Virus record (IMG/VR): IMGVR_UViG_3300047444_000174
DNA from: an uncultured virus (IMG/VR IMGVR_UViG_3300047444_000174)
Lineage: Duplodnaviria; Heunggongvirae; Uroviricota; Caudoviricetes
Length of the DNA stretch: 64,000 nucleotides
Direction: 5' to 3' (one strand)
The translations under genes and the position numbers were made by a program. The notes beneath the pieces are model-generated. The model searched no databases. It was given only the letters and a program-made list of their open reading frames with translations, and was not told the DNA's origin. Positions within the stretch are counted from its first letter, which is position 1. Each line of letters starts with the position of its first letter. This document shows positions 1-64,000 of this stretch, piece by piece.

Positions 1-31
1 GGATCCGCTACCTTGCCGATGGAGACAAAGT

Positions 32-550
32 ATGAGTGACCTGATTAAGCGGCTGCATGAAGCCGACCTCTCGGCCATCAAAAAGGCCTGCGAAATTCTC
101 GACGGCCTGCCACAAGATGCCATTGACGGTGGCTGGACTGCGCGCGGCATTAGCGCGTATGCGACGAAGCTCGAAGCGGATCTGGCATTCCAGAAGCAAG
201 TCATCGATGCCGCTCGTCAGAATCAAGCCGATTTGCTTGATCGGGCGCTGGAGGCTGAGACGCGCATTGCTGATCTTGAGGCGCAAAAGCTCACCGAGCC
301 AGCGCAAGTAAGCGGTGCAGTATTCCGTCCCGGCATTGCATGGGAGACGGTTATTAAGGCTGCCCAACGCAACTACCGATACCGCAACGATCCGGCAACC
401 AATGATTACCCGGACCGGTTCACTCTCGAGCAGATACAGGCCATGGACAAGATCATTCCGCAAGACGACCGAGAGTTCGTCAGCCTGGAGGATTACGCGG
501 CACTGGCTCACGAAGTTGCCGCTCTCGCCAAACAACAGGACCAATCATGA
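32..550 (+). CDS. Phage early hypothetical protein (coiled-coil)
   Basis: GGAG RBS; ATGA overlap with next ORF. Confidence 0.7.
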   Translation: MSDLIKRLHEADLSAIKKACEILDGLPQDAIDGGWTARGISAYATKLEADLAFQKQVIDAARQNQADLLDRALEAETRIADLEAQKLTEPAQVSGAVFRPGIAWETVIKAAQRNYRYRNDPATNDYPDRFTLEQIQAMDKIIPQDDREFVSLEDYAALAHEVAALAKQQDQS

Positions 551-831
551 CCCTCTACGCCGTCCACGTCCAAGGTCCGGACGACATCATTGCGGCACCA
601 GGTAAGCGCGAGGCTGAAGTGCTGGCCGAGAAGCTAATGGACGCCACCCTAGAAGCGCTACAGGGACGCGAATGCTACATGTCGACGGAAGTCATCGCAT
701 GGCCGGGTAGCGCCGCGAGCCACGCGAAGCAGTTGCGCGAGGACTGGGAGCAGCACGCCAAGTTCATCGGGCCGATCGACCCGGAGCCCGAGCGCGACAC
801 CCGGACCATTGACATGTTTGGAGAAGCTTGA
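547..831 (+). CDS. Phage hypothetical protein
   Basis: 4-bp overlaps with both neighbours. Confidence 0.7.
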   Translation: MTLYAVHVQGPDDIIAAPGKREAEVLAEKLMDATLEALQGRECYMSTEVIAWPGSAASHAKQLREDWEQHAKFIGPIDPEPERDTRTIDMFGEA

Positions 832-1088
832 TGCCTGGTATCGAGGCGATTCACCGTACCGTCTACCGATCGCCGTCAAGTCGCCGGTCGTTTCTCACAG
901 CCAAGGCTGCCGCGCGTTCGGAAGCGGCAATGCTTATCAAGCGGAAATACCCAAGCGAAAGCCCTGAATACGGCGATTACGGAATGATTCACTATCCCGG
1001 TTTCCACTGGTCCGAGGACGAACGGCTACAACGCGTTCATGATCGGTTGGTCCGGATGATCTTGCGCCGCCTGAAGGAGGCGCAGTGA
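828..1088 (+). CDS. Phage hypothetical protein
   Basis: Translationally coupled ORF chain. Confidence 0.65.
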   Translation: MMPGIEAIHRTVYRSPSSRRSFLTAKAAARSEAAMLIKRKYPSESPEYGDYGMIHYPGFHWSEDERLQRVHDRLVRMILRRLKEAQ

Positions 1089-1273
1089 ACCAGATCACCA
1101 ACCGCCGCGCCTTCATGGAATCAGCCTACGCCTATACCCGAGCCCGCCAGCCCACGGCGCAACTGATCGTCGACTTATGCACGTCCTTTGCCCAGATGCT
1201 TGCCGATGACTTCGAGGGACGGGTAGCAGTGAATGTGGACGGAATTAACGTGGTAAGGGAGCCGAGGAAATGA
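1085..1273 (+). CDS. Phage hypothetical protein
   Basis: GTGA overlap; AGGAGG RBS. Confidence 0.65.
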   Translation: MNQITNRRAFMESAYAYTRARQPTAQLIVDLCTSFAQMLADDFEGRVAVNVDGINVVREPRK

Positions 1274-1572
1274 TCCGCTGGAAAAAAGATGAACGCGAGA
1301 CGGGCTTGCGTGCCGTGGTGCAGGTTCGCCGCCATAGCCTGCTCGACAGCGAGACCGGGAAGCTGCTGATGTACACGCATTGCCCGCCGCCCTATATGCG
1401 TGCAGATATAGGAGAGAAACCGTGGACTTGGTATGTACGCATGGGCGATAAGTCACTCAAGAGCAAGGCTCGGTATGCGACAGGTGAAGAAGCAAAGGCA
1501 GCGGCAGATTCTTATTGGAAGGCTAATAGGCAGAAGATTTTGATTGCCAATGGTCTAGCGGAGGCGAAATGA
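1270..1572 (+). CDS. Phage hypothetical protein
   Basis: Coupled ORF chain. Confidence 0.65.
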   Translation: MIRWKKDERETGLRAVVQVRRHSLLDSETGKLLMYTHCPPPYMRADIGEKPWTWYVRMGDKSLKSKARYATGEEAKAAADSYWKANRQKILIANGLAEAK

Positions 1573-1820
1573 CTGACCTGAATCAATGCGACGGCTGCCG
1601 AGTCGGTGCGCCGCTCTCGGAGCGAGGAAATCACATCATGCCAGACGGCGGATATATGGGATGCACGAAAGAGAAGTATGCGGCGACCGATCTTCCGGAA
1701 CTGAAGGCCGAGCTTCAATACTGCCTTGATACGGGTACGTACGGCCAGCGCACCGGGCTAGCCCTGCAATGGGCGCTTGATGCGCTTAATGAGATTGAGG
1801 AAGCGGAGGTGAGGACGTGA
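1569..1820 (+). CDS. Phage hypothetical protein (CxxC-H-C, possibly metal binding)
   Basis: Coupled ORF; NQCDGC...H...C. Confidence 0.65.
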   Translation: MTDLNQCDGCRVGAPLSERGNHIMPDGGYMGCTKEKYAATDLPELKAELQYCLDTGTYGQRTGLALQWALDALNEIEEAEVRT

Positions 1821-2170
1821 GTGCAGTCAATATGTCGAGCGCTGCCGTGAGGAAAATAGCCAACTGGCTGTTGTCGAATGACACTGGATTGTCGTCGGAG
1901 ACCATGGCGGCAATCGCCTTGGGTGCGACGGCGCGCCACGGTTTCAATGCGCCCCACGATCCGGCCGATTTCGGGCGGTGCTATCGACTCGTGAAAGCAG
2001 TCCCCGAGGTTCGCCTGGCGTTTCCGCGTATAGCGAAGAAGGTCAAACCGTTCTCAGGGATCATTCGCGAGTGGGATGCGCTTTGTGCGCCCTATGAGCG
2101 AGACCTGCCAACTGGTCGCAGCGATGAACTTTACCGACGCATCAAAGAATTGCGAGGAGACAAGTCGTGA
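1817..2170 (+). CDS. Conserved phage hypothetical protein
   Basis: DTGLSSETM and PHDPADFGRC motifs familiar from phage hypotheticals; coupled ORF. Confidence 0.75.
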   Translation: MSAVNMSSAAVRKIANWLLSNDTGLSSETMAAIALGATARHGFNAPHDPADFGRCYRLVKAVPEVRLAFPRIAKKVKPFSGIIREWDALCAPYERDLPTGRSDELYRRIKELRGDKS

Positions 2171-2403
2171 AGGCATACGCACTCGTGCAAGGCCCGCGCC
2201 GCAAGGTGCTCTACGTCTCCGATTCATGCGCCGTGCTGTGGGCGACGGGAGCAGAGACGTTCGAACCATCCGGCTCGGTGAACTTCATGCGCAACGAACG
2301 GGCAATTTGCAAGGCGAACGACGCCTACATTGTGCGAATCAATTTTGAACTTGGCGAACCGATCACGGCACCGCGGAAGAGGGTGGAGAAGCGGACGGCA
2401 TGA
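2167..2403 (+). CDS. Phage hypothetical protein
   Basis: GTGA overlap; GGAG RBS. Confidence 0.6.
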   Translation: MKAYALVQGPRRKVLYVSDSCAVLWATGAETFEPSGSVNFMRNERAICKANDAYIVRINFELGEPITAPRKRVEKRTA

Positions 2404-2463
2404 TCGAAGCAGAAGCAAAACGGTGATCGAAACAACCAAGCGGGAATGGATGGGAGGTGGAGA

Positions 2464-2673
2464 ATGGCAGCGCAATTGATACCTGTGTCATCGTGGGCGC
2501 AAGCTGTCTTCGGGGAGCATCGGCCGCACGCCAACACGCTTCTTAACTGGATCAAGAATGGCCGCATCAGGCCCGTACCACGGAAGGTGGGGCGTGAATA
2601 TTTTTGCCGTCCGGATGCAGAATATGTCGACCCCATAGCCGAAAAAATCGAGAGGATGATCGGTGGCCGCTAG
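2464..2673 (+). CDS. xis: Excisionase (lambda Xis-like winged helix)
   Basis: W..NGRIRPVPRKVGREYFCRPDAEY motif; directly upstream of and overlapping int. Confidence 0.85.
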   Translation: MAAQLIPVSSWAQAVFGEHRPHANTLLNWIKNGRIRPVPRKVGREYFCRPDAEYVDPIAEKIERMIGGR

Positions 2674-3790
2674 ACGACGGAATGCAGATCGGCGCAACTG
2701 GCCGGCAAATCTGTACAAAAACTCGAAGGGATATTTCTGGTTCCGTAATCCGGCCGACGGAAAGACAGTCGGCTTGGGTTACGACCAGAAAATAGCCATG
2801 CTTCAGGCGAAGACGGCAAATGCGGAATTGCTGCGGCGCAAGGGGGAGGTGTCATTGATCCAACGGCTGGATGGCAACGTCCTGACTCTTGCCGAATGGG
2901 TAGACGAATACGAAACGAAATATGCAGAGCGTGCCGACGCAAAGCCGACAACCCTAGCGGCCATGCGTCACCAGTTGAATCCGCTCCGCAATGCAGACTT
3001 CGCAGTGCAGGCCGTGGACAAGGTCACGACCCGGAACATCTCGGACTTGATTGAGGAAGTTAAGCTCCGCGGCGCAACGATGGCTACAAGGGTTTTGCAG
3101 CGAGCGATATTCGTGTTTCGCGCAGCTGAGGCGAGGGGTTTAATCAAGGTCGGGTCCAACCCAGCCGTCCCTATCGAAAAGCCCAAGGTTGTGGTCGCGC
3201 GCACGCGCCTCACTCTTGACGAGTTTAAAGCGGTCTTGGGAAAGGCGCGTGAGGACGGAAATCACTGGATGGAGAATGCCATGCTCCTGGCGGTGCTTAC
3301 CGGTCAACGGCGCGAAGACATCTCGGAGATGCTGTTCAGTCAAGTAAAAGACGGGTTTCTCTGGATTGAGCAGAGCAAAGGGCGCGACGGTCATCAGTCT
3401 AAAGTTCGCCTTCCTCTTACCTTGCGGCTTCAGGCAATAGGCATGTCTCTAGACGAAGTCGTACGTCAATGCCGAGACGCCGTGGTGTCGAAAAACCTGA
3501 TTCACCATCGAAAGGCTTGGGGCAAGGCTCAAGCTGGCTCTCATGTCAAGCTGGGGACGCTTAGTCGAGCATTCCAGACCTACCGAGACATGGCAAAAAT
3601 TAGTGTCGAAGATGGCAGGACTCCGCCAACCTTCCACGAGATCCGGTCACTGGCAGCGAGGCTCTATGCGGACGAATATGGGCCAGAAGTTGCTCAGGCT
3701 ATTCTCGGCCACAAGACGGCCAAGATGACGTCGCTGTATCGCGATTCACGTGGTCGGGAATGGACCGACGTGAAGATTGGGAGCGCATGA
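2663..3790 (+). CDS. int: Tyrosine integrase, lambda-type with N-terminal arm-binding domain
   Basis: TGQRREDI (R), TFHEIRSL (HxxR), LGHK, terminal Y in SLYRD. Confidence 0.97.
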   Translation: MAARRRNADRRNWPANLYKNSKGYFWFRNPADGKTVGLGYDQKIAMLQAKTANAELLRRKGEVSLIQRLDGNVLTLAEWVDEYETKYAERADAKPTTLAAMRHQLNPLRNADFAVQAVDKVTTRNISDLIEEVKLRGATMATRVLQRAIFVFRAAEARGLIKVGSNPAVPIEKPKVVVARTRLTLDEFKAVLGKAREDGNHWMENAMLLAVLTGQRREDISEMLFSQVKDGFLWIEQSKGRDGHQSKVRLPLTLRLQAIGMSLDEVVRQCRDAVVSKNLIHHRKAWGKAQAGSHVKLGTLSRAFQTYRDMAKISVEDGRTPPTFHEIRSLAARLYADEYGPEVAQAILGHKTAKMTSLYRDSRGREWTDVKIGSA

Positions 3791-3821
3791 ATTTTGGATA
3801 GATTTTGGATAGATTTTGGAT
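3791..3821 (+). repeat. Three tandem 11-bp direct repeats ATTTTGGATAG, probable integrase arm-type sites; a further copy TTTTGGATC at 4117-4125
   Basis: Repeats read directly from sequence, immediately after the int stop. Confidence 0.75.
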
Positions 3822-3834
3822 CAGCGTTTTCCGC

Positions 3835-3993
3835 TCATGGCTCAAATCCGTCTGGATATTCGACTACCAGATCAGTCTGAGCGACCGCAACACAAGGCAG
3901 GATAAGGCCTTCAGCATTTTCCTCCTTGCTGAGTCCGGGCCACTCAATAACGTAGGAGACGGTGCCGCTGACCACGCGACAGATGCAGGTCCG
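3835..3993 (-). pseudogene. 3' half of a 2Fe-2S ferredoxin gene (gene-restoring segment of attP)
   Basis: Translates RTCICRVVSGTVSYVIEWPGLSKEENAEGLILPCVAVAQTDLVVEYPDGFEP*; no start codon, in-frame TAA directly upstream. Confidence 0.8.
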
Positions 3994-4095
3994 TTACCTG
4001 CCATTCATAGGCGCCAAACGCTTGCTGGATAAGGGTTTTGCAGATTAAATCGGTGGGTTCTGGCGACCTTAAAAGCCACTGAAGCACACAAACAA

Positions 4096-4108
4096 AATCA
4101 AACACTTA
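4096..4108 (+). promoter_or_regulatory. IHF binding site
   Basis: AATCAAACACTTA matches WATCAANNNNTTR exactly. Confidence 0.7.
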
Positions 4109-4142
4109 CAGCGGCGTTTTGGATCGGGTCGCCGACTTCCTA

Positions 4143-4820
4143 TCAATCGATCAATGAGCCCGTAGCTCCGTCATCGACTTTTGGTTTTCTAGGCGGCAAC
4201 GGCTTCGGCTCAGCCGCCATCTCCTCAGCCGGAAACAGATTCAGAAATGACCGCGCTTCATCGGTCGATCGAGCGCCCAGCCAGTCGCCATATTCCTCCG
4301 GCCGCAAGATCACGACCGATCGCTTTTCTGCGCCGGGCCGATGGAAGCGGCGCATGAGCGGATGCTCATCGGCGTTGACCGTCAACATGGTGAACGACAG
4401 AGCCACGCCGTCAGGATCCTCCCACGCACGCCACAGGCCCGCAATCGCGAACGGCTTGCGGTCAGGCATTCCAATCTGCCATCGAACTGCTTTCCCGGTC
4501 TCCCAGTTCGGCTCGTAGAAGCTCGCGCAGGGTATCAGGCACAGTTGCAACTTCTTCCACGCACCGCTGAAGCTGCGACGCTCGCCGATCGTCTCCGTCC
4601 GCGCGTTCATCGTGTCGAACTTCTTTACGTGAGCGGGAATGTGCTTGTACGGCACAAGGCCGAACGTGGCGGGGTCGGTGGATGACGCGCCGTCTACTCG
4701 CCTCAGAATCGGGGCGACATAGTCCTTGTAGGTCTCTGGCGGATAGTCGAACCGCGGAACCGGAAAATCGGTGAACGCGTCGAACAGATCGGCTTGAAGT
4801 GGCCGGTAGTTGGTGCACAT
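4143..4820 (-). CDS. SOS response-associated peptidase (SRAP/YedK/HMCES family, abasic-site protection)
   Basis: N-terminal MC, NARTET, FYEP, AIAGLW, SFTMLT, H in RFHRP. Confidence 0.92.
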   Translation of the reverse strand: MCTNYRPLQADLFDAFTDFPVPRFDYPPETYKDYVAPILRRVDGASSTDPATFGLVPYKHIPAHVKKFDTMNARTETIGERRSFSGAWKKLQLCLIPCASFYEPNWETGKAVRWQIGMPDRKPFAIAGLWRAWEDPDGVALSFTMLTVNADEHPLMRRFHRPGAEKRSVVILRPEEYGDWLGARSTDEARSFLNLFPAEEMAAEPKPLPPRKPKVDDGATGSLID

Positions 4821-4881
4821 CGGAACCTCCGTGGATGTTCCATGATAGTGCCAGATGCGCCCATCTGAATCCTGGCTATAC

Positions 4882-4901
4882 TACTGTACATTCATACAGT
4901 A
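4882..4901. promoter_or_regulatory. LexA (SOS) box between divergent genes
   Basis: TACTGTACATTCATACAGTA = CTGT-N8-ACAG with consensus flanks. Confidence 0.88.
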
Positions 4902-4907
4902 CTAGCC

Positions 4908-5210
4908 ATGCCAGATCACCCGCCCCTGACCGCCGCCCAACTGGCCGAAATCTACGATCGCGAGCCGACGCCCGCAGTCCTGCAACTGCTTCGCGAGATA
5001 CGAAGGCTGCACGGGATTGTGCGTCGGGCCGATCAGATCCGGCAGATGTGCGCCGGATGCGCACCGGTTGCTCAGGTGGTGTGGGATTGTTTCGTGCGCG
5101 AGCTAGATGCTGAACCGTGCCTCCGCGATCTGCCGACGCCGCGGCAGCAGCGGCGCATTGATGAGAGCGTGCGCAGGATAGAGGAACGGCGGAAGAACGA
5201 ACGGAGGTGA
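4908..5210 (+). CDS. Small, probably SOS-regulated, hypothetical protein
   Basis: Starts 7 bp after the LexA box; PLT.AQL.EI...LLREI.RL pattern. Confidence 0.75.
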   Translation: MPDHPPLTAAQLAEIYDREPTPAVLQLLREIRRLHGIVRRADQIRQMCAGCAPVAQVVWDCFVRELDAEPCLRDLPTPRQQRRIDESVRRIEERRKNERR

Positions 5211-5428
5211 ATATGACGCTAGATGACCTGAACCAGTTTGGTATCGTGACAGCCTACATTGAGGATTCGGAACTCGGTAGGCGATACATCGCATGCGTCG
5301 GGCAGCGGACGGCGGGCGGGATGAGGTCCAGCGACGGCCAGTATTGGACGGGCGATACCGAGCTTGAGGCGGCTCGGCGGTGCTACGATGAGTCCGGGTT
5401 CGGAGCGGCTCAGGATCCGGATAAATGA
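5207..5428 (+). CDS. Small acidic hypothetical protein
   Basis: Coupled to previous ORF; GGAGG RBS. Confidence 0.65.
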   Translation: MNMTLDDLNQFGIVTAYIEDSELGRRYIACVGQRTAGGMRSSDGQYWTGDTELEAARRCYDESGFGAAQDPDK

Positions 5429-5478
5429 GCACCCTGGGTCCGGTTCCTGCTGATAATCCGCACCCACAGGAGACCGTC

Positions 5479-5772
5479 ATGAAACTCGAAAACTTCAAAT
5501 CGCAACTCTCGATGCTGTTGCGCGATCTGCCCATTGGCACGACAGCAGACCTGACAGATTTTGCGGTAGCGTTCTGGGGCGGCAGAGAACTGACATTCGC
5601 GTTTCTGCACGAGGACAGGCCCGGCGAAATCGACGAAGAGTTCGACCTGGACGATTACCAGTGGGGCGAGTGGGAAGAGCGTTTCTCTGCATGGGCTCAT
5701 GCGCCCAAGTTCAGCGAACGACAGGAAGTATTGCGGTGGATTAAGGATGCGCCGCCGTTTGAGGCGGGCTAA
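5479..5772 (+). CDS. Small acidic, Trp-rich hypothetical protein
   Basis: AGGAG RBS before ATG 5479. Confidence 0.7.
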   Translation: MKLENFKSQLSMLLRDLPIGTTADLTDFAVAFWGGRELTFAFLHEDRPGEIDEEFDLDDYQWGEWEERFSAWAHAPKFSERQEVLRWIKDAPPFEAG

Positions 5773-5843
5773 AGACGCGCCAGCGAGGCTGGGCTAGGGG
5801 AGGGTGCCGCCCGAAGCGCAATGCCTCGGACGGGATACAACAG

Positions 5844-5940
5844 ATGCAGAGTGGCCGGATTCGAACCGGCGAGCGAAGCTAGTCCTATGACCTCGCATAC
5901 CAAACCTGTCTAGGACGTCTCCTAGGCATTCACTCCACAT
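5844..5940 (-). ncRNA. tRNA-like RNA (acceptor-like stem and canonical T-arm, no recognisable anticodon arm or CCA)
   Basis: GCCGG-TTCGAAT-CCGGC T-arm; ATGTGGAGTG/CACTCTGCAT closing stem; extended -10 TGG-TAGTCT just upstream. Confidence 0.55.
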
Positions 5941-6030
5941 ACAGACTACCACTTGTTACGCGTGTTTACAGCCGCAAGCCTGTCGTCATAGTTAAATTAA
6001 ATAGGATTACTATCGAAATTACGACTGGAA

Positions 6031-6774
6031 TCAGACCTGAATGGCTTGCAATTCGCGCTGCAATCCTTCCCAGTTCAGCCCCGGAGGAGAAATGCCAGAG
6101 TTGGCAAGCCAGTCACGCGATACGACTGCATACGCCTCGTCGCAATACTTCTGCATGAAGGCGTTCGTCACCTTGACGAGCTTGCCCCACGTCACGACAG
6201 TGAACGTATCCTCGTCGTAGGCAACGGCACAGATAGCATGGCCGCCCCAACTATTCGGTTCGCTCAGTGCTTCGGGTGCGCCGGCGACAACATCCCAAAC
6301 ATCCTGTGTCTGTGCCGTCAGAGGCAAAGCTACGCCCAGATAGACGCCGCCAAAATACTGCACCGACAGCCGAAGTTCGTTCAGGTCGCGCGGGTTGAGC
6401 GAGGCGAAGGAAACCGTATCGGTCCCGATCGACGTTGGCACGCCAACGAGGCTCCAATACCGAAGCACGTCCATCTCTACCGCGCCTTCGTCGACCTTCG
6501 GATAGCCCGACGTGGCCGCATACAACGCCAGCGTTTCAGAGTCGGTCGGCTCGAACTCAAAGCCGTTGTTGACCAGCCAGAGTTGAATGAGGTGATAGAC
6601 GGCAGCCGCGGTACAGCAACCATGGAGGTCGTTTGCAAGCATCGACCACGACTTGACAGCCTTCGTCCAATCGACGGCTCGTGCAGCCTGTACCGCCATC
6701 ATGTGCTTCGACAGATGCGGCACGCGCGGGTCTACCTTCGGCAATTGCTTGCCGAGCTTCATATGGGAATGCAT
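6031..6774 (-). CDS. Papain-like (C1-type) cysteine peptidase
   Basis: VDW...ND.HGCCTAAA (catalytic Cys), GGHAICAVAYD (His), TWG. Confidence 0.75.
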   Translation of the reverse strand: MHSHMKLGKQLPKVDPRVPHLSKHMMAVQAARAVDWTKAVKSWSMLANDLHGCCTAAAVYHLIQLWLVNNGFEFEPTDSETLALYAATSGYPKVDEGAVEMDVLRYWSLVGVPTSIGTDTVSFASLNPRDLNELRLSVQYFGGVYLGVALPLTAQTQDVWDVVAGAPEALSEPNSWGGHAICAVAYDEDTFTVVTWGKLVKVTNAFMQKYCDEAYAVVSRDWLANSGISPPGLNWEGLQRELQAIQV

Positions 6775-6775
6775 G

Positions 6776-7141
6776 TCAGGAGTTCCAGTGAAGCCAGCCG
6801 AAGGCGCGAACGCCGAGCCACATCGAATTGCGCGCGAACCACGAAACGCCCGTCACTGCCGAGGCTTCGCGAAGCACGGCATCGGCCATTGCGCGCGGGA
6901 CGAGATGCGACCCATAGAGGTAGTCATGGATCACAGACGCTTCGCTGGCTCGATCGCCAAAGAGCATGTAGGCGAACGGCGCTCTTGGTACTGAGGCGAA
7001 ATCGGTGACCATGCCGGCGGGGGCAGTGAAGGTCGCGCCAGCAACGTCGGATTGATAGACAAGCGGCGCGGTTAGGCGCCACTTGCCATCGTCCTGTCCG
7101 CTGGCGTTTTCCACCCTTAGCTCGGACAGGAACGCACTCAC
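6776..7141 (-). CDS. DUF1353 family phage protein
   Basis: PAGMVTDFASVPR and ASVIHDYLY motifs. Confidence 0.85.
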   Translation of the reverse strand: MSAFLSELRVENASGQDDGKWRLTAPLVYQSDVAGATFTAPAGMVTDFASVPRAPFAYMLFGDRASEASVIHDYLYGSHLVPRAMADAVLREASAVTGVSWFARNSMWLGVRAFGWLHWNS

Positions 7142-7569
7142 GATGCGACCGCGCCCGAAGCAGGAACCGGGGCAACCGGCGAACCGTACTGAAGCAGCGC
7201 AGCCGACAGAGCCGTCTGGAATGCGATCAGGCCAATCTGCACAGTCAACTTCGCCGAGTCGTCAATCGGGATCAGAGCGATGACCTGGATCGCTGCGGGA
7301 ATCGACGTGTTGATCAGGTTCGTGACGGTCGACGGATCGACGGACGCGCTGGCGGCGCAGACCGCGGCGTTATCGGTGACGAACTTGTCGAGCACCGCCT
7401 TTTGAACCGGATCGGTCGTCATCGCGGCAACAGACATTGCAGTCGGCTGGACGACGGAGCAGGCCTTAGCGACTTGTGCCTGGAACGTCGCGGCGTTCTG
7501 GGTGACGGATGCGCAACCGGCGAAAGCAACACAAATAGCCGCAGCGGCGGCAAGTACCAACGATTTCAT
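7138..7569 (-). CDS. Lipoprotein, candidate unimolecular spanin
   Basis: Lipobox FAGC at residues 16-19; hydrophobic C-terminal helix. Confidence 0.6.
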   Translation of the reverse strand: MKSLVLAAAAAICVAFAGCASVTQNAATFQAQVAKACSVVQPTAMSVAAMTTDPVQKAVLDKFVTDNAAVCAASASVDPSTVTNLINTSIPAAIQVIALIPIDDSAKLTVQIGLIAFQTALSAALLQYGSPVAPVPASGAVAS

Positions 7570-7598
7570 GTGATTTCCTTCAGGGAGAAGCGGAGGGG

Positions 7599-7784
7599 TT
7601 ACTGCGCGGGCGGAGTTGCGTCGTCGGATTTCTTGCCAGACATGGCGTGGATAGTGCCGAGCGCCGCCAACGCCGCACCGACAGCGCTAATAAAACCGTC
7701 AACCGGCGTTTTGCCGAAGAAGGCGAATACGCCCCACACGCCCATAAGGCCTGCGTAACAGGCCACCTTGAGATAAATGTTCAC
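7599..7784 (-). CDS. Small two-TM membrane protein (holin/antiholin-like)
   Basis: Two hydrophobic segments and a charged C-tail. Confidence 0.55.
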   Translation of the reverse strand: MNIYLKVACYAGLMGVWGVFAFFGKTPVDGFISAVGAALAALGTIHAMSGKKSDDATPPAQ

Positions 7785-8224
7785 TCGTGCTCCTTAGCTG
7801 GGATTTCGTCGGGAGAGAAAATGAAGTCGTCCCGCTTGTTTCTTTGCATGACAAAGATCGGGTACGGAAGCATGTGGATGCCGTGGTCTTTGGCGCGGTG
7901 GTGCTTCTCGCACAAGACCATCATGTTGTATTCGGAGTCGATGAAATCAGACGGCTCCTTGTAGGTCGACCAATCGAAAGTTGGATGAAAGGCGCGCATT
8001 TTGTCGAAGTCGATTCCGTCTGCGTCGGCCCATTCCGCATGGAAGTGATGCACCTCTCGGCCGTCTTTCGAACCGCATACCCAGCACGGCGTATCGAGAA
8101 CTGCCACGAGGTGATGCTTGGTCTTGCGGAATAGAGAAGATTCAGTGCGCGGAGGATGGTCCGGGTAATAACGGTCGATCTCAATCGACTCGTGCTGTTC
8201 GTGCTCGTGCTTGATTGCAGGCAT
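7781..8224 (-). CDS. HNH-like zinc-binding protein
   Basis: CWVCG...EVHH...NMMVLCEKHH. Confidence 0.6.
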   Translation of the reverse strand: MPAIKHEHEQHESIEIDRYYPDHPPRTESSLFRKTKHHLVAVLDTPCWVCGSKDGREVHHFHAEWADADGIDFDKMRAFHPTFDWSTYKEPSDFIDSEYNMMVLCEKHHRAKDHGIHMLPYPIFVMQRNKRDDFIFSPDEIPAKEHE

Positions 8225-8250
8225 AAAAAAGCCCGCAGAGCGCGGGCCTC
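8225..8250 (-). terminator. Rho-independent terminator
   Basis: GCCCGC-gctct-GCGGGC hairpin followed by T6. Confidence 0.65.
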
Positions 8251-8268
8251 ATAAGGAGTGTGACTAGA

Positions 8269-8553
8269 TCAGGTGACTTGCAGCAGGAACCACTTTCGGT
8301 TCGTTGCTCCGGTGCTATCGGTGATGACGCAAGCGATTTCGTAGGCAACGCCAGTAGTCCCACCCGATAGCCAGAACACGACTTGCGTTCCTTCGATAAC
8401 ACCCGCTTGCGATAGCGTGATGCCGGTCGGAACGGTGATCGTCGCGGTGACTAGCGTTGCGCCGGGCGCCAACTCCGCAGCCCATTCGAACGCATAGGGA
8501 AGGTTCGCTATCGGGTCTTTCGGCGAGATACGATTGTTTGGAAGGCCAACCAT
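8269..8553 (-). CDS. Phage fibre-attachment adaptor-like protein
   Basis: KDP...PYAFEW...VFWLSGGT.G..Y.I.C.IT pattern. Confidence 0.65.
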   Translation of the reverse strand: MVGLPNNRISPKDPIANLPYAFEWAAELAPGATLVTATITVPTGITLSQAGVIEGTQVVFWLSGGTTGVAYEIACVITDSTGATNRKWFLLQVT

Positions 8554-8578
8554 AGTGAGTTCCTGGCCACGTGGCCTG

Positions 8579-10015
8579 TTATCCGACTTTGAACACTCGC
8601 GTCTCGGGCGGCACGACGTACGTCCGGTTCTCGCCAGCGACCGTGAATAACCGGTTCTCTGCGTAGACGTGGTAGATGTCCGCATCAAGGACGATAGGCG
8701 GAATCGAACGAGCTTCAACCGATGACGACAGCGCGCCTAGTCCGGCCGATATATAAGCGCTCTGCAAGCAGGCAAGCGAACCGGCCGACTGCAAGGCGCC
8801 TAGGGCGCCGGATGCTATTGCCCAATTGTTCGGGACAGCAATCACTGATGCACTGGATGACAGCGCACCAAGCGTTGATCCGACATTCGCCGCCAAATTC
8901 TGTGTCGCCGATCCCGCAGCAAGCAACGAAAGCGAACTGTTTGCCGCCGCGGAGCGATGCTGCGTTCCTGTGATGCCCGACGCAAGTGCGCCGAGTGCCG
9001 GCGAAGCCGCAGCGGACGATGCCTGCGCGGCCTGCCCACTTGAAGAAAGCGTCCCTAGAACTGAAGCTGCAACTGCCGTTGTGTTCGATGTGTTGCTTGC
9101 AATGACACTCGACGAGAATGCGCCAAGCGCACTGTTCGCAGTACTGGTCCGAGATTGAACGCCAGTGCCGCCAGACGACAAGGCGCCCATCACACTCGCC
9201 GCCGAAGCTATGCGCGACTGTGATGCGACTCCCTGCGAAGACAGGCCACCGAGCGACGACATCGAAACAGCCGCTGCGGCGATTACCGCTGTCGCAGAAG
9301 ATGCGAATGCCCCCAGTGTTCCGGAGGCCAATGCGGAACGGGATGAAGCGGCGGTAGCCGACGAGTTCAGACCTCCCAGCGTTCCGCTTGCGACTGCGCT
9401 ATTGCTCGCCGACGCAAGCACCTTCGCAGCCTGGACTGTGACGTTACAGAAATTCCCGGCACCCGCGTTGACCGTGGTTAGCGTAACTGCGAGGTTGAGC
9501 GTCTGACTCGCGCTGTTCGCGCTGTACGTGAGCGTCGTGAGGTAGTCAGTGGATACGCCAGCCGCTACACCAGTGGGCGTGTGCGTAACCGCAGTAGCAC
9601 TGCCGTCCGACAGTGTGGCGACCAGCTTCGCCGCAGCAGTATTCGCCCCGGTGTCGCCGCCGTACATCCCCCACGCAATGACGACTGTGCGTGTCGTGGT
9701 ATCGGCGGGGACGGTGAACTGAAGCCCATTGCCGACCACCGCCGAACCTGACGCCGGAGTGAAGATACCGTCCCCGCTGGTAGCGCTGGTGGTCGGCGTG
9801 CCGTCTGTCCACGTGACGCTGCGTACATCGGGCCCGTAACCGCCAAGCGTGACGCCAGTACCGATAGCGGTAGGCAAAGAGATGGTCGAGCCGCCGCCAC
9901 TCTTTCGGTTCGGGCTTGTCGCGCTCTGCGGGAACTGGATCCAGTCCGTCTGCGCGGGCGACGAGAGATTTACCGCGGACGTGTTGACAACGGTTGAACC
10001 GGATAGGCTACCCAC
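8579..10015 (-). CDS. Fibre-like protein: N-terminal beta-rich domain plus about 11 Ala/Ser/Gly repeats of about 21 aa
   Basis: Repeated (S/T)LG(A/G)L(S/A)S core. Confidence 0.65.
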   Translation of the reverse strand: MGSLSGSTVVNTSAVNLSSPAQTDWIQFPQSATSPNRKSGGGSTISLPTAIGTGVTLGGYGPDVRSVTWTDGTPTTSATSGDGIFTPASGSAVVGNGLQFTVPADTTTRTVVIAWGMYGGDTGANTAAAKLVATLSDGSATAVTHTPTGVAAGVSTDYLTTLTYSANSASQTLNLAVTLTTVNAGAGNFCNVTVQAAKVLASASNSAVASGTLGGLNSSATAASSRSALASGTLGAFASSATAVIAAAAVSMSSLGGLSSQGVASQSRIASAASVMGALSSGGTGVQSRTSTANSALGAFSSSVIASNTSNTTAVAASVLGTLSSSGQAAQASSAAASPALGALASGITGTQHRSAAANSSLSLLAAGSATQNLAANVGSTLGALSSSASVIAVPNNWAIASGALGALQSAGSLACLQSAYISAGLGALSSSVEARSIPPIVLDADIYHVYAENRLFTVAGENRTYVVPPETRVFKVG

Positions 10016-10038
10016 AGTGAACCCTCAAACGTGAGTTA

Positions 10039-10602
10039 TCAGACCGCAGGCATCTTCATCGTCTGCGACACACTGACGGGGACGCCCAATTGAATAATCG
10101 GGTTAGAAATCAGGACGTCGAAAAGCTGGCCGGCGCCCTGATACGTCCAGACAGCAGTGCCGTCGGTAAAGGTCGTCGTGCCACTCGGCGTTGTGGTGCT
10201 CGACGTGCCAGCAGTCGTGCATTTGTACGTATTGCCGCTGGATGCACAGTACTGGCCAAGCACCACGGCCTGCGAGGCGATCCATGCGGAGCCGACCGTG
10301 AAGTCACCCTCAACCGTGGTGCCATCCGACTTGTAGCCGCGGGCAAAAGTGCATGAGCCGCCAGCAACCGGGTTATACGAGCCCGCGGTGAAACTCGCGG
10401 TCGAAACCATATTCGAAGCGCTGAAAGAAGGCGCACCGTAGGCGGTTGCCGAATAGACGCCAGTGCATAACGTCGTGTTGCCGCTAAGCGCCGTTTCGGG
10501 GGTCGCGGGCATCGTCCCCGTCAGGAAAACCAGTGAGCCACTGTTGTAGAGGGCGCAGTAAGCGGACAGGGCTACGCCCACACCAGACTGGGAAGCGTTC
10601 AT
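10039..10602 (-). CDS. Virion fibre subunit-like protein with inserted small carbohydrate-binding-like module
   Basis: GSLVFLTGTMPATPETALSGNT; insert AW.AS..V.LG...YKCTTAGTS...TDGTAVW.Y. Confidence 0.6.
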   Translation of the reverse strand: MNASQSGVGVALSAYCALYNSGSLVFLTGTMPATPETALSGNTTLCTGVYSATAYGAPSFSASNMVSTASFTAGSYNPVAGGSCTFARGYKSDGTTVEGDFTVGSAWIASQAVVLGQYCASSGNTYKCTTAGTSSTTTPSGTTTFTDGTAVWTYQGAGQLFDVLISNPIIQLGVPVSVSQTMKMPAV

Positions 10603-10697
10603 TCATTGGCTCCAGAAACGAAAACGCCCGCGCATGGCGGGCTGGATGAGTTTTATGCGTGAGACGAATATTTGTTGATTATTCGTTTGGCAGATAT

Positions 10698-11144
10698 TTA
10701 CGCGGGCATCAGACCGGTCTCCATTGCCGTGCACAGGCGTACCGCTCGATCGCCTACCTGGCCATACCAGTCGCTGGCCTTCATTCCGGCAGCAGCGACG
10801 GCATACGAACCCCGCTGCATGGCCGCAAGCGTGTTCTTGAAGCCAAGTAATTTACCGATACCGAGGTTGAAGCACATGTTCGCAATGACGCGCTGGCGAA
10901 CCTCGTCGAGCTGGCGCCACCAAGGAAGGTTGCGATCCAGATTGGCGAACGTGTCGGCGATGTCTTGCTCGAGCAGTTGGGTGACCTGTGCTGGCGTCAG
11001 CGGGTAGGCCCAGTTCGACGGCAAAGGCTTGGCTTGCAGGTTATGGCCGACGCCGGTCGTCTGAATGCCCTTTGTGTCCTTGTACGGCCAGTAGCGCACG
11101 CCTTCATCGCGGCGCAGTTCGGCCTCGATAAGTGTGGTGTTCAT
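10698..11144 (-). CDS. Endolysin, T4-type lysozyme (GH24)
   Basis: DEG.R..PYKDTKGIQTTGVGH (E/D/T triad), NMCFNLG, W..QVG.RA. Confidence 0.93.
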   Translation of the reverse strand: MNTTLIEAELRRDEGVRYWPYKDTKGIQTTGVGHNLQAKPLPSNWAYPLTPAQVTQLLEQDIADTFANLDRNLPWWRQLDEVRQRVIANMCFNLGIGKLLGFKNTLAAMQRGSYAVAAAGMKASDWYGQVGDRAVRLCTAMETGLMPA

Positions 11145-11443
11145 CCTTGCCCCGGCCAGCGACCATGCATAAGACCCCAGACCGCCGCCGCAAACGCGAT
11201 GAACGGGCCAAACCACACAACCAGTTTCCGAAGCACCCGCCCGGTCGCCGTGAAGAATCCAATCCCACCCTTGGCAAGCTTCAGCAGTTCGACCAACTCC
11301 TGAGTGTTCGACTCGACGCGCAACGTCGCCTCAGTGTTTGCGGACAGCTCGCCGCGCCAGTCAAAGATCTGTTGCTCGATCGTGCTCATGCGCTGCTCCA
11401 GGGCGGTGATACGGTCATCGCCGTGCGGGTGTGGATGGTTCAA
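11141..11443 (-). CDS. Holin-like protein (coiled coil plus C-terminal TM)
   Basis: Overlaps endolysin start; C-terminal hydrophobic helix. Confidence 0.6.
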   Translation of the reverse strand: MNHPHPHGDDRITALEQRMSTIEQQIFDWRGELSANTEATLRVESNTQELVELLKLAKGGIGFFTATGRVLRKLVVWFGPFIAFAAAVWGLMHGRWPGQG

Positions 11444-11460
11444 AGGAGAGCCCCGGAAAT

Positions 11461-11526
11461 GAAAAAAGCCGCTCGAGGGCGGCTTATGGTCTGGTCTGAA
11501 TGTAAAAAAACCGCCCGGAGGCGGCC
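11461..11526 (-). terminator. Two tandem terminators after the membrane-protein gene
   Basis: Two GC hairpins each followed by a T-run on the minus strand. Confidence 0.6.
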
Positions 11527-11545
11527 TATTGCGGATGTGGCGCAG

Positions 11546-13312
11546 TTAGTGTTGTGTGTCGAACCACGACGAAGGGACGACCACGGAATCAGGCGATGGA
11601 TTCACCGGCGTTGGGATGTCTTTCACCGCAATATTCGAATAGCGGTTGAACGCCGTGTTGAAAGTCTCGGCGTCGACCTTGTCGCGAAACTGATTCCAGA
11701 ACTGCCATTGCGGGACGGCGGTCGTGTAGGCAATCGACTTGAACCCGAGCCCGTTCTGCACCGAACCGAAGAAAAACTGCTTCACTAGATACCCGGTTTT
11801 CGGATCAACTGCGGCGCGCATCTGCGCCACGACGGGCGTTTCTTCACGGTTAAAGATCGGCCACGCCTGCTGCAACGGGTTGAACCGGCCGATGACCAAC
11901 GCCGCAGTTATGACCGATGCGGCGAGCAGTGGCACGGCCGGATCGATCTTCGTGTGGCGAGCGACCAGATAGGCGGCAATGGCAAACGGGATGATGAGCA
12001 GGTCGATCAGGTTCGGCCAGAACGGCACTGAGACCCGAGCCTTGAATGCCATCCAGCCGACCACGACAGCCGCGACGAAGGTAACGATGCGCGCGGGCGT
12101 GATCGAGAAGCCCGTACGCACGACCACATGCACCGCGAAGATGAGCAGCAGCACACCTTGCGCGTACTGCATGCGGCTCGGTTGAACGTTCTCCCACAGC
12201 AGCAGCCGGCCGATGGACGGCGGGATGGGCAGCAGTTCCCACGCGAGCATCATCGCCAGCGCGATACCGAGAATGAGCGAGCGGCGCAGGAACAGCCGGT
12301 CTTTCACTGCGGCTGGCAGATTGCGATAGTTCGCAAAGCATATGGCCAGCAGGACAAAGAACACGCCGAACGTTCCCGCCTCGCAGATGTTCGAGTTCGG
12401 CACCAACTCGTGCAGATGCCCGTCAAACATCGCGAAGGGGAAGATCTGCGACGCAGCCTGGCGCCAGCCCACACCGCCGCCCATGACGACGCGCCCGCCC
12501 GGATACAGCGTCTTCATCGTGGCGAGCAGATAGTCCTTCAGGTAGAACACCGTCGTGGCCGCTGACGCGCCGGCCGCAACCAGCAGCCCGATAAACGGAG
12601 CCGGGCGAAGCCACTCCCTGCCGTAAGCCAGCACGAAGACTGCGCCGACGAATGCAACCGAGACGATGTACGGCGGGTAGAACATCTCGATCATCATGCT
12701 GGTGAGCAGCCAGTAAAACAGCAGCAGGCGCCCCCACTTCGGAATGCGGTGCACGAATAGAACGGCCATGGCAGCGCCGTAGAGCGCGAACAGCACGCCC
12801 TTGTCGGTCCACCAGAACTGTGAGTAGGCGGTGAAGTACGAGCAGAAAGCCAGCAGAACAGACGCCGCGCGCCCAGCGCCTATGACCCGGAACAGGTACG
12901 TATAGCCAAGGATGAACAGGGCGAATACAGCGAAATAGTGGAAGGAGAACGCGTAGGCCGGGTTGACGAAGCGGTACAGCATCATCGTCGGCTTGAAGAA
13001 CCAGCCCCAGTCGTTGATCGGCACCGCAAACGCGATGCGCATATCATCGTTGTAGGGCGACGTCTTGTTATAGCGCTCGAGGTGATTGTTGACCGATCCC
13101 GCAGTCAGCGATGTGATGACCGCCCATTCATCCGACCGGATCGGTCTGGGCTCGCCAGCCACGATGCCGGTGTTGTTTGCGTGGAGCGCGTGCAGCACAA
13201 GCCCGTATGACGACGGCGACCACGTTTGCGAGACATACACCACTCCCAGGAGCGCAATGGCGATCGGGAGCAACCATCGAAACGTGCAAAAACGCTTGAT
13301 ATATGTTGGCAT
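11546..13312 (-). CDS. Polytopic membrane protein, putative GT-C-type glycosyltransferase (surface-conversion moron)
   Basis: About 12 hydrophobic segments; RSDEW acidic motif in first large loop; own terminators; sits between fibre and lysis genes. Confidence 0.6.
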   Translation of the reverse strand: MPTYIKRFCTFRWLLPIAIALLGVVYVSQTWSPSSYGLVLHALHANNTGIVAGEPRPIRSDEWAVITSLTAGSVNNHLERYNKTSPYNDDMRIAFAVPINDWGWFFKPTMMLYRFVNPAYAFSFHYFAVFALFILGYTYLFRVIGAGRAASVLLAFCSYFTAYSQFWWTDKGVLFALYGAAMAVLFVHRIPKWGRLLLFYWLLTSMMIEMFYPPYIVSVAFVGAVFVLAYGREWLRPAPFIGLLVAAGASAATTVFYLKDYLLATMKTLYPGGRVVMGGGVGWRQAASQIFPFAMFDGHLHELVPNSNICEAGTFGVFFVLLAICFANYRNLPAAVKDRLFLRRSLILGIALAMMLAWELLPIPPSIGRLLLWENVQPSRMQYAQGVLLLIFAVHVVVRTGFSITPARIVTFVAAVVVGWMAFKARVSVPFWPNLIDLLIIPFAIAAYLVARHTKIDPAVPLLAASVITAALVIGRFNPLQQAWPIFNREETPVVAQMRAAVDPKTGYLVKQFFFGSVQNGLGFKSIAYTTAVPQWQFWNQFRDKVDAETFNTAFNRYSNIAVKDIPTPVNPSPDSVVVPSSWFDTQH

Positions 13313-13540
13313 TGCGGTTGAATTCAGGCGTGAGAAGCGGGATGATACCGCAAGCCAACGAACATTCCTTACTGGACTGACAGCAATGGGAAATATAACG
13401 ACCCTGAAAGTATGTTTCGAATCAGCGCGCCGGAAGTACGGTATCCCGGCGCTCTGCGCGTTTTCAGTAGTCGCACTTGGTTACGGCGCGCTGCTTTACT
13501 ACATATCTCAAGGAACTGGCGGCCTCTAAAAGAATGTCTT

Positions 13541-14728
13541 TTAGCGGCGACGACGCGCCCAGATGGTCCCGCCGACAGTCATCGTCCCTGCGAAAGCTGG
13601 GGCAGAAGTCAGATACAAGGTGGCAGAGGAGGCCAATTTCAGTGGGAACGAAGGACATGGCATTTCAACGCCAGCAGTGGTACTTATGCCGCCGAGTAAT
13701 ATGCGCTGCCCTATCGGCGCCTGCGCGCCGGAAGTCGTTGTGAGCCCGAAATTGAGGGATGTAGTTCCGGATGAGGCAGAGCCTGTCCATGAGCACGTCA
13801 CATCCCAATCGCCTGCTGTTAAAGGCACTGAAGTAACGTTCGTCAATACCGTGGTTGTCTGTGCCACCCCCGAGCCTGTAGCGGTGATGGTTTCCCCAAC
13901 GCTTCCGGCCTGCGCGCTGTCATTCGTCGTCGTGCCCACGATGCCCGCAGTGCTCGACGGTGTGATCGTGCTCGTCGCCTGAAGCGTGGTGAACTTGCCA
14001 GTGCCCGGCGCCGTACCGCCGATCGCGGGCGGCGATGCCAGATACGTGCTGAACCCAGTACCACTGACCGTACTGCTCGCCGCGAGCGTGGTGAACGAGC
14101 CGGTGCTGCCGCTGATGGGGCTGTTCGCTATGCCATCCGTCATCGTGACCATGCCGGTCGAGCGTGTAATCACGAACGGGTTATCAATGCTTGCGCCAGC
14201 GTCCGTATAGCGCGTGATCTGGAAGTTCGAACCGACGTTCGAACCGCTGTTTGTCACGTTGTTACGGACGACGCCCCACATCGTGACGCCACCAGCCTGC
14301 AAATATAGATCGGCGGTGTTCGCATTCACCGCATTGACGGTCAGCGTGCCGTCACCGGAAGCAGGCGAGACCGAGACGGCACCCGAGAACGTCGCCCCCG
14401 TCAGCGAAGCCGAGTTCGAATAACACGTGAACCCCGTGCCGCTCGTGTATTGCAGCGCGCTGGTCGAAGTCGAGCAGTTCGGCATGGCGAATGCCGTGGG
14501 CGATGCGCTTGACGCAGTGGCGTTGGCGAGTACCGTGTTGGCCGCAATCGCTGCGATGCCATTGACTCCTATACCTCCCCATGCTGGCGGCGTCGATGCG
14601 CCGGTCGAGACAATAGTCTGCCCGCTGGCCGAACCCGCCGGATTTAATAACTGGACAGGACTGAGCGTGACTGCGTTGGCGGCCAGAGCATAAAACGCCA
14701 GCGCGATAGAGAGAAGAATTCTTTTCAC
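13541..14728 (-). CDS. Tail fibre/spike-like protein with N-terminal signal-peptide-like leader
   Basis: Gly/Ser/Thr-rich; GSNFQITRYTDAG fibre-like segment; [19 protein letters not shown] leader. Confidence 0.65.
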   Translation of the reverse strand: MKRILLSIALAFYALAANAVTLSPVQLLNPAGSASGQTIVSTGASTPPAWGGIGVNGIAAIAANTVLANATASSASPTAFAMPNCSTSTSALQYTSGTGFTCYSNSASLTGATFSGAVSVSPASGDGTLTVNAVNANTADLYLQAGGVTMWGVVRNNVTNSGSNVGSNFQITRYTDAGASIDNPFVITRSTGMVTMTDGIANSPISGSTGSFTTLAASSTVSGTGFSTYLASPPAIGGTAPGTGKFTTLQATSTITPSSTAGIVGTTTNDSAQAGSVGETITATGSGVAQTTTVLTNVTSVPLTAGDWDVTCSWTGSASSGTTSLNFGLTTTSGAQAPIGQRILLGGISTTAGVEMPCPSFPLKLASSATLYLTSAPAFAGTMTVGGTIWARRRR

Positions 14729-15990
14729 TGCGAGCCTCCGCCTACGGTATTGCCGCCACTGGCATTCGAGACGTCTGTTGTGTTTCCGTTGTAGGTGTTC
14801 GACTGAACGTTCACGCCGCCCGTAGTGGCGTCCAACTTAACGCCCGTCACCAGCCTGTAAAATACATTTCCGGTAATGACGCCAGACGATGACGAAGGAC
14901 CGGAAAGACTTATACCCACCGAATTGGCGCTGAGGTTCCCGCCAAAATTGTTCCCGGAGATCGTGTAAAGGCCTGGGCTTCCGATTGTGACTCCAGTCGA
15001 CCCGGGCACAACCATTCCGAATAGATTGCCGATGATTTGTGTAGCCGGCACGTTCTCGAGAAGCGCGATGCCGTTCGAAGTCGTATTGAACTGGCTGTTG
15101 GTGACCGTGAGCTGGTCCAGAGCAACTGCTGTGTTCGGCGTGATCAGACCGGTGCTGCCGCCAGTAAAATTGCACTGGTTGACCGTTACACCCTGAATAT
15201 AGTTGCCATAGAAAATGCCGAATGTATTCCAGTTGAATGTGCTTGTCTGGAAGTTGTACGCCACCCCCGGCGCTGTCGCGGTGCTTGTCAGTTGTACGCC
15301 ATTTCCGCCTACCGTGGACGGGCCACTCACAAATAGATTCGTGAAGTTGATGTTAGAGACACTCTTTACGGTAACGCAGTCGCTCCAATAAAAACTCTGG
15401 AGATAGCCGTCAATGCCACGGCAGGTAACATTGGTGATGTCTGAAGGCGCGGTATTGGCTGGGTTTGAAAGAGTCGCAGTAGTCTGGTTGAGCGTTATGG
15501 CATCGCCGGTCAACGTAGTGCCGGCGAGAAACGTCATATCTCGGATATGCACCGATGCCGAACTGCCAGTCACATTCAGCGTTGTTCCACCGTTCCCCGC
15601 CCATGAAAGGTAGGTCACATCCGGGCCGGCACCTAATAGCGTAAGTGAACCTCCTGCAGGAATGGTGTATGTATAAGCGCTGGCGAAAGCGTAAATGCCC
15701 GCGGGCAAATAAACGCATGCCTTACCAGATGGGGATGCGCCAATCGCACTGGTAAGCGCAGACGAGTTGTCTACCACGCCGCCATTATTTCCGCCAAAAT
15801 CCAGGATGGATGGGCACGCTGCATGTTTCGCCACGAATGCGGTGGTGGCGAGTTGTGTAGTGTTGGTCCCCACGACAGGGGTCGGCGCAGTCGCAGTGCC
15901 ATTGACGACCAGATTCTGGACCTTGAATGTTTGTGCCTGGACGGATGCAGAGAGAAGAAGTGCGAAGACGAGAGTGAATAGTTTTTTCAT
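14725..15990 (-). CDS. Beta-helix tailspike/depolymerase-like protein with signal-peptide-like leader
   Basis: [18 protein letters not shown]...VYLPAG.Y (pectate-lyase-3-like start) and Asn-ladder repeats; [19 protein letters not shown] leader. Confidence 0.75.
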
Positions 15991-16847
15991 ACAGGTGATC
16001 CTGCTGCGTTGATCCACCCCGTTGGGGAAGATGCTTTCGACCAGATTGGAATGCCCAGCGCGTCATCGCCCCAGAATTGCCAGTCATAACTAGGTGTCGG
16101 ACGAACGGTTCCGTGTTGCGGAGATAGCTGAAGTGGTCCGACAGAGCCGAACGAGGGAACGCCGATGGTGCGTACAAGGCCGCCGATTACGGCGACCGTT
16201 TGAATTCCAACCGGGATAGTAGGATTGAAGCCAAGCACCCGGCCGACCAATGAATAGTCGTTCTGAAATGCGGTATCGAAAAGCACCAGGATGTTGTTGA
16301 TCGAGCCGTATGTGCCGGCCAATGTGATACTTGTGGTTGTGCCTGGGACGAATTGTGTGGCGCCAGCCGAACTCATCGACTCACTGGACACCGTTTGCGA
16401 AACGCTCACGGTGTAAGTTCCCGTTCCCCCAGCGCCGGTCCCGAGACCGGTGATCGTCGTGCCCGCAGTAATGCCGGCACCGTATAGCGTCTGCCCAATC
16501 GCGAGAGTTCCACTGGAGACCGAGGTAACCGTCAGCGTTACCCCAGAAATCGATCCGGTAAATGACGGACCCGGCGTAAAAACTTCGCGCGCCGCATTGG
16601 TGAGAGTCAGATCATTGACGGTCGCATAAACCAGTGCTCCGCTCTGCAGGATCGCCAACTTCTCCACGCCGGTCAGCGCATTGCGAGCAGGAAGATTCGC
16701 GGGATTGACCTTCGCGTTCACATAGGAAGCCAGATTTGCGGCTGGCATCGCTGCTTCTGTGCCGTTCTGCGATGCGTAATACAGGTCTGCATCATTTGGC
16801 GTACCGGCAGATGGGAATTGTTTAAGCTGCTCGCCAGTGACAGTCAT
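15987..16847 (-). CDS. Tail fibre/branching-type virion protein
   Basis: FTGSISG.TLTVT...GGTGTYTVS module; position in fibre cluster. Confidence 0.6.
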
Positions 16848-16895
16848 GTCGGTTCCGGAAATAAAAAACCGCCCGGAGGCGGCTTATGCTGTTGT

Positions 16896-17315
16896 CTACG
16901 TGCCAGACGGATATGGAGGTTTTGGCGGTAGTCCCTGCGATGGGTCGCCAGACGCTGCGCCAACGACCTCGCGGAGCGCCTGGCGATATGCGGCCCATGC
17001 GTGTGGTACGACCACTCCGTTCTCGTAGCACCGCAAGATTGTGGTGTCCGAGGCGTCAAGGGCCGCTTTGGCGTTGACCTGATGGACAGCCCATGCAGTT
17101 GCGGCCCGCTGTGCGGAAATCTGGGCCGCTGAAGCTTGAATCGGCGCTACAAGTTCGCCGCTGTCCACTGTCCAACCTGGGTTGCCGATGCAGGTTTGCC
17201 ACTGCGCGTCAGAGATGCCGATAACCTCTGTACCTCTCGGCGCCGGACTGTCGATGCTGTCATAAAACGCGGTGATCGCACCTGTGGAGTCATACGCTGC
17301 GTATTTCTGACCCAT
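16896..17315 (-). CDS. Tail fibre assembly chaperone
   Basis: FYD...IS..QW and W..YRQALR...P..P motifs; follows fibre gene. Confidence 0.75.
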   Translation of the reverse strand: MGQKYAAYDSTGAITAFYDSIDSPAPRGTEVIGISDAQWQTCIGNPGWTVDSGELVAPIQASAAQISAQRAATAWAVHQVNAKAALDASDTTILRCYENGVVVPHAWAAYRQALREVVGAASGDPSQGLPPKPPYPSGT

Positions 17316-17317
17316 GA

Positions 17318-18241
17318 TTAGTTTCCGATTGCAATGTAGGTGCTACCAAGCCCAGCAGCCGTCGTCCCTGACAAACCCCACACGGAATACGGGAAACCAG
17401 TTTTGGTGAGTGTACTGGCAGAAATCGAGGGGAAATTGGCTGAGCCGGCTGTCGTGGCACCAAGCGTTACAGCAAACACGTTGTTAGGAAATGCTATCGG
17501 GAACGTAATCGTGCTACCGCCGACCACCGATGCGCCCGTACCACCCCACTGAACGATCAATCCGTTTGGCAACTTCGTGTAACCGTTGGCTGCCGCGAGC
17601 GAAGCAAATTGCCCGAGGTTCACTGCGTGATTGGTTTGGGTTCCTGCTGCAACCTGCTGAGAGCCGCCGACACACTCATACAGAATCCAGCACAGGTTTC
17701 CGCCATTGAGCAGCGGTGAGACAAAGGAAACCAACGTTGCTAGGCCATTAGTGGGCAATTCACCGCCTTGCAATGCAGAGCCGGCCAGGCCATAAATTGG
17801 CGCAGCAGTTAAACCATCCGGTGCGTAGGTAGATGCGCCCGTATTGGCATGCGCAATGGCAACTTTCTGTGCAAATCCACTGGCCGTGGGCAGAGCTGCA
17901 AGGGGCGCAGGATTGGCTGCTGCATAGGCATTCGCCGTACCTGTATCGGTCAGGATGGTTGCCGTTCTGGCGGCGGCCGAAACTGCCGCTTGCAGGTTAG
18001 CCAACAGAGTTGCTGTCGTGCCGTCGTCGATAGCAGTGTGACCACTGTTATTCACGATGAACGAAGCAAGCACGGCAGCCATGATGCTGCTTTGACGCCA
18101 TACCTTGTTGAGTTGCGCCGACTGTGCGATGCCGGACGAGAAGCCGCCTGTTTGCCAGGTCGCTCCGAGATAGGAGGCTTGCGGGACTACGTTGGATCCG
18201 GATGCCCCGGCGAATACGAGAAAGTCGTTCTCTAAAGCCAT
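17318..18241 (-). CDS. Tail fibre protein
   Basis: NDFL.FA...GF.SG.A.SAQLNKVWRQ N-terminus; GYTKLPNGLIVQWG...TFPIAFPN C-terminus. Confidence 0.85.
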   Translation of the reverse strand: MALENDFLVFAGASGSNVVPQASYLGATWQTGGFSSGIAQSAQLNKVWRQSSIMAAVLASFIVNNSGHTAIDDGTTATLLANLQAAVSAAARTATILTDTGTANAYAAANPAPLAALPTASGFAQKVAIAHANTGASTYAPDGLTAAPIYGLAGSALQGGELPTNGLATLVSFVSPLLNGGNLCWILYECVGGSQQVAAGTQTNHAVNLGQFASLAAANGYTKLPNGLIVQWGGTGASVVGGSTITFPIAFPNNVFAVTLGATTAGSANFPSISASTLTKTGFPYSVWGLSGTTAAGLGSTYIAIGN

Positions 18242-18303
18242 GAATGCTCCGAGCAGGCAATAAAAAAGCCGCCCGGAGGCGGCTTGCAAGATTTAAATTT
18301 GTG

Positions 18304-19062
18304 TCAGGCCGAAACCGGGATAACCCATGCGCCCTGATCGAAACCAGCAACGCTGGAACTCCCGCTCGAGCCGCCTATGACAACCGGTTGTCCGGTGGAC
18401 GTAACAACCTGATCGCCAGCCGATGTCACGACATAGGCAGAAAGAACAGCATCGAAACCGAAAACTGGCGTATCTGGTTCGCTAGGGATGGCATAGAACT
18501 CGACCAATACGCCCGCGGGCCTGAGATTCAGATAGCCGCCAGCAAAGAGAGCGAGCGTAACGGCGTTTGGCGTCGGACCAATTAGGACGATGCCCATCGA
18601 CATGTCCTGGTTGTCCTGAATCAGGATTTCATATCCGAACGCCGAGAACAGGCCATTCCAGATCGTGTACGCGCTGGGTACTGTGCCGTCCCATGAATTC
18701 GCTGCTATGACCGCGTACAGGAGAATTCGATATGCATCATCTGGCAGAGCAACGAGGCCACTGGTCGGGTCAAATGGTCCTAGCCATGTTCCGAGATCGA
18801 GGCCGACTCCGTCTGTGTCAAGGCTGAAATACACGCCGACAATCGGCTCAGACAGATAGCGGCTTCGACCCACCCACTGCCCAACAACATCCAGTTGCAC
18901 ACCGACCGCAGAATTCAGGTCATACAGCGCGGGAATGCTGCCAAGCGAAACCTGCATATCGGCAAGCGGCTGAACGAGTGCAGCCACAGTCGCCATGAAA
19001 TTCGGCTGTGTGTTGTGCTCCGATGTTATGAGCGAGGTGTACGGAGTGATATCGCCGCTCAT
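18304..19062 (-). CDS. Baseplate wedge protein (DUF2612-like)
   Basis: AVGVQLDVVGQWVG.SR; DNQDMSM; synteny. Confidence 0.8.
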   Translation of the reverse strand: MSGDITPYTSLITSEHNTQPNFMATVAALVQPLADMQVSLGSIPALYDLNSAVGVQLDVVGQWVGRSRYLSEPIVGVYFSLDTDGVGLDLGTWLGPFDPTSGLVALPDDAYRILLYAVIAANSWDGTVPSAYTIWNGLFSAFGYEILIQDNQDMSMGIVLIGPTPNAVTLALFAGGYLNLRPAGVLVEFYAIPSEPDTPVFGFDAVLSAYVVTSAGDQVVTSTGQPVVIGGSSGSSSVAGFDQGAWVIPVSA

Positions 19063-19065
19063 AGA

Positions 19066-20478
19066 TCAGGTGTTCAGGATGACGTTAGAAGAGGTGCACT
19101 GAGCTGCGGCGTTAAATGTGATCGGTAGGTTGCCGGCCAGATACACTAGAGATCCATTATTGACTGTCTTTCCAGCCGGGATTGCCGGGCTAAATCCAAG
19201 TGTTGATCCGGATACCGACGTAATTACGGCCGGAATCTCGGATGAATCGCTCGCAATGAGCGTGATGGATTTTCCGATTGAATAAGGTGCTGGATTTGCT
19301 ACCGTGACTGCCGCAGTTCCTGCCACATACGGGCCACCCGTTGTCGTCATGTCGGAGCGTGCGAGATAGATGGAATCTATGTCGTATGTCTCTGACAGCG
19401 CATTGAGTTGTGTCTGGGTAAGGCCCGTTGAGCTTGTTGCTGCATTCCCTTGAAGCCCGGCGGGAGCCAATACCTTATTCAGGTTCACATCCGTGCCGAT
19501 CTCCAATCCTTCGATGAACGCCGCTGCCGTGGACTGGATAGAGGTGCCAGTCGTTGCAACATATCCCGTTAGCGGCGTGATGTTGATCACGGCATAAACC
19601 GGAATTTCTGCCAGCTGGAAAAAATTGATTGCCACTGGCACCCCAGCCGGGTCTTGCACAATGATGCTCGTTGTGCCGTAAGTGTCGGTTCCTGGGGACT
19701 TCGTTTTCTCAATTGTCGTTGCAATCGTGGTGGCATCACCACCCTCAACAACCACAGAGATCGAGTGCGCCGGTAATCCATTTGAATCAACTATCGACGT
19801 CGGATTCTCGTAAATTGCATACCGGCCAACGCCCGAGATGTTCGCCACCTTTGAGATGATCGAATTCAGCGGCGTCAGGGCGGGGAGCGACGTCGAGATA
19901 GTCTGACGTTGGCGCAGCGCAGAATCCGTCTCGACCGGGTTTCCGATGGAGGCCGCGGCAGGATTGGTAACCGACTGCCATCCGAGCGTGGGCGTCGCAA
20001 TCTTGGTAACCGTTCCGGCGGCCGCTCCAATTGCGCCGGCGGTGGCGCATGTGGCAGTAACCGTCACAGTGCCAGTCACAGGGATCGTGACGGAACCCGG
20101 CATATTCCATTGATTCCCTGCTGCATCCTGGACGATGCCGCTAGTGATGACCGTGCCAGCCTGTCCAACGATAACTACATTGACGGCCGAAGCAGTCGCA
20201 ATTTCTCGCTGGATGCCATTGATCTTGACGACGCTAGACAGGCCAGAGCCCTGCGCGTAACTGGGCGAAAATGAGTTGTAGACGGCAATCGTGCTTTGAT
20301 TGCAATCATTGATAGCCTGGGCGAATGCCGCGAGGAGCTGTCCATCCTGGCTATCTGGCGTTAAGACCGCGTCACTACCATAGATAGACAAGTATGTGTT
20401 CTGTAGCGCGGCGAAGATGTCGTTATAGGACGGCGCCGAGATACCAGTCGCATCGATCGTACATGCTAGTGTTGCCAT
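19066..20478 (-). CDS. Baseplate J/gp47-like protein
   Basis: DSQDGQL, G...ETD..LR.RQ, LPAHSI..VVEGG. Confidence 0.88.
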   Translation of the reverse strand: MATLACTIDATGISAPSYNDIFAALQNTYLSIYGSDAVLTPDSQDGQLLAAFAQAINDCNQSTIAVYNSFSPSYAQGSGLSSVVKINGIQREIATASAVNVVIVGQAGTVITSGIVQDAAGNQWNMPGSVTIPVTGTVTVTATCATAGAIGAAAGTVTKIATPTLGWQSVTNPAAASIGNPVETDSALRQRQTISTSLPALTPLNSIISKVANISGVGRYAIYENPTSIVDSNGLPAHSISVVVEGGDATTIATTIEKTKSPGTDTYGTTSIIVQDPAGVPVAINFFQLAEIPVYAVINITPLTGYVATTGTSIQSTAAAFIEGLEIGTDVNLNKVLAPAGLQGNAATSSTGLTQTQLNALSETYDIDSIYLARSDMTTTGGPYVAGTAAVTVANPAPYSIGKSITLIASDSSEIPAVITSVSGSTLGFSPAIPAGKTVNNGSLVYLAGNLPITFNAAAQCTSSNVILNT

Positions 20479-20831
20479 CAGAGCGTCGCCGTGATTGTCG
20501 TTTGCCCGTATCGGGTATTGATCGTTGCTGCTACTGAAAACTTGCGGGTCGTCGGATCAAAGGTGCTTGCGTAGTCGACAATCTCAGTCACACCCTGCGT
20601 CTCAAGGATGATTTCCTGAATCGCAATGTCTCGGGTTGCTTCGGTTCCGTAGCCCAGAATCTCTGTGCTGTACGGAACACCGGTCGTCGTATCGAGGAAC
20701 CATTCGCCCGCGATCAGTAGCAGGCGTGTCTGAACAGCCTGGGCGACCGTGGCCGGCGTATTAATCAGGAAATTGGCTTGCCCCTGCCCAATCTGGTAGT
20801 CGCCCGAAGCGGACAGTTCTCGGTATCTCAT
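20478..20831 (-). CDS. Baseplate wedge/sheath initiator
   Basis: AVQTRL.L..GEWFLD...GVPY. Confidence 0.78.
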   Translation of the reverse strand: MRYRELSASGDYQIGQGQANFLINTPATVAQAVQTRLLLIAGEWFLDTTTGVPYSTEILGYGTEATRDIAIQEIILETQGVTEIVDYASTFDPTTRKFSVAATINTRYGQTTITATL

Positions 20832-20880
20832 TTCGTATGGGCGTAAAAAAGCCCACCGAAGTGGGCCTATGTTGAGCAAA

Positions 20881-21621
20881 TCAATTAGGCGGCCCAGTGT
20901 TGCCGCCTTGCGGGTCTGGGTGCGTATGAGTGCTGTCGATCGCCTTCCCGTTCGATGTAACCGACCCAATGAAATTGATGATTCCCGTGATGGTTGCTGC
21001 GACACCACTGGCCGTGCTGCCCGCCATACCGGCGAGCCAAGTAAGCAGACCTTGGATGGTCACGGCGCCTGTGAACAGATTCGTCGGAGCATCCACCTCA
21101 AATCCGCCCGGCGCAACGATCTTTACCTTCTGCGTCGTCGGGTTCAGATCGAAATAGGTCGAGCCGTCATTGCTTCGGAGTTGCGTCGAGTTTCCGCTCC
21201 AGCCGCCAATTTTCGTCGCCTGACTGAATGGGCCCGGAAGCGCAAACCCGTCCGATAGATCATGCATCCGCAGTTCAGCTTGAACCTGAATGCCGCCGGA
21301 TTGCCACCAGGAGTCGATGCAGCGTGACGAGAACACGATCAGCGCTTCATCTCCCTGAGTGACCGGGAAGGTGAGGGTGCAGCCGCCTCCGCGCGGGAAG
21401 CAGACCGGAACATCCACAAGTAAGGGGAGTTGAACCCAGGAGGTGCTACCATCCTTTGCGCGGACGAGTCCTTTAATCGCTGGCTGCGCCGTGCAAGTTA
21501 TGGCTTCTGAATCGAAGCTCTGAATGATCGCCGGAAGCGCTGTCCAGATACCCGCCTGATGCCCATCGAGAGCGATTCTCAACGCCTCTTCATGGTCGGC
21601 TGAGCGTTCTGATTGGAGCAT
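20881..21621 (-). CDS. Baseplate spike (Gp138-like)
   Basis: LPLLVDVPV.FP.GGG, R.HDLSD, C-terminal HTH metal-binding motif. Confidence 0.85.
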   Translation of the reverse strand: MLQSERSADHEEALRIALDGHQAGIWTALPAIIQSFDSEAITCTAQPAIKGLVRAKDGSTSWVQLPLLVDVPVCFPRGGGCTLTFPVTQGDEALIVFSSRCIDSWWQSGGIQVQAELRMHDLSDGFALPGPFSQATKIGGWSGNSTQLRSNDGSTYFDLNPTTQKVKIVAPGGFEVDAPTNLFTGAVTIQGLLTWLAGMAGSTASGVAATITGIINFIGSVTSNGKAIDSTHTHPDPQGGNTGPPN

Positions 21622-21627
21622 ATAGAG

Positions 21628-22032
21628 ATGAAGATTTTGTTTGCCGCAATCTTGATCGCGGGGGTTTCGAGTGCCAATGCGTCTGGCCTCGATGATCTCG
21701 AACCAAAGCCATCCGCAATTCCGGGTTTGCCGGATCTGAAGAGGCCCGTTTTTCTATCTCCGTCGTCTCTTGTATGCGGGTATAGCGATGACATCGTTGG
21801 TGCATCAAAGACCTTCAGAGCGAACGCCATGACGCCACTCTTAACGTCTTTACTACAACAGCGAGGTTGCGCATTTTCCGACAAGGACACGAAGGTGCAG
21901 ATTGAACTGCCGGATGCCAGATCAGAGCAATACTTCTTACAGAAACAATGGCGCTACGTCGCAATCATTTGGCGAGGCGGCAGTGGCCAGCGGTGGCTCG
22001 GATATACGATGGTCGACAATCTCCACAACTAA
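21628..22032 (+). CDS. Antisense moron: exported protein with signal peptide
   Basis: MKILFAAILIAGVSSANA leader; fills the gap between two baseplate genes on the opposite strand. Confidence 0.7.
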   Translation: MKILFAAILIAGVSSANASGLDDLEPKPSAIPGLPDLKRPVFLSPSSLVCGYSDDIVGASKTFRANAMTPLLTSLLQQRGCAFSDKDTKVQIELPDARSEQYFLQKQWRYVAIIWRGGSGQRWLGYTMVDNLHN

Positions 22033-22970
22033 CCAGCAACCCGCACCGACTCCGACGCCCGGGCCGTTGTATCCACTGCCAGGCAAATCAGGTCTGTGTA
22101 CCACTGCTGACCGCGCGTATCGCCCTCAGTCTCGCTGACAAGTACACGGTAGAAGCCTGCTGCTGTAGTTTGAGCTGCCGCAGATAACCCCGTGTAAGTC
22201 AAACCCTGCTGCACGACCGTCAGCGTATTGATGTCGGCCTGCTCAATCTGGACAAGGCAGCCCACACGAATCAGTGGGTTAAGAAGTGTTCGAGCCCGCA
22301 CGCCATCTGCTGTAGCTTCCGGGATTCCAATAAGGCCAGTCGTCGATGAAAGCTTCACCGCCTCGCCAGGCCTGTAGCCTGTCACCGGCACGATTACAAC
22401 CTGCCCGTTCTGGATGCTCCAGCGGAAACCGTATTTGTTCGACCAGTCTCGAGCATAATCGCGGCTCATTCCCCACAGCACCTTGCCGCGGGCGAGAGAT
22501 TGCGCGGGGATGCCGCCGACCAGGCCATTGACGTCTGTGGCGTAAGGCAACTTCCCATCAGTCGAGTTCTGCTGGAAGATTGCGGCCAGAACCTGCTCCG
22601 GCGTGCTGCCAGCCGCGATCGTCTGATTCAGCAGGCCAAAGTTATAGAACTCGTCGCCATCGGCCGCCCAGATGTCGAGATACGAGTCGACATTGCGCTC
22701 ACGCCCACGCATGAACTGCTTGATGGTTCCCTGAAACAGAATGCCGAAGTTGCCGGTTTCATATCCGGCCTGAAGCGTGATCGTCGTGAACTCACCCTGA
22801 ATCTTTCTTACTGTCGAATCACTCAGGTTATAGACGCGGACATATAGTGTGTTTGGCGATTGTGTATCGTGCTGGCGCGTCTCAAACTTGAAGCGAAGTT
22901 CGGACAGGTCCAGACCATCTGTCCCGGCAGAGACTATCAGAGTCGCTTTCCGTCCGAATTGATCGCTCAC
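22029..22970 (-). CDS. Baseplate hub protein
   Basis: VYNLS, L.AGY, TGLIG.PE, GDTRG..WY; synteny. Confidence 0.8.
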   Translation of the reverse strand: MSDQFGRKATLIVSAGTDGLDLSELRFKFETRQHDTQSPNTLYVRVYNLSDSTVRKIQGEFTTITLQAGYETGNFGILFQGTIKQFMRGRERNVDSYLDIWAADGDEFYNFGLLNQTIAAGSTPEQVLAAIFQQNSTDGKLPYATDVNGLVGGIPAQSLARGKVLWGMSRDYARDWSNKYGFRWSIQNGQVVIVPVTGYRPGEAVKLSSTTGLIGIPEATADGVRARTLLNPLIRVGCLVQIEQADINTLTVVQQGLTYTGLSAAAQTTAAGFYRVLVSETEGDTRGQQWYTDLICLAVDTTARASESVRVAG

Positions 22971-23278
22971 GAGACTATCCAGTACAAGTGGCCCGTAGAG
23001 CCCAAGTCATCAAAAGTTGGCACAACATCTGGCGCATTGTCAGTCTGTGCCACCAGGCTCCCGCCGAACCCGAGATATGCGTATTGCTCAAGCAGATTAG
23101 CGCCCGTAACCATCGGGATTCCGCTAATCATCGGTGTGCCTGTTGCATCTGCAATATCAATCACCCAGCATGCCGATACCCAATTCCACTTGACCGTGAA
23201 TTTATACGTCACGCCAGACAGTGAGATGTTGAACGTCTGCGGCGTTGGCGATAGCGGAATCTCGTAATACGTCGTCAT
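22967..23278 (-). CDS. Small baseplate protein
   Basis: GIP.VTG.NLL.QY.YLG; synteny. Confidence 0.75.
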   Translation of the reverse strand: MTTYYEIPLSPTPQTFNISLSGVTYKFTVKWNWVSACWVIDIADATGTPMISGIPMVTGANLLEQYAYLGFGGSLVAQTDNAPDVVPTFDDLGSTGHLYWIVS

Positions 23279-23967
23279 GGCAGGGCGGATACGTTGATGT
23301 TGGGCGTCGGCACCGGGTAGGTAGTGCCCATATCAGATACTGCAGCATTCTTGCCTGGATCAGCCATAACCGATGAATCAGGGACGGTCACGGTTTGCGT
23401 CTGCGCCATTAGAATCTGTTTGCAGCCGATCCGCACAATCAAGGAATTCTCGGCCTCCTTGTCCGTCGTCGTCGACAAGGACTTGATCAGCATGTTCTTG
23501 TAGGTGCGCTTACCGGTGTAGATCGTGAACAGGGTTCTAGCCCGGTAGAGCGTCAGCAGATTGTTATAGGCCTGCTGAACGACAGATAGGCCGCCACTAA
23601 GTGACGTGAGCGCCGCGGCGACACCAGATACGGCCTCTGCGGCTGCAACCAAAGTTCTGGCTGCGCCGTTTTGCGCCGCGGCGAATCCAGCCAATGCACC
23701 TACAGCACTTGTCTGATTGGGGCTATTGGAAAACCCATATGTCAGGATCAATTCTGCCGGCCTCACGAAGGCATGGTCGGAAATGACCGTGCCTTGCTCG
23801 ACAGGATGCTCGGTGACCTCTAGCTCGTCCTGGTGGACTTCCTCTAGAACGGCCTGAGCAACAATTGCCGATGTTCCATCCGCAAGGGACATGCCGCGTT
23901 TTGGCTTGATGACCAGCAGTTGAAGCCCGATCTGAGCGCCGGACTCGAGAAATCCTAAAGCGCTCAT
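23275..23967 (-). CDS. Tail tube initiator/Dit-like baseplate protein
   Basis: VTEHPVEQG..ISDHA...P; TGKR.Y.NM. Confidence 0.8.
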   Translation of the reverse strand: MSALGFLESGAQIGLQLLVIKPKRGMSLADGTSAIVAQAVLEEVHQDELEVTEHPVEQGTVISDHAFVRPAELILTYGFSNSPNQTSAVGALAGFAAAQNGAARTLVAAAEAVSGVAAALTSLSGGLSVVQQAYNNLLTLYRARTLFTIYTGKRTYKNMLIKSLSTTTDKEAENSLIVRIGCKQILMAQTQTVTVPDSSVMADPGKNAAVSDMGTTYPVPTPNINVSALP

Positions 23968-25544
23968 TGAACCGCTCCTGCGAAGTTTCTAACCATATCG
24001 CCGTTGACGCGGCCCTGTTCCCCGAGAACAGTGCGGGCCGTGCCGTGCGGATCCGGTGAGCCGTGGACGTGAATGTCGGTTTTCTGTTGAATCGTCACTG
24101 GACCACTAGCAGTGGATGCAGATCCAACCCCCAACTTGCCATATGCCGATCCATTCTCGTGGGCGAAGATAGCCTGCGACAAAGAACCAAGCTGGTTTCC
24201 GTTCAATACCTGATCAGGCGACAGCCCCAGCTTTTTTGCCACATCAGCAATGTAGGCCTGAGTATTGTTTTCATTGCCAGGCGCCCAACGAGATATGACT
24301 TTGCGAATCGTATCGAAGCCGCGTGCCGCATAGCTACGGAGCAGCGCCATCGTAGCCTGCATCCCGGTTTGCATATCAGCAAAGATCGCAAAACCCTTGT
24401 CATCTGCGCCGATGGCACCAGCGCTGTTTGCAAAACTGCCGGACCGAATATTCCCGGGGTTATTGTTACGGATACCGCGGGGCGATGATGAGGTGGGCGG
24501 CAATTCAATAACGGTGCCGAATGATTCTCCAGCTTGCCCCGCCTGAGATCCTCCAAACAACCGCTCAGCCGCCTGGCGCTTTTTACGAATCCAGGCGATG
24601 AATGGGCTATCACCCGGGTGATCACCATCCGTGGGCGTAGCAGCGCTGCTACCCCCAAAAACACTTGCTATCTTCGCGATGCCGCCAGCAATATTACCGA
24701 TGACCTTGGCAACTTCCCATGCCTTGGCGAGGAACACGTCGACGTCTTTGCCGACCGCATCCCAGTTGATCTCAGAGACCCATTTCGCCACAGCCTCAAG
24801 GGCCGTCGCGATCTTCTGAGCCACCTTATCGGCGTTGCCCGCTTCCCACCGCTCAAACTGGGCAACGATGGTTCGCAGGACCGGTGCCAGATGTTCCTGC
24901 AGCAACACCCAGAACAGATGAACGTCGGACAGCAGATCGCGGATTGAGTTATCGAAATCCGTTCCTGCCTGCGCCGCCTGTTCCGGGTTGATGCCGAACG
25001 CACCCAGCTTCGCGCGATACCGGTCCTGGGCTGCCTGAATCTTCGGCAGCCCATTTTCTAGCATCAGCAGCGTATCGGGATCGATGCCGAACAGGCCTGC
25101 ATATTGCGCCGCGATGTACGGCTGCATCTGCTTCATCTTGCCGATGAAGCTCTGAAACTGCTCGAGGGGGCTGTTGCCGGTTACGCCGAGTTGCTGGAGC
25201 AACCCATTCATGCCGGGATTCAACCGTAACGTGCGCGTGAATCCTTCGAGCGATGTCTGCGCCTGATCAGCTGTTAGACCGATCTGCCCCGCGGCATAGC
25301 GCAACGCCATGAGGTTGCCGACCGTCTCGCCGGTACGCTGAGATGCATAGTACAGGCGCTCCATCTCTCCCGAGATGATCTTTACGCCAGCCACAACTGC
25401 GCCGGCTGTGGCAACAACTGCGGCGCCAAGCCCCATCACCATTTTGGTGACGGATGCGAGGGAGGCGGTGAATTTCTTCAAGCTGGTTTCATCGGTCTTG
25501 TACCCGATAGAAACCATGAACTCCTTAATGACGTCTTCGTTCAT
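23964..25544 (-). CDS. Tape measure protein with C-terminal lysozyme-like domain
   Basis: Follows chaperones; Ala-rich helical; PRGIRNNNPGNIR...WAP..ENNT..Y. Confidence 0.85.
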   Translation of the reverse strand: MNEDVIKEFMVSIGYKTDETSLKKFTASLASVTKMVMGLGAAVVATAGAVVAGVKIISGEMERLYYASQRTGETVGNLMALRYAAGQIGLTADQAQTSLEGFTRTLRLNPGMNGLLQQLGVTGNSPLEQFQSFIGKMKQMQPYIAAQYAGLFGIDPDTLLMLENGLPKIQAAQDRYRAKLGAFGINPEQAAQAGTDFDNSIRDLLSDVHLFWVLLQEHLAPVLRTIVAQFERWEAGNADKVAQKIATALEAVAKWVSEINWDAVGKDVDVFLAKAWEVAKVIGNIAGGIAKIASVFGGSSAATPTDGDHPGDSPFIAWIRKKRQAAERLFGGSQAGQAGESFGTVIELPPTSSSPRGIRNNNPGNIRSGSFANSAGAIGADDKGFAIFADMQTGMQATMALLRSYAARGFDTIRKVISRWAPGNENNTQAYIADVAKKLGLSPDQVLNGNQLGSLSQAIFAHENGSAYGKLGVGSASTASGPVTIQQKTDIHVHGSPDPHGTARTVLGEQGRVNGDMVRNFAGAVQ

Positions 25545-25780
25545 TTCCGGCTTTCCATGTATGCCTGAATACGGCGCTCGTTCTCGTTTTTAACGCTGAG
25601 TGCATCGACAAGAAGCGCGATGTCAGCCAGATCAACAGTTCCGTCGATCAATGATTCATACTTGATCAACCCCTCCATGACAGGCAGAAGCAACCAGTCT
25701 TCTCCATCTGGAAGTGACGCGAGGCTTATGCCGTTCAGGCCGCCACCCGAGAAGTCAGCGGCGACCCTGCGGGAAAAAAA
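25541..25780 (-). CDS. C-terminal part of tail assembly chaperone, reached by -1 frameshift (lambda gpT equivalent)
   Basis: Open -1 frame from T7 slippery run at 25774-25780 to TGA overlapping the tape measure start. Confidence 0.65.
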   Translation of the reverse strand, partial: FFSRRVAADFSGGGLNGISLASLPDGEDWLLLPVMEGLIKYESLIDGTVDLADIALLVDALSVKNENERRIQAYMESRK

Positions 25781-26136
25781 CTCCCGAGATTTCCCTGAAT
25801 GACGGCGACGGTCAGTTGCAGCATCTGTGCCATATCGATGTCCTGAAACATCAGGCCGCCGTTTCTGACCATGACGCTGGCCCACTGGTTATTGCTCTGG
25901 CGTTGGACGACGGCGAGGCACGTGTCGATCACGTAATCCGTGTCCTCATCCGACATCTTCGACAGCGCTTCAGCGATCGGCGCCACCACCTCGGCAAAGC
26001 CCTTAGATTCGCCTTGCAACGCACCGCCCAGGCCTGCGAGCAATGGAGCCAGCCGGCGGGCAACGTGAAACTGCTTTTTGGCATCGAGGCGGCCGATTCG
26101 GTATTGCTGGCCGCCAACGTCGATCAAGTCACTCAT
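25735..26136 (-). CDS. Tail assembly chaperone
   Basis: Between tube and tape measure; QFHVARRLAP. Confidence 0.8.
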   Translation of the reverse strand: MSDLIDVGGQQYRIGRLDAKKQFHVARRLAPLLAGLGGALQGESKGFAEVVAPIAEALSKMSDEDTDYVIDTCLAVVQRQSNNQWASVMVRNGGLMFQDIDMAQMLQLTVAVIQGNLGSFFPAGSPLTSRVAA

Positions 26137-26138
26137 GA

Positions 26139-26582
26139 TCAGGTACCTGCAGCCAATGCAGGATCCACGATGCCCGCATTAAATTCCCATTCGATCGTGC
26201 CGGCTTCCTTGGCGTAATCGTTCTTCGGGAATTTGGCGAAGGCTACAAGTTGGCAGGTGTACACATCACCGCGGATCGTGTCCGAAGCGGTGAATATGTT
26301 TTGCCCCCAGTTGGCCGAGCTCGTGCGCTGGAAGTTGTACATCGCCGACAAAAGGGCATTCGTTGACGAAGTCTTCTGCAGGCGAATGGTTAGCTTGCCA
26401 GCCTTGCTCGCATTCAGGCTGTGCATAGGCGTCCCGTCTGCGCCGATCTTCATGTTGTCGGCTTCTTCGGTGAATTCGACCGAGAAACCTTCTTCTGCGA
26501 TGCCCGCGCCAGATCCTAGGGAGATTGCACCACCAGGGCCGATCAGCGAGGCATTGAAATTCAGAAATGAGTAAGTTGCCAT
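26139..26582 (-). CDS. Tail tube protein (DUF3277-like)
   Basis: TYSF...IGADG...L.KTS; follows sheath. Confidence 0.82.
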   Translation of the reverse strand: MATYSFLNFNASLIGPGGAISLGSGAGIAEEGFSVEFTEEADNMKIGADGTPMHSLNASKAGKLTIRLQKTSSTNALLSAMYNFQRTSSANWGQNIFTASDTIRGDVYTCQLVAFAKFPKNDYAKEAGTIEWEFNAGIVDPALAAGT

Positions 26583-26591
26583 CGATGATCC

Positions 26592-28403
26592 TTACTGGTT
26601 GACCGTGATTGCGATGTTTGCGCTATGAATTGCGCCCGCTTCCTTGGCTGCGATCTGGAATGCGACGGACTTGCGTGCTGCCCGATTGGCCTGGTTCTGG
26701 TTAGCGATCGGAGGTGCGAACACGTAAAAGCCCTTCGGCATGTAATCGCCTTCATTAAGCGTGCCGAACCCCGACGAATTCCATGTACCAGGGGCCAGGA
26801 AGCCGTTGGTCACGTATTGCGCGCAGACCTGTTCCATCGTCGTCAGGATCAGGTGATTGCCAGCGTCCGTTTGCGGGATCTTGGTCGTCGATGTGTACAG
26901 CAGATTGAACACGGCGTTCTGGATGTCGATCGCCAGGTTGTCGGCGCCCATCACGGAATCGATGAAGTCGCCAGAGCAGCACACGCCCTGCTCGATGATC
27001 GCGGTGTTGTTGTCGTAGGCGACAAACACGTTGCAGTTGAATGCTTCGAGCGCATTTGCCTGCGTCGTGTTGATGTTCTCGGCAACGATGCCCGGCTCCT
27101 GCTTGAACTTCAGCGTGATAACCGTGTTGTTGCCGGTATAGTCCGTTGTCAGGATGCGGGCGAGCAGCGAGACGGCGGCGTAGGCATTCGAACTCGAATA
27201 CTGGACAGCTGTCTTCTTGTAACCGGCCAGCTCCAACTGATAGGCAATGTTCGTCGTATCGCTCGCGACCAGTACCGCCGCCTCCTGCGTCGACACGCCG
27301 TAGAAATGCTTGGTCGTCGTTGCTTCGATATACGGCGCGATCAGTAGGTGATCTGCATCGAGTGCAGACGGAACCGTGACGGCATACCATTGCTGGCCGT
27401 AGCTCTGGTCGAACAGGGTAACTGCCGACAGCGCCGATTCAGCAGCGATGCCTTGCGAGACATACGCTCCGGACGACGCTGCGGTCATGCCGAGCATGGC
27501 CGAAATGTCAGTTCCGCTGCCACCGGTCAGTGTGGCGCCAGAAGGCGTAGCCGCTGATGCGGCCAGTGTGAACGTGTTGCCCGCCGTGCCAGGCGTCTTG
27601 TAGACGATCTGGAGCGCGGTGCCAGCCTGATTGACCGAGTAAGTCGCTTTGGAAAGGTTGACGTCTGCCGACTGGTTCAGGAATGTGACGGCGTTCGCAA
27701 GCGTCGCCGCAAGCGTCGCGCCGATCAGGATCTGGTTGCCGGTCGTCAGCGAAGTGACGAACGTTACGGCAGTGCCGCCGATCGTGATCGTGGCTGCTGC
27801 GCTGGGATTCACGGCGAACGTGATCGAGCCAAAAGCAGTCGGCGCAGTGGCGAAACTCAGAGTCGACGCTACACCGGTCATGCCATCCGTGATTTGGAAC
27901 TGCTGGAACGTCGAATTCCAGACGCACGTCGAACCTGCGACAGCCGCAGCCAGAGCCGTCTGGATTAATGCCGCGATGCCGTTCAGGTTCGTCGACGTGC
28001 CGAAGCTGGCCGGCGAGATCGTGTAAGGCGAGCCGTTGATCGTGATCGAGAATGCGGGCGTAGTGACGGCATTCCACGCGGCTATCGATTGCTGCGCAGC
28101 AGACAGGGTGGCGCCGAACAACTGCGCGGCCACCGCGGTCTTCGCCCAGCGGCCAACCATGACCGAGGCGGGCTGGGGGGCCTGCTCAAACCACAGGACG
28201 GCAGCCTTATATTCCTCGGCGCTCGTGCCGAAGTCGGTAGCCAGATCCGCAATATCGGAATAGGTGCGGAAACGCGACACAGGGTCGATGACGTTCGACG
28301 TCCCGAGAATCAGCAGCGTTGAGGTATTTTGCGACTGAGCAGCGCTCTGCGTGAGGGTGATCGTCGCATTGACCAACCGGCTGACTGGAAGGGTGTTCGC
28401 CAT
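26592..28403 (-). CDS. Tail sheath protein (DUF3383-like)
   Basis: DFG.SAEEY.AA..WF.Q.P.P; TLKFKQEPG; KIPQTD.G; AGAIH. Confidence 0.9.
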   Translation of the reverse strand: MANTLPVSRLVNATITLTQSAAQSQNTSTLLILGTSNVIDPVSRFRTYSDIADLATDFGTSAEEYKAAVLWFEQAPQPASVMVGRWAKTAVAAQLFGATLSAAQQSIAAWNAVTTPAFSITINGSPYTISPASFGTSTNLNGIAALIQTALAAAVAGSTCVWNSTFQQFQITDGMTGVASTLSFATAPTAFGSITFAVNPSAAATITIGGTAVTFVTSLTTGNQILIGATLAATLANAVTFLNQSADVNLSKATYSVNQAGTALQIVYKTPGTAGNTFTLAASAATPSGATLTGGSGTDISAMLGMTAASSGAYVSQGIAAESALSAVTLFDQSYGQQWYAVTVPSALDADHLLIAPYIEATTTKHFYGVSTQEAAVLVASDTTNIAYQLELAGYKKTAVQYSSSNAYAAVSLLARILTTDYTGNNTVITLKFKQEPGIVAENINTTQANALEAFNCNVFVAYDNNTAIIEQGVCCSGDFIDSVMGADNLAIDIQNAVFNLLYTSTTKIPQTDAGNHLILTTMEQVCAQYVTNGFLAPGTWNSSGFGTLNEGDYMPKGFYVFAPPIANQNQANRAARKSVAFQIAAKEAGAIHSANIAITVNQ

Positions 28404-28464
28404 GTGTGCGTCCCAAAAGAAAAAGCCCGCTTAAGGCGGGCTCTGAAATTTGCTAAGAGAGGGG

Positions 28465-29046
28465 TTATTGCTGGACGACGATGTCAGTCGTTACGCTATC
28501 TGCTTCAAGCGTCCCATCAGCCGACAGGATGTTCAGGACCGGGTATGCGCGCACCACCTGGCGGCGTAGCCTGAGATTCAGGTCATACCGCTTTACCCAT
28601 TGCTGATTGATGAGTTCCGGCGCGGCGGTGATCTTCTTGGCCTCAAGCACATCGAAGCCGGCGCCCATCAGCGCCTCGCGATTCTGCGCAATGTAGAGAC
28701 CGTTTCGCGCGAGCTTTGCATAGCCCATGCTATTCGGGCCGTAGAAACTCGCCAGCACATTAAGCGTCTCGTGCTGGTAGAAATTGTCCTGCCCGTTGCC
28801 AGATGACTTATGAATGACCGCGGGATAATCGTCGGGATCGTCCTCGGTCAGGCCAATCGCGCACCAGTTTTCAGTCGGTTCAGGCTGTTTTGGAACGGTG
28901 GGTTGCCAGCGCGGGCGAACCATATTCCCTGGCAGTCCGGTCAGACCTACGACAAGTTGCTGGAATACAGCGTCAAGCGCAGCGTCTTCAAGCGGAGGCG
29001 AACTCGACAGCGGCAGGATGTAGCCGCCAGTCGATGAATCGTTCAT
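28465..29046 (-). CDS. Neck/tail terminator protein
   Basis: GLPG.MVRPRWQ; synteny. Confidence 0.7.
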   Translation of the reverse strand: MNDSSTGGYILPLSSSPPLEDAALDAVFQQLVVGLTGLPGNMVRPRWQPTVPKQPEPTENWCAIGLTEDDPDDYPAVIHKSSGNGQDNFYQHETLNVLASFYGPNSMGYAKLARNGLYIAQNREALMGAGFDVLEAKKITAAPELINQQWVKRYDLNLRLRRQVVRAYPVLNILSADGTLEADSVTTDIVVQQ

Positions 29047-29047
29047 A

Positions 29048-29422
29048 TCACCCTCCCGACAGCGGAATCAGTTCGCAGTTCGCCGCAGTGAAGCCGATGC
29101 CGAAACGGGACCAGTCTCCAACATTCGTCACGGTGTAACTGCGACCGTTCCACGTCACTATGTCAGCGTCCTGTCCATTGTCGCCAGCCTGCAGCAGGAA
29201 GCGGCTATGCACGGTGATCGAGCCTTGAATGCGCGATCCTTCTGCCAGGCGCATCAACAGGTCGCCCGTATTGTTGGTCACCACGCCATAGAAGGGCGTC
29301 GATATTGCGCTGTCCGTCGCGATGCCGTTGTCATCCACGGTCTGCGTTTGCCGCGCACAGACGAGGCTATCCACGAAATCCGGATCGAGCAGGATTTCGG
29401 AGACGTCTAAAAGTGGGGGCAT
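29048..29422 (-). CDS. Head closure protein
   Basis: Synteny; L.RL.EG.R, D.V.WNG..Y. Confidence 0.7.
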   Translation of the reverse strand: MPPLLDVSEILLDPDFVDSLVCARQTQTVDDNGIATDSAISTPFYGVVTNNTGDLLMRLAEGSRIQGSITVHSRFLLQAGDNGQDADIVTWNGRSYTVTNVGDWSRFGIGFTAANCELIPLSGG

Positions 29423-29426
29423 GGCG

Positions 29427-29909
29427 CTATTTGTTTCTGATGACGTGCGTGACTGAATTGCGTAGTTGCGCGGTATCCACAAGAGTGTTTTCACGCGTCA
29501 CGCCGCGGCGGCGCCTTGCCTCGAGTGTTGAGTCGGCGAGCTTCGGTTGAATATTGCTGTTGATTTTGGCTTTGACTGACATCTCTGCGGTCAAGCCTGC
29601 GGCGGTGAGCGCTGCATCTGCGCCGGATGGATTACCGCTTAACGCAGCGGTGGCGCCTTTCTTAAGGCGCTCCGCGCATTGAGTCTGGACATCCTGCACA
29701 CCCGGGACAAGCCACGGCCGGGCGGGGATGTTCTTCGCCGGCGATCCCTTGTCGAGGATATAGCCGATCTGCGCATTGCTGATCGGCGCTTCCTTGCGCT
29801 CTGGTGCGCTGTCGGGGATGCCAACCAGCACGTCTTTGCCGGAGAGCCTGTTGATGGCGTCGATGATGGCCTGCATATTATCGACCGTCATCGTTGCGCC
29901 AGATTTCAT
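29427..29909 (-). CDS. Neck/tail completion protein
   Basis: VLVGIP, NIPARPWL, LVDT.QLRNS. Confidence 0.75.
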   Translation of the reverse strand: MKSGATMTVDNMQAIIDAINRLSGKDVLVGIPDSAPERKEAPISNAQIGYILDKGSPAKNIPARPWLVPGVQDVQTQCAERLKKGATAALSGNPSGADAALTAAGLTAEMSVKAKINSNIQPKLADSTLEARRRRGVTRENTLVDTAQLRNSVTHVIRNK

Positions 29910-29915
29910 GTTGCC

Positions 29916-30317
29916 TCAACAATGCCCGTTGATCTGAAGACCCCCCGCGCCGAACATGCGGGCGAGGCTTAAATACCGAATACCGTACGAGGTAAGCGCC
30001 CAAAATCCTGCGCCATCTAGCGCCGCGGCGCCCGTGTCGTAGCTCGTGCTGACCTTGTCAACAGCCTTCGCAGAGGTCGGTCCGGTCATTGTGCCGGGAA
30101 CGCCTCCAACTGCTGCAGCAGTCTGGTCGCGTACCGACAGCGCCAGATGGTGCGCCGTAACCAGCTCGATACCGATGTTGGTCAACTCCACCCATCGGTC
30201 AGCATTGACGAGCGATGTAGCCACCGTCAGCCACGTCTGGACCAACGAATCTGGGTAGGTGGTCGCGTCCGAGAACTCAGGAAAGTCCGAACGTAGCTGG
30301 GCAGGAGTGACGGTCAT
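29916..30317 (-). CDS. Head-tail adaptor (DUF4054-like)
   Basis: R.DFPEF.D...YPD; W..T.YG. Confidence 0.82.
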   Translation of the reverse strand: MTVTPAQLRSDFPEFSDATTYPDSLVQTWLTVATSLVNADRWVELTNIGIELVTAHHLALSVRDQTAAAVGGVPGTMTGPTSAKAVDKVSTSYDTGAAALDGAGFWALTSYGIRYLSLARMFGAGGLQINGHC

Positions 30318-30496
30318 GATTTAGCGGGTCGGCCGGGTTTTCGCTGTTCTACTTCGACAGCAGGCGCTTCGTCTGTGTGATGCAGCACGAACCAGTGCGA
30401 TTCGTACTCTGCGGGGATCGTGTCGCCAGCCTTGAAGTACAGCGGCCGGTAGTCGTCGCGGGTCAGGGTGAAATCCTGATTGGCGATGCGGGTCAT
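30314..30496 (-). CDS. Small virion-associated protein
   Basis: After capsid gene; basic RKPGRP tail. Confidence 0.6.
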   Translation of the reverse strand: MTRIANQDFTLTRDDYRPLYFKAGDTIPAEYESHWFVLHHTDEAPAVEVEQRKPGRPAKS

Positions 30497-30514
30497 ATTA
30501 TGCTCCGGGAAATC

Positions 30515-30546
30515 GCCGGGAGACGTCGTGCTAGACGTCTCCCGGC
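30515..30546. other. Perfect 13-bp hairpin after the capsid gene (no U-tract; probable mRNA stabiliser)
   Basis: GCCGGGAGACGTC-gtgcta-GACGTCTCCCGGC. Confidence 0.55.
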
Positions 30547-30552
30547 AGCCGC

Positions 30553-31617
30553 TTAGATTCCGTCGCGGTACGAGACCGTGGTCGAGTAGCGGAATTCAAC
30601 TTGACCGAAGCGCGCCCAATACGTCGTGATCTGGTACAGCGAACGATACTCAAGCGGCGTACGCTGCAACTCCGTCATCGGGTACTGGACGTACTTCTTG
30701 TCCTTGTTGTACGCGACCATACGGTCCACCGTGCCCAGCGTGCCCGGCGTGCCGCCAGCACCAGCGCCGATCAGCCACTTGAGCGGGAGAATTTCCAGCT
30801 TCGTGCCTGACTTCGTGCAGATGTTGTTCTCGAGCAGATACGTCAGGATCGAGTAGTTCGCTGCGGTGTTGACCATGGTCGACGCGAGGTAGCCATACTG
30901 TGCCGGCGGGATCATCAGGCGGTTCGGCATGACCTTCCAGCCAGCGTTCGCCCAGGTCGTCGTCAGGATTTCGTTGACGTCCTTGAGAATTTCGGCGGGC
31001 GTCTTGGTCGTCCATTGCGGAGTGGTGCTCGCGCCGTTCGCTACGTTGCTCGGCGTGATGATCGACGAGGCATTGACCAGACCAGCCGTGCCAATGGTTG
31101 TGTCGCCGAAATAGACCAGGTTGTCCAGGTCCATGTTGCGCTTGAGGTTCATGGCTTCAACCTTTTGCGCGTCAACCGGCTGGCCGAGGGCTTGCGCCTT
31201 CACCAGTTCGGGGACGGTGTACTTGACCTCAGCACCCCACAGGCGAACCTGTTGTGCGGTCTTGCCGATGTCGAGCGACGGTCCCGCGATCGCGTTGCCT
31301 TCGTTCGAGATCCAGTTGATGCCGCCCGGCGTCATGCCGCCAGCCATCGCGAATGCCGAGTTCGTGAACGAAGCGAGTTCGTCAGCCGGCGAGACGTCCG
31401 TGCGGATGTCGATGTCGCGCGACCAGGTGAATTCGACCAGCGGCTCGTTGAGCGTCTGATCCAGACGTTCGAGCTGGCCGACGAGGAAGGCACCCGTCGA
31501 GTCAAGCGTCGCTTGATCGTAGGTCATCATGCCATCGGTCGTGAAGTGGCGAGCGAACTTGCGCGACGCTTCAGCGATCTCCCGGCGCTTCAGGAATTTT
31601 TGAACAGACATGTCCAT
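30553..31617 (-). CDS. Major capsid protein (DUF2184-like)
   Basis: FL.GQLERLD..L.EPL; Y.V.EL..A; DRMVAY; Y.DGI C-terminus. Confidence 0.9.
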   Translation of the reverse strand: MDMSVQKFLKRREIAEASRKFARHFTTDGMMTYDQATLDSTGAFLVGQLERLDQTLNEPLVEFTWSRDIDIRTDVSPADELASFTNSAFAMAGGMTPGGINWISNEGNAIAGPSLDIGKTAQQVRLWGAEVKYTVPELVKAQALGQPVDAQKVEAMNLKRNMDLDNLVYFGDTTIGTAGLVNASSIITPSNVANGASTTPQWTTKTPAEILKDVNEILTTTWANAGWKVMPNRLMIPPAQYGYLASTMVNTAANYSILTYLLENNICTKSGTKLEILPLKWLIGAGAGGTPGTLGTVDRMVAYNKDKKYVQYPMTELQRTPLEYRSLYQITTYWARFGQVEFRYSTTVSYRDGI

Positions 31618-31686
31618 TGATTTATTGCTCCAGAAATGCAAAACCCCGCCGAAGCGGGGTCTCAGAGGCGATTGGGCGCCGGGAAT

Positions 31687-32193
31687 TTAGATGTTGACTG
31701 CGACTTCTGTGATCCCGTATGCGTCAGCGGGGCCAGTGAAGTACCAGTTCGACGGCATGGCGATCGTGTTGGTCGTGTCCGAGGCGGCTTCGAAACCACC
31801 AAGCGGTTTGCCAGCGGACGGCGTGGCGACGCGCACATACACGGTGCCGCCCTTGGCCGCAGTGGCAACGCCACCGAGCGAGACCATCACATAGCCGCGC
31901 TTGAGGATGTCAGTCACGCCAGAGGTCGGCGGCGTCGACGTGCCAAGCGGGTCGGTACCGTTGCCTTGAATCGGATAGGGGCGCAGATTGACGCCCTGCA
32001 CGAGCGCAGCGGTGTCGCCTGACAGGTTGATCGGCTGCACCTTGCCCGAAACGTACTTGACGGCCACGCCAAACACGGTCGGCGGCGTCGCCGAGTCGAT
32101 CAGCTGAGTCTCGATCGTCGCGACTTCGGCGCGCTGAAGGTCACCGGCGAAACCAGCCGGCATGCGGAATTGATAAGCTTGCAACGAGGGCAT
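31687..32193 (-). CDS. Head decoration/cement protein
   Basis: RMPAGFAG; ILKRGY.MV; between scaffold and capsid. Confidence 0.75.
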   Translation of the reverse strand: MPSLQAYQFRMPAGFAGDLQRAEVATIETQLIDSATPPTVFGVAVKYVSGKVQPINLSGDTAALVQGVNLRPYPIQGNGTDPLGTSTPPTSGVTDILKRGYVMVSLGGVATAAKGGTVYVRVATPSAGKPLGGFEAASDTTNTIAMPSNWYFTGPADAYGITEVAVNI

Positions 32194-32202
32194 GTCGGCT
32201 CC

Positions 32203-33630
32203 TTACTTACGGTTCGCCCAAAAATCGGCGTGGATTTTGTTGATATCTGTTGCTTCGGCTGCTGCGTCGGTCGTTTTGCGAGCGACAGTCTTGTTCTTCT
32301 GTTTGACGAGCTCGGATGCGGCGTGGAAAGCCATCTTTGCAGCTGCGCAGTCCATCTTCGACACGTCAGCATCGCCAGTGATCGCGCGGACCAGATCGGC
32401 GTTGTCGTTGGTCAGTGCGGCACGAAGGGCGCGGCGTCGCAGCACGCAGATTGCGTCTGCGGTCTTCTTGCCTTCAGCCTTCGAATCGAACATCGGCAGC
32501 TTCACGCCGGGCGCGAGTATCTCGGCCCGGGCCTTCGCGTCTTGGAATTCGTCGCGGAACGAGGCCGAATCGTTGGTCGACTTCTTCTCGTCTTCCTTCT
32601 TGCCCTCGGACTCGTCTTCATCCTCGGTCATGCCCGGATCATCGACTTCCTCGCCTTCGTCCTTGGTCTCTTCCTTTTTCTCGTCCTTCTTTTCTTCTTC
32701 AGCCGAGTCTTTGGTGAGAGCCTTGACGGAGCCCTCAAGAGAAGTGAGGCGTTCATCGAACTTGGTCAGCACTGCAGCCAGGTCCGGGCCTTCGTCTTTC
32801 GTTTCCTCCTTATCCTCATCCTTCTTGCTTTCCTCGGATTCGGAATCCTTGGTTGGCATGTGGATGTGGATCGCGGGCATGTTGCCCCCGGCGCCGTCCT
32901 CGTCGTTCACCTCTTCAAGCGCTTTCTCAAAACCTTCCGAGTCACGCGCCATAAACAGCTTGCGCATCTTGTCCGAAAAGGACGTAGCGCCTTTCTTTAC
33001 AGCCATGGGTTCATCTCCCAAAAGTACTTTCGAACTGTCCTGGACACTACAGACAGGGCCACAGCGGGCGCTCTTCACAAGCGCCACGTGGTTTCCCACG
33101 ATCGATGCCTGCCGCGCCCGCCCAGGCGCGATTTGCTGGTATTCCGCGTCGTATCCGCAGGAGATTTCCTTCAGACCGTTGTTGCGAATCTCGTTGATAG
33201 CGCCCTTATCGGTGATCAGCAGGTCAGCAATCAGCAGATGGCTTTGTTCACCTTGGCCGCGCCGGATGTTGTGGGCGGAACCTTTTGAAAGGTAAGCCCA
33301 GTTGTCGGGCGTAACAGGCTCGTCGGGATGGTTGATCGTCACCGGCTTACCGAGAAAACTGGCGATCGTCTCTGGCGCGAAAACGGCTTCTTCATCGCGC
33401 TCGACAACGATTACGCCGTCTTTGTCCTCAATGTCTGGCAACTCGATGCCGGCATAGTCCTGGGTACCGGTGCGCGCAATTGGCACAGCCTCGCAGAGCA
33501 GATAGCCCTCAGGAGTGAAAGACTGATTCGGGCCAAGTTGATCTTCTGAGAAGAATCCGCTAGCCGTGATCGAGTCTTTCGTGGGCGCGCGCTTGCTCAC
33601 GCACACTTTGCATTCGCACGCATGGGACAT
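32203..33630 (-). CDS. Prohead protease/scaffold (DUF2213-like)
   Basis: TPEGYL....PIARTG, PVT..HP, EISCGY, NHVALV...RCG; acidic C-terminal region. Confidence 0.88.
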   Translation of the reverse strand: MSHACECKVCVSKRAPTKDSITASGFFSEDQLGPNQSFTPEGYLLCEAVPIARTGTQDYAGIELPDIEDKDGVIVVERDEEAVFAPETIASFLGKPVTINHPDEPVTPDNWAYLSKGSAHNIRRGQGEQSHLLIADLLITDKGAINEIRNNGLKEISCGYDAEYQQIAPGRARQASIVGNHVALVKSARCGPVCSVQDSSKVLLGDEPMAVKKGATSFSDKMRKLFMARDSEGFEKALEEVNDEDGAGGNMPAIHIHMPTKDSESEESKKDEDKEETKDEGPDLAAVLTKFDERLTSLEGSVKALTKDSAEEEKKDEKKEETKDEGEEVDDPGMTEDEDESEGKKEDEKKSTNDSASFRDEFQDAKARAEILAPGVKLPMFDSKAEGKKTADAICVLRRRALRAALTNDNADLVRAITGDADVSKMDCAAAKMAFHAASELVKQKNKTVARKTTDAAAEATDINKIHADFWANRK

Positions 33631-33662
33631 AGGTATGGATAAAAGAAAACTGACGAGGCGGG

Positions 33663-34409
33663 TTAATCTGGGATGGCAACCTTGGCCCAACAGCGACACC
33701 GGTAAATACAACCCGGGTGCGCCCTGGCACCGGTTCGTTTATCTGCCACAGGAGGGTCATTCCATGCGAAGAACTTTCCGTCCAGTTCACGATGGTCAGA
33801 TCTGACGTCGCTGTCGTGACTCGTCGTCCACCAATAGCCCGGGGAATCGATTGAGCGCGCGCGCGCTTCGGTAAGCGTCGCCGCGGTGCGGCTTACTTCG
33901 GTCACAGCAATCAACTGCGCCCGACTTGCTGTCACTTCGCCGGACCGCATAATCTCTTTGGCGATCTCGCTGGCGCGGGCTGAGTCTTCGATGCCAGCCA
34001 GCGTCAACCGGTGCACCCGCTGCGCGGCCTCGCGCGGCAGACTCTGAATCAGGTCCACCTGTTCTGCCAGCAGCGCCCGCATCACTACGCCAGTCGGCGC
34101 GTTGCGGATCTCTTCACGAAGCCCGCGCGACAGGTCTTTAGCCAGCACCTTCCATGTCTGCTCGTCACGTAGCGCGACGTCCATCAACATGTTGCTGGCG
34201 GTCTGCGTCGCCCAGCCCTTCAGCATGTCGGCGTAGGCGCCAAGCAACTGCTCAATCGTCGGCACCTGGCTCATGTCGCCGGGTGTGAACGGTTGGATGA
34301 TCGCGCCTACCTGCTGCGCGACCTTGCGCAGTTGCGAGCCGTAGCGCAACTCAGCGCCTCGCGTCCTGACCGGGTTGCGTTCGCGCTTGCGGTCAAGGGT
34401 TAGGATCAT
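33663..34409 (-). CDS. Minor head protein (Mu F/SPP1 gp7-like)
   Basis: RA.LIA.TE; Y.W.T..D..VR..H..LDG; HPG....CRC. Confidence 0.88.
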   Translation of the reverse strand: MILTLDRKRERNPVRTRGAELRYGSQLRKVAQQVGAIIQPFTPGDMSQVPTIEQLLGAYADMLKGWATQTASNMLMDVALRDEQTWKVLAKDLSRGLREEIRNAPTGVVMRALLAEQVDLIQSLPREAAQRVHRLTLAGIEDSARASEIAKEIMRSGEVTASRAQLIAVTEVSRTAATLTEARARSIDSPGYWWTTSHDSDVRSDHRELDGKFFAWNDPPVADKRTGARAHPGCIYRCRCWAKVAIPD

Positions 34410-35857
34410 TTCTTCTTGCGAAAGCGTTTGAGCCACGAAACGGCAGAGCCGGAATCGCCAGTCAGAGACGACATATCAGGCAAGTCCATCTCGCCGGGTG
34501 GCGGGGCGTTCTTTTCCTGTTCTTCGGCCTCGGCGATTGCTTCGTCCGTGATGCCGCCGAACATGCCGGTATTCGGAGCCGATGCTTTCAACTCCTTCAT
34601 GCCGTCACTGATCTTGATGAGGTTAGCGTCGACCGCGGCAGTGACTGCCTCAACAGTCGACTTTGCAATCTCCGATTTTTCCTTCTCAGACATTTCTTGA
34701 AGGTTCCGGAACTCGAAGCCGAAGTCGTCGGGCAGCGGCTTGCCAAGCGACGACATTGACATGACAGCGAATAGGCGCTGCAGAGGGTTTCTGAGCTTGC
34801 GCTCCTGATTCTGCTTGACCTTCTCATGCCACTGCTTCATTTCCCCTTCACCCGTCGCTCCGAGACCGGTAGGCGACTGACCGAACAGCCGGGTGAATGG
34901 CATTCCGAGTGCGCCGCACAGTTGCTGCGCGAATTGAAGCAGCATGTCTGACAAGCCGGCGAACGAGTACTGATGAGCTTCAAACTTGTCTTTCCCGTCT
35001 ACTACCGTGATGCCTTCGTTTGTTTGCCCTTGCCGGATGAACTCCATCTGCTTATGAAGTGCTGCTAAGGCTGGACCACCCATTGCGATGATGTCTCGCA
35101 GTTTGTCGACCGTCATCGTGCGGAGGTGCGCTTTGTAGATCAGCTGGCCTGCACCAACAGATGCGCTGTCGAATGCAATCAGACGGTCCCACATCGGCTC
35201 GAGCACCGACAGACCCCAGCCGTTCTCAGTGACACGCTGATAGAACGGCAGATCCATGCCATCCAGACGGATCGCCCGGGTGTAGTGGATATGTGCCTTG
35301 GGGATCGCCGCATAGTCCGCAATTACATCGTAGTAGACCGGGCGACCCATATCGGGCCCGTATTCGGTCACTACGTCGCCGATCGGCGGGCTGATCATCC
35401 AACGATCCAGGACGAGCAGTCCTTTGAACTGATCCTTGCCGACAGTTTCGGGCCGCAGCGGCGTCGATAGATCTTGTCCATCGATCAGCATGACAGCGAT
35501 ACAACCGCCGTACAGGTTCGCCCACTTGCCAGTGTCGCACAGCGCATCCCAAACAGCCATGCGCATCAAGTCCTGATCGAACCTGGTGATGTCCTCCGGA
35601 TCGATCCCGGAAAACTCAACGCCCGCTCGCGTCATGTCTTCGGGCAATGCATCAACGGCTGCGCGAACGATCCATGAGCCGCGATAAGCCGCCTCCAGGT
35701 TGATCCGGTTGCGGCTCTGATACGACAGCGTGTACTGAGATGCAGACGACTGGTTATTCGTGCCCCAGCCTACGTTCGCGGCGAAGTTGGTGAAGCTGTC
35801 GTTCGTGCGGACCGGTTGCGTCACGCCAACCTTCTGATTTCGACGTGACTTGGACAT
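34406..35857 (-). CDS. Portal protein (DUF1073-like)
   Basis: Follows TerL; P.TRLFGQSP.GL.ATGE. Confidence 0.88.
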   Translation of the reverse strand: MSKSRRNQKVGVTQPVRTNDSFTNFAANVGWGTNNQSSASQYTLSYQSRNRINLEAAYRGSWIVRAAVDALPEDMTRAGVEFSGIDPEDITRFDQDLMRMAVWDALCDTGKWANLYGGCIAVMLIDGQDLSTPLRPETVGKDQFKGLLVLDRWMISPPIGDVVTEYGPDMGRPVYYDVIADYAAIPKAHIHYTRAIRLDGMDLPFYQRVTENGWGLSVLEPMWDRLIAFDSASVGAGQLIYKAHLRTMTVDKLRDIIAMGGPALAALHKQMEFIRQGQTNEGITVVDGKDKFEAHQYSFAGLSDMLLQFAQQLCGALGMPFTRLFGQSPTGLGATGEGEMKQWHEKVKQNQERKLRNPLQRLFAVMSMSSLGKPLPDDFGFEFRNLQEMSEKEKSEIAKSTVEAVTAAVDANLIKISDGMKELKASAPNTGMFGGITDEAIAEAEEQEKNAPPPGEMDLPDMSSLTGDSGSAVSWLKRFRKKK

Positions 35858-35901
35858 GCTTGAGTGAATCCTTTCTTGTGGCTCGCGAGCCTTTGGAAGA
35901 T

Positions 35902-37497
35902 TTAGCCTGCTAACTTGATCCAAACGTCTAGTTCTCTACCGGCCGGCTGATAGCAGATCATCACGGCGTCGGCCAGGTTGGGCGACATTGTTCCTTCCGG
36001 TGCCTTGTCGACGACTACCTTGCCGACCGTATTGATCGTGTAAGTCGGCTGCGACAACTCCATCGTCAACGGGACCAGCTCCTCAAGTTCAGGGTCGATC
36101 GAGATAAGGTCATCTGGGTCGAACGCCATGCTTTCAACCACAGCGCGATAAGTCGCCTGGAACCTGAGCCGCAGCGCCCACCATGCTTGAGCCTTGGCAT
36201 TGGCAAAGAAATCCTTGTTCTTGCGCTCCTTGACCATCTCGCCTTCCGGGTCATGGACGGCGCCGGAGCCGCGAAATGGCTCGTCTCTAACCGGGTACTT
36301 GCCGGCTAGAGCGCGCTGCTCATTGATTACGCGGGCATCGCCACGCACGCCAGCACCTAGGCCGTCAGCGTCGTAATCGAACGCTTCGTACCCGCGCTCG
36401 TCGCATATTGAAATGGCTCGCTCGACCGTCGAGAAAATGTCGCTACCTTTTCCAGACCATGACTTGATGCAATCAAGCAGAAATCCGTGCCGTCCCGCAA
36501 AGGCATTCTTGTCCTTGCCTTCATCGGCCACATCGAGTGCGCCGCGACGACTTCCGGTCGGCTCAATGCCGAGCTTTTGGTGAGCGCCAATTGCCGCTTG
36601 CACCCACTCGGAGGGGATCAACACTCCTTCGGTCGAGGCAGCATAGTTGATATCGATTTCCTGGGCGACCGTTACAGTGTCCAGGACTTCTCGCTGTTTC
36701 GCATACCAGGCGTCATCTTTGCGTGGGTCATCGCGCCAATGGAACGTGAAAACCTTTATCTTCCCACTGTGCCGGCGCTGTGCAAACGAATTCCCCATCC
36801 CGTTCGGTGTGGAGATGTCCTGTCGACAATTTGTTGTCGCCGACAGTGAGGCGTCAACCAGTTGCGGACGCTCAAGGAACGCCGATTCGTCGACAATATA
36901 GAAACTTGCCCGATCCCCGCGGCCAATGCCATCCCCTGATTCGCCTGTAATGACCGAGCCACTGTCAGGGAAGATGATGCGCATGTGCGGAGCATGGGAA
37001 GAAACGCTCCACGATCCTCGAAACTCGGCCGGCAGCAACGACATGAATTGCCGCGCCTTCCAAAACAGCGACTTTGGAGATCCGATCTTGTCGACGTACT
37101 CTTCTTTGCGGGAGCCGAATCCAACCACGACGCCGGGGCTGAACAGGCAAACAGTGTCGGCTAGCGCCACCGTGAGCCACGACATCCCCATGTCGCGCGT
37201 CTTTTCTGTGATACCGGGCTCCTGTGCCTTCCAGCGCTCGAGGAACCAGACGATCCACTCTTCTTGCTTCGGGAATAGCAGGAAAGGGATCTGGGCAGGC
37301 AGTCCTCGCTCGACATTGCGAGGGTCAAACGTCATACCCCAGTCAATGATGAATTGCGCCGGATTGTCCCGGTAGTACGTCTTCAGCGCGGGAACCAGTT
37401 GCGGCTCCGCGCGAATGCGCCGTAGCCGCTCCGCCCGCCACTCGAACACCTGCACGTAGTCAGGGTTGCGGAAGTCAAACGGAAACGGGATTGGCAT
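35902..37497 (-). CDS. terL: Terminase large subunit
   Basis: [10 protein letters not shown] (Walker A-like), YIVDESAF (Walker B), STPNG, LDVADEG, SPNLADA. Confidence 0.93.
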
Positions 37498-37498
37498 G

Positions 37499-38146
37499 TC
37501 ATGGATTCATCAGCCGCGCGTATTGCTTCGCTGCTTCAATTGGGTCGGATGCAGCGAACTGCTTGGGATTGCTGTCGCCGCCAGCCGCCTCACTGCCAAT
37601 GCTGTACGCCTCGCGCTCGAGTCCGATCAGCGTCTTGAGCGTATCCGAGAGCTTCTTCATGCCGTCGATGCGGCCCGCGCTCGAGATGACCTTGTTGTAC
37701 AGATCGTTGCGCCGGTCCTGGCCCTTGTCATCGTCTGAGCGCAAGATCTCACCGAGCTCGCGGAACAGATCAAGGTTGGCGGTTTCGATCTCTAACTCCT
37801 CTAGCAGCGCCATCGCCAGCGCGCGCGAACGGCTGATGTCTGTCCGGTGAGCAAGTCGGATTCGGGCGATTGCTTCTGCGCCGGAGTCGATGATCTCGCG
37901 CTCTGAAACAGGGCTTTTCGCTGTTACATCGGCTGTTACAGTGCGCTTTGTTACAAGCTCATCGGCCTTGGCCTTGATCTTCGCGGACAGGTCACGCGTC
38001 CATCCGGATGCTTTGGCCTTGCGGGCGATGGCAACGTGGTTGGCTCCAGGGTTTGCCGCAGCAATCTCCCTGAGAGACAGGATGCCGGCCCGGTAGTCGG
38101 CTTCGATGCGCTCCCAGTCCGGCGCGGCTTTCTTTTCCTGCGCCAT
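37499..38146 (-). CDS. terS: Terminase small subunit
   Basis: PDWE.IE.DYRAG.LSLREIA HTH; GW.RDL; directly upstream of terL. Confidence 0.85.
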
Positions 38147-38244
38147 AGTTCTTGGTTTACCCTGGTATTGAATCTTCTTTTGTCAGACCTTACCTTTGAT
38201 GCGCGCCAGCACTCCGCTGTGCGACACCACAAGAGGAACCGACG

Positions 38245-38445
38245 ATGAGCATGAAACTGGGGAATATCCAAATCAATCGCGACCAGAACCGGGTTGCTAA
38301 GTCAGCAATGTGCGGCTTGGCAAATGGCAAGGGCGACTTCATCAATGTCACCTTGCACCTCGAGGCGCATCACAACCTCGAGCAAATGACGTTCGATCAG
38401 TTCGAGCAACTCGCCATTGAGGCCGCGAAGAAACTGCATCCGTAA
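38245..38445 (+). CDS. Small antisense moron, unknown function
   Basis: AGAGGA RBS; opposite to the late operon. Confidence 0.55.
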   Translation: MSMKLGNIQINRDQNRVAKSAMCGLANGKGDFINVTLHLEAHHNLEQMTFDQFEQLAIEAAKKLHP

Positions 38446-38485
38446 CTGGCGGAGGTGCTGGCGCATTCAGTTGCGTCGGCGCCTG

Positions 38486-39661
38486 TCACGCAGCCGCCTC
38501 AAACATCTCCGGACATACAATCGTCCGCGCGACTTGCCCATATCGTTCGTGGTAAGTCACCAATGCCGCGGCACGCTCCGAGATCCACCCACCGCGCGCC
38601 GAATGTGCATCTCGAGCGGCGAGCGTCGGGTGCTGCGTGACCGTCATGCCAGCGTACTCTTTCTCGTCCACATGATGACGGTGGCCGCAATGTGCGTATC
38701 GCTTGACGGTGTTTCCCCACACTTTCGGGAACTGGGCCGCGAACAGCATGGGCAATTGTTCGTTGGTCACTTTGTGACCGTGGTGGAACGCCAGCATCAC
38801 TTCGCCGTGCTGGTGGACGTAGAACGGAAGTTCCGAATCGTTCACCGTCAGGCGGGGTTCGTTTTCATGCAGCGCGGCGAACATGTGGCGAAGCCAGAGC
38901 GAACCTGACTCATCGTGATTACCCTCGCAAATGATCAGATGCACTGTCTGGTGCTTTGCCAGCGCGTGACTGATCAGACGGCGAAGCACGCGAATTGCTG
39001 CGGCGACGATCTTTGAAAACCGCCCATCGGTGTCCAGGACGTTCTTGTGCGCGGGCGTAAGGGGCAAAAGCCCATCGCTATGCAGAAAGTCGCCTTGAAT
39101 CGTCAGGACGCACGTGGCAGCTTTCGGTGCGGATTCGACCATGTGGACGAAGCTGGCGAGTAGCAGGCCTTCTGCGATCTTCAAATCCCAGTCGGCGCCA
39201 CCCTCACGATGCCACGACAATTGACCGACGTGGTAATCCGTGAAAACGATCAGGTTGCACAGCGCCGCATCGACCTTGGTCGGCGCCGGAGCAGGCTTCA
39301 CCCGCGGCAACGTCTCCGCCATCGCGGCACACGCCTCGCGGAAGATTGCCTCTTGACGATCCTTGTCGGCGCTAGCCTTCACCCATTGCGCAGTCGGTTT
39401 GCCATCGGCGTTGTAGTACGTCGAGACGCCATGCGCAACGAAACCATCTGGCACCGGGTGCACGAAATCGTGATCGGGCGCATACCCCATCTTCGCCGCC
39501 CGCTTTTCCAGACTGTCCAGCGCGCGAATCAGCACACTGTGGTGGATGCCTAGCGCCTTGGCTGCGTGCGTGGGCTTGCCGTGCTTCTCTACGGCTTCGA
39601 GGAAAGAGATTTCCCGGGCATCGGCAAATTCTCGCAATCGCGGGTCAAATTGACGTGCCAC
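38486..39661 (-). CDS. HTH plus calcineurin-like metallophosphoesterase
   Basis: DYH, GD.LH.D, GNHD, HHGH and GH.HH motifs; N-terminal HTH. Confidence 0.82.
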   Translation of the reverse strand: MARQFDPRLREFADAREISFLEAVEKHGKPTHAAKALGIHHSVLIRALDSLEKRAAKMGYAPDHDFVHPVPDGFVAHGVSTYYNADGKPTAQWVKASADKDRQEAIFREACAAMAETLPRVKPAPAPTKVDAALCNLIVFTDYHVGQLSWHREGGADWDLKIAEGLLLASFVHMVESAPKAATCVLTIQGDFLHSDGLLPLTPAHKNVLDTDGRFSKIVAAAIRVLRRLISHALAKHQTVHLIICEGNHDESGSLWLRHMFAALHENEPRLTVNDSELPFYVHQHGEVMLAFHHGHKVTNEQLPMLFAAQFPKVWGNTVKRYAHCGHRHHVDEKEYAGMTVTQHPTLAARDAHSARGGWISERAAALVTYHERYGQVARTIVCPEMFEAAA

Positions 39662-39671
39662 AGCTTCCCCT

Positions 39672-39884
39672 TTACGAATTTAGATATGCGGCGAATTCCC
39701 CGCACCAATGATCGGCCTCGACAATCGGATGCGTTACAGCCGTGCAACCACTTGATGGGTCGTACACGAACTGAGGCGGGTATCTGCGGCACTGGATTTC
39801 TTCGTCGCGCTTTACCGATGCGTGGCGGCAGTTCTTGCAAATCTCGGTGCGCTCGACAGGTTCGGCTTTCTTTCGCGATGCCAT
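39672..39884 (-). CDS. Small Cys-rich phage protein
   Basis: C.NC...CRRYPP...WCGEF. Confidence 0.7.
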   Translation of the reverse strand: MASRKKAEPVERTEICKNCRHASVKRDEEIQCRRYPPQFVYDPSSGCTAVTHPIVEADHWCGEFAAYLNS

Positions 39885-40024
39885 CGGCGCACCAAATAAA
39901 AAGAGCCGCGCTAGGCGGCATCTAAACTTGACGAAGGGCCAAGTAGGGGAAGGCGAGAGCTACAGCGTTCGGCCCGCATGGCGCAGTGGCAGTCTATCGA
40001 CTCGCGCGGCCTTTTCGGTTCACC

Positions 40025-40224
40025 CTCATGATTGCCGATTGCGTGATGCCGGTGCATCTCGCCGGCCCCGGAATTTTGGCCTTTTACCGTAGCGATGCAA
40101 TCAGCAAACATGAAAGCAGTCCGTTGTGCCGTAGAGGTGGACCACGCCCGAGTACTACCGGCGGTTTTCTGTCGCGTGCGGGCTACCGAATCAGCCAATT
40201 AGGCGAATCCTGCCGCACTCGGGC
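40025..40224 (-). ncRNA. Two helix-closed structured RNA domains in the late transcript
   Basis: Stems 40025-42/40097-114 and 40146-55/40215-24; G.U pairs work only on the minus strand. Confidence 0.45.
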
Positions 40225-40743
40225 TACAACGCGAAGGGACACCGCCCATGCTCGCGCCGAGCTTCGAGGCTAGTAATAGGTGCTTCCGCCGCCCGTATAA
40301 CAGCATTCCGAGCCTATCGGCTGACGGCGGAAGCAGTTAGACGGACTCGCAACGATGAACCCAATCGCCCAGCCGAAGCATGCGCCGAGGACAAAGGCCC
40401 CTGCGACAAAGAAATAGGCCATCGCTACCTCAAAATAAGTAATCTTCCGGCTTGCAGCACTGCCGCCCATCTACTAACTCACGTGCGCACCACCAGCAGC
40501 GCGGTGGCCCGGAGTTAATCGTCCACCGCATCGGCACCCTCGTACTGGTCAACCCAGTCTATATAGAAGCGCGACGCTTCCAGATGCCACGTACCGAGCC
40601 AGAGCATTAGCGCCGTATATGGGTTCATTTCGTCAGCGCCCGCAATTGGTCAAGCCTTGCAATCATCGAAGCCCTGAGAGCCGGATCAATGTTACGCATA
40701 CGCTCCAGATCCAACTCCAGGCTGTCGATTAACTCTTGAACGT

Positions 40744-41022
40744 TCATTTCTTTGCTCGCTCTTGCTCCAGATCATACTGATCCATATCGGCAATCGAAAT
40801 AATGAATCCGCCCGGGACAAGAGAATTAGCCGCGATCTTGGCGCCCAGCACGTCACGCGCCCATGCGAGCGCCTTGGTGTTATGTTCCCGGCATGTTCCG
40901 CCCTCGGCGAATTCAAAGCCGTCAACGGTGATTTCAACGCCGCGCGATGTGTGATCAATCGTGATGCGGCCAAACTTCTCCAGATCGGAGTAGTCAGCAT
41001 GGTCGAGGATCATTCCAGACAT
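40744..41022 (-). CDS. Hypothetical protein
   Basis: GAGG RBS before MSGMIL. Confidence 0.6.
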   Translation of the reverse strand: MSGMILDHADYSDLEKFGRITIDHTSRGVEITVDGFEFAEGGTCREHNTKALAWARDVLGAKIAANSLVPGGFIISIADMDQYDLEQERAKK

Positions 41023-41085
41023 TGATACCTCAAAGAATTCTGGCCGGCGAACCGGCAAGAGCCATATTGCATGGCTGCGGGCGGG

Positions 41086-41346
41086 TTACAGCTCACGAAC
41101 GGGCTGCGGCGGGATTGGTACGTCAAACAATGCTTCTGCGGCCTCTCTTGCTGCACTCCAGCACTTCGCTCGTTCGGCTGCCGTCCCTCGCTTTAGCGTC
41201 AGGATTGGGCGTCCAATTGCGGGCGCATTCGCCTCAAGTTCTGAGGCGCGCTTTGCTTCATTCGCCGCTTCTGCCTGCTGCCTCTCCAATAGGAGCATCG
41301 GATCGACACCAAAGGTGCGCGATTCGAATGTGACGGAGCGGGACAT
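41086..41346 (-). CDS. Hypothetical protein
   Basis: MSRSVTFES start just after the late terminator. Confidence 0.55.
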   Translation of the reverse strand: MSRSVTFESRTFGVDPMLLLERQQAEAANEAKRASELEANAPAIGRPILTLKRGTAAERAKCWSAAREAAEALFDVPIPPQPVREL

Positions 41347-41357
41347 GGCGAGGCCGG

Positions 41358-41390
41358 AAATGAAAAAGCCCCGCATCGATAGCAGGGCTT
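41358..41390 (-). terminator. tR'-like terminator downstream of the late promoter
   Basis: AAGCCCTGC-tatcgat-GCGGGGCTT followed by T-run. Confidence 0.7.
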
Positions 41391-41425
41391 GTTTCGGCCA
41401 AGCACAGGAACTCAGCCTTTCCGAA

Positions 41426-41454
41426 ATCATATGGAAACAAGCCCTTTTACTCAA
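41426..41454 (-). promoter_or_regulatory. Late promoter (pR'-like)
   Basis: TTGAGT-17 bp-TATGAT directly after the Q-like gene and before a terminator. Confidence 0.7.
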
Positions 41455-41485
41455 CCACTGTTTTATCAACTATGGAGTTTAGTAT

Positions 41486-41878
41486 TTATAGGCCGGAGAG
41501 CATGCGGTGATACGCGCGGTGAGCATTCGTCCGAAACGTCTTGACCATCTTGTGCATGCCTTGCTCCGTGACTTCGAGCTCATCGGCCAACAACTTCAGC
41601 GGGCGAACGCGGTGCAGGTAGTAGCAGTAGAACGCCAGCTTCGGTCGACCTTCCGGCATTCCCAATAGCGCGAGATTGAAGTAGCTTGCACTCGCGCTCA
41701 ACTCTGCGTCGGGCACTTCACCGCCCGGAAGGTTCTGCAAACGCACCAGAAGATTTTGCGGGACGGGCGGAGCCCATATGCGTCGCGAACGATGCCATGA
41801 CGCCCACTTAAGGCAGAACTCATGGATGCGCTTATCCTCGCTTTGTGCAATGACTTTGCCTTCAGTAACCACGTCCAT
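41486..41878 (-). CDS. Late antiterminator Q-like protein
   Basis: W..W N-terminus, C-terminal HTH, position before promoter plus terminator. Confidence 0.65.
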   Translation of the reverse strand: MDVVTEGKVIAQSEDKRIHEFCLKWASWHRSRRIWAPPVPQNLLVRLQNLPGGEVPDAELSASASYFNLALLGMPEGRPKLAFYCYYLHRVRPLKLLADELEVTEQGMHKMVKTFRTNAHRAYHRMLSGL

Positions 41879-41998
41879 ATGAACCCCGCAACACGATATA
41901 TAGTGAAGACACAAAAAACGACACAACTGGTAGCGGTCATTATACCAAGAAACGCGCAGTACTCCTACTGAAAAGCGTTGTCAATCAGCAAGTTGCGA

Positions 41999-42214
41999 TC
42001 ATTCTTCTAGACCGGTAACGCCATACATGTACATAGGCTCTGGCGGCGATTCCCGCTCCGGCGTGATTACTTCCGGAACCCTATCCCGATTCCTCCTCCG
42101 GCTGAGTGTCGGTGCTTCGTAGCGGGGGCGGTGCAGGATGACTAGAAAGATCAGCAGGCCGAGAGCGAAGATGCCCAAGATAAAGCCGACTAGAAGAACG
42201 CCTAGATTGATCAT
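41999..42214 (-). CDS. Small single-TM protein
   Basis: Hydrophobic N-terminus; coupled ORF. Confidence 0.6.
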   Translation of the reverse strand: MINLGVLLVGFILGIFALGLLIFLVILHRPRYEAPTLSRRRNRDRVPEVITPERESPPEPMYMYGVTGLEE

Positions 42215-42393
42215 GATTGTTCCTTCAGCGCCCGGATAAGGCCGGCGATCTCGTGGCCTTCAATCGTTCCCATGTCGTAACACTCTGCAATGTCTGCGCA
42301 GCGCTCGATGAGGGCTAGATAGTCCTTATGCAGGACATAAAGCCCGCTTTCGCAGGGCATCGATGAAACGCCGTATCTTTGGGGTTTGGTCAT
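42211..42393 (-). CDS. Hypothetical protein
   Basis: ATGA-coupled chain. Confidence 0.6.
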   Translation of the reverse strand: MTKPQRYGVSSMPCESGLYVLHKDYLALIERCADIAECYDMGTIEGHEIAGLIRALKEQS

Positions 42394-42572
42394 GCCGCCT
42401 CCGGCACAGGAATTCCCATCCGCTTTGCCTCCTTAATAACCCATGGCAAACGCCAGCCAGTATTGACCTTGCGCGAAATCTCGATTCGCTTTTCATCCTC
42501 CGTCAGGTAGCCATATCCTTTGCGGGGATAGTCGCCCGATTGGCGCAGGGCATCGTAGTAGCAATCTGTCAT
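42390..42572 (-). CDS. Hypothetical protein
   Basis: ATGA-coupled chain. Confidence 0.6.
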   Translation of the reverse strand: MTDCYYDALRQSGDYPRKGYGYLTEDEKRIEISRKVNTGWRLPWVIKEAKRMGIPVPEAA

Positions 42573-43339
42573 GCTGCCTCCTTGTCATTCATTTGAGAGT
42601 AGGGTGAATGCTGCCGCAGCCACGCTTGGAATTTGTCCATTCCCAGAGGCTTTAAGTCGGTCCACGCTGGCGGCCACACCATCAGCCAATCCTGGAAGTC
42701 CGCATTCACTGTGCGCCCCGAAACTACTTGGCCGCCATGATTGAGGCTTAACCAGGCGAGGTAATCTTCGATCTGGCTGCGATGGTCGCCGCTCTTCGCG
42801 CGCTTCCAGCAGATTCCGTGCGTTCCGACGCTCGCCCTTGGCGTGGGCAAGTATCCAGACTCGTTCTCGACGCTGGGCGGCTCCAATGTGGTTACCTCCC
42901 AGCACTCCCCATCGCGCATCAAGCCCCATCGCGGCCAGGTCACCGAGGACTGTTCCGATGTATCCAGAAACAATGAGGCCTGTGACGTTCTCCAAGAGCA
43001 CGAATCGCGGTCGAACATGGCGAATGACATCTGCCGTTGCGGGCCACATGTTTCGCTCGTCAGCTTCGCCGAGTTGCTTTCCTCCGAGTGAAAACGGCTG
43101 GCAGGGGAAACCTGCTGTAACCACGTCAGCAATTCCTCGGTATTGGTCGGCTGCACCGGACTGTGCGAACTGACGCACGTCAGTGAAGATTGGAGCGGCA
43201 GGCAGGATGCCGTCTCGGATGCGCGCTGCGATGACTCGCTGGCAGTAGTCGTTCCATTCGACATATCCGACAGGTTTCCACCCAAGCAGATGGGTTCCAA
43301 GCAATCCACCTCCAGCCCCGGTAAAGAGTGAAAGCTCAT
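42569..43339 (-). CDS. Putative beta subunit of the C5 methyltransferase, in an alternative frame (start uncertain)
   Basis: Same-strand ORF open along the whole MTase gene; LPTPRAS and VNADFQDWLMVWPPAWT (motif IX-like); its stop couples to the next gene. Confidence 0.7.
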   Translation of the reverse strand: MSFHSLPGLEVDCLEPICLGGNLSDMSNGTTTASESSQRASETASCLPLQSSLTCVSSHSPVQPTNTEELLTWLQQVSPASRFHSEESNSAKLTSETCGPQRQMSFAMFDRDSCSWRTSQASLFLDTSEQSSVTWPRWGLMRDGECWEVTTLEPPSVENESGYLPTPRASVGTHGICWKRAKSGDHRSQIEDYLAWLSLNHGGQVVSGRTVNADFQDWLMVWPPAWTDLKPLGMDKFQAWLRQHSPYSQMNDKEAA

Positions 43340-43343
43340 TCAA
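42585..43343 (-). CDS. DNA (cytosine-5) methyltransferase, catalytic subunit
   Basis: LFTGAGG (I), GFPCQPFS (IV), ENV (VI), QRRERVW (VIII), RLKASGNG (X). Confidence 0.92.
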   Translation of the reverse strand: MNELSLFTGAGGGLLGTHLLGWKPVGYVEWNDYCQRVIAARIRDGILPAAPIFTDVRQFAQSGAADQYRGIADVVTAGFPCQPFSLGGKQLGEADERNMWPATADVIRHVRPRFVLLENVTGLIVSGYIGTVLGDLAAMGLDARWGVLGGNHIGAAQRRERVWILAHAKGERRNARNLLEAREERRPSQPDRRLPRLVKPQSWRPSSFGAHSECGLPGLADGVAASVDRLKASGNGQIPSVAAAAFTLLSNE

Positions 43344-43945
43344 GCCGCCTCCCGTTTCATTTCAATCCGACGCTCCAACCTGCGAGCCTTTTTGTTCATG
43401 ACTTTCTTGATCCGCTGCAAGTACTCGACGGACCACTTAGCCGTCCACTGCATTGACTCGATTTCCTCGACGCGCTCTATCGTGATTCTCTGTACCAGTC
43501 CTTTCCGGTATTCAACCGTGTTCGATCCCAAGTCGCGGTTGCACCTCTTGCATTGCAGGTGGATGTTCGGCAGGTAGTAGCGCAAATGTGGCGCACTGCC
43601 TACTGATCGGTAGTGGCCGGCATCGACCGATCCTCCGAATCTCCAATCCGGGTTTGCTCCGCACGAGATGCACCCATGCCCCGCCAGAATGTCCCGTAGC
43701 CTCGCCACTTTGTTGACGACTGCCTGCGCTTCAGCGATCCACTCCCGGCGCGTCTTGAGCTTGGCTTTCCGCTCTGCGAGAGATTTCCGCTCAACACGAT
43801 TGGCTCGGGCGGCTTTCTGGGCGGCGACCTTGGCGGACCAATCGGCCGCACATTTGGGCCCGCATACCTTCTGCATTGAACGCTGCGGGGTGAAGACCGT
43901 TTTGCATGCCGCACAGCGTTTGGGATTCAAACTGGCTCGGATCAT
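43340..43945 (-). CDS. ninG: NinG/Rap-family endonuclease
   Basis: C..C...VC...C N-terminus; CISCG, DAGHYRS.G, NIH.QC..CN. Confidence 0.88.
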   Translation of the reverse strand: MIRASLNPKRCAACKTVFTPQRSMQKVCGPKCAADWSAKVAAQKAARANRVERKSLAERKAKLKTRREWIAEAQAVVNKVARLRDILAGHGCISCGANPDWRFGGSVDAGHYRSVGSAPHLRYYLPNIHLQCKRCNRDLGSNTVEYRKGLVQRITIERVEEIESMQWTAKWSVEYLQRIKKVMNKKARRLERRIEMKREAA

Positions 43946-44355
43946 TCGAAGCAAACTCCCAGCGCGTCTCCCGCATAGCTCTGCACGGCATCCAGGTACT
44001 CGCTGAATTCCCCCACGCTCATCTGCGTCGTCGACTTCCGGCGCGCGATGATCTCGCCATCGGGCAGCGTCAGTTCGTCCAGAATCCCGTACTTGCGCGC
44101 GAAGTACTCGTGCCAGGTGTCTTTGTCGTATTGCTTGCCATCCACCCAAGCCTGTTCGCTGACTTGTTTGAGAACGGCCCCGAAGTAGAAGCGGTTCTGA
44201 GCGGCATTCCGTTGCTTTTCCTCAGCCGTCACAATCAACCGCAACGGCTCACCCTTGTCGGCAAAGACGGGCGCGTTGGCCTTGATGAAGGCGACGACGG
44301 CATTCCAGACGCCGCCGTTCTTGAGTGTGAACTCACGGTATAGGGCGGCGGTCAT
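43942..44355 (-). CDS. ninB: NinB/Orf-family recombination protein
   Basis: RN..QN..Y, STT.MSV.EFSEY. Confidence 0.8.
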   Translation of the reverse strand: MTAALYREFTLKNGGVWNAVVAFIKANAPVFADKGEPLRLIVTAEEKQRNAAQNRFYFGAVLKQVSEQAWVDGKQYDKDTWHEYFARKYGILDELTLPDGEIIARRKSTTQMSVGEFSEYLDAVQSYAGDALGVCFE

Positions 44356-44882
44356 GCGGCCTCCGCATTGCTCTCAGCTATCTGCCGGGCGTCGGTCTCG
44401 CGCGCATCGTGCTCCGCCATCGCGTTGCTGTCAGCGATGGTGTAATGCCGAGGATCTTTCGCGGCGTGCAGCGCTTTCAGCCGGGCAACGTGTGGCGTGA
44501 GCGCCTCCAGCATCTCCAGATAGCCCCCAGCCACCATGCGATCGTCATTCAGCTTTCCAGCGGCCTCCGCGTCGACTAGGATGGCGAGGCAGGCGAGAGC
44601 ATGGGCAAAGTGGGGCAGCCCGCTATCGGCGTCGTTGTCTTGTCCCTCGAACCACTTATCCAGATGGCGTTTGGCGGCGTCCACATAGATCGATGCGCGC
44701 ACGCCAGCTACGCGCCAGTTAGAGCGCCCATACTTGAGCATGCCGTCGAGCAGGCCCAGCGAGCCAAGCGCTGAGGCTGTCGCGGGCCAGAGGTGGAGCG
44801 GCAACTTGCCCGAGCCGATAGCGTCCTTGGGGTTCGTATTTTTGAGTTGACTATCATCGACTTTTTGCCAGTGCTCTCTCAC
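44352..44882 (-). CDS. dATP/dGTP diphosphohydrolase-domain protein (DUF5664-like)
   Basis: NPKD..G..K.PL.L, G..KYG..NW, RH...W..G.D.D.DSGLPH.AHA. Confidence 0.8.
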   Translation of the reverse strand: MREHWQKVDDSQLKNTNPKDAIGSGKLPLHLWPATASALGSLGLLDGMLKYGRSNWRVAGVRASIYVDAAKRHLDKWFEGQDNDADSGLPHFAHALACLAILVDAEAAGKLNDDRMVAGGYLEMLEALTPHVARLKALHAAKDPRHYTIADSNAMAEHDARETDARQIAESNAEAA

Positions 44883-45073
44883 GCGACCTCCTTCTTGCCC
44901 AAATATTCCCGAGTAGCTTCCTGCTCCAACTCCTCGACGCGGTTGCTCAGTTCGGAGATCAGTTTGATTGCAACTCCGTCTTTGAACCCCTTTGCGCTGG
45001 CTTCCTCGATCTGCTGCGAGAGTTGTCGCACGCGTACTACAAGCTCGGATGCAGTGGTCGATGTGTAGGTCAT
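44879..45073 (-). CDS. Hypothetical coiled-coil protein
   Basis: Coupled ORF. Confidence 0.6.
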   Translation of the reverse strand: MTYTSTTASELVVRVRQLSQQIEEASAKGFKDGVAIKLISELSNRVEELEQEATREYLGKKEVA

Positions 45074-45402
45074 GCGGCCTCCATCTGAACGAGGTCTGCT
45101 GCGTTGTAGACTGCAAGGCCAAGCTTTTGGGCGGTCAGATGTTCGATCTGCGCACCAAAGGACTTCTCCCAGCCAGGAAGCAGCGCGATCGCGTCACACT
45201 TTTCGACGTGTCGAAGATCGGCGATGATGCAGTCGATCCAGCGGGCTTCGGGATCGCCATTGATATCCACTGGGTTCACAACGTCCCATCCGAGTCCGCG
45301 GAGTTGTGCGGCTACGCGATTGAACAGTGGGAAATTCAAATCCGGCATCCCGCTCATCGCGCCCGACAGGTAGATCCGGCTAGGCTTATTCAGCATCGTC
45401 AT
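45070..45402 (-). CDS. DUF4406 family (nucleoside deoxyribosyltransferase-like fold)
   Basis: IYLSG.MSG.PD.N.P.F, VVNP, CD.I..LPGWE.S.GA..E. Confidence 0.82.
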   Translation of the reverse strand: MTMLNKPSRIYLSGAMSGMPDLNFPLFNRVAAQLRGLGWDVVNPVDINGDPEARWIDCIIADLRHVEKCDAIALLPGWEKSFGAQIEHLTAQKLGLAVYNAADLVQMEAA

Positions 45403-45570
45403 GTTTAACCTCTTCCTTCTCCGTGGTGTGGGCGAGAGCACGACGCTGTGCGTCCTGCAGGATGCGAGCGAACTTATCGACTGAGCAGAACACGCCGTTC
45501 GCGGACATGATGTCGATCATTTCGCGGTGGCTGAGTCCGATGACTAATTGGTTGGGGGCGGGTAGGGTGG

Positions 45571-45885
45571 TCATGCCGTCACCTCCAGATCGTCAGTTAC
45601 TTTGTCGTTGAGAGAGATGCCGCTTACGGGCCGTAGGTGGACGTCCGCCGTTGGAGTCTCGTATGCGTGGTACAACACTCCGTAGCTGGTCCTCCACGGG
45701 AGCGGCGTGTCGCTTCTAACTCTCCAAGAAGGTCGAGTTCCTTGAAACACAAGTGTTACGCCTTCGATGGTGTCGAAGACCTCGCTATTTACGGCAGGTC
45801 GACAGATTTCAACGATCCGGCCGATACCTTCTGGCGTGCAGTTCGCAGCTACGACAATCGCCAAATCACCCGGTTTGCAGTTCAT
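45571..45885 (-). CDS. Hypothetical protein
   Basis: MNCKPGDLAIVV...D..LRP pattern; coupled ORF. Confidence 0.65.
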   Translation of the reverse strand: MNCKPGDLAIVVAANCTPEGIGRIVEICRPAVNSEVFDTIEGVTLVFQGTRPSWRVRSDTPLPWRTSYGVLYHAYETPTADVHLRPVSGISLNDKVTDDLEVTA

Positions 45886-46060
45886 TTTTCTACCTCCCGA
45901 TACCTGTCGTACGGCATAATTTCCAACCCAAAGCTCCCGATCCACCGTCCGTCTTCCCACTTCAGAACCTCCGGCTCTGTCAGCGGCTCGCCGTCAGGGA
46001 ACAGGCACTGGACTTCGTATAGCCCGTCGCGCTCTGGCGGCGTTGCGCAGGTTTTCCAGG

Positions 46061-46549
46061 TCATGCGGCCTCCAATTCGGGCTCATCCCACAGATGCCGG
46101 TAGACGCGCCCGGAACCTCCGGGAGGGGCTTTGATCGTTCCTGCTGCAGCACCGAATGGGCTGGCGCGAAGAACTTGCTCAGCCAGCCTGTCGCAACTCG
46201 ACCAGACCTTCGTCGCGCCCCGTCCATCGCGCCGCTCTTTTAGATAGACCTTTCCCGCAATGCGCAACCTCTGCAAAACTTCGCTCGCGGTGCATTCGGC
46301 AATGCCCAGCGCCTTAGCAATGTCCGCACGGCACATATCGCGTTTGTCCAGAAGCTTCATCGCGCGCTGCTGCGCGACCGGTGGTCGGCCAGGGTATTCA
46401 TGCGCTTTGCCGTATCCGCGTTTGTAGGCCTGTTTGCGCAGCGACTCGACGGTTCGCCCCGGAAACTCGGGCAGATGCTTGGCAAATACTCCAGGCTGAT
46501 TGCAAACCTCTTTGAGCCGCGCCAGTTCTTTGTTGGTCCAGTACTTCAT
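46061..46549 (-). CDS. HTH-containing protein
   Basis: WT..E...L, PGRT..S; RADIAKALGI HTH. Confidence 0.65.
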   Translation of the reverse strand: MKYWTNKELARLKEVCNQPGVFAKHLPEFPGRTVESLRKQAYKRGYGKAHEYPGRPPVAQQRAMKLLDKRDMCRADIAKALGIAECTASEVLQRLRIAGKVYLKERRDGRGATKVWSSCDRLAEQVLRASPFGAAAGTIKAPPGGSGRVYRHLWDEPELEAA

Positions 46550-47022
46550 GCTGCCTCCCGATGCTTCCAGTACTCGCGCTCGACAATCTTCGTAGCGGCA
46601 TCGACTTCGCCAATCGTCGCCATGCGGAGCTGTTGTCCCCACAGTGCGATCGCTTCTTCGACGGCTGCCTGGTCAGTTTCCGAAGCGAATTGCAGCTTGC
46701 CGGTTGACTCGTAGCCGGGGATCATGCGGCGCATCGCTTCGTGTGCCGCGTTGAATGTGTCGAGCGCTTCGGCCCCGAGCCCCCCCTTTGCGAAAAGCCA
46801 CGCCTGATTCAAGCAGTTAGCGAGTGTGTCCCACTGGCTTTTCTGGCCGTAGCCGCGCGTCACAGCATCGAGCGACGTCAGCGCCGCCATTTCGAATTCG
46901 CCCGCAAACACCTCATTGACGTCTTGGCGCAGCACCTTGAAACGCTCGAGCGCGATCATGCAGGAGTTCGGGTTGACCATGCGCGGGCGGTAGGCCTTGC
47001 GCGGTTTTTGACTGCGGCTCAT
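46546..47022 (-). CDS. Conserved phage hypothetical protein
   Basis: MSRSQKPRKAYRPR start after GGAGG. Confidence 0.65.
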   Translation of the reverse strand: MSRSQKPRKAYRPRMVNPNSCMIALERFKVLRQDVNEVFAGEFEMAALTSLDAVTRGYGQKSQWDTLANCLNQAWLFAKGGLGAEALDTFNAAHEAMRRMIPGYESTGKLQFASETDQAAVEEAIALWGQQLRMATIGEVDAATKIVEREYWKHREAA

Positions 47023-47331
47023 GCGGCCTCCAGCATCGGTTGTTTGGTGAGACGTTGTCGGGCTGCCTCTTGCATGCCGCGCAGCGTTTCCATTGCGCGA
47101 AAGATTGGGGGGGGTGCCGCCGTCTTCAGGGTTAGCCAGACGCCAGAGCGAATCAGAGCGGGATTTGCCCTGCTCGGCCAGAACCACCTGGTATCGTCCA
47201 AGCATCAAAAGCAGGGTCTGGCCGATACTCGTGTCAGTGACGTCGAGTTCTCCGGCGATCTGCCAGCCGTAAGCCCCGTTCGGACTTGCGCGAAGTATTT
47301 CGAGAACGAGTGGAATTTTTGGTGCAGTCAT
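47019..47331 (-). pseudogene. Small winged-helix gene with apparent +1 frameshift in a C8 run
   Basis: Removing one base from the 47107-47114 run joins MTAPK...GGTPP to IFRAMETL...MLEAA*. Confidence 0.5.
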
Positions 47332-47335
47332 CGAT

Positions 47336-47620
47336 TTAATCCCCCATCAAGATCGCGATAGCCTGTTCCGCCGATTCCACGACGTGAGCCTCGCCTTTCC
47401 ATGTTCCAAACCAGATCGCCTCGTCGTCAGTCAACCTCCGGGCGCTTGGTGGCTTGGTGCCGTCTTTCAACTCGAACAGATAATTCTTTGCGCGCCAGCC
47501 AACGACCAGATCCACAAACCCATTTCCGATTTGGTGTGTCGGAGTGACGCTCGCTCCAATCTTGCGAAGCGCTGCCACGATTTCCGATTGGTTCGCATCG
47601 ACTTTTGCAATCCGCCTCAC
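47336..47620 (-). CDS. PD-(D/E)XK nuclease (VRR-NUC/resolvase-like)
   Basis: KVDANQ, G.VDLVVG, FELKDG. Confidence 0.8.
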   Translation of the reverse strand: MRRIAKVDANQSEIVAALRKIGASVTPTHQIGNGFVDLVVGWRAKNYLFELKDGTKPPSARRLTDDEAIWFGTWKGEAHVVESAEQAIAILMGD

Positions 47621-47777
47621 TTGCGCTCCTTCCAAAACCCAGTTAGCCCGTCTTTTAATTGCCGCTCTGCCGCTTCTCCGAATACCTTGCGCATGTCGGC
47701 CAGATACTCACGGCGCTGCGGTAATGTCCATTCGGCGATTTCTTCGATTACCTCGCGTAGCCGCGCCGAGTCGTGAA

Positions 47778-48674
47778 TCATTCATCGGCCCAGTCCGTCC
47801 CGACCTTCTCCGGAATGAATATCTCTGTCGTGAGTCCGCTTAATGCGAGGCGATTCGCAAGCGCGAAGGCTGCGCTCTGGCCGGTATAGTTGGCGTCGTT
47901 ATCGCCAAAGACGATCACGTGCTTGACGCCTTCCGGCACTTCCCAATCGCGCATACCACCAGCGGAGATTGCGGCCCACGTCGGCACGTCGAATCGCACG
48001 GACGCCCGCAGCGCGGTTTCGATCCCTTCGGCAATCCCAAGGCACTCGTACACTTCAGTCAGGCGTATGGCGCCGGTTTTGATCGTGCCGGCCATGACCT
48101 TCTTCGGCTCGCCGACCGGGGCCTTGCCGCCGTTCCCATCCAGCCAGGTGCGATGCATGGTCGATGCCTTGCCGTCCGGCATCGTCACCGTGGCGAGCAT
48201 CGCCGGGAATGAATGCGTTGCGTCATAGCGAAGATTCGGGTGATATCGAATCGCGCTCGAGACAGTCTCGATGCCGGTTCGGCGGTTCAGATAGGCCCAC
48301 ACCGGATCGCCCTGGGTTACTGGCTTGGATTCGGTCCAGGCCCGCTTCAATGCCGCGCGCTTCTGCTCATCGCTGAACTCCTGGCGAGGACCGTCCTGTT
48401 TCGAGACACCCAGGACGCGCTCAACTTCGCGGGCAGCCTGCACAAATGACCAACCGTTGAGTTTCTGGATCAGCGCAAAGCCATCGCCGGCACCATCGTT
48501 CGAGCAAAACCACGTACCGCGCCCGTCTTTGTTGTCAAACCTCCAGCGGTCTTTCCCGCCGCATAGCGGGCAAGGACCGTGCTTCTTCGACAGGAACTCA
48601 GGAGCGATGCCCAGCGACGTCAGAATCGATTCCCAACGTCCCACGCACAGGTCGCCGATCTTTTCACTACGCAT
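47778..48674 (-). CDS. DNA primase (P4-alpha-type Zn finger plus TOPRIM)
   Basis: HGPCPLCGGKDR.RFD, AEGIETA, FGDND. Confidence 0.9.
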   Translation of the reverse strand: MRSEKIGDLCVGRWESILTSLGIAPEFLSKKHGPCPLCGGKDRWRFDNKDGRGTWFCSNDGAGDGFALIQKLNGWSFVQAAREVERVLGVSKQDGPRQEFSDEQKRAALKRAWTESKPVTQGDPVWAYLNRRTGIETVSSAIRYHPNLRYDATHSFPAMLATVTMPDGKASTMHRTWLDGNGGKAPVGEPKKVMAGTIKTGAIRLTEVYECLGIAEGIETALRASVRFDVPTWAAISAGGMRDWEVPEGVKHVIVFGDNDANYTGQSAAFALANRLALSGLTTEIFIPEKVGTDWADE

Positions 48675-50322
48675 GCTTCATCCCCTTGGCGAAAGCGATG
48701 TTGCGGGACTGGATGAATTTCTTCGTTTCGGCGGACGGCTCACAAGCGAGGTGCGTCATGCTGTTCGGCCACACGCCGTAGCGGTCGCGGTAGACGTGTG
48801 CAACGCGACCGTCCGACCATCCCTTCATCGACTGGTAGCCGAGCAGTTCGGAATAGAACTGCTGCTTTTCGGCCATCGTCGCTTTGACCTTCTTCGCGCC
48901 ACGCTCCTGCTTGACGAGCTCGCCGTCTGCAGCGTGGATCGTGTTTTGTTTTTCCGGTGCGAAGCCGCATTGCGGGCACTTGTGCGCCGTCTTCATGAAC
49001 GAGCATTTCCCGCAAGCTGTCGGCAGCTTTTCTTCTTTCTTCTTCGACGTCGATTGCTTTTTCGGCTTGCCGTCGTCCAGCTCGAGCGGCAGATCGTCAG
49101 TCGGGAAGCCTAGGTGTTTCACGGTGCCAGAGTGGTCAAGAATCAGAGCCCGCGTCTTGCCTTCAGACGGGCGCAATACGCGGCCCGCCATCTGCACGTA
49201 GCGGATCAGGCTTTTCGTCGGGCGGGCCAGAATCAGGGTTCGGCAGAAGGGCGCATCCCAGCCTTCGGCGAGCAGCGAAGCGTTGCTGATGATGGTCGTT
49301 TGACCGCTCTCAAAGCGTTTCAGGGCATCGCGGCGGGCGTCCGTGTCGTCGTAGCAATCGATGTGCTCCGCACTTACGCCGGCAGCAAGGAACTGCTCGA
49401 CGATGTGCTTGCTGTGGGCGATGTTGGATGCGAAGACGACCGTAGGCGTACCCTTCGCGAGGCGCATCCAGTGCGAGACGATATCGCCGATCAGTTCTGG
49501 CTTGTCGGTCGCGTTGCCGACGTCCATGTCCGAAAAGTCGAGTTCGCCGAACTTGTTGCGAACCTGCTTGATGCCGGTCATGTCCGGTTCGGACGGCGCG
49601 TAGATATCGCAGTCGACCAGGAATCCTTCGTCGATCAGTTCGCGGATGCTCGACGCGACGACCATGCGTTCGAACAGCGGGCCGCCGAGCTTGTCGTAGA
49701 CCTTGCCCAGACCTTTGGCGAAGGGCGACGCAGACAGGCCGATGACGGGCTTCCCGGCGAACGTTTCGATGATGCCGCGGTATTCCTTCGAACCGGCGAC
49801 ACCGTGCGCCTCGTCGATGATGATGAAATCGACGTCGGGGATGCCGCGCTTCGCGATGGTCTGGATCGAGCAAACCAGCACGTGTTCATACTCGCGGCGG
49901 CTGTTTTGCCCCTGAATCACACCGTGCGAGATGCCGTACTTGTTGAAGGTGCGTGATGCTTGCTCGACGAGCTGGATGCGGTTAGCGAGGAACGCAACGC
50001 GCTTGCCCTTGAGCCGCGCACCCTTGACCAAGCCAACGGACAAGGCGGTCTTGCCGCAGCCGGTCGGGCCGTAGAGCATCTGGCGCAGGTAACCCTCTCC
50101 CAAGCCAAGGCGCAGGGCTTGAATCGCAGCGGCCTGATACGGGCGCAGTTCGAGTTCGGCCGCCGCTACAGTGGTAGTAGTAAGGTTAGTAGTTACTCCT
50201 TGGCTAGGTGTAGTTAATCCATTCCCTTCCCTTCCATTCCCTTCCGTCCATGAAGACTCAAAGATTGCTCCGTGAGTATCGTAGGAGTACTCATTGACCG
50301 CGTGATTAAAAAGAGCATTCAT
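48667..50322 (-). CDS. SF2 DEAH helicase with C-terminal Zn ribbon
   Basis: LRPYQ, PTGCGKT, DEAH, SASP, QMAGRVLR, CxxC-CxxC. Confidence 0.92.
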   Translation of the reverse strand: MNALFNHAVNEYSYDTHGAIFESSWTEGNGREGNGLTTPSQGVTTNLTTTTVAAAELELRPYQAAAIQALRLGLGEGYLRQMLYGPTGCGKTALSVGLVKGARLKGKRVAFLANRIQLVEQASRTFNKYGISHGVIQGQNSRREYEHVLVCSIQTIAKRGIPDVDFIIIDEAHGVAGSKEYRGIIETFAGKPVIGLSASPFAKGLGKVYDKLGGPLFERMVVASSIRELIDEGFLVDCDIYAPSEPDMTGIKQVRNKFGELDFSDMDVGNATDKPELIGDIVSHWMRLAKGTPTVVFASNIAHSKHIVEQFLAAGVSAEHIDCYDDTDARRDALKRFESGQTTIISNASLLAEGWDAPFCRTLILARPTKSLIRYVQMAGRVLRPSEGKTRALILDHSGTVKHLGFPTDDLPLELDDGKPKKQSTSKKKEEKLPTACGKCSFMKTAHKCPQCGFAPEKQNTIHAADGELVKQERGAKKVKATMAEKQQFYSELLGYQSMKGWSDGRVAHVYRDRYGVWPNSMTHLACEPSAETKKFIQSRNIAFAKGMKHA

Positions 50323-50452
50323 TTCACTGAAATTCCGGTGTGGGGATCGCCGACTTAGAGGGGCGATTGATGACTTGATGTTTCTTGAATCCGTGAATAT
50401 GGAGAAAAATCTCTCCATCACTCACTGAGTACTCACTGAGCAATCCGTGAGT
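50268..50452. repeat. Iteron-like repeats (candidate origin)
   Basis: ACTCACTGAG at 50420 and 50431; TCCGTGAGT at 50269 and 50444; GAGTACTCA at 50285 and 50427. Confidence 0.5.
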
Positions 50453-50656
50453 TAGCAACTCTTGAATGAGCTTGTCGCAGTCGAGCGAATCTGCCGGAAA
50501 AATCTGCATCTTCAGCTTCTTTGCCGAGCGCTGAAGATTGCCGTTGTCGTCTGCGAAATTCCAGCAACCGATGAACAGCAAGCGCGCCCCGAACGACAAC
50601 TCGACGATCTTCTCGTCAGTCCAAAAGTCCGGCTTGATCGTGCGGATGCGAGCCAC
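50324..50656 (-). CDS. Replication initiator N-terminal domain
   Basis: MARIRTIKPDFWTDEK...FADD.G...F.KHQ.INRPS. Confidence 0.8.
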   Translation of the reverse strand: MARIRTIKPDFWTDEKIVELSFGARLLFIGCWNFADDNGNLQRSAKKLKMQIFPADSLDCDKLIQELLTHGLLSEYSVSDGEIFLHIHGFKKHQVINRPSKSAIPTPEFQ

Positions 50657-50659
50657 TAA

Positions 50660-50846
50660 CTACCCCTTCAATTTGCCAACACAAGCCGTAGCCGTCACAT
50701 CGCGCAGATACGCCGCGATCTCGGCCTTGAGTTCCTTGCCCAACTGCATCCGCACCTCGATCGCCGATGCGACGGTGATGCGGGCTATGAGTTCGTTGAT
50801 GGCGAACAACGACAGATCAAGCGCTCGAGAATCGGATGCGTTCATT
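50660..50846 (-). CDS. Hypothetical protein
   Basis: ORF between CII-like and initiator genes. Confidence 0.5.
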
Positions 50847-50930
50847 GCGTTCTCACGATCAGTTCGCAGGAGGCCCATACGATCAGACAGCACAGGCAGA
50901 AAAGGGACGTAAAGAAGATCAGAGCTCGCA

Positions 50931-51284
50931 TTAAGCCGCCCTCGCTGCCGCAAGTTGTTCCTCGAGTTGCCGGATCTTGGCGTCTTTCGACTCCACCAGA
51001 TCACAGCCCGCATTCATTGCCTCGTACTGGACCGGAGCGCGGTTCCCGCACAGCCGCATGAGCGCCAGCCGCTTGTGAGTCGGGAACCCCGCCTGGCCCT
51101 GCATCATGCGAGAGAAATGCCCTTTGTCGATTGACAGTTCCTTGCTGATGTACTCGTGCGTGAATCGACTCAGTTGAATGCACAACCGGATCGCATCCAG
51201 CTCGTCGTCGCACATGTTCAAAAGCTCGACCGGAACGTTCTGAAGCTTCTTAGGCTCACCATGAACTGCCAATTCGCGTTGCAT
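50931..51284 (-). CDS. CII-like transcriptional regulator
   Basis: Position after cro; HTH (ISKELSIDKGHFSRM), LCGN. Confidence 0.65.
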   Translation of the reverse strand: MQRELAVHGEPKKLQNVPVELLNMCDDELDAIRLCIQLSRFTHEYISKELSIDKGHFSRMMQGQAGFPTHKRLALMRLCGNRAPVQYEAMNAGCDLVESKDAKIRQLEEQLAAARAA

Positions 51285-51427
51285 TTGATTTCCCTTGTTG
51301 AGGGTTGACTGGAGTTGACGGTCCCTGATAAACAAAAATGGAGTCATATCAACGCACTCCATTTCTTGAACCGGCCCAACTTATGAACAACCCCCAACTG
51401 CTTGGTTATGTGTTGTTGTTAAACTGC

Positions 51428-51763
51428 TTAGTCGCGCCGCTTTGCTTCCTTGGTTTTCCGACTCGACGCCCCGCCCGGATTGTTTTGGGCGTCGTCGCTG
51501 GCCTTGACTCGCTCTACAATGTCGCTATCGGCGATCGACTGCGCCGAGCTGCGGATGTAGGCCCAATCGACATCGGGGCGCAGGTCTTCGACACGAACCG
51601 CACCCGCAGAAGCCTTCTCGATCTCAATGGCCAAAGACTCAGCACACCGACGTTGCTTGTAGGCGATCTGCCAGAGATATGCGACGGAGGTTCCGACCTT
51701 AGTGGCGAACGCATCGCGCTCGACCTTGGCCAGTCCTTTGAAGTAGGTGTGAAAGGTATCCAT
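51428..51763 (-). CDS. cro: Cro-like repressor (YdaS type)
   Basis: FA.KVGTS..YL.QI, IE.AS.G.V...DLRPD.DW; divergent from cI. Confidence 0.85.
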   Translation of the reverse strand: MDTFHTYFKGLAKVERDAFATKVGTSVAYLWQIAYKQRRCAESLAIEIEKASAGAVRVEDLRPDVDWAYIRSSAQSIADSDIVERVKASDDAQNNPGGASSRKTKEAKRRD

Positions 51764-51771
51764 GGGTTTAA

Positions 51772-51844
51772 CGATAGCATTTGCTCTCGCAAAGCGCAAG
51801 CACTTGCTCGCAAAACAATAGGATTTGCTATCACAGCAAATGCT
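51772..51844. promoter_or_regulatory. OR operators (four AGCANNTGCT-type palindromes) and pR
   Basis: AGCATTTGCT 51776, AGCACTTGCT 51799, AGGATTTGCT 51820, AGCAAATGCT 51835; minus-strand TTGCGC-17-TATCGT. Confidence 0.75.
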
Positions 51845-51866
51845 AGTTTTCGGGTTTAATTTGGCC

Positions 51867-52664
51867 ATGGATATCCACGCACATCGCCGGAACAGGCTCC
51901 AAGAGCTTGTCGACAAAGAGGCAGACGGAACGGCCGCAGAATTTGCACGGAAACATAATCTGGACGCAACGCGGATCAGGCAGCTCTTAAGCGCTACCTA
52001 TCGCAACGGAAGAGGCTTTGGAGAGGGGGCAGCAAGAAATCTCGAGACGGCACTCGGGCTTGACCACCCTTACTTCGACTTGGGGCTTGAGAGCGCTATT
52101 GCCTCTCAGCATATTTCCAATATTTCCGATGCATCAATCAGCGCACTAAACACGGGCAACATTGGTCAATCAAAAAGCGCAGTCGCCGTTAGTCTGGATG
52201 AAGGAGACCTACCCAATCCAACATCCGATGAGTTCGCTTTCGTGCCCCAATTAGATATCGCCGCGGCCTGCGGCAACGGCCGGTTTGAAGACCATGTGGT
52301 AGTCAAGGGTGGAATGGCGTTCAAGCGCTCGAAGCTGCGCGAACTGGGCGTTCCAGAAAACGCCGCGAGACTTATTGTCGCCGCCGGCGGGAGCATGTGG
52401 CCAAAGATTCAGGACGGACGTGACGTCCTCATAAATACCGCAGATATCGAGCCCGAGGATGGCAAGGTCTACGCTATATGTATGCCGCATGATGGGCTCG
52501 TATTGAAGCGCCTTGTATGGGAATATCACCCGCAGGTCGGCGCGGAAGTTTGGGTCATCAAGAGCGACAATCCGGACAAGACCACCTTCCCCGACAAGAT
52601 TCTGCCGCCCGACGATCGGACGCGCATCGCTGGACGTGCGGTTTGGACGGACAGCGTGCTTTAG
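51867..52664 (+). CDS. cI: CI repressor (HTH plus S24 autoprotease)
   Basis: ACG cleavage site, GGSM.P (Ser), LKRL (Lys), SDN. Confidence 0.92.
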   Translation: MDIHAHRRNRLQELVDKEADGTAAEFARKHNLDATRIRQLLSATYRNGRGFGEGAARNLETALGLDHPYFDLGLESAIASQHISNISDASISALNTGNIGQSKSAVAVSLDEGDLPNPTSDEFAFVPQLDIAAACGNGRFEDHVVVKGGMAFKRSKLRELGVPENAARLIVAAGGSMWPKIQDGRDVLINTADIEPEDGKVYAICMPHDGLVLKRLVWEYHPQVGAEVWVIKSDNPDKTTFPDKILPPDDRTRIAGRAVWTDSVL

Positions 52665-52767
52665 TCCATTTTTGGACGCTAGGCTATGGCAGGCCTCTAT
52701 AGAAAATGCAGAACTCACGCGTATAATGAGTGTCGTACCAACCATCAACCACCAACCGGAGAAAGCA

Positions 52768-52986
52768 ATGAAGGAACTGCTGGACGTCTTGGCTGGCGTT
52801 GGTTCCGCTCTGAACGCATTCGGCTCTGTGCCGCAGTATGACGTTCCCCGCAGGGGCGATCAGGCGCGCGATTTCGCCTTGATCGGAGGGGATATTCGTC
52901 GCGCTACAGATCGAGTCGAAAAAACAGCACACAAAGCACTGACAGAGCGCAATGGGACGACAAACAACCGCACAGGTGAAAGGTAA
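52768..52986 (+). CDS. Immunity-region small protein
   Basis: GGAG RBS; TATAAT at 52722. Confidence 0.6.
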   Translation: MKELLDVLAGVGSALNAFGSVPQYDVPRRGDQARDFALIGGDIRRATDRVEKTAHKALTERNGTTNNRTGER

Positions 52987-53353
52987 GGATCACAGCCTGA
53001 CCGTTTCTCATCATGAAACGGATGCGCCGCTCTTGCCGATGGTGCAGATCGAGCGCCTCAAAGAGATCCTTCCCGATAAAGTAGATTGGGTTTTTGAGCA
53101 GGCCAAGGCAGAGGGTGATTTCCGCCGCAGTGAAACGAGCCGCGTGAACTGGTTCAAGTTCATTGATCGTATGGCCGGCATCGTGTCCGGGTTTTTAATT
53201 GGGGTCATCGGATTAGGCGTCGCCGCCTATCTGTCAATGCATGGCCATGACACCGTGGCCGGCATAATCGGCGGAACAACCGTCGTGGGCTTAGTGTCCG
53301 TGTTTGTGATTGGCCAGATTAAAGCCCCATCTCAACGCCAGAACAATAAGTAA
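52952..53353 (+). CDS. DUF2335-like two-TM membrane protein
   Basis: PL.P...ERL.EI.P...D..F..A..E..FR followed by two TM helices. Confidence 0.7.
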   Translation: MGRQTTAQVKGKDHSLTVSHHETDAPLLPMVQIERLKEILPDKVDWVFEQAKAEGDFRRSETSRVNWFKFIDRMAGIVSGFLIGVIGLGVAAYLSMHGHDTVAGIIGGTTVVGLVSVFVIGQIKAPSQRQNNK

Positions 53354-53356
53354 TCG

Positions 53357-53380
53357 AAGCCCAGCCCCGCTGGGCTTTTT
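53357..53380 (+). terminator. Rho-independent terminator
   Basis: AAGCCCAGC-ccc-GCTGGGCTT followed by T-run. Confidence 0.7.
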
Positions 53381-53580
53381 CATTTCCGCCTCTGCGCGAA
53401 CCCCTCCCTCCACAACGTAGCGCCGACTGACGTCAATAGCGCCAGGTCGTCTCCCTCGAACCTCTCCCAGTTCTCTGCCAGCCAGCCCGCGAAGCCTGCG
53501 CACGCCTCATCAAGCGGCACGTCAGCTCGGCCTTCGATGTTCAGCCGCTCGAAGATGGTGATTACGTCTGCTGGCGTCAT
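53380..53580 (-). CDS. Small hypothetical protein
   Basis: AGGAG RBS. Confidence 0.6.
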   Translation of the reverse strand: MTPADVITIFERLNIEGRADVPLDEACAGFAGWLAENWERFEGDDLALLTSVGATLWREGFAQRRK

Positions 53581-53648
53581 ATCTAGCTCCTATCCAACTC
53601 CCAGTCTAGCCCCGTAGGCAGCGATAAAAAAATTTATCAACAAGCGAT

Positions 53649-53686
53649 AGCTTTTGCTTGCGTTAAACGAGAGCGTTTGCTATTGT
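53649..53686 (+). promoter_or_regulatory. pL promoter with two OL operators
   Basis: TTGCGT-17-TATTGT; AGCTTTTGCT 53649 and AGCGTTTGCT 53672 match the OR consensus. Confidence 0.78.
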
Positions 53687-53737
53687 TCATCCATCGAAGC
53701 AAGCAACACCGCACCAACCACTAACCGGAGAGCGAGC

Positions 53738-53965
53738 ATGAGCCAGAACGCACGTACGCAGGGGATCGCAGCATTCAATGATGTAGCGAAGCCGGTGTAC
53801 CAGAATCCGTACGCTTTCTCTGCAGACCCGAATTCCGACTATGAGCAGTTTCGCCTTGGATATTTCGTGGCGCGGCACGAAGGCCATCAAAGCGTTATCC
53901 AAAACATGCGCGGCGCGGAACTGCCAGCCGGATACATCAAAGGGTCGCAGCGTTACACCGCATAA
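53738..53965 (+). CDS. First pL gene, hypothetical
   Basis: GGAG RBS; NPY...F..GY motif. Confidence 0.7.
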   Translation: MSQNARTQGIAAFNDVAKPVYQNPYAFSADPNSDYEQFRLGYFVARHEGHQSVIQNMRGAELPAGYIKGSQRYTA

Positions 53966-54006
53966 AGCTCAAAACCGCCGCAGAGCACCGCGGCAACAGG
54001 AAGGAA

Positions 54007-54109
54007 GGTCGAAACCCGGGCCAAACCTAGTGCATGAGTGCACACGCTATAGGCGAGTACCTAACAGTACGCACCCGGGTCTGAGCGTAACGCGCTCACT
54101 GACGAGACC
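54007..54109 (+). ncRNA. Hammerhead ribozyme, type II
   Basis: GGTC-GAAA-CCCGGG...CCCGGG-TC-TGAGCG/CGCTCA-CTGACGA-GACC: full catalytic core and all three stems. Confidence 0.9.
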
Positions 54110-54164
54110 GTGAATAACCGCAGTAGAGGAACACAGGCGCACGGCGTCGCCTGGTGGGGCAAGA

Positions 54165-54175
54165 GATCTTTAACA
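54165..54175 (+). promoter_or_regulatory. boxA-like antitermination element
   Basis: GATCTTTAACA versus consensus GCTCTTTAACA, in the pL leader. Confidence 0.55.
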
Positions 54176-54177
54176 AC

Positions 54178-54857
54178 GTAGTGGTTTGAGTTTGATCAGA
54201 GCTGGCGGCTTGTGTCCGTACGCGGAACATGACGAGCAGTTGGCCATGATAGTCGCCAGCCCTGATCACATTCGAACCACTGCAACAGAAGGCATACCAG
54301 TAATGGCGGGGCCAACGCGCTACCCCGGAAAAGATCGGCGCCTATCAGTGATCCGCCTGGTCGACAGATTCGACTATAGAACGGATCGCTGATTGATAAC
54401 CGCCGCACCTAGGCCGGAGCCAGCATAGCTGGGAGTAGTCGGATTGGTGCGGCAAAGCAGTTTTTCGTGAATGGCGTTGTGCGGCGTGGAGTGACACGCA
54501 CAGTAGGCGTAGAAGGCGTTGCCCGCTTGCGGCCAATGTGCATCGCATGCGGGGCGTTGGAGCCGAAGACACCCGGGTGGAGCTTAAGTGCTTTGAAGCT
54601 GCGGGGCATACAGAGCTGGGCTGGTGACCCAGACACAGCGCCATTCACGAAGAGCTGCAGCATTGAGGCGAGAGCATTGAACTCCCTGCATAGCTGAGTA
54701 TCTGCTGTAGCGAACCGCGAGACCGCGTTCTCGTGCAGTAACTCCGGCTCATAGGCTCCCTGCACAGTACCAGTGCTCTTTCTTGAATGCTGAAGCTTCT
54801 AGCGATTCTCCTTACGGTTGCCGATTCTCGCGAGTCGGTAGCGATAAGGGGAATTGC
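54178..54857 (+). ncRNA. Tandem array of helix-closed structured RNA domains
   Basis: 33-bp, 12-bp, 8-bp, 25-bp, about 22-bp and long-hairpin stems with + strand G.U pairs; no credible ORF. Confidence 0.7.
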
Positions 54858-54909
54858 GCATCGGCGTATTGACGCCTGTTAGTACAACGAATTGGATCAG
54901 GAGACTGAA

Positions 54910-55122
54910 ATGAGCAAATGGTTCGAAGTGAACGTTACGACTTGGAAGCGGGTGCTCGTCGAAGTCGAGGATGACGAGACCGCAGAAGACGCCGTTGATA
55001 TCGCTGTCAACGAGCATTTGATCGGCAAAGACGGCGAAGCATCTGCGCATAGCGACGAACCGCTGGATGGCCTGAAGCTGGCAAGCGCACGGCGCCATGC
55101 AGACGAAGTAATGACGCTTTAG
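54910..55122 (+). CDS. Small acidic protein
   Basis: AGGAG RBS; V.VE....AEDA. Confidence 0.7.
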   Translation: MSKWFEVNVTTWKRVLVEVEDDETAEDAVDIAVNEHLIGKDGEASAHSDEPLDGLKLASARRHADEVMTL

Positions 55123-55274
55123 GAGCCCACTATGTTCTACAGCGACTATGGAATCCGTGTCTACCAGAGACGCGCATCCAACTACATTTTGCGTTTCGCG
55201 GCGCACTTCGACCAGTACCTGAATGCGCGATTTGTCCGCTCGATCGGCTACGACGAAATCTGCTGGTGCTGACC

Positions 55275-55493
55275 ATGACCACCTCAGACGCATGGCGCAA
55301 CCGCCCCCTCACAGTTCGCACCCTCGAGCACTGCGATAGCTGCGGCACGTTGAAGGAAGACGTCAAGCAGCGCGAGGCAGCTAACTACTACCCGCGCTGG
55401 TCGATCAAGCTCAAATCGTGCGTCGGCTGTTTTGAGGCGGCCAAGTCCAAGGCTAGTGCCGAGGCGGTCAACGAGATTTATGGCTACTGCTGA
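55275..55493 (+). CDS. Zn-finger-like small protein
   Basis: CDSC...CVGC. Confidence 0.6.
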   Translation: MTTSDAWRNRPLTVRTLEHCDSCGTLKEDVKQREAANYYPRWSIKLKSCVGCFEAAKSKASAEAVNEIYGYC

Positions 55494-55542
55494 CTCACAA
55501 ACGCATCACGAACCCGCTTCACGACTCATATACGAGGCAATT

Positions 55543-55683
55543 ATGAACATCAACATTCACTACGTCTGGGCCGGGATCATCGCCTGGAGCGCGCTGTCAT
55601 TGCTTGCGACGGCCTTCATCCGCGGCGCCAGCGACCGACTCGATGATTCGCCGAAGCGGAAAACTAAGTTGGGGGTGCAGTGA
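55543..55683 (+). CDS. Small single-TM protein
   Basis: GAGG RBS; hydrophobic helix. Confidence 0.5.
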   Translation: MNINIHYVWAGIIAWSALSLLATAFIRGASDRLDDSPKRKTKLGVQ

Positions 55684-55952
55684 TGGCTGATCAATTGAAA
55701 GTCTGGTGGATTCCGCAGATCCCCGGCGCGTCGTTCGAAGTGCGGGTCGCCAGCGTGGACGAGGCGAAGAAGATTCTGACCGTGCTGGCCGACTACGACA
55801 TTTTCCAGTACGAGAACCGCATCAAGGGCGACTACTGCAATGCGGGTGGCCTGGTGACGCTGGAAGACGGCGAGTGGACCGACTGGGAAAACGACGAAGG
55901 CGACAGCATCGACGACGTTATGCGGGAGGAAGCATGCGACCAACAGAGCTAG
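55683..55952 (+). CDS. P22 gp17-like protein (superinfection-exclusion related)
   Basis: LKVWWIPQIP...F.V.V.S..EA...L..YD.FQYEN.IK.DY.N.GGL...EW.DW. Confidence 0.78.
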   Translation: MADQLKVWWIPQIPGASFEVRVASVDEAKKILTVLADYDIFQYENRIKGDYCNAGGLVTLEDGEWTDWENDEGDSIDDVMREEACDQQS

Positions 55953-56117
55953 ATGACTGGGCCTACTGGGCTGAAGTCGCCAACGAAGTGATGGGCGGAC
56001 AGAAGCAGGGCGAATGGCTCGCCTGGCTTCGCTTCAGAGGGAAGGTGCTGGGGCCGTTTGATTGATCAAGAGAAGCCAGCGCGGCTCCAACAGCGCCTAT
56101 CCGGGTGGGATGCCAGG

Positions 56118-56236
56118 GCCCTGATGGCTAGGTAGCGTGGAGCTTAGGCGGGTGAAGGTAGTTAAGTAAGCCGCCGATCTGAGAAGCGCTTGAAAACTGG
56201 CAGATATGACAGGCTGCCGGTCCTAGCCATGAGGGC
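56118..56236 (+). ncRNA. Helix-closed multibranch RNA domain
   Basis: GCCCTGATGGCTAGG/CCTAGCCATGAGGGC closing stem with internal stems. Confidence 0.5.
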
Positions 56237-56269
56237 GTAACAAACCTTCAACTATTGAGGATGCCTAAC

Positions 56270-56464
56270 ATGGGTAAATTTGCAAATCAATCGGCCTACC
56301 GCGAATTCGAGCGCCAACAGAACCGCAAGCAAGACGCCTACTTCGAACCTGACGCTGAGCCAACCGACGAGGATCTCGCATCGCAGCATGACGACGATTA
56401 CTGGCGGCGGCTGGATGCGGGGGCGCGGCGGCATGTGTGGGGCGAGATGGGGAGGATGGGATGA
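56270..56464 (+). CDS. Hypothetical protein
   Basis: GAGG RBS; coupled to next ORF. Confidence 0.5.
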   Translation: MGKFANQSAYREFERQQNRKQDAYFEPDAEPTDEDLASQHDDDYWRRLDAGARRHVWGEMGRMG

Positions 56465-56754
56465 ACGACTGGAACAACTTCAAGGCGTCATTCGCACAGA
56501 AGTGCAACGATGCGGAGCCTGCAATGAGCGAGATCAAAGACGGTGGACCGGCGTTTCCCGGTCCGGACCAAGCTGAGCAAACGGTCGACATCAACGAAGG
56601 CATGACGCTGCGCGACTACTTCGCAGCGAAGGCGATGCAGGCCGTCGTACTGAAGCAGAACGAATTGCACGACATCCAGGCGATGTACGACCGATTAGCG
56701 CTGCATGCGTACAAGGTAGCCGATGCGATGCTGAAGGCTAGAGGTGAATCATGA
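56461..56754 (+). CDS. Conserved phage protein (GGPAFP / GMTLRDYFAA family)
   Basis: GGPAFP, GMTLRDYFAAKAMQ, AY..ADAML.AR. Confidence 0.8.
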   Translation: MNDWNNFKASFAQKCNDAEPAMSEIKDGGPAFPGPDQAEQTVDINEGMTLRDYFAAKAMQAVVLKQNELHDIQAMYDRLALHAYKVADAMLKARGES

Positions 56755-56939
56755 GCCTGACCTACTTTCGCACTGAAGACGCGATCGTGACTATCTCCGA
56801 CATCGCTCGCCAGAAACTCGCCACCGAGCAGCGCGACATTCGCCACGATCAGCAGAGGGCGGAGATATTGACGTGGGGCTTGGCTATCTCGGTCGCAATC
56901 ATTGCGGCGGTGGTTATCAAATATTTGATGGGCGGTTAG
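56751..56939 (+). CDS. Small C-terminal TM protein
   Basis: Coupled ORF. Confidence 0.55.
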   Translation: MSLTYFRTEDAIVTISDIARQKLATEQRDIRHDQQRAEILTWGLAISVAIIAAVVIKYLMGG

Positions 56940-57200
56940 ATGGAAGGACTGACTCTCGACGACCTGAAAATGCTTCGCCACATGCTCGGCATGACGTATC
57001 TACCTCGTGACTGGGGATTCCGCAACTACTACGCGACCAGCGGCGGCAGTGCGATGGAGGCGCTAGATCGCCTCGCGACGCTAGGCTACGTAGTGAAGGG
57101 CCACACCAGCGACAGCATGCATTACTACCACGCAACCGAGGCCGGGTGCATAGCCGCCGGGTTGAACGAAAAGCAAATCAAACGTGCTTTCGAGGATTGA
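56940..57200 (+). CDS. Hypothetical winged-helix-like protein
   Basis: H.LG...RN.Y...L...G...T..G. Confidence 0.65.
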   Translation: MEGLTLDDLKMLRHMLGMTYLPRDWGFRNYYATSGGSAMEALDRLATLGYVVKGHTSDSMHYYHATEAGCIAAGLNEKQIKRAFED

Positions 57201-57201
57201 A

Positions 57202-57387
57202 ATGAACATTCCGAAAATGACCGATCTGCGCCATGTCGACACCGGCCTGACCGCCGAACAGCGCCTGGGCGCTCTGAACGAATCGAAGGCCATGAAGGCT
57301 ATCAAGTCGCTCGGGAATCGCTGGCTTTTGGCGAAGGACTACGACGGCCACTATCAGCCGGAGTTGCATGCGCGGGGTGCTGCATGA
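57202..57387 (+). CDS. Hypothetical protein
   Basis: LG.RWLLA motif; coupled ORF. Confidence 0.6.
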   Translation: MNIPKMTDLRHVDTGLTAEQRLGALNESKAMKAIKSLGNRWLLAKDYDGHYQPELHARGAA

Positions 57388-57701
57388 AGAAGCGCTACCA
57401 GTTGGAGTATTCCGGCTCAAGCCGCATGGTTATCGAGATTGACGACGTCGTTTTCACTGACGCGCATTTCAAGGAGTGCAGTGATTTCTGGTCCAACAAG
57501 CCGAATTTCAAAGACTGGCTTGGGATGGTCTATCTGATCGCTCTGCGCGAAAGCATCGCTTCGTGGAACTCGACGGCCAGTCTACGCGAGGGGAAGGAAG
57601 AGGGATTCCCGAAGATGGACGGCAGCGAGGGAATCACGATCATCAGTTTCGACGATTTCGAGTTTGACGACTTCGAGATTGAGTGCCGGGAGGTGACATG
57701 A
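57384..57701 (+). CDS. DUF2528-like acidic phage protein
   Basis: EID...FWS...EG.P.MDGS.GI.I. Confidence 0.7.
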   Translation: MKKRYQLEYSGSSRMVIEIDDVVFTDAHFKECSDFWSNKPNFKDWLGMVYLIALRESIASWNSTASLREGKEEGFPKMDGSEGITIISFDDFEFDDFEIECREVT

Positions 57702-57889
57702 CCCGCTACGACAACGCTCTTCACGTCATGGAGCTGCAAGGCGGCTCGTTCGTGAAGTCACTGGCCAACTGCTACCTCATGGCCGATCCATTCAACAAAG
57801 CAAAGCTGCGCGAAACGTTCGCCGGGTACTTCGATGTGTATGAGGCGAGGTTCGAGCAGTGGAAGGAACAACATAAGGAGGCTGCGTGA
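57698..57889 (+). CDS. Hypothetical protein
   Basis: GGSFVKSLA...AD..N..KL...F. Confidence 0.65.
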   Translation: MTRYDNALHVMELQGGSFVKSLANCYLMADPFNKAKLRETFAGYFDVYEARFEQWKEQHKEAA

Positions 57890-58353
57890 GAGAAATCCCG
57901 CTTACGCGAGGCTTGGTGGCCTTGGTTGACGACGCGGATTATGAGGAATTGGCGAAGCACAAGTGGTTTTGTGATAGCCGCGGATACGTGGCGCGGAAGG
58001 TTCCCCATCCTCTCAAGCGCCAGGTAACCGAGCTAATGCATCGCGTAATTCTGGGCCTGGAATATGGCGATCCTCGGCAAGGAGACCACAGGAATCGCAA
58101 TCGACTGGACAATCAAAGGTCCAATCTTCGGCTTGCGAGCAATGGAGAAAACCAGCGCAATAAAGGCGACTATGCAACAAACACATCGGGGGTTAGGGGC
58201 GTGTATTGGTACAAACCAACCCAGCGATGGAAGGCGCAAATTAATGTAGATGGAAAGAAAAAGCACCTTGGGTATTTCCAGTCCATTGATGACGCATCAG
58301 AGGCATATAAACAGGCTGTACGCCAACTGCATGGCGAATTTGGCGCCGTTTAG
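57886..58353 (+). CDS. HNH-AP2 homing endonuclease
   Basis: MHR.I, DHRNRNRLDN.R.NLR, NTSG.RGV, LG.F...A..AY. Confidence 0.9.
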   Translation: MREIPLTRGLVALVDDADYEELAKHKWFCDSRGYVARKVPHPLKRQVTELMHRVILGLEYGDPRQGDHRNRNRLDNQRSNLRLASNGENQRNKGDYATNTSGVRGVYWYKPTQRWKAQINVDGKKKHLGYFQSIDDASEAYKQAVRQLHGEFGAV

Positions 58354-58362
58354 GGGAATATT

Positions 58363-59565
58363 ATGAAAACCGAAATCGCGGTTGCTGAGCAGCCGCAACA
58401 ACTGATCACAATCGAGCCGACAAGGTACGTCGAGTTGGTTTTCGAACCGTTCGCCAAGCGCCTTGCGAATGCGAAGACGCTTGCCGAGGCCGCGGAGTTC
58501 GACGTGACGACGACAGCAGGCATGGCGGTCGCCGTGAAGCACCGCGCAACGTTCCGCGACATTCGTGTCGCCAGCGAGAAGGCTCGCAAGGAGCGTAAGG
58601 CTCCGATTCTGGAAATCGGCAAGTTGCTGGATAGCCGCCAGAAGGAAATCGAGGCGGAGATAGAGCCCTTCGAATCTCGCTTCGACGCTGCGATCAAGGC
58701 CGAGGAAAAGCGCAAGGACGACGAGAAGATCGCGAAGGCTTTGGCTGAGTCGGCGCGCATCACGGCGATCCGCAAACGCATCGCCGAAACGCAGGCGATC
58801 CCCGCGATGCTGGTCGGCAAGTCGTCCGAGACCATTGCCGCCGCGATTGAAAGTCTGGAGGCGGTGGAGATCACGCTGGAGACTCACGCTGAGTTTGCCG
58901 GTGAAGGCGAAGTCGCGAAACTCGCCACCATCCACAAGCTGTGGGAAATGTTCAAGGCGCAGCAGGATCATGAGGCGCAGCAAGTCCGTATCGCTGCTGA
59001 ACGTGAGGCGCTTGAGAGGCAGCGTGCGGAGTTGGCGGAGCAGGAACGCCAAGCCGCAGCAGCCCGAGCAGAGCAGGAAGCACGAGACCGGGCAGAACGT
59101 GAGCGGGTCGAGGCTGAGCAGCGGGCGGCGCAGGAGCGGGCGGCGGCAGCAATGCGTGCCGAGCAGGCAGCGCATCAAGCAAGGATGGCGGCGCAGCAGG
59201 CGGAATTGGATCGGCAGCAGGCCGAAATCGCCGCCGAACGCCAACGCCAGGCCGACGAAGCGGCGCGCGCCGAGCGGGAGAAGCAGGAAGAGATTGCAGC
59301 GGAGGCCGAGCGAGTTGCGGCGGAAGAGCGGCGGAAGCGGGAAGAAGCTGAGGCGGCGGCTCGCGCGGAAGAGGAACGCATTCAAGCGGAGAAGGATGCC
59401 GCAGAGGCGGAACGTCAGCGCCGTGAGCGCGTGGAATTTGAGAAGAATGGGCCGGCGGACGTCGAGATCGTTGCCGTACTGGCCGACCACTACGAAGTAA
59501 GTCCTGACGTGGCGCGCGCTTGGCTTGGCCGTCACATGTGGGCATTGATGGAGAAGGCGGCATGA
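58363..59565 (+). CDS. Long Ala/Glu/Arg coiled-coil protein
   Basis: Heptad-rich; precedes recombination genes. Confidence 0.8.
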   Translation: MKTEIAVAEQPQQLITIEPTRYVELVFEPFAKRLANAKTLAEAAEFDVTTTAGMAVAVKHRATFRDIRVASEKARKERKAPILEIGKLLDSRQKEIEAEIEPFESRFDAAIKAEEKRKDDEKIAKALAESARITAIRKRIAETQAIPAMLVGKSSETIAAAIESLEAVEITLETHAEFAGEGEVAKLATIHKLWEMFKAQQDHEAQQVRIAAEREALERQRAELAEQERQAAAARAEQEARDRAERERVEAEQRAAQERAAAAMRAEQAAHQARMAAQQAELDRQQAEIAAERQRQADEAARAEREKQEEIAAEAERVAAEERRKREEAEAAARAEEERIQAEKDAAEAERQRRERVEFEKNGPADVEIVAVLADHYEVSPDVARAWLGRHMWALMEKAA

Positions 59566-59765
59566 GCGAAGCAGTCGAGATTTTCGGCGCCATTAAGGAC
59601 CACAAGAAGGCGCTGCGAGCGAAGTTCGGAATCAACTGTCCGCAGTGCGCAATCAAACGCCCGAAAGCGCATCCGACGATCCTTCTGCCCCAGCAACGTT
59701 GCCGGGTGGATGGATATGTTGATCCGCGCCCGGAACTCACGCAAGAAGAATGGAGTTCGGTATGA
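59562..59765 (+). CDS. Small Zn-binding protein
   Basis: CPQC...C; coupled ORF. Confidence 0.65.
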   Translation: MSEAVEIFGAIKDHKKALRAKFGINCPQCAIKRPKAHPTILLPQQRCRVDGYVDPRPELTQEEWSSV

Positions 59766-60781
59766 GTAACGCCGTCGCATTAATCACGGACGAGATTTAC
59801 GGTGTCCGCGCCAGCTTCGAGGCCGTAAGCGTCGATCGATCGATTAACTTCGAGCGCGAGGCTGGCTTTGCTATTCAGATGATCACCGCCAGCGACTACG
59901 CCCTCGGCGTTGCAATGGGCAACAAGCAGTCGGTCATCGATGCCGTCACGAATGTGGCCGCCATCGGGATCAGCCTGAATCCTGCCAAGAAGCAAGCGTA
60001 CCTAGTCCCCCGAAAGAACAAGATTTGTCTGGACCTTTCGTACATGGGCCTGATCGACCTCGCCATTCAGGAGGGCGGCATCAAGTGGGCGCAGGCCCAA
60101 CTGGTCTACGAGAAAGATACGTTCGCGCTTAACGGCATGGACAAGATGCCGCTACACCAGTTCAACCCGTTTGGAAAGGACCGCGGCGAGATCGTGGGCG
60201 TTTATGTGGTCGTGAAGACAGCGGACGGAGAATACTTGACGCACACGATGACCATTGCCGACGCCTATGCAATCCGCGACAGATCGGACTCTTGGAAGAA
60301 GCAGCAACCCGGCAAGCGCGGTCCGTGGGAAAGCGACCCTGGCGAGATGATCAAGAAGACGTGCGTCAAGCAGGCGTCGAAGTACTGGCCCAAGACGGAT
60401 CGTCTGGACAAGGCGATCCACTATCTGAACACGGACGGCGGGGAGGGTCTAGCGGAATTGCGACCACAGGCGCCAGGAGGTTGTGCGCCAGATGTGCTGA
60501 CGGCGTGGTGCAACAAGGCGAAAGAAGCGCCGAGTGAAGCAGCGCTGCAAACGGTATGGGAAGGCGGCCTCGCGATCATCAATGCCAGTGGCGACCGCGC
60601 TGCGTACAACACGTTCAAGGCGACCGTGAAGAACCGTAAGGACGAGCTAACAAAGGTTCCGAACGACGGTAAGACGATCGACATGCCGCCCGCCGCACCT
60701 CAGCGCGAACCGGGTTCCGATGATGCCGATTTTCAAGCTGACTTTCAACGTCAGATGGCCAAAGAAGGAGCCGCGCAATGA
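59762..60781 (+). CDS. recT: RecT/Redbeta-family single-strand annealing protein
   Basis: GISLNP...AYLVP, SY.GL..LA, PW.....EM..KT..K.A.KYWP. Confidence 0.9.
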
Positions 60782-61425
60782 TTCCGTACATCCTATCTGA
60801 TCATGCCCAGGGCACCCCGGAGTGGAAAGCAGATCGTGCCGGTCGAGCGACCGGCTCCAAGGCATCCGCGGTACAAGCCAAGGGGAAGAGCGGCGCAGAG
60901 GCAGCTACGCGCGCCGACTACCGCGTTCAACTCTCATTGGAGCGCTTGCTGGGTGAGCCGTGCGACGACGAATTCACGTCGCGCGACATTCAGAACGGTA
61001 TTGAGCGCGAGCCATTCGCCCGCATGGCTTTCGAGGCCCGAACCGGGTTGTTCGTCCAGGAGGCAGGCTTCGCTTACTGGGAAAAGCTAATGGTGGGCTG
61101 CAGTGTTGATGGATTCTCGGAAGAGGGTCAACGACGCGGCTTTGCCGAAATCAAATGCCCCAAGAGCAAAACGCATCTTGAGTATCTGACCGGTAACCGA
61201 CTACCTCCGGTCTATCGACCGCAGGTATTGCACAACTTCCTTGTGACGGGCTGCGACTACGCAGACTTCATTTCCTTCGATCCGAAGATGCCCGAGAAAC
61301 TTCAACTGTTCGTGTTTAGGGTTGAGCGTGACGAGGATGAAATCCGCGAATACGAAGTTCAGTTGCGTCAGTTTCTGATGGAAGTCGATGCGACGCACAA
61401 GCAACTGGCTTTGATGGCCGCCTAA
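60778..61425 (+). CDS. YqaJ/lambda-exonuclease family
   Basis: QGT.EW...R, G.EREP.AR, S.DG, EIKCP, Y..Q. Confidence 0.9.
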   Translation: MIPYILSDHAQGTPEWKADRAGRATGSKASAVQAKGKSGAEAATRADYRVQLSLERLLGEPCDDEFTSRDIQNGIEREPFARMAFEARTGLFVQEAGFAYWEKLMVGCSVDGFSEEGQRRGFAEIKCPKSKTHLEYLTGNRLPPVYRPQVLHNFLVTGCDYADFISFDPKMPEKLQLFVFRVERDEDEIREYEVQLRQFLMEVDATHKQLALMAA

Positions 61426-61548
61426 CCCCTCACGCGCCCGCAGCATCAGATGAAGCCACCGGCGTGAATCTCTGAGTAAGTCTGTTGGTGCGCCCCTCGC
61501 ATCAATTCCCCGGGCGTTATTGGTCCTCCGCTTGGGGGCGTGTGTTTG

Positions 61549-61571
61549 GCCCGCTTCGGCGGGGCTTTTTT
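61549..61571 (+). terminator. Rho-independent terminator
   Basis: CCCGC-TTCG-GCGGG hairpin followed by T6. Confidence 0.7.
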
Positions 61572-61583
61572 ATGAGAGACATC

Positions 61584-62000
61584 ATGAATGCAAAAGAACT
61601 TGCTGCCCAACTGAACAGCATCCAGTACCCGGTTCGCATCCCGAAAACGCTCACCGATGCAGCAAAGGCTGACGGACTTGTCATTGTTTACGGCGCCAGC
61701 GACGACTTGATGGAGTTCGAAGGAGCAATTTATGGCGAGGTCGGTGTGTATGACGGCGGAACGGCTTTCGTCGACGCGAAAGGCCTGTTGCCCGATCGGG
61801 ACAGCATTGAGGACGACGACGACTTGAAAGACTATTTTGCACGCCAGCCCAATGCCAAGCCGATTGAGGCGCAGTGGTCAGAAGGTGCGTACTCGTGGAT
61901 GTACAAGACCGAGATACCTCACGAAACGTTTGAGGTGTTAGAGGACGGTGAGCCACCGTATTGCCGCGGCATCGTGTTCGCGCTAGCCGACGTCAAGTAG
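61584..62000 (+). CDS. Conserved acidic phage protein
   Basis: GLVIVYGASDDLMEF.GA, W.Y.T.IPH.TF, YCRGIVF. Confidence 0.8.
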   Translation: MNAKELAAQLNSIQYPVRIPKTLTDAAKADGLVIVYGASDDLMEFEGAIYGEVGVYDGGTAFVDAKGLLPDRDSIEDDDDLKDYFARQPNAKPIEAQWSEGAYSWMYKTEIPHETFEVLEDGEPPYCRGIVFALADVK

Positions 62001-62056
62001 GCATATCTGCCACCCGAATAAACGGCGTTTATGCGCCATTTGATAGAGCTGGAGCT

Positions 62057-62401
62057 ATGAACATCTACCGCTATCAGTTTGTCAGTCACTGTCCGAACAA
62101 CGACCGTCCGATCATTTACTCACTGGAGATCGAGACGGATTCGGCGATTCAGGTCGAGCATATCGTCACTGCCTGTTCACTGCACAGGCGTGCATTTCAC
62201 GAGGCCATCGCGGACGAGTTGCATCAGCGGTTCAATGGGCGGCACGTCCTGAAAGCTCATCACCATGGTGTAGATATTGAAACTCGACGAGGCTTTGATG
62301 ACCCGAGTCACGGTCGGCTGATGCAGCGCGTTCAAATTGGCACGACCGTCTACGAGAAGGGTGTCGAAGCCATTCGCGCAATTAAAGCCATTTCACACTA
62401 A
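62057..62401 (+). CDS. QueF-like T-fold protein
   Basis: F.S.CP.N...I.Y.LEI, FHE.IAD.L, H.GV.I.T.R resemble QueF CP and HE motifs. Confidence 0.6.
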   Translation: MNIYRYQFVSHCPNNDRPIIYSLEIETDSAIQVEHIVTACSLHRRAFHEAIADELHQRFNGRHVLKAHHHGVDIETRRGFDDPSHGRLMQRVQIGTTVYEKGVEAIRAIKAISH

Positions 62402-62410
62402 GGAGATTTC

Positions 62411-62782
62411 ATGCTCGTTTATCTTTGCGGTCCCATCAATGGTTGCACCGATGCCGAATGCAACGACTGGCGCTCGTATGCGAAAAGCCGCTTGTCCGAC
62501 ACGCTGGACCCGATGCGCCGCGACTACCGCGGACGCGAAGCGGAGTCCGTCAATGAAATAGTCGAACTAGACAAGATCGATGTGCAGGAATGCGATGTCG
62601 TAATCGCGAACTGCCCGAAACCCAGCGTCGGCACCAGCATGGAAGTGTTCTATGCATGGGAATTGGGCAAGAAAATTGCCGCAATCGCACCAGAGCCGGT
62701 GAGCCCATGGCTGCGCTATCACAGCACCCGGGTGTTCGGAACGATCAAAGAAGCAATTGACTGGATCGAGGCGCTTGCATGA
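62411..62782 (+). CDS. Nucleoside 2-deoxyribosyltransferase-like protein
   Basis: VYL.GP, D...V.ECDVVIA, SVGT.ME..YA..LGK. Confidence 0.82.
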   Translation: MLVYLCGPINGCTDAECNDWRSYAKSRLSDTLDPMRRDYRGREAESVNEIVELDKIDVQECDVVIANCPKPSVGTSMEVFYAWELGKKIAAIAPEPVSPWLRYHSTRVFGTIKEAIDWIEALA

Positions 62783-63537
62783 TTCCGTATCATGGGTTGC
62801 CAATCACGCCAGCAACTGCCGCCGCGCGAGCCATCTCCGGCGGGCATGCGTTCATCTCGTTTCGCCACCCGGACCAATTATCGCTTGCTCTTGATATTGC
62901 TCAGTCGTTCGCGGTGGACAACGGAGCTTTTTCAGCATGGCGAAGCGGCAACCCTGTTACGGACTGGAGTCGGTATTACGAGTGGGTGGCAGAGCTTCAC
63001 CGCTACCCACCGTTCGATTTTGCAGTTATTCCCGATGTCATCGACGGGGACGAGGCCGCAAACGATGCGCTTATCACCGAATGGCCGTGGCGCGAACACG
63101 CTCCTTGGGTGGGCGCCCCGGTGTGGCACTTACATGAAAGCCTTGAACGCCTGCAACGACTGGCGATGGAATGGCCGCGCATCTGTCTCGGCAGTTCTGG
63201 GGAATTCGCTACGGTCGGGTCGACATCTTGGTACATGCGAATGGCGGAGGCAATGGATGTCATTTGTGATCGAGACGGACGGCCAGTGTGCAAGATTCAT
63301 GGTTTGCGCATGCTGAACCCGGACATCTTCACCCGCTTCCCCTTCGCCAGCGTCGATAGCACCAACATCGGCCAGAACATCGGAATCGACTCGGCATGGC
63401 GCGGCACTTATCCGCCGGCGACGAAAGAGTCACGCGCGATGGTGATGCGCGAGCGGATCGAGAAAGAGCAGTCGCCGATCTTTTGGGATCGATCCGCTGC
63501 GCCGATTCAGGCCGGGCTAGACCTGTTCGCCGCCTAA
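62779..63537 (+). CDS. TGT/DpdA-like guanine transglycosylase-fold protein
   Basis: VDNGAF, IPDVI, PVWH, LGS, IHGL and SVDST align with TGT-family DSGGF/D/PV/GG/H.LG/catalytic D. Confidence 0.7.
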   Translation: MIPYHGLPITPATAAARAISGGHAFISFRHPDQLSLALDIAQSFAVDNGAFSAWRSGNPVTDWSRYYEWVAELHRYPPFDFAVIPDVIDGDEAANDALITEWPWREHAPWVGAPVWHLHESLERLQRLAMEWPRICLGSSGEFATVGSTSWYMRMAEAMDVICDRDGRPVCKIHGLRMLNPDIFTRFPFASVDSTNIGQNIGIDSAWRGTYPPATKESRAMVMRERIEKEQSPIFWDRSAAPIQAGLDLFAA

Positions 63538-63584
63538 CCCCATCCGCGCAGCGCGCGAAGCAATCGAACAAGGAGTGAGAGACC

Positions 63585-64000
63585 ATGAGCAATGAAGACG
63601 CAGTGCCGAAAGACGATCAACAGCAAACATTCGGCCCAAATTCTGAACCGCACGGCTGGGCGGTTATGGAAGTGCTCACACGCGATATGTACGGCGCGCT
63701 TCGGAGTCGCACGACGATTCGCGCGAAAGATGGCTTCCTCGACATGGCAATTGAAGAATACGTCGGGACGCAGGGTCGTGCAAAGCGTACAGACGTGCGT
63801 CTGCACGGCGAAGCGCTCGAAGTATTGCGCTCGATTCTCACCCGGCCGGTCGCCGCACCCGTCGCCCCCACCGCCGAGCAGGCAGAGGGAGTGCTGGTGG
63901 ATGCGGATCGGTATCAGTGGCTGCGCCGCCGCGCCGTGATGGTCGATTACAGCGACGAGACCGTTACCAAGTTGACGCTTTTCAAAAACGAAGGCCCGAC
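63585..64000 (+). CDS. Early hypothetical protein, truncated by window end
   Basis: AGGAG RBS; frame open to the end; DADRYQWLR motif. Confidence 0.65.
   Translation, partial: MSNEDAVPKDDQQQTFGPNSEPHGWAVMEVLTRDMYGALRSRTTIRAKDGFLDMAIEEYVGTQGRAKRTDVRLHGEALEVLRSILTRPVAAPVAPTAEQAEGVLVDADRYQWLRRRAVMVDYSDETVTKLTLFKNEGP

Follow-up and report, generated by a model that had tools for sequence, protein, structure and literature searches.

Why would a phage carry, just behind its integrase gene, half of a ferredoxin gene that has no start codon? This locus raises that question. The window, the whole stretch of 64,000 nucleotides analysed here, corresponds to positions 1-64000 of a virus record that consists of one contig of 66,471 bp. 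Comparison with integrated relatives, host genomes and metagenomes makes it very probable that the segment is the attP of a temperate phage, which is predicted to integrate in the Fe-S-loop codons of a Paraburkholderia ferredoxin gene and to complete that gene with its own half.

The last 100 bases of the virus record are repeated at 47-146, which would fit a circular assembly; an exact terminal repeat starting at base 1 was searched for in the record and not found. Terminase, portal, major head, tail sheath and baseplate genes are present together with CI-like repressor and RecE/RecT-like genes, and the virus is therefore classified as a temperate tailed phage with a sheath. Its sequence is present in rhizosphere metagenome runs, with at least half of its words found in 2 of 16 rows, one of which could be where the record came from.

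Three further genes were noted. One, at 62779-63537 (+), is queuine tRNA-ribosyltransferase-like (phrog_887, E 3e-71), a possible pointer to 7-deazaguanine DNA modification. A hydrophobic membrane-type protein of 588 aa without a PHROG match (11546-13312, minus strand) lies beside lysis and tail-fibre genes and resembles, by position only, a surface-modifying conversion gene. A repetitive Ala/Ser/Gly-rich protein of 478 aa, also without a PHROG match (8579-10015, minus strand), adjoins the lysis genes.

A start-less ferredoxin 3' half lies behind the integrase gene

The integrase region contains the following features:

2446..2673, plus strand: excisionase-like gene (xis), Pfam Exc PF07825, E=2.6e-8
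2663..3790, plus strand: lambda-type tyrosine integrase gene, 375 aa (PF09003, PF22022, PF00589)
3835..3993, minus strand: replacement 3' half of a 2Fe-2S ferredoxin gene, 52 codons plus stop, start-less

The integrase has arm-binding, central and catalytic domains. Behind its gene, the minus strand reads M-N-G-R-stop and then RTCICRVVSG...WPGLSKEENAEGLILPCVAVAQTDLVVEYPDGFEP-stop. The open codons span 3993-3838 and the stop ends at 3835; no start codon follows the upstream stop, and the frame is missing from the ORF list. The preliminary description had already pointed to this 52-aa frame behind N-G-R-stop, and to its absence from the ORF track.

The fragment covers positions 41-76 of the 77 positions of Pfam Fer2 (E=0.0019; 18.5 bits, slightly missing the cut-off of 21). 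Among the candidate longer proteins, 689 of 711 match it at E<=0.001, the best at 84% identity (E 6e-20). Full-length Burkholderiaceae proteins are up to 84% identical to it, and its best named matches are Paraburkholderia 2Fe-2S ferredoxins of about 99 aa. The original assignment to a ferredoxin is upheld by these matches. No match to the fragment was found among 50,697 records of cultured phages; two weak viral matches (L003, L004) proved to be an unrelated protein with DLVVEYPDG in common.

The first residue of the fragment aligns directly behind the host sequence S-C-R-N-G-T-C. The fragment holds the third and fourth cluster cysteines; the first two ligands are absent. The cysteines of the motif C-x4-C-x2-C...C are the ligands of the 2Fe-2S cluster, and cysteines 42, 47, 50 and 81 of a natural hybrid protein from P. 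monticola align with those of the solved ferredoxins 1frr and 5h57. The cut therefore falls between the second and third cluster ligand. This hybrid contains the motif within a complete Fer2 domain (PF00111, E=1.3e-14). An auxiliary metabolic ferredoxin encoded by the phage was ruled out by the adjacent upstream stop, the lack of a start codon and the two missing ligands.

Related elements are integrated in the ferredoxin gene

Matches to the integrase (Int) were found at 205 loci, of which 15, from five elements, reach at least 70% Int identity. In all four of these elements with enough flank, a ferredoxin follows int at a distance of 54-63 nt; the fifth (L197), which has the arm repeats described below, breaks off 49 nt past int. 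Among 190 loci with Int identity of 57% or less, 142 had at least 300 nt of downstream flank (124 distinct flanks), and none of these 142 has a ferredoxin beside int.

Two of the relatives can be followed from end to end. In P. monticola JC2948 (G001, locus L005), whose integrase is 76% identical to that of the window, int is abutted by an intact 99-codon gene, the completed gene at attL. An orphan 3' half stands at attR behind a TAG, 17.7 kb away on the same contig. The 17.7-kb insert is lower in GC than its flanks and has int, xis, baseplate, tail-fibre, NinB and lysozyme genes in common with the window's phage. Behind the orphan half are two genes of 64-66 aa, presumably YqaE-like and DUF1653-like, followed by a YheO-like gene; the same pair and YheO-like gene also follow the intact ferredoxin gene in uninfected species.

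In a Burkholderiaceae MAG (G002, locus L034), the completed gene spans two contigs overlapping by 55 nt, and the orphan half lies behind a TAA, 45.8 kb from it. The integrase of this element is a C-terminal piece, and no other gene is held in common with the window. A frameshifted transposase-like gene, which we take to be Tn3-type by its likeness, was observed inside this 45.8-kb island near attR (L167 1-1000). In addition, on metagenome contig L196 an intact gene of 107 codons adjoins int, and host genes come after it.

The natural hybrids pass Pfam Fer2. Both two-ended elements, which are relatives of this phage, have the whole gene at one end and an orphan half at the other. Because these related elements sit inside the ferredoxin gene and complete it, the window's phage likely does the same. 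This is the arrangement foreseen in the preliminary description, with an attB in the Fe-S-binding codons and int abutting an intact ferredoxin in lysogens; the two relatives are integrated there and not at another locus. The proposal that lysogeny swaps in a phage C-terminal half holds for these relatives, while integration of this very phage was not seen: contigs of seven sequencing runs were searched for a lysogen or integrated junction and none was found. Loose ends near 3954-3995 in runs X5 and X7 were rejected as 36-38-nt chance matches, and two X4 contigs starting at 3984 were left out, since a strain bubble fits them equally well.

Further lysogens were looked for among genomes of the genus and the family. 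G001 is the one genome with two matches to the gene among 213 of the genus (at most 23 candidates scored per genome), and the one with Int above 57% identity among 396 scored genomes of the family. A further virus record (L204/L225, IMGVR_UViG_2775507265_000001) matches the P. monticola prophage. One of its ends lies 9 nt past int, and at the other end it takes in the orphan half that belongs to the host; its borders are therefore shifted at both att sites.

Anatomy of the probable attachment site

The elements of the attachment site in the window are as follows:

3791..3821, minus strand: three tandem arm-type repeats ATCCAAAAT, 11-bp period, putative P' arm
3980..3986, minus strand: putative C' core-type arm, CAGATGC on the other strand (CAnnT register, symmetry scan)
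3987..3993, minus strand: putative 7-bp strand-exchange overlap CGGACCT (start of attL/attR identity and register scan)
3994..4000, minus strand: C core-type arm CAGGTAA, ending in the in-frame stop
4096..4108, plus strand: IHF-consensus site AATCAAACACTTA, putative P arm
4117..4124, minus strand: P-arm copy of the arm-type repeat, offset -131 (-130 in the G002 attR)

The position of the crossover is indicated by the integrated relatives. The attL and attR sequences agree over 17 bp in G001 and over 23 bp in G002, in both cases exactly from the C of the Arg codon onward, and left of this codon the identity is 0 bp in both elements. The overlap CGGACCT spans the Arg codon, the Thr codon and the first base of the Cys codon. 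In a symmetry scan of six sites and 68 registers, this 7-bp register has the best flanking symmetry (34/54; mean 15.3, SD 5.9), and its sequence is identical between the recombining partners. Tyrosine integrases typically require identity over 7 bp (PMC10111431, in the part consulted).

The inverted repeat GCAGGT-CCGTT-ACCTGC, with which the preliminary description had equated the junction, is indeed present at 3985-4001. As a core it was rejected in favour of the 7 bp at 3993-3987: its spacer differs between recombining partners, its register lies 3 bp off-centre and its symmetry is 25/54 versus 34/54. In this genome, 22 inverted repeats have perfect arms of 6 bp around a 5-bp spacer.

Most host and phage arms have the form CAnnT, which we take to be that of the lambda core sites; the two other phage-side left arms, CTCGTAG and GATTTAA, depart from it. 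The residues N-G-R of the window are not conserved: the other phage-side arms read I-G-S-stop and S-G-I-stop, and the Gly codon and the stop alone are kept. An in-frame stop stands right before the overlap in all three phage-side arms (window 3994-3996, minus strand, TAA; L168 1510-1512, TAG; L167 1510-1512, TAA). As these elements are related, the three stops are not three independent cases. They may be part of the core site or may keep read-through from reaching the orphan half.

In all four elements, the distances of the arm repeats from the overlap are +171/172, +182/183 and +193/194. With these fixed offsets beyond the fragment, the fragment is therefore placed inside the P' arm. On the other side, the IHF-like site lies at about -115, and the G002 attR has one at the same offset with one mismatch. 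Exact matches to the IHF consensus number two in the 66.5-kb genome, one being 4096..4108. Directly past the P arm is an SRAP (SOS-associated peptidase) gene at 4143-4820 (-). The P-arm repeat and the IHF-like site were looked for in the P. monticola attR and not found; with this loss, an insert of just 17.7 kb, and an Int reduced to a C-terminal piece in G002, both two-ended elements look decayed.

The locus thus combines a three-domain Int and an Xis with arm-type repeats on both sides of the core and, by sequence comparison only, an identical overlap of about 7 bp between inverted core-type sites. Judged by these features, the segment appears to be a gene-restoring attP of the lambda type. 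Replacement sequence in attP is described for icd and tRNA genes (PMC10111431, in the part consulted).

A mechanism can be proposed on this basis. The lambda-type Int, with IHF, would exchange strands over the 7-bp overlap CG-N-ACCT, for which the near-symmetric Gly-Thr-Cys-Arg-Thr-Cys-x-Cys codons (GGCAC...GTGCC) would supply the core-type sites. In the resulting hybrid, cysteines 42 and 47 would be host-encoded and 50 and 81 phage-encoded, and cluster binding is predicted to be retained. Should the prophage then decay by deletion, the phage half could stay as the sole host copy, which would explain the mosaic single-copy genes of several species.

The host gene and its attB

The ferredoxin gene is present in 207 of 213 genomes of the genus and single-copy in 206; the 213 genomes counted here and below include the unpublished genome G179, of which all other claims are independent. 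For sequence comparison, the gene was taken from 84 other genomes of the genus and was readable in 83. One locus (L267, G116) was left out, its gene having been missed by the motif scan. Of the sampled places, 79 were drawn from a listing ranked by similarity to protein P0003; as this query is a phage-type protein, the sample of 83 is enriched.

The overlap holds two wobble positions, and 17 variants of it occur among the 83 host genes. Seven of the 83 have CGGACCT, and the host genes of G128 and G201 are identical to this attP over 14 bp. Which species the phage can lysogenise would be determined by the wobble bases in the codons for Arg and Thr.

A candidate product of such an event is protein P0001, known as a protein alone. 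Its N-terminal half is identical to P. graminis-type proteins at 45-46 of 46 residues, and its C-terminal half matches that of the window at 41 of 49 residues, versus 33 of 49 for the P. graminis-type proteins' own C-terminal half. P0001 resembles a hybrid in which a P. graminis-type N-terminal half is joined to a window-like half.

Three single loci are recorded separately. A gene cut at a contig end near attB (G067) was treated as an artefact with an adapter-like contig start, presumably Nextera sequence. A premature TAG in the ferredoxin gene of L312 (G195) removes the last residues after ETDV. Locus L262 (G068) has one arm-like motif at +176.

Mosaic single-copy genes in other species

Nine of the 83 single-copy genes switch to phage-type sequence at the attB point (G037, G055, G101, G033, G118, G011, G010, G098 and G157). 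They carry 4-13 of 15 phage-diagnostic bases. Compared with the nearest host-type gene, the stretch before attB differs at 2-10 of 120 sites and the stretch behind it at 34-49 of 140 (Fisher p 8e-4 to 6e-12); the nine were picked after trees and site scores had been viewed, and these p-values are therefore descriptive. Among 73 controls, median divergence is 5.8% before and 10% after attB, and three reach p<0.001. An unbiased DNA pattern found the phage-type signature in 9 of 213 genomes, namely G001, six of the mosaics, G003 (L261) and G068 (L262), the last two being possibly older scars.

As a group, the mosaic genes are probably scars that past lysogeny left and that became fixed. It is at the attB codon itself that the divergence sets in, and extra genes lie directly behind seven of the nine: the distance from attB to the next host gene is 649-1598 nt in these seven versus 168-330 nt in 55 others. 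The gap contains a HigB-like toxin gene with an HTH partner, or an acyltransferase-3 gene (four proteins were scanned and the others assigned by sequence likeness). The case is stronger for G037 and G033 than for the group, since both keep two arm repeats, decayed, at the phage offset, and G033 DNA matches that of the window through the repeats. G098 and G157 have no insert and revert to host type part-way, the pattern that recombination between two halves would give.

An alternative for the mosaics, which we regard as unlikely but deserving weight, is that they are products of ordinary homologous transfer between species, or an ancestral state that phages captured. The donor could have been a native lineage: five species that form their own gyrB clade have partly phage-like halves with intermediate scores and long gaps to the next gene, and this clade may be such a lineage or an older scar. 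Arm repeats are kept in two of the nine mosaics, and no int remnant was found within their fetched flanks; of five mosaic genomes searched for a related Int, four gave none and G101 has one of 39% identity elsewhere. Moreover, 45 of 140 sites separate G010 and G157 from the window's half, and fewer separate them from host-type halves. Against these points, besides the sharp onset of divergence, the retained repeats and the extra genes, the carriers are scattered. In a gyrB tree of 28 genomes the eight carriers present need about six changes, and a single carrier clade is rejected (p-AU 8e-87); the long branches suggest that gyrB itself may be mosaic in some genomes.

A 129-nt tree of the halves gives a weak split of phage-type from host-type (61/89), and a topology constrained to unite both P. 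monticola halves is not rejected (p-AU 0.06). Uniting the phage halves and seven mosaics in one clade is likewise not rejected (p 0.39), which does not demonstrate such a clade.

Signs that the phage half is maintained as protein

Between element halves, pN is 0.12-0.25 and pS 0.53-0.65 (four of six pairs among four elements). The open frame, the cysteines and the WPG/LPC motifs are kept in all four elements, where DNA identity is only 68-77%. In the phage halves the encoded protein is conserved as silent positions diverge. Their GC3 is 0.49-0.67, whereas 42 host genes average 0.76 (range 0.57-0.92). The comparison of host and phage C-termini, suggested in the preliminary description, gives two different pictures: in P. 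monticola 13 of 49 residues differ, and in G002 none do, with seven synonymous changes. In G037 (L282 1467-1790) and L196 (3614-3937) the ferredoxin stop is lost and the frame runs into the first arm repeat; the protein therefore ends in D-P-K, encoded by an Int binding site.

It is very improbable that the site has been correctly read while the fragment itself is passive, captured host DNA kept to space the P' arm sites from the core, a working hybrid not being required. Length alone could be under selection, as the distance from the fragment to the arm sites is fixed. Relative to a related strain, four of the six listed differences in the window's fragment are non-synonymous, as neutrality would give, and the fragment has Asn where Lys is nearly invariant. 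Furthermore, a named ferredoxin subfamily (plant-type fdx, YfaE) was not obtained for the gene, as none of the 11 matched NCBIfam families reaches its cut-off. Conversely, a passive spacer is at odds with a frame, cysteines and motifs conserved in four divergent elements, with pN far below pS, and with a gene that nearly every genome of the genus carries.

The chance that the fragment arose as a chimera of assembly, or was captured once with no connection to integration, is negligible: although the window comes from a metagenomic virus record whose phage was not seen as a lysogen, the same junction recurs in a second viral contig (99.8% identity) and, unbroken, in runs X3 and X6 (95-99%), and divergent elements, two of them two-ended, have the same layout.

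Read as an attP, the locus yields a predicted host for an uncultured phage of the rhizosphere and one more attachment site inside a coding gene. For this small protein, matched alleles of host, hybrid and likely scar type form a natural set, and neutral repair versus changed host function is therefore directly testable. A far-reaching version, which we consider doubtful, is that one phage family has time and again replaced half of this near-universal ferredoxin, that at least nine present-day species now have a wholly or partly phage-donated C-terminal half and no remaining prophage there, and that the swap changes redox or partner properties, so that lysogeny would act as domain shuffling. 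The exchange beside the cluster would then be from MTAGRVRY-type to LVSGTVSY-type, a detail to be held just as tentatively. Two warnings follow for annotation. A single-copy, near-core gene can be half phage-derived, and prophage border calls here take in the orphan half and drop the phage half (L204/L225).

Comparison with known systems

The mechanism as such is known, from e14 and phage 21 in icd and from a Serratia case whose target is a 4Fe-4S ferredoxin. Neither an attB in a 2Fe-2S ferredoxin gene nor this Paraburkholderia site was found in the literature searched, though large site tables may list it; the word ferredoxin is absent from the main text of PMC13626063, PMC12884075 and PMC10111431.

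A close parallel is icd of E. coli, which is listed as the site of phage 21 and e14 (PMC12540744). In the portions of the sources consulted, e14 leaves a 163-bp pseudo-icd and supplies the gene end (PMC6379469), and icd alleles of chimeric type occur in natural isolates (PMC13626634). Both systems thus combine a tyrosine integrase, a site in a protein-coding gene, a replacement 3' segment in attP, an orphan pseudogene at the far end (icdC) and chimeric alleles in nature. They differ in extent: according to the same portions, about 163 bp of the 416-codon icd are displaced, whereas here it is over half of a 99-residue protein. Unlike in icd, two of the four cluster ligands lie on each side of the cut, and between the halves roughly a quarter to a third of the residues are different.

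Serratia phage vB_SspS_OS31 and many relatives lie inside a 2[4Fe-4S] ferredoxin gene (PMC7556043, as far as consulted). There too, a prophage sits in the cysteine-motif codons of a small ferredoxin gene, with many relatives at homologous genes. The family, however, is unrelated (pfam13183, two 4Fe-4S clusters, versus PF00111, 2Fe-2S, here), and the hosts are enterobacterial. Similarly, integration of the Rac prophage in the coding gene ttcA gives strain-specific protein variants, but the variation is N-terminal and in enterobacteria (PMC6379469, in the same portion).

In its machinery the site resembles lambda and HK022. It has a three-domain Int (37% identical to HK022 Int) with xis upstream, three tandem P' arm sites, a P-arm site, an IHF-like site and a 7-bp overlap with CAnnT-type arms. 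The lambda attB is intergenic, whereas here the P' arm, of about 200 bp, doubles as coding sequence.

What the first reader, a model, noticed from the sequence alone, without database searches (positions are those of the whole stretch)
53966..54900. About 0.9 kb non-coding array of tandem helix-closed RNA domains behind the ribozyme (candidate phage small-RNA system)
After the hammerhead and a boxA-like site come back-to-back domains: 54178-210/54251-283 (31 of 33 bp paired, 4 G.U); 54344-55/54382-93; 54402-09/54446-53; 54457-81/54634-58 (25 of 25 bp, 3 G.U, enclosing about 150 nt of branched, partly tRNA-like arms); 54658-79/54771-92; and a long hairpin 54802-857. The wobble pairs work only on the transcribed strand, which points to selection on RNA. 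The units share architecture but not sequence. Inference: an immediate-early polycistronic RNA cassette cut by the ribozyme and RNase III/P into separate RNAs that could serve as anti-defence decoys, antisense regulators (C4/P4 CI-like) or an RNA-only antiterminator (HK022 put-like). I recognise no N gene here.
Basis: partly seen in the sequence, partly recalled or inferred. Interest (0 to 1): 0.8.

Follow-up and report, generated by a model that had tools for sequence, protein, structure and literature searches.

The report
Phage early-operon leader RNA with boxA
A soil-bacterium phage carries about 0.95 kb of folded, non-coding RNA in front of its early genes: a self-cutting ribozyme, a copy of the host's ribosomal-RNA anti-stop signal (boxA) and several helix-closed domains, part of an uncatalogued RNA family common in Burkholderia-type phages.

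Summary
All five helices and the hairpin sit at the stated coordinates with the stated pair counts. The + strand folds far better than shuffles (z -8.6; - strand -5.7). No ORF in the gap hits Pfam or PHROGs.

The stretch is the untranslated leader of the PL-type early-left operon of a Paraburkholderia lambdoid (pro)phage. It reads, in order:
- a hammerhead of type II topology;
- an invariant hairpin;
- a boxA (54165-54176) identical to the rrn-leader boxA of host-family genomes;
- a 33-bp hairpin;
- a conserved two-domain RNA (D2 + module C);
- a 25-bp "clamp", a 22-bp helix and a terminal hairpin.

Module C covaries strongly (94.9% of cells paired against 28-42% in slid controls). Its motif occurs in 107 IMG/VR stretches and in named Burkholderia phages. 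No Rfam family matched this stretch or the relatives' loci that I scanned. Domains are swapped or lost among about 12 relatives, with breakpoints at domain borders.

The interior of the 25-bp-closed domain folds no better than chance. Nothing in the window is tRNA-like.

Best reading: rrn-style, N-independent antitermination plus a ribozyme- and RNase III-punctuated leader. The role of the conserved domain is unknown. The scan met a related core before, on other DNA (e1-4301103).

The parts
53356..53378 (+). Intrinsic-terminator-like hairpin plus T run. It ends the repressor and membrane-protein transcript just upstream (context).
   Evidence: 10-bp stem, then TTCATTT. The repressor (S24 / phrog_4) and the membrane moron are identified.
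53640..53737 (+). PL-type promoter/operator region and a conserved CA-rich leader with a Shine-Dalgarno site. The promoter hexamers are inferred, not called by the scan.
   Evidence: Window 53358-53751 is 79% identical to L001 1590-1996. L001 shows TTGACA-17-TTTAAT at the same place by eye. The consensus scan found no promoter in the window.
53738..53965 (+). 75-aa ORF in the position of lambda N. It has no family and is replaced by other ORFs in relatives.
   Evidence: no relative in viral contigs. L001 has a 40-aa ORF here and L002 has ORFs of 101 and 70 aa.
53975..53995 (+). Small hairpin, homologous to stem III of the compact hammerhead of relative L003. It is probably a remnant.
   Evidence: Window 53965-53998 matches L001 2104-2137. 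The L003 hammerhead sequence is seen.
54007..54109 (+). Hammerhead-type ribozyme in type II topology (stem II open). Layout: GGUC, GAAA, stem III 54014-20/54074-80 with a 53-nt insert, GUC with predicted cut after C54081, stem I 54082-98, CUGACGA, GACC.
   Evidence: Threaded by hand on the sequence: every core nucleotide is present. Rfam gives only 17.4-19.6 bits to Hammerhead_3, whose gathering score is 48.5.
54120..54164 (+). Invariant core with the hairpin 54134-39/54148-53.
   Evidence: 85-95% identical over 53-61 aligned bases in all core-bearing relatives. Unique in the window.
54165..54176 (+). boxA (GAUCUUUAACAA).
   Evidence: Letter-for-letter the motif about 210 nt before 16S in two genomes of the host family, and 11 of 12 in the two Paraburkholderia genomes that carry related prophages. 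It is the only exact copy in the window. boxA-like variants sit at the same offset (+43 to +46) in 11 of 14 core-bearing loci; by eye the other three carry more divergent variants there.
54178..54283 (+). Long hairpin B1 (31 of 33 bp), an RNase III-type helix.
   Evidence: Its arms are kept in L002, L007 and L052 while the interior is 39, about 125 or about 150 nt. DNA contigs of two runs replace the interior 54207-54254.
54314..54399 (+). Domain D2: a multi-helix domain that includes 54344-55/54382-93 and a conserved loop AAAGAUC.
   Evidence: Alignment A3 of 9 sequences: 9 of 12 predicted pairs change on both sides. D2 plus C folds at z -3.64.
54400..54456 (+). Module C: a hairpin with an invariant asymmetric internal loop (5' AG, 3' GWGUAG).
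   Evidence: A2, 75 sequences (57 distinct): 14 of 18 pairs change on both sides; 94.9% of cells paired against 28-42% when slid; 0 of 500 shuffles reach it. Model R1 scores 57.3 bits here, but this sequence helped to build the model.
54457..54658 (+). Clamp domain: a 25-bp closing helix with a conserved base (GCAGUUUU / GARARYUGC) around a variable 152-nt interior.
   Evidence: 11 instances in 10 loci all close this way. Positions 9-22 show 2-4 canonical pair types each; G.U cells 35 against A.C cells 6. The interior is not significantly folded.
54658..54792 (+). Domain E: a 22-position closing helix around two direct copies of YUCCCUGCAWAG.
   Evidence: 20 of 22 paired. The motif recurs in 8 loci, inside or after the clamp. 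No consensus fold was obtained.
54802..54857 (+). Terminal hairpin.
   Evidence: Alignment A4 of 5 sequences: 22 pairs, three G.U pairs invariant, 3 pairs with changes on both sides.
54879..54909 (+). UUAGUAC motif, Shine-Dalgarno site (GGAG, 54900-03) and the start of the next gene (ATG at 54910).
   Evidence: UUAGUA precedes whichever gene follows the array: it was found in 7 of the 14 core-bearing entries (two of them are one prophage) and seen by eye.

Best explanation
The stretch is the untranslated, modular leader of the early-left (PL-type) operon of a Paraburkholderia lambdoid phage. It works mainly in cis.

Proposed sequence of events:
1. After a small, variable first ORF, a hammerhead of type II topology cuts the transcript. 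This is inferred from the sequence.
2. The new 5' end starts with an invariant hairpin and, 11 nt later, a boxA identical to that of the host family's rRNA leaders.
3. As in rrn operons, boxA should recruit NusB-S10 and the other Nus factors to the polymerase. That would make it resistant to Rho, and perhaps to terminators, without any lambda-N-like protein. The polymerase could then cross about 750 nt of untranslated RNA and reach the recombination genes. The identity of the motif is shown; binding and antitermination are inferred.
4. Behind boxA lie four helices of 20-33 bp, which are RNase III-type substrates. They flank a conserved two-domain RNA (D2 + module C) whose invariant internal loop looks like a docking site for an unknown factor.
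5. Cleavage of those helices would release this roughly 170-nt RNA and separate the leader from the downstream mRNA. This step is inferred.

The interiors of the clamp and of domain E are variable filler or cargo that is exchanged by recombination at conserved domain borders.
For: Position:
- The stretch lies after a CI/S24 repressor, a moron and a terminator, and before P22 gp17-like, NinD-like, RecT and YqaJ genes.

boxA:
- The match to the rrn-leader motif is 12 of 12 in 2 genomes of the host family and 11 of 12 in 2 Paraburkholderia genomes.
- It is the only exact copy in 64 kb.
- boxA-like variants keep the same offset in 11 of 14 core-bearing loci.
- A boxA-like motif lies within 520 nt upstream of module C in 57 of 74 distinct loci.

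Ribozyme, hairpin, boxA triad:
- The same order recurs with different sequences in relative L003, which carries two boxAs.

RNA-level selection:
- Covariation is seen in module C, the clamp, D2 and P1 + C.
- G.U pairs far outnumber A.C, and the + strand folds better than the - strand.

Processing:
- There are 4 long helices against 0 in shuffles.
- One soil metatranscriptome contig of 171 nt covers 54297-54463, between hairpin B1 and the clamp. This is a weak hint.

Background from the literature:
- boxA recruits NusB/E to build the lambda-N and rrn antitermination complexes (passages of PMC12360218; abstract of PMC4807359).
Against: - No binding, cleavage or read-through was measured.
- boxA can also promote Rho termination in other contexts (PMC12360218).
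- The hammerhead fails Rfam's threshold (17.4-19.6 bits against 48.5), and its stem III carries an unusual 53-nt insert.
- No second boxA or nut-like site was found behind the rightward operon.
- Terminator-like sites in the downstream operon are no more frequent than chance (11 found, 8.9 expected). Only one, at 61550, looks convincing.
- The RNA contigs may be DNA carry-over and cannot show RNA ends.
- This account leaves the conserved D2 + C domain without a demonstrated role.
Confidence: 0.5

Rival explanations
1. Trans-acting stable RNAs. The array would be a polycistronic precursor. The ribozyme and RNase III would cut it into separate small RNAs, above all the roughly 170-nt D2 + C RNA. 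These would act on host or defence proteins as decoys or sponges, or act as antisense regulators.
For: - Module C has an invariant internal loop inside covarying stems, which is typical of a factor-binding site.
- Its motif is found in 107 IMG/VR stretches and in cultured Burkholderia phages.
- There is one copy per prophage and none elsewhere in the 5 genomes searched.
- A relative carries a tRNA-model match (44.4 bits) inside its clamp.
- A 171-nt RNA-library contig matches the D2 + C interval.
Against: - No target, partner or discrete RNA has been shown.
- The variable interiors are not significantly folded.
- Nothing in the window is tRNA-like.
- The fixed order and the fixed position ahead of the first early genes look more like a cis element.
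- This reading does not exclude the best explanation.
Confidence: 0.2
2. RNA-made antiterminator. The conserved two-hairpin unit (P1 or D2, plus module C) would bind the polymerase or the Nus complex directly. It would play the part that protein N plays in lambda, as put RNA does in HK022, with boxA as a co-signal.
For: - These phages have no recognisable N.
- The unit consists of two adjacent stem-loops of about 85 nt with invariant loop letters, and 18 of 26 pairs change on both sides.
- It lies downstream of the early promoter and of a boxA-like motif in 57 of 74 loci.
- put is about 70 nt, has two stem-loops, lies behind PL and PR, and needs no protein (passages of PMC9378689).
Against: - There is only one copy per phage and none behind the rightward operon.
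- In the window it lies about 250 nt after boxA and behind an RNase III-type hairpin that could cut it loose.
- In L003 it precedes the core.
- put works without boxA.
- No comparison with put itself could be run.
Confidence: 0.15
3. Largely filler. Only the ribozyme, boxA and a few RNase III hairpins would matter. The rest would be debris of mosaic recombination, kept base-paired simply so that Rho cannot load on a long untranslated stretch.
For: - The interiors of the clamp and of domain E fold no better than chance.
- Interiors are replaced wholesale among relatives.
- A remnant of a hammerhead stem sits at 53975-53995.
Against: - Module C, D2 and P1 keep invariant unpaired letters and covarying stems across dozens of phages.
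- The order of the domains is conserved.
Confidence: 0.1
4. Not RNA at all: a protein-coding stretch, or a DNA-level element such as an origin, a transposon-end-like inverted repeat or a recombination site.
For: - ORFs of 68-118 aa exist on both strands.
- The conserved clamp ends resemble terminal inverted repeats.
- Phage Magia is annotated with small minus-strand ORFs over its own leader.
Against: - The two - strand ORFs that I tested (99 and 118 aa) hit no family; the 68- and 76-aa + strand ORFs were not scanned.
- Compensatory changes keep the helices, not reading frames.
- G.U pairs far outnumber A.C.
- The - strand folds worse than the + strand.
Confidence: 0.03

Closest known systems
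rRNA-operon leader: boxA with NusB/S10/NusA/NusG/SuhB antitermination, and RNase III processing stems
   Same: - The boxA has the same letters as the host family's rrn leaders, and a hairpin precedes it, as boxB precedes boxA in rrn.
- A long untranslated, structured RNA follows.
- Long-range helices close the domains.
- A relative has a tRNA-like insert between such helices.
   Different: - It lies in a phage early operon behind a repressor-controlled promoter.
- It is preceded by a ribozyme.
- What follows is not rRNA.
- No boxC-like block was recognised by eye after boxA.
- Nus binding is untested.
Lambda nutL and the N leader (boxA, boxB, an RNase III-sensitive hairpin, then the N start); recalled from the literature, not read here
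   Same: - The same place in the genome map: after the repressor and rex-like genes, and before the recombination genes.
- boxA plus a hairpin, then a large RNase III-type hairpin ahead of the first downstream gene.
   Different: - No N-like arginine-rich protein is present.
- The hairpin comes before boxA, not after.
- The leader is four times longer and is modular.
- No matching site was found behind the rightward operon.
HK022 put RNA
   Same: - A lambdoid phage without N.
- A folded RNA of two stem-loops downstream of the early promoter (PMC9378689, passages; alignment A6).
   Different: - One copy, not two.
- It is accompanied by boxA.
- It sits hundreds of nt from the promoter.
- No sequence or fold comparison with put was possible.
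Type II hammerheads in prophage operons (Perreault et al. 2011, PMC3088659; passages read)
   Same: - All core letters are present, stem II is open, and the setting is a prophage intergenic region.
- That paper reports a hammerhead in an intergenic region of Burkholderia phage Bcep176, a phage that also carries module C.
   Different: - It scores below Rfam's cut-off.
- Stem III has a 53-nt insert.
- I saw no loop I to 3'-tail pseudoknot by eye.
- The coupling to a hairpin and boxA just downstream is not described in the passages I read.
Large ornate phage-associated RNAs (GOLLD, ROOL); recalled
   Same: A large structured non-coding RNA in a (pro)phage, with tRNA-like neighbours in some relatives.
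   Different: - No Rfam match at E up to 10.
- This RNA is a string of separately closed domains with filler, not one ornate fold.

Membership tests
boxA / Nus-dependent antitermination site (rrn or nut type) | A boxA sequence matching the host's own rrn-leader boxA | tested here: met
   54165-54176 matches 12 of 12 the motif about 210 nt before 16S in two host-family genomes, and 11 of 12 in two Paraburkholderia genomes. It is the only exact copy in the window.
boxA / Nus-dependent antitermination site (rrn or nut type) | Lies in untranslated nascent RNA downstream of an early promoter, and is conserved in place among relatives | tested here: met
   It lies in the ORF-free gap. boxA-like variants sit at +43 to +46 from the core in 11 of 14 loci, and within 520 nt upstream of module C in 57 of 74 loci.
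boxA / Nus-dependent antitermination site (rrn or nut type) | Binds NusB-S10 and makes the polymerase resistant to termination | not testable with these tools
   Needs gel shifts and terminator read-through reporters.
Lambda-type N/nut system | An arginine-rich N protein encoded next to the site, with a boxB that it binds | tested here: not met
   The neighbouring small ORFs have no N-like family. The ORF in the N position differs in every relative.
Hammerhead ribozyme (type II) | Conserved core (CUGANGA, GAAA, the A15.1-U16.1 pair, a cleavage triplet) enclosed by three stems | tested here: met
   Threaded by hand on the sequence: CUGACGA 54099-105, GAAA 54011-14, A54014-U54080, GUC 54079-81, and stems I, II and III.
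Hammerhead ribozyme (type II) | Reaches the Rfam gathering score | tested here: not met
   Only Hammerhead_3 matched, at 17.4 and 19.6 bits against 48.5. No hit to a type II model.
Hammerhead ribozyme (type II) | Self-cleavage | not testable with these tools
   Needs in vitro transcription.
HK022 put RNA | Copies behind both early promoters | tested here: not met
   Model R1 finds one copy in the 64-kb window.
HK022 put RNA | Two stem-loops of about 70 nt acting on the polymerase without proteins | tested here: inconclusive
   A two-hairpin unit is supported in relatives. In the window D2 replaces the first hairpin. Activity is untested.
RNase III processing sites | Near-perfect helices of about two turns or more | tested here: met
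   Helices of 33, 25 and 22 positions plus the terminal hairpin.
RNase III processing sites | Cleavage in vivo, lost in an rnc mutant | not testable with these tools
   The only data are contigs from an RNA library, which cannot show RNA ends.
tRNA or tRNA-like element | Match to a tRNA model | tested here: not met
   Window: ARAGORN finds 0 genes and Rfam gives no tRNA hit at E up to 10. Relative L003 does match (RF00005, 44.4 bits against 29).
Catalogued phage RNAs (C4 antisense, GOLLD, ROOL and the rest of Rfam 15) | Any Rfam match | tested here: not met
   0 hits at gathering score in 64 kb. Only chance-level hits appear in evalue mode. Nothing relevant in 12 related loci.

The most novel reading that the evidence does not exclude
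Burkholderiaceae lambdoid phages may run their early operons with a protein-free nut system. A host-type boxA would be re-supplied after each ribozyme cut. A conserved two-domain RNA (P1 or D2, plus module C) would stand in for lambda N by docking on the Nus-modified polymerase. Around it, a conserved clamp helix would act as a cassette holder into which cargo RNAs, including a tRNA look-alike, are swapped between phages.
Probability: 0.2. Interest if true: 0.85.

Novelty: new variant of a known kind. Interest (0 to 1): 0.66.

Why it matters
Lambda-type phages are the textbook case of antitermination, yet only two solutions are known: protein N on nut, and put RNA.

This would be a third design. 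It combines a host rRNA-type boxA with no N protein, a self-cleaving ribozyme, and a conserved folded RNA that no catalogue lists. The RNA's motif occurs in 107 IMG/VR viral-contig stretches and in cultured Burkholderia phages.

It is directly testable with reporters. It would explain why these phages have a gap of 0.4-1.2 kb that is either left "empty" or annotated with doubtful small ORFs. It would also add a well-supported new RNA family (module C with P1 or D2) whose invariant internal loop points to an unknown binding partner.

Tried and rejected
**Searches that found nothing**
- No whole genome is held for the window, so there was no own-genome search and no relatives search.
- blastn of 53581-55130 against 50,697 phage records gave no match.
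- The 75-aa ORF has no relative in viral contigs.
- Rfam gave nothing at gathering score and only chance-level miRNA or lncRNA hits otherwise.
- The pattern for the core, with up to 3 mismatches, was found in 1 of 401 genomes sampled from the host family, and that one was the query genome itself.

**Scan matches set aside**
- 5 of the 7 matches in genome contigs and 1 of the 6 in metagenome contigs were chance hits with unrelated flanks.
- 3 of the 80 fetched module-C loci (L084, L091, L102) looked like coding chance hits. I left them out of A2.

**Host rRNA search**
- RF00177 found no 16S in the two draft host genomes, and a guessed boxA pattern found nothing. The 16S primer site then located the rrn leaders.

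**Ideas tested and dropped**
- tRNA-like arms in the window: rejected.
- Pairing of the D2 loop AAAGAUC with boxA GAUCUUU: 7 complementary letters in the window, but position 2 of boxA varies in relatives without a matching change. Dropped.
- A consensus fold for domain E: none obtained.
- I compared module C by eye with a kink-turn, a sarcin-ricin motif and 16S rRNA helix 23. None fits, and this was not tested further.
- Likeness to integron attC sites, to transposon-like inverted repeats and to CRISPR repeats was considered and rejected, on strand asymmetry and covariation.

**RNA libraries**
- One soil contig lies on 54297-54463 and one seawater contig on 54255-54347. The shares are small, the contigs cannot show transcription or RNA ends, and parts without cover say nothing.
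Full report
**What is there.**
The window is a lambdoid temperate phage or prophage assembled from a rhizosphere metagenome. No whole genome is held for it. Its map around the finding is as follows.
- Primase, helicase and small regulator genes run on the - strand.
- A CI-type S24 repressor (51825-52664) and a membrane moron (52952-53353) run on the + strand.
- These end in a terminator-like hairpin at 53356-53378.
- An AT-rich control region follows, then a 75-aa ORF of no known family (53738-53965).
- Next comes the 945-nt gap.
- After the gap come small + strand genes: a NinD-like gene, a P22 gp17-like superinfection-exclusion gene, an HNH gene, RecT and a YqaJ exonuclease.

The gap therefore lies in the early-left (PL-type) operon, where lambda has nutL and N.

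**Check of the observation.**
- 31 of 33 pairs with 4 G.U;
- 12 of 12;
- 8 of 8;
- 25 of 25 with 3 G.U;
- 20 of 22;
- and the 54802-57 hairpin.

Other measures agree.
- The five helices hold 11 G.U pairs against 1 A.C.
- Four helices of at least 22 positions occur, against none in 30 shuffles.
- The + strand folds at -414.4 kcal/mol (z -8.6) and the - strand at -371.6 (z -5.7).
- Rfam has no match at gathering score anywhere in the window. ARAGORN finds no tRNA.

Two details of the reading fail.
- The 152-nt interior of the 25-bp-closed domain is no more stable than shuffles (z +0.87).
- Nothing in the window is tRNA-like. The interior of the next domain is also unremarkable (z -0.89).

The excess of structure comes from the long closing helices and from the D2 + C segment (z -3.64).

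**Relatives.**
- The downstream 70-aa gene led to two IMG/VR loci.
- A 20-nt pattern from the one block they share with the window found 9 viral stretches.
- The same pattern found 7 genome stretches. Two are real: prophages of Paraburkholderia elongata 5N and Paraburkholderia sp. BCC1885. Five are chance hits.
- A longer pattern found 6 metagenome stretches. Five are real, three of them new variants, and one is a chance hit.
- Together with loci found later, 14 core-bearing entries were tallied. Some are near-duplicates, so I count about 12 distinct variants.
- The core is rare: 1 of 401 genomes sampled from the host family held it, and that was the query genome itself.

**Anatomy.**
Read along the + strand:
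1. A small hairpin at 53975-53995 resembles stem III of a compact hammerhead in relative L003.
2. A hammerhead core in type II topology lies at 54007-54109: GGUC, GAAA, a 7-bp stem III with a 53-nt insert, GUC with the cut predicted after C54081, stem I, CUGACGA and GACC. I threaded it by hand on the sequence. Rfam gives only 17.4-19.6 bits to a permuted model.
3. An invariant block at 54120-54164 holds the hairpin 54134-53.
4. boxA lies at 54165-54176.
5. Hairpin B1 lies at 54178-54283.
6. Domain D2 lies at 54314-54399.
7. Module C lies at 54400-54456.
8. The clamp domain lies at 54457-54658.
9. Domain E lies at 54658-54792.
10. The terminal hairpin lies at 54802-57.
11. UUAGUAC, the Shine-Dalgarno site and the ATG at 54910 close the stretch.

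The order core, boxA, (B1), (D2), C, clamp, terminal hairpin, UUAGUA is kept wherever the parts are present.

**boxA.**
I located the rRNA leaders of the two Paraburkholderia host genomes and of two other genomes of the same family through the 16S primer site.
- About 210-227 nt before 16S they carry GAUCUUUAACAAUU (two genomes) or GAUCUUUAAAAAUU (the two Paraburkholderia genomes).
- The window's motif matches the first 12 of 12 and the second 11 of 12.
- It is the only exact copy in 64 kb. The two 2-mismatch matches elsewhere are what chance predicts.

**Covariation.**
- *Clamp.* 11 instances in 10 loci all fold as a long closing helix. The first 8 pairs are conserved. Positions 9-22 each show 2-4 canonical pair types. 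G.U cells number 35 against 6 A.C.
- *Module C.* A pattern of its internal loop found 107 stretches in IMG/VR, of which 80 were fetched.
  - With 6 of my relatives this gave 78 distinct sequences. I dropped 3 as coding chance hits.
  - The alignment A2 has 75 rows, 57 of them distinct.
  - 14 of 18 predicted pairs change on both sides.
  - 94.9% of cells pair, against 28-42% with the partners slid. There are 140 double-change cells against 20-36, and 0 of 500 shuffles reach any measure.
  - The search pattern fixed the inner CCGG pairs and the loop, but not the outer and apical helices, which carry the covariation.
- *D2.* 9 sequences; 9 of 12 pairs change on both sides.
- *P1 + C.* I gave 27 of the 52 distinct P1-type sequences, chosen for diversity; 18 of 26 pairs change on both sides.
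- *Terminal hairpin.* 5 sequences; mostly conserved, with three invariant G.U pairs.
- *B1.* The arms are kept in 4 loci while the interior is 39, about 125 or about 150 nt. I saw only one clear compensatory pair.
- *Domain E.* No consensus fold was obtained.

**A wider family.**
In the 74 distinct module-C loci:
- 57 have a boxA-like motif within 520 nt upstream;
- 44 have the clamp start within 30 nt downstream;
- 57 carry a hairpin P1 with the loop GGCGNNGUA in place of D2, and 6 carry D2.

In a typical Burkholderia-type locus the order is promoter, hairpin, boxA, about 330 nt of folded RNA, UUAGUA, Shine-Dalgarno site and first ORF.

The same leader occurs in 14 named Burkholderia phage records, among them phi644-2, Magia, BgManors32 and, for module C, Bcep176.
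- In Magia it follows the C2-like immunity repressor and is annotated with two small minus-strand ORFs.
- In phi644-2 it lies in an unannotated gap of about 840 nt.

Six such loci gave no relevant Rfam hit. Model R1 finds one copy per prophage and none elsewhere in 5 genomes, though only 150 of roughly 9,000 first-look candidates per genome were scored.

**Mosaicism.**
- The window and L001 share the promoter and leader, the core with boxA and the terminal hairpin. They differ in between.
- L002 has the array behind two ORFs.
- L003 has module C ahead of the core and carries two boxAs.
- DNA contigs of two other rhizosphere runs join 53736 or 53688 directly to 54117, so they lack the ORF and the hammerhead. 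They also replace 54207-54254, and they diverge at 54163-65, 54457, 54803-11 and 54850. These are all domain borders.

**How it probably works.**
The best-anchored element is boxA. It follows a hairpin, as in rrn leaders, and comes immediately after a ribozyme. The same triad recurs with other sequences in L003.

I infer the following steps:
- The hammerhead severs the translated first cistron.
- The new 5' end loads the Nus factors through boxA.
- The modified polymerase crosses the long untranslated stretch and the early operon without Rho termination.
- The helices of 20-33 bp are cut by RNase III. This would free the D2 + C RNA and detach the downstream mRNA, as RNase III does in the lambda N leader, in T7 early RNA and in rRNA precursors (all recalled).

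Only the sequence identities, the helices and their covariation are shown. Binding, cleavage and read-through are not. The invariant loop of module C implies a partner, which I could not name.

**Against this reading.**
- boxA can also promote Rho termination.
- No nut-like site lies behind the rightward operon.
- Terminator-like sites downstream are at chance level, with one good candidate at 61550.
- The hammerhead is below Rfam's threshold.

**Literature.**
Four searches found no description of this leader family: prophage + hammerhead + tRNA-like + boxA; Burkholderia + phage + antitermination + boxA; phi644-2 / Bcep176 / noncoding RNA; and Burkholderia + prophage + sRNA.

Perreault et al. 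2011 (passages read) report type II hammerheads in prophages and a slow A6C hammerhead variant in an intergenic region of Bcep176. Their supplementary figures were not opened, so I cannot say whether it is the same region.

**Earlier notes of this scan.**
- One note (e1-4301103) on other DNA shares 9 of 59 words with 54100-54300. It describes a covarying core of about 110 nt in 14 viruses, with a hammerhead ahead in 5 of 15, and a later check found that part of it fell.
- Others describe ribozyme-boxA-hairpin leaders (e1-992383) and a folded RNA array behind a prophage pL (e1-543415).
- I used them as leads only.

**Verdict.**
This is a real, + strand, non-coding, modular leader RNA. It is a new variant of phage nut-type control, with an uncatalogued conserved RNA domain. 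Its cis antitermination and processing role is likely, and its cargo and partner are unknown.

Noticed in passing
L003 1851-1936: Inside the clamp helix of this relative sits a match to the Rfam tRNA model (44.4 bits against a 29-bit cut-off). It has a 19-nt insert in the D arm, and its acceptor stem continues into the clamp. ARAGORN does not call it.
   Followed up: partly
L001 2154-2297: In place of the window's hammerhead, this relative has an element of about 145 nt ending in a T-arm-like hairpin, a 7-bp acceptor-like stem and ACCA. L011 has a similar ...CCACCA end before its core. Neither is called by ARAGORN or by Rfam at E up to 1.
   Followed up: partly
window 53966-54000; L001 2100-2137; L003 about 1110-1180: L003 has a compact, complete hammerhead whose stem III is homologous to the small hairpin just after the window's 75-aa ORF and to a half-ribozyme (GGUCGAAAC plus stem) in L001. 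This suggests ribozymes broken and replaced by recombination.
   Followed up: partly
window 54329-54336 against 54165-54171: The conserved D2 loop AAAGAUC is the exact complement of the first seven letters of boxA. In relatives, boxA position 2 varies (A, C or U) with no matching change in the loop, so pairing is not supported.
   Followed up: yes
window 54683-54695 and 54757-54769; 7 other loci: Domain E carries two direct copies of YUCCCUGCAWAG on either side of a variable centre. The domain lies inside the clamp in some phages and after it in others. I have no explanation.
   Followed up: partly
L135 (phage Magia) 1933-2342: Two small minus-strand hypothetical genes (gp58, gp59) are annotated across the conserved leader RNA. 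They are probably not genes.
   Followed up: no
phage records OK094664.1 and OP650936.1: A Shewanella phage record and a 'Hujiaoplasma' phage record, both 47,902 bases long, hold a stretch 78% identical to the Burkholderia-type leader. The host labels look odd for this family.
   Followed up: no
L088 about 1440-1560: Here the flanks of module C (clamp start and P1 side) are in reverse-complement arrangement relative to the central 29 nt. This may be a local inversion or an assembly effect.
   Followed up: no
L002 4372-4700: A second ORF-free, helix-rich stretch follows the next gene in this relative. Part of it is shared with L007 and L021.
   Followed up: no
window 53380-53580 (-): A 66-aa minus-strand ORF between the moron's terminator and the early promoter is conserved in L001 (70 aa) and weakly matches phrog_21839. 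It diverges from the PL-type promoter.
   Followed up: no
L032, L043, L066, L079 (just after module C): In these Burkholderia-type loci the clamp is replaced by a sequence containing CUGAUGAG, possibly another hammerhead directly behind module C.
   Followed up: no

What the first reader, a model, noticed from the sequence alone, without database searches (positions are those of the whole stretch)
54007..54109. Complete type II hammerhead ribozyme in the pL early transcript
Seen: stem II GGUC(54007-10)/GACC(54106-09); GAAA 54011-14; stem III CCCGGG(54015-20)/CCCGGG(54074-79) capped by a 53-nt branched insert; GUC triplet with predicted cleavage after C54081; stem I UGAGCG/CGCUCA; core CUGACGA 54099-105. 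Every conserved core nucleotide is present. Known: hammerheads occur in bacterial and prophage intergenic regions, mostly with unknown roles. Inference: self-cleavage separates the first pL gene from the downstream RNA array and gives it a 5'-OH end. The short stem II and large stem III insert could make cleavage regulatable.
Basis: partly seen in the sequence, partly recalled or inferred. Interest (0 to 1): 0.85.

Follow-up and report, generated by a model that had tools for sequence, protein, structure and literature searches.

The report
Phage type II hammerhead ribozyme, confirmed
This is a genuine self-cleaving hammerhead RNA of a kind already known to be common between phage genes, unusual only for a large extra branch in one arm and for sitting just before an antitermination-like signal.

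Summary
Bases 54007-54109 (+) carry a complete type II hammerhead. All core nucleotides are present, stems II, III and I have 4, 7 and 6 pairs, and the predicted cut lies between C54081 and U54082. The minimum-energy fold is exactly this junction. It is not chance: 0 of 200 shuffled windows gave a motif as good.

It belongs to a large phage family. I collected 150 unique well-formed copies from viral contigs, and all three stems covary. A covariance model built from 89 of these, without the window, hits 54007-54109 at 61.1 bits, E 3e-16. It is the only strong hit in the window. Rfam misses it, and compact relatives also fall under Rfam's cut-off.

The 53-nt stem III insert is unique to this phage. 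Its size is just past the family range (67 against at most 66 nt).

Context: the early operon of a temperate, probably Paraburkholderia, phage. The ribozyme lies 42 nt after a 75-codon ORF and 8 nt before a conserved hairpin plus boxA-like site.

Type II hammerheads flanking prophage genes are in print (PMC3088659). This is a new member of a known kind. Cleavage itself is untested, and the "regulatable" idea has no support.

The parts
54007..54010 (+). Stem II, 5'-proximal strand GGUC (positions 11.4-11.1). It pairs with 54106-54109.
   Evidence: The family shows compensatory stem II variants.
54011..54014 (+). Core G12 A13 A14 and A15.1
   Evidence: GAAAC is found in all 89 rows of alignment A2, although 82 of those rows were recovered through patterns that fix it.
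54014..54020 (+). Stem III 5' strand (A15.1 plus CCCGGG)
   Evidence: Stem III covaries in the family.
54021..54073 (+). 53-nt insert capping stem III. It is predicted to form three small hairpins and is specific to this phage.
   Evidence: Fold. No copy elsewhere in the window or in the 157 loci then held. No large-insert relative with the same stem I in metagenome contigs. Unchanged in DNA contigs of 3 further runs.
54074..54080 (+). Stem III 3' strand (CCCGGG plus U16.1)
54081..54082 (+). C17 and N1.1. The predicted scissile bond lies between C54081 and U54082.
   Evidence: Position relative to the core and alignment to model R2. Cleavage itself was not tested.
54082..54098 (+). Stem I hairpin: 6 bp with loop UAACG. 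The first loop base U and the closing G-C pair match the family consensus.
   Evidence: Loop position 1 is U in 136 of 137 family copies with a 17-nt stem I, and UAACG occurs 9 times among them.
54099..54105 (+). Core C3 U4 G5 A6 C7 G8 A9 (CUGACGA)
   Evidence: CUGANGA is found in all 89 rows of A2.
54106..54109 (+). Stem II, 3'-proximal strand GACC (10.1-10.4)
53738..53965 (+). Upstream 75-codon ORF with no family match. Its mRNA would end in the stem III structure after cleavage.
   Evidence: Translation. No PHROG or Pfam hit. The upstream gene differs in relatives.
54117..54176 (+). Conserved downstream element: ACCGCAGUAGAGGAAC (54117-54132), hairpin 54134-54153, and boxA-like GAUCUUUAACAA (54165-54176). 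It would lie on the 3' cleavage product.
   Evidence: 89.6-90.1% identical in L006, L004 and L155, and aligned with few differences in L156. Coordinates. The rrn boxA sequence as printed in PMC2724277.

Best explanation
Bases 54007-54109 encode a type II hammerhead self-cleaving ribozyme in the rightward early transcript of a temperate phage whose host is probably Paraburkholderia. Once the 3' strand of stem II (54106-54109) is transcribed, the three-way junction can form, and the RNA cuts itself between C54081 and U54082.

The 5' product is the mRNA of the 75-codon ORF. It ends in the large stem III structure with a 2',3'-cyclic phosphate. The 3' product starts with a 5'-OH at U54082 and the stem I hairpin. 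It carries the hairpin plus boxA-like site and about 800 nt of highly structured, apparently non-coding leader ahead of the next genes.

After the cut, only the 4-bp stem II holds the two products together. Release should therefore be fast and the cut effectively irreversible. The likely role is the one proposed for this class in prophages: cutting a long phage transcript into separately stable and separately translated pieces. The insert in stem III is most likely a tolerated lineage-specific expansion.

Shown here: the motif, its non-chance status, family membership and family covariation. Inferred: cleavage in this copy, the promoter, and the biological role.
For: Core and stems were read directly, and the MFE fold equals the hammerhead junction. 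No shuffled window (0 of 200) had an equally good motif.

The exact stem I and core pattern found 10 viral loci. Each has GGTCGAAAC plus a short, covarying stem III in the right place.

On 43 ungapped copies, chosen by pattern and length and not by pairing, 99.7% of cells pair. 171 cells are changed on both sides. 0 of 500 shuffles reach these values, and the slid controls pair in 29-41% of cells.

Seven further copies were found by the model in flanking DNA. They show compensatory stem II changes (GGCC/GGCC, GAUC/GAUC, AGUC/GACU, UGCC/GGCA, AGCC/GGCU).

Model R2 was built without the window. It hits 54007-54109 end to end at 61.1 bits, E 3.3e-16, and the next window hit scores 13.8 bits.

The family context fits intercistronic processing. 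A stop triplet lies within 14 nt upstream in 113 of 150 copies, and an SD-like site plus start codon lies within 45 nt downstream in 114 of 150. Several contigs carry 2-4 copies.

Published support: type II hammerheads are common in bacteria, often flank genes in prophages, and are proposed to process long phage transcripts (PMC3088659, passages). Three prophage-context type II hammerheads of Desulfovibrio vulgaris cleave in vivo and in vitro (PMC8782182, abstract and passages).
Against: No cleavage data exist for this copy. The runs found are kept as assembled contigs, which cannot show RNA ends.

Rfam gives no hit at gathering score. Its best hit is a partial Hammerhead_3 match of 17.4 bits against a cut-off of 48.5.

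The first custom model, R1, did not align the full element. It reported a wrong shorter register, 54052-54109, at 27 bits. Only the second model, trained with long-stem-III members, recovered it.

No Watson-Crick complement of 3 nt or more was found between loop I and the 14-nt 3' tail. The pseudoknot that speeds many type II hammerheads (PMC3088659) therefore appears absent here. It is also absent, at 4 bp or more, in 127 of 150 family copies.

With 100-nt flanks, the predicted equilibrium probability of the active fold falls to 0.002, although relatives show similar values.

The insert has no relatives, so its structure and neutrality cannot be tested by covariation. Unlike 114 of 150 family copies, no gene start follows within 45 nt, so the processing role is less obvious here. 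No sigma-70-like promoter was found upstream.
Confidence: 0.85

Rival explanations
1. It is a hammerhead by descent but crippled. The 53-nt insertion into stem III, together with the lack of a loop I to tail pseudoknot, makes it slow or inactive at cellular Mg. It would then be a decaying relic or merely a conserved junction sequence between mosaic phage modules.
For: The insert is unique to this phage. The stem III element of 67 nt is the longest seen, against a family median of 18 and a maximum of 66. No loop I to tail complement was found. Similarity between the window and its relatives begins inside the ribozyme, at about 54066-54078, so the element sits at a mosaic boundary. In other samples the nut-like element is preceded by different sequence (tables 5 and 7).
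Against: Every core nucleotide and every core-adjacent pair is intact. Stem III is closed by 7 pairs, six of them G-C, which is at least as strong as the 5-6 pairs typical of the family. Other members with 43-66-nt stem III elements keep perfect cores. The predicted probability of the active fold, 0.48 alone and 0.36 with 30-nt flanks, equals or exceeds that of compact relatives. The sequence is unchanged in contigs from three other runs, though these may be the same phage.
Confidence: 0.1
2. It is an allosteric or otherwise regulated hammerhead. The branched stem III insert binds a protein or small molecule, or refolds, and thereby switches cleavage. This would control how much transcript stays joined to the upstream ORF.
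For: The insert is predicted to form a multi-branch structure rather than a simple extended hairpin, unlike most long-stem-III relatives. The Discussion of PMC3088659 raises regulated natural hammerheads as a possibility.
Against: No Rfam aptamer or other family matches the insert, even at E up to 10. No homologue of the insert exists in the collections searched, so there is no conservation or covariation. The short stem II is the family norm and not a special feature. The insert does not compete with the active fold in the thermodynamic model.
Confidence: 0.04
3. It is a chance match to the hammerhead descriptor in GC-rich intergenic DNA.
For: The core has few specified bases. The folding energy z-score is only -1.89. 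Rfam gives no hit at gathering score.
Against: 0 of 200 shuffled windows gave an equal motif. The custom-model match is 61.1 bits, E 3e-16. The 3' half plus flank is 90-95% identical to hammerheads in related phages, whose 5' halves are also in place.
Confidence: 0.01

Closest known systems
Type II hammerhead ribozymes of bacteria and prophages (Perreault et al. 2011, PMC3088659; passages read)
   Same: Same permuted topology: stems I and III capped, stem II open. Same invariant core. Same phage context, with copies flanking small genes. Same proposed role of cutting long phage transcripts into gene-length pieces.
   Different: No pseudoknot of 3 bp or more between loop I and the 3' tail. A 53-nt branched insert sits in stem III. 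It is followed by a hairpin plus boxA-like site and not by a gene start. I could not check whether this GGUC/GACC subfamily is in their alignments, because the type II part of the supplement is cut off in the stored copy.
Rfam RF02276 Hammerhead_II
   Same: The model recognises compact members of the same phage family at 25.5-33.7 bits, with E values of 2e-7 to 4e-5 in small records.
   Different: All of these lie below the 37-bit gathering score. The window copy gave no Hammerhead_II row at all. Routine Rfam annotation therefore misses this subfamily.
Desulfovibrio vulgaris type II hammerheads loc 1-3 (cyPhyRNA-seq, PMC8782182; abstract and passages read)
   Same: Type II hammerheads next to phage-like genes, two of them close together. 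They were shown to cleave in vivo and during in vitro transcription.
   Different: Different host and sequences, and compact size (5' fragment 29-32 nt, 3' fragment 39 nt). I made no sequence comparison with them.
Family members with long stem III (L143, L145, L136-group, L147)
   Same: Same core, stem II and loop I consensus. Their stem III elements are 43-66 nt long.
   Different: Their extensions fold mostly as one long imperfect hairpin. The window's is predicted as three short hairpins and shares no sequence with them.
rrn and lambda nut antitermination sites (boxA and boxB; PMC2724277, passages read)
   Same: The neighbouring element, not the ribozyme, has a hairpin followed by GAUCUUUAACAA. 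The paper prints rrn boxA as UGCUCUUUA followed by ACAA..., and places the stem-loop upstream of boxA in rrn. The copy in L006 reads GCUCUUUAACAAU, identical to the printed rrn stretch.
   Different: The window copy has A where rrn has C (GAUC against GCUC). No N-like arginine-rich protein was identified. Binding of NusB/NusE and antitermination are untested.

Membership tests
Hammerhead ribozyme (any type) | Invariant core C3 U4 G5 A6 N7 G8 A9, G12 A13 A14, A15.1-U16.1, H17 (criteria as listed in the Methods of PMC3088659) | tested here: met
   CUGACGA at 54099-54105. GAA at 54011-54013. A54014 pairs with U54080. C54081 is H17.
Hammerhead ribozyme (any type) | Three helices around the core with no mispair next to the core (N10.1-N11.1, N1.1-N2.1, A15.1-U16.1) | tested here: met
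   G54106-C54010, U54082-A54098 and A54014-U54080. The helices have 4, 6 and 7 pairs.
Hammerhead ribozyme (any type) | Mg-dependent site-specific self-cleavage giving 2',3'-cyclic phosphate and 5'-OH ends | not testable with these tools
   Only assembled contigs of public runs were available, so RNA ends cannot be seen.
Type II hammerhead | Stems I and III closed by loops, stem II open to the flanking transcript | tested here: met
   The order is stem II strand, GAAA, stem III hairpin, UC, stem I hairpin, CUGACGA, stem II strand.
Type II hammerhead | Pseudoknot of 4 bp or more between loop I and the nucleotides just 3' of stem II. This is present in a majority of type II motifs according to PMC3088659 and is not obligatory. 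| tested here: not met
   No Watson-Crick complement of 3 nt or more between GUAACGC and the 14-nt tail. Only 23 of 150 family copies have 4 or more.
Phage GGUC...GACC type II hammerhead family (defined here) | Significant full-length match to a covariance model built from other members | tested here: met
   R2: 61.1 bits, E 3.3e-16, model positions 1-60 of 60, at 54007-54109. R1, built only from 52-nt members, failed to span the insert.
Phage GGUC...GACC type II hammerhead family (defined here) | Family-specific positions: A just 5' of stem II, a purine just 3' of it, loop I starting with U after a G-C closing pair | tested here: met
   A54006, G54110, G54087-C54093 and U54088. Family frequencies are 149 of 150 (A at -1), 140 of 150 (purine at +1), and 136 of 137 (loop U).
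Rfam hammerhead models (RF02276, RF00008 and clan CL00010) | Score at or above the curated gathering threshold | tested here: not met
   0 hits at gathering score in the window. The best is Hammerhead_3 at 17.4 against 48.5 bits, and it is only a partial, wrong-topology alignment. Compact relatives reach 25.5-33.7 against 37 bits for RF02276.
boxA / nut-type antitermination site (neighbouring element 54117-54176) | boxA consensus next to a stem-loop on the nascent transcript | tested here: inconclusive
   GAUCUUUAACAA at 54165-54176 differs at one base from the rrn stretch printed in PMC2724277. The hairpin is at 54134-54153. The element is conserved in 5 related loci. No functional or protein evidence.

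The most novel reading that the evidence does not exclude
The ribozyme is functionally coupled to the antitermination leader that follows it. Cleavage 8 nt ahead of the conserved hairpin plus boxA-like element would free the elongating polymerase, and its nut-like RNA, from the upstream ORF's mRNA and from anything loaded on that mRNA, such as ribosomes or Rho. The unique branched stem III insert would act as a sensor that tunes this step. If so, this would be a natural regulated hammerhead acting in transcription-elongation control and not only in mRNA trimming.
Probability: 0.05. Interest if true: 0.8.

Novelty: new member of a known kind. Interest (0 to 1): 0.3.

Why it matters
The biological role of bacterial and phage hammerheads is still described as an open question (review PMC6155905, passages read). 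This copy adds three small points.

- **A gap in annotation.** A very large phage subfamily, with 150 unique copies collected here, falls under Rfam's gathering scores. It is therefore invisible to standard annotation.
- **Tolerance of insertions.** Stem III of this family accepts insertions of up to about 60 nt while the core stays perfect.
- **An unusual position.** In a small group of Paraburkholderia-type phages the ribozyme sits directly ahead of a hairpin plus boxA-like site in a long structured early leader, and not ahead of a gene. This gives a concrete lysogen or induction system in which to test what a phage hammerhead is for.

None of this changes what is known about the class.

Tried and rejected
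- **Rfam.** The search at gathering score over the whole window gave nothing. At E up to 10 on 53900-54250 it gave only a partial Hammerhead_3 alignment and a chance L19-leader hit. On 53500-55700 it gave two miRNA-precursor models that merely reflect a long hairpin.
- **GenBank phages.** blastn of 53600-54900 found no match.
- **Whole-genome search.** No genome is held for this window.
- **tRNA/tmRNA scan.** None in the window.
- **Model R1.** Built only from 52-nt copies, it reported a wrong shorter register, 54052-54109 at 27 bits. That register uses GGCGAGU inside the insert, which lacks U11.2 and has G in place of A14. I rejected it as an artefact of the insert length. R2 then gave the full element.
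- **Relatives carrying the insert.** There were none in viral contigs: the window's own form did not appear among 19 loci. There were none in metagenome contigs. There were none elsewhere in the window or in the held loci.
- **Second metagenome scan.** It gave one relative, L157. Its cleavage triplet reads GUA and its stem I is irregular. I did not analyse it further.
- **Public runs.** Only contigs were available. They show the identical element in three further rhizosphere DNA runs and mosaic relatives, but no RNA ends. One soil RNA contig covers 54297-54463 at about 92% identity and not the ribozyme, so it is no evidence of expression of the ribozyme.
- **Pseudoknot by eye.** GUAA pairs with UUAC in L001 and L006, but the window has UAAC, which gives an A-A mismatch. 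I rejected a pseudoknot for the window.
- **boxA enrichment downstream of family hammerheads.** 2 of 145 downstream against 1 of 145 upstream, so it is not a general feature.
- **Long-range pairing 53991-54005 with 54809-54823.** 13 of 15 complementary. By my own rough estimate this is about chance level for a 1-kb region.
- **Supplement of PMC3088659.** The type II alignments lie beyond the stored part, so I could not check whether this subfamily is listed there.

Full report
**1. The observation**

- GGTC 54007-54010 pairs with GACC 54106-54109 (stem II, 4 bp).
- GAAA is at 54011-54014.
- A54014 plus CCCGGG 54015-54020 pairs with CCCGGG 54074-54079 plus U54080 (stem III, 7 bp). It is capped by 53 nt, 54021-54073.
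- C54081 is the H17 residue.
- TGAGCG 54082-54087 pairs with CGCTCA 54093-54098 (stem I, loop UAACG).
- CTGACGA 54099-54105 is the C3-A9 core.

The order of the parts is that of a type II hammerhead. RNAfold of 54000-54116 returns exactly this junction as both MFE and centroid (-38.3 kcal/mol). The energy z-score is only -1.89, so energy alone proves little.

I wrote a type II descriptor and ran it on the window and on 200 dinucleotide-preserving shuffles. The real window has this one hit on either strand. Two shuffles had a loose hit, and none had a hit as good as the real one.

**2. Standard libraries**

Rfam 15 gives no hit in the window at gathering score. At permissive settings it gives only a partial, wrong-topology Hammerhead_3 alignment of 17.4 bits against a 48.5-bit cut-off. 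The window has no match among GenBank phages, and no genome is held for it.

**3. Relatives**

*Exact stem I and core pattern.* Searching viral contigs for it found 10 loci. All have A-GGTCGAAAC and a short hairpin in the expected place upstream. The hairpin sequence differs between loci while staying paired.

The same pattern with a 37-67-nt gap returned 19 loci. Together they give 150 unique well-formed copies.

*Covariation.* I used the 43 copies of the commonest length. They align without gaps and were not chosen for pairing.
- 99.7% of cells form standard pairs.
- 171 cells are changed on both sides.
- 10 of the 12 pairs of stems I and III show compensatory changes.
- No shuffle reaches these values (0 of 500), and slid controls pair in 29-41% of cells.

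Stem II was fixed by my patterns. However, seven further copies that the covariance model found in flanking DNA carry GGCC/GGCC, GAUC/GAUC, AGUC/GACU, UGCC/GGCA or AGCC/GGCU. All three stems are therefore supported by covariation.

**4. Does the window copy belong to the family?**

Model R1 was built from the 43 compact copies. It reported only a shorter false register in the window, 54052-54109 at 27 bits. I think this is because the 103-nt element exceeds what that model allows: the longest relative it spanned was 102 nt.

Model R2 was built from 89 copies, including those with a long stem III, and without the window. It aligns 54007-54109 end to end at 61.1 bits, E 3.3e-16. The next best window hit scores 13.8 bits.

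The window copy also has the family-specific positions:
- A just 5' of stem II, seen in 149 of 150 copies;
- a purine just 3' of stem II, seen in 140 of 150;
- U as the first loop I base, seen in 136 of 137;
- the loop UAACG, which is one of the common loops.

Rfam's own type II model, RF02276, scores compact members at 25.5-33.7 bits, under its 37-bit cut-off. The subfamily as a whole is therefore missed by Rfam thresholds.

**5. The insert**

Stem III elements in the family have a median of 18 nt and reach 66 nt. The window's is 67 nt. Other long ones fold mostly as single long hairpins, whereas the window's is predicted as three small hairpins.

The insert has no copy elsewhere.
- It has none in the window or in the held loci.
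- It has no relative in the viral scan.
- It has none in the metagenome scan.
- The closest relatives, L006 and L156, have a 15-nt loop at that place.

The element with its insert appears unchanged in DNA contigs of three other rhizosphere runs, which may simply be the same phage.

In a thermodynamic model, the probability that all three stems form is 0.48 alone, 0.36 with 30-nt flanks and 0.002 with 100-nt flanks. These values fall inside the spread seen for relatives. Nothing therefore marks the insert as a switch. A 4-bp stem II is the rule in this family.

**6. Context**

PHROG hits give this layout:

| Coordinates | Strand | Feature |
|---|---|---|
| 47778-50421 | - | primase and helicase |
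| 51825-52664 | + | CI-like repressor with an S24 peptidase domain |
| 52952-53353 | + | membrane protein |
| 53356-53378 | + | terminator-like hairpin |
| 53380-53580 | - | conserved 66-codon ORF |
| 53738-53965 | + | 75-codon ORF with no family |
| 54007-54109 | + | hammerhead |
| 55680-55952 | + | sie-like gene |
| 57886-58353 | + | HNH gene |
| 59750-60781 | + | RecT gene |

This is the layout of the pL side of a lambdoid phage. The promoter itself is inferred, because the consensus scan found none.

The host is probably Paraburkholderia. The only two genome matches to the ribozyme-plus-tail pattern are in P. antibiotica and a Paraburkholderia MAG. L156 (the MAG) shares 72-82% identity over neighbouring segments. 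L155 (P. antibiotica) shares shorter stretches at 87-100%.

**7. What follows the ribozyme**

In 114 of 150 family copies an SD-like site and a start codon follow within 45 nt. In 113 of 150 a stop triplet lies within 14 nt upstream. That fits the published idea of cutting polycistronic phage RNA between genes (PMC3088659).

The window is different. Eight nt after stem II begins a conserved element. It consists of ACCGCAGUAGAGGAAC (54117-54132), a hairpin (54134-54153) and GAUCUUUAACAA (54165-54176). The last part differs by one base from the rrn boxA plus spacer as printed in PMC2724277. L006 matches that printed stretch exactly.

In L004 and L155 the same element lies one small gene further downstream of the ribozyme. 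About 730 nt then follow without a convincing ORF. They contain helices with arms of 31 and 25 nt. One stretch, 54283-54450, is conserved with L156.

**8. Mechanism**

The cut between C54081 and U54082 follows from the alignment to the family and from hammerhead chemistry. The 5' product would end with the stem III structure and a cyclic phosphate. The 3' product would begin with a 5'-OH and the stem I hairpin. After cleavage the two are held together only by the 4-bp stem II, so they should separate quickly. These steps are inference.

Related prophage type II hammerheads have been shown to cleave in vivo (PMC8782182). I could not test cleavage or RNA ends for this copy, because the public runs that hold the sequence are kept as contigs only.

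**9. Verdict**

This is a genuine type II hammerhead and a new member of a known kind. It has two unusual but unexplained features: the unique branched stem III insert, and the position directly ahead of a hairpin plus boxA-like site. The central interpretation is supported. The suggestion that the copy is regulatable is not supported.

Noticed in passing
window 54117-54176: A conserved element lies 8 nt after the ribozyme. It consists of ACCGCAGUAGAGGAAC, a hairpin at 54134-54153, and GAUCUUUAACAA at 54165-54176. The last part is one base off the rrn boxA plus spacer printed in PMC2724277. The element is conserved in L006, L156, L004/L155 and L157. L001 shows a variant with a different hairpin; L009 shares the 5' motif and hairpin but shows no boxA-like stretch. 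It looks like a nutL-like or rrn-like antitermination site.
   Followed up: partly
window 54180-54281: A long hairpin with 31-nt arms that are 84% complementary. It produced spurious miRNA-precursor hits in Rfam. The segment is replaced by unrelated sequence in L156 and L006. From recall, it resembles the RNase III hairpin in the lambda N leader.
   Followed up: partly
window 54283-54450: A stretch conserved with L156 that includes an apparently compensatory hairpin: CGGGG...CCCCG in the window against AGCG...CGCT in L156. One soil metatranscriptome contig covers 54297-54463 at about 92% identity. It may be a structured non-coding RNA.
   Followed up: no
window 54457-54658: A long-range helix whose 25-nt arms are 88% complementary and enclose 152 nt. 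The 5' arm region, 54456-54492, is 100% identical in L004 and L155, although the flanks differ. It also appears as an isolated shared block in another sample's contig.
   Followed up: no
L002 2209-2272 (-): A Twister-P5 ribozyme at 49.2 bits, above its gathering score. It lies about 730 nt downstream of that contig's hammerhead on the same strand. The same locus has two further hammerheads (L002 4251-4310 and 4814-4884). This is a mixed ribozyme array in one phage.
   Followed up: partly
Family loci, e.g. L015, L018, L033, L043, L139: In 15 of 150 family copies, the 5 nt right after stem II are the exact reverse complement of the first five core bases: AUCAG with CUGAU, or GUCAG with CUGAC. 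The two covary. This is a possible alternative hairpin that would sequester the core. It is not present in the window, whose tail is GUGAA.
   Followed up: partly
window 53736-54117 against contigs of runs X3 and X4: In other rhizosphere samples, relatives replace the segment holding the 75-codon ORF and the ribozyme. One replaces it with about 203 other letters, and the nut-like element is then preceded by different sequence (tables 5 and 7). The ribozyme sits at a mosaic module boundary.
   Followed up: no
window 53380-53580 (-): A 66-codon minus-strand ORF (phrog_21839, function unknown). It lies between the repressor operon's terminator and the early operon. It is 81-85% identical at the DNA level in L001, L006 and L156, while its neighbours vary.
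   Followed up: no
L050 and L139, downstream of their hammerheads: Two unrelated family members also have a hairpin and a UCUUUAACA-type boxA-like motif within about 60 nt after the ribozyme. Across the family the arrangement is rare: 2 of 145 downstream against 1 of 145 upstream.
   Followed up: partly
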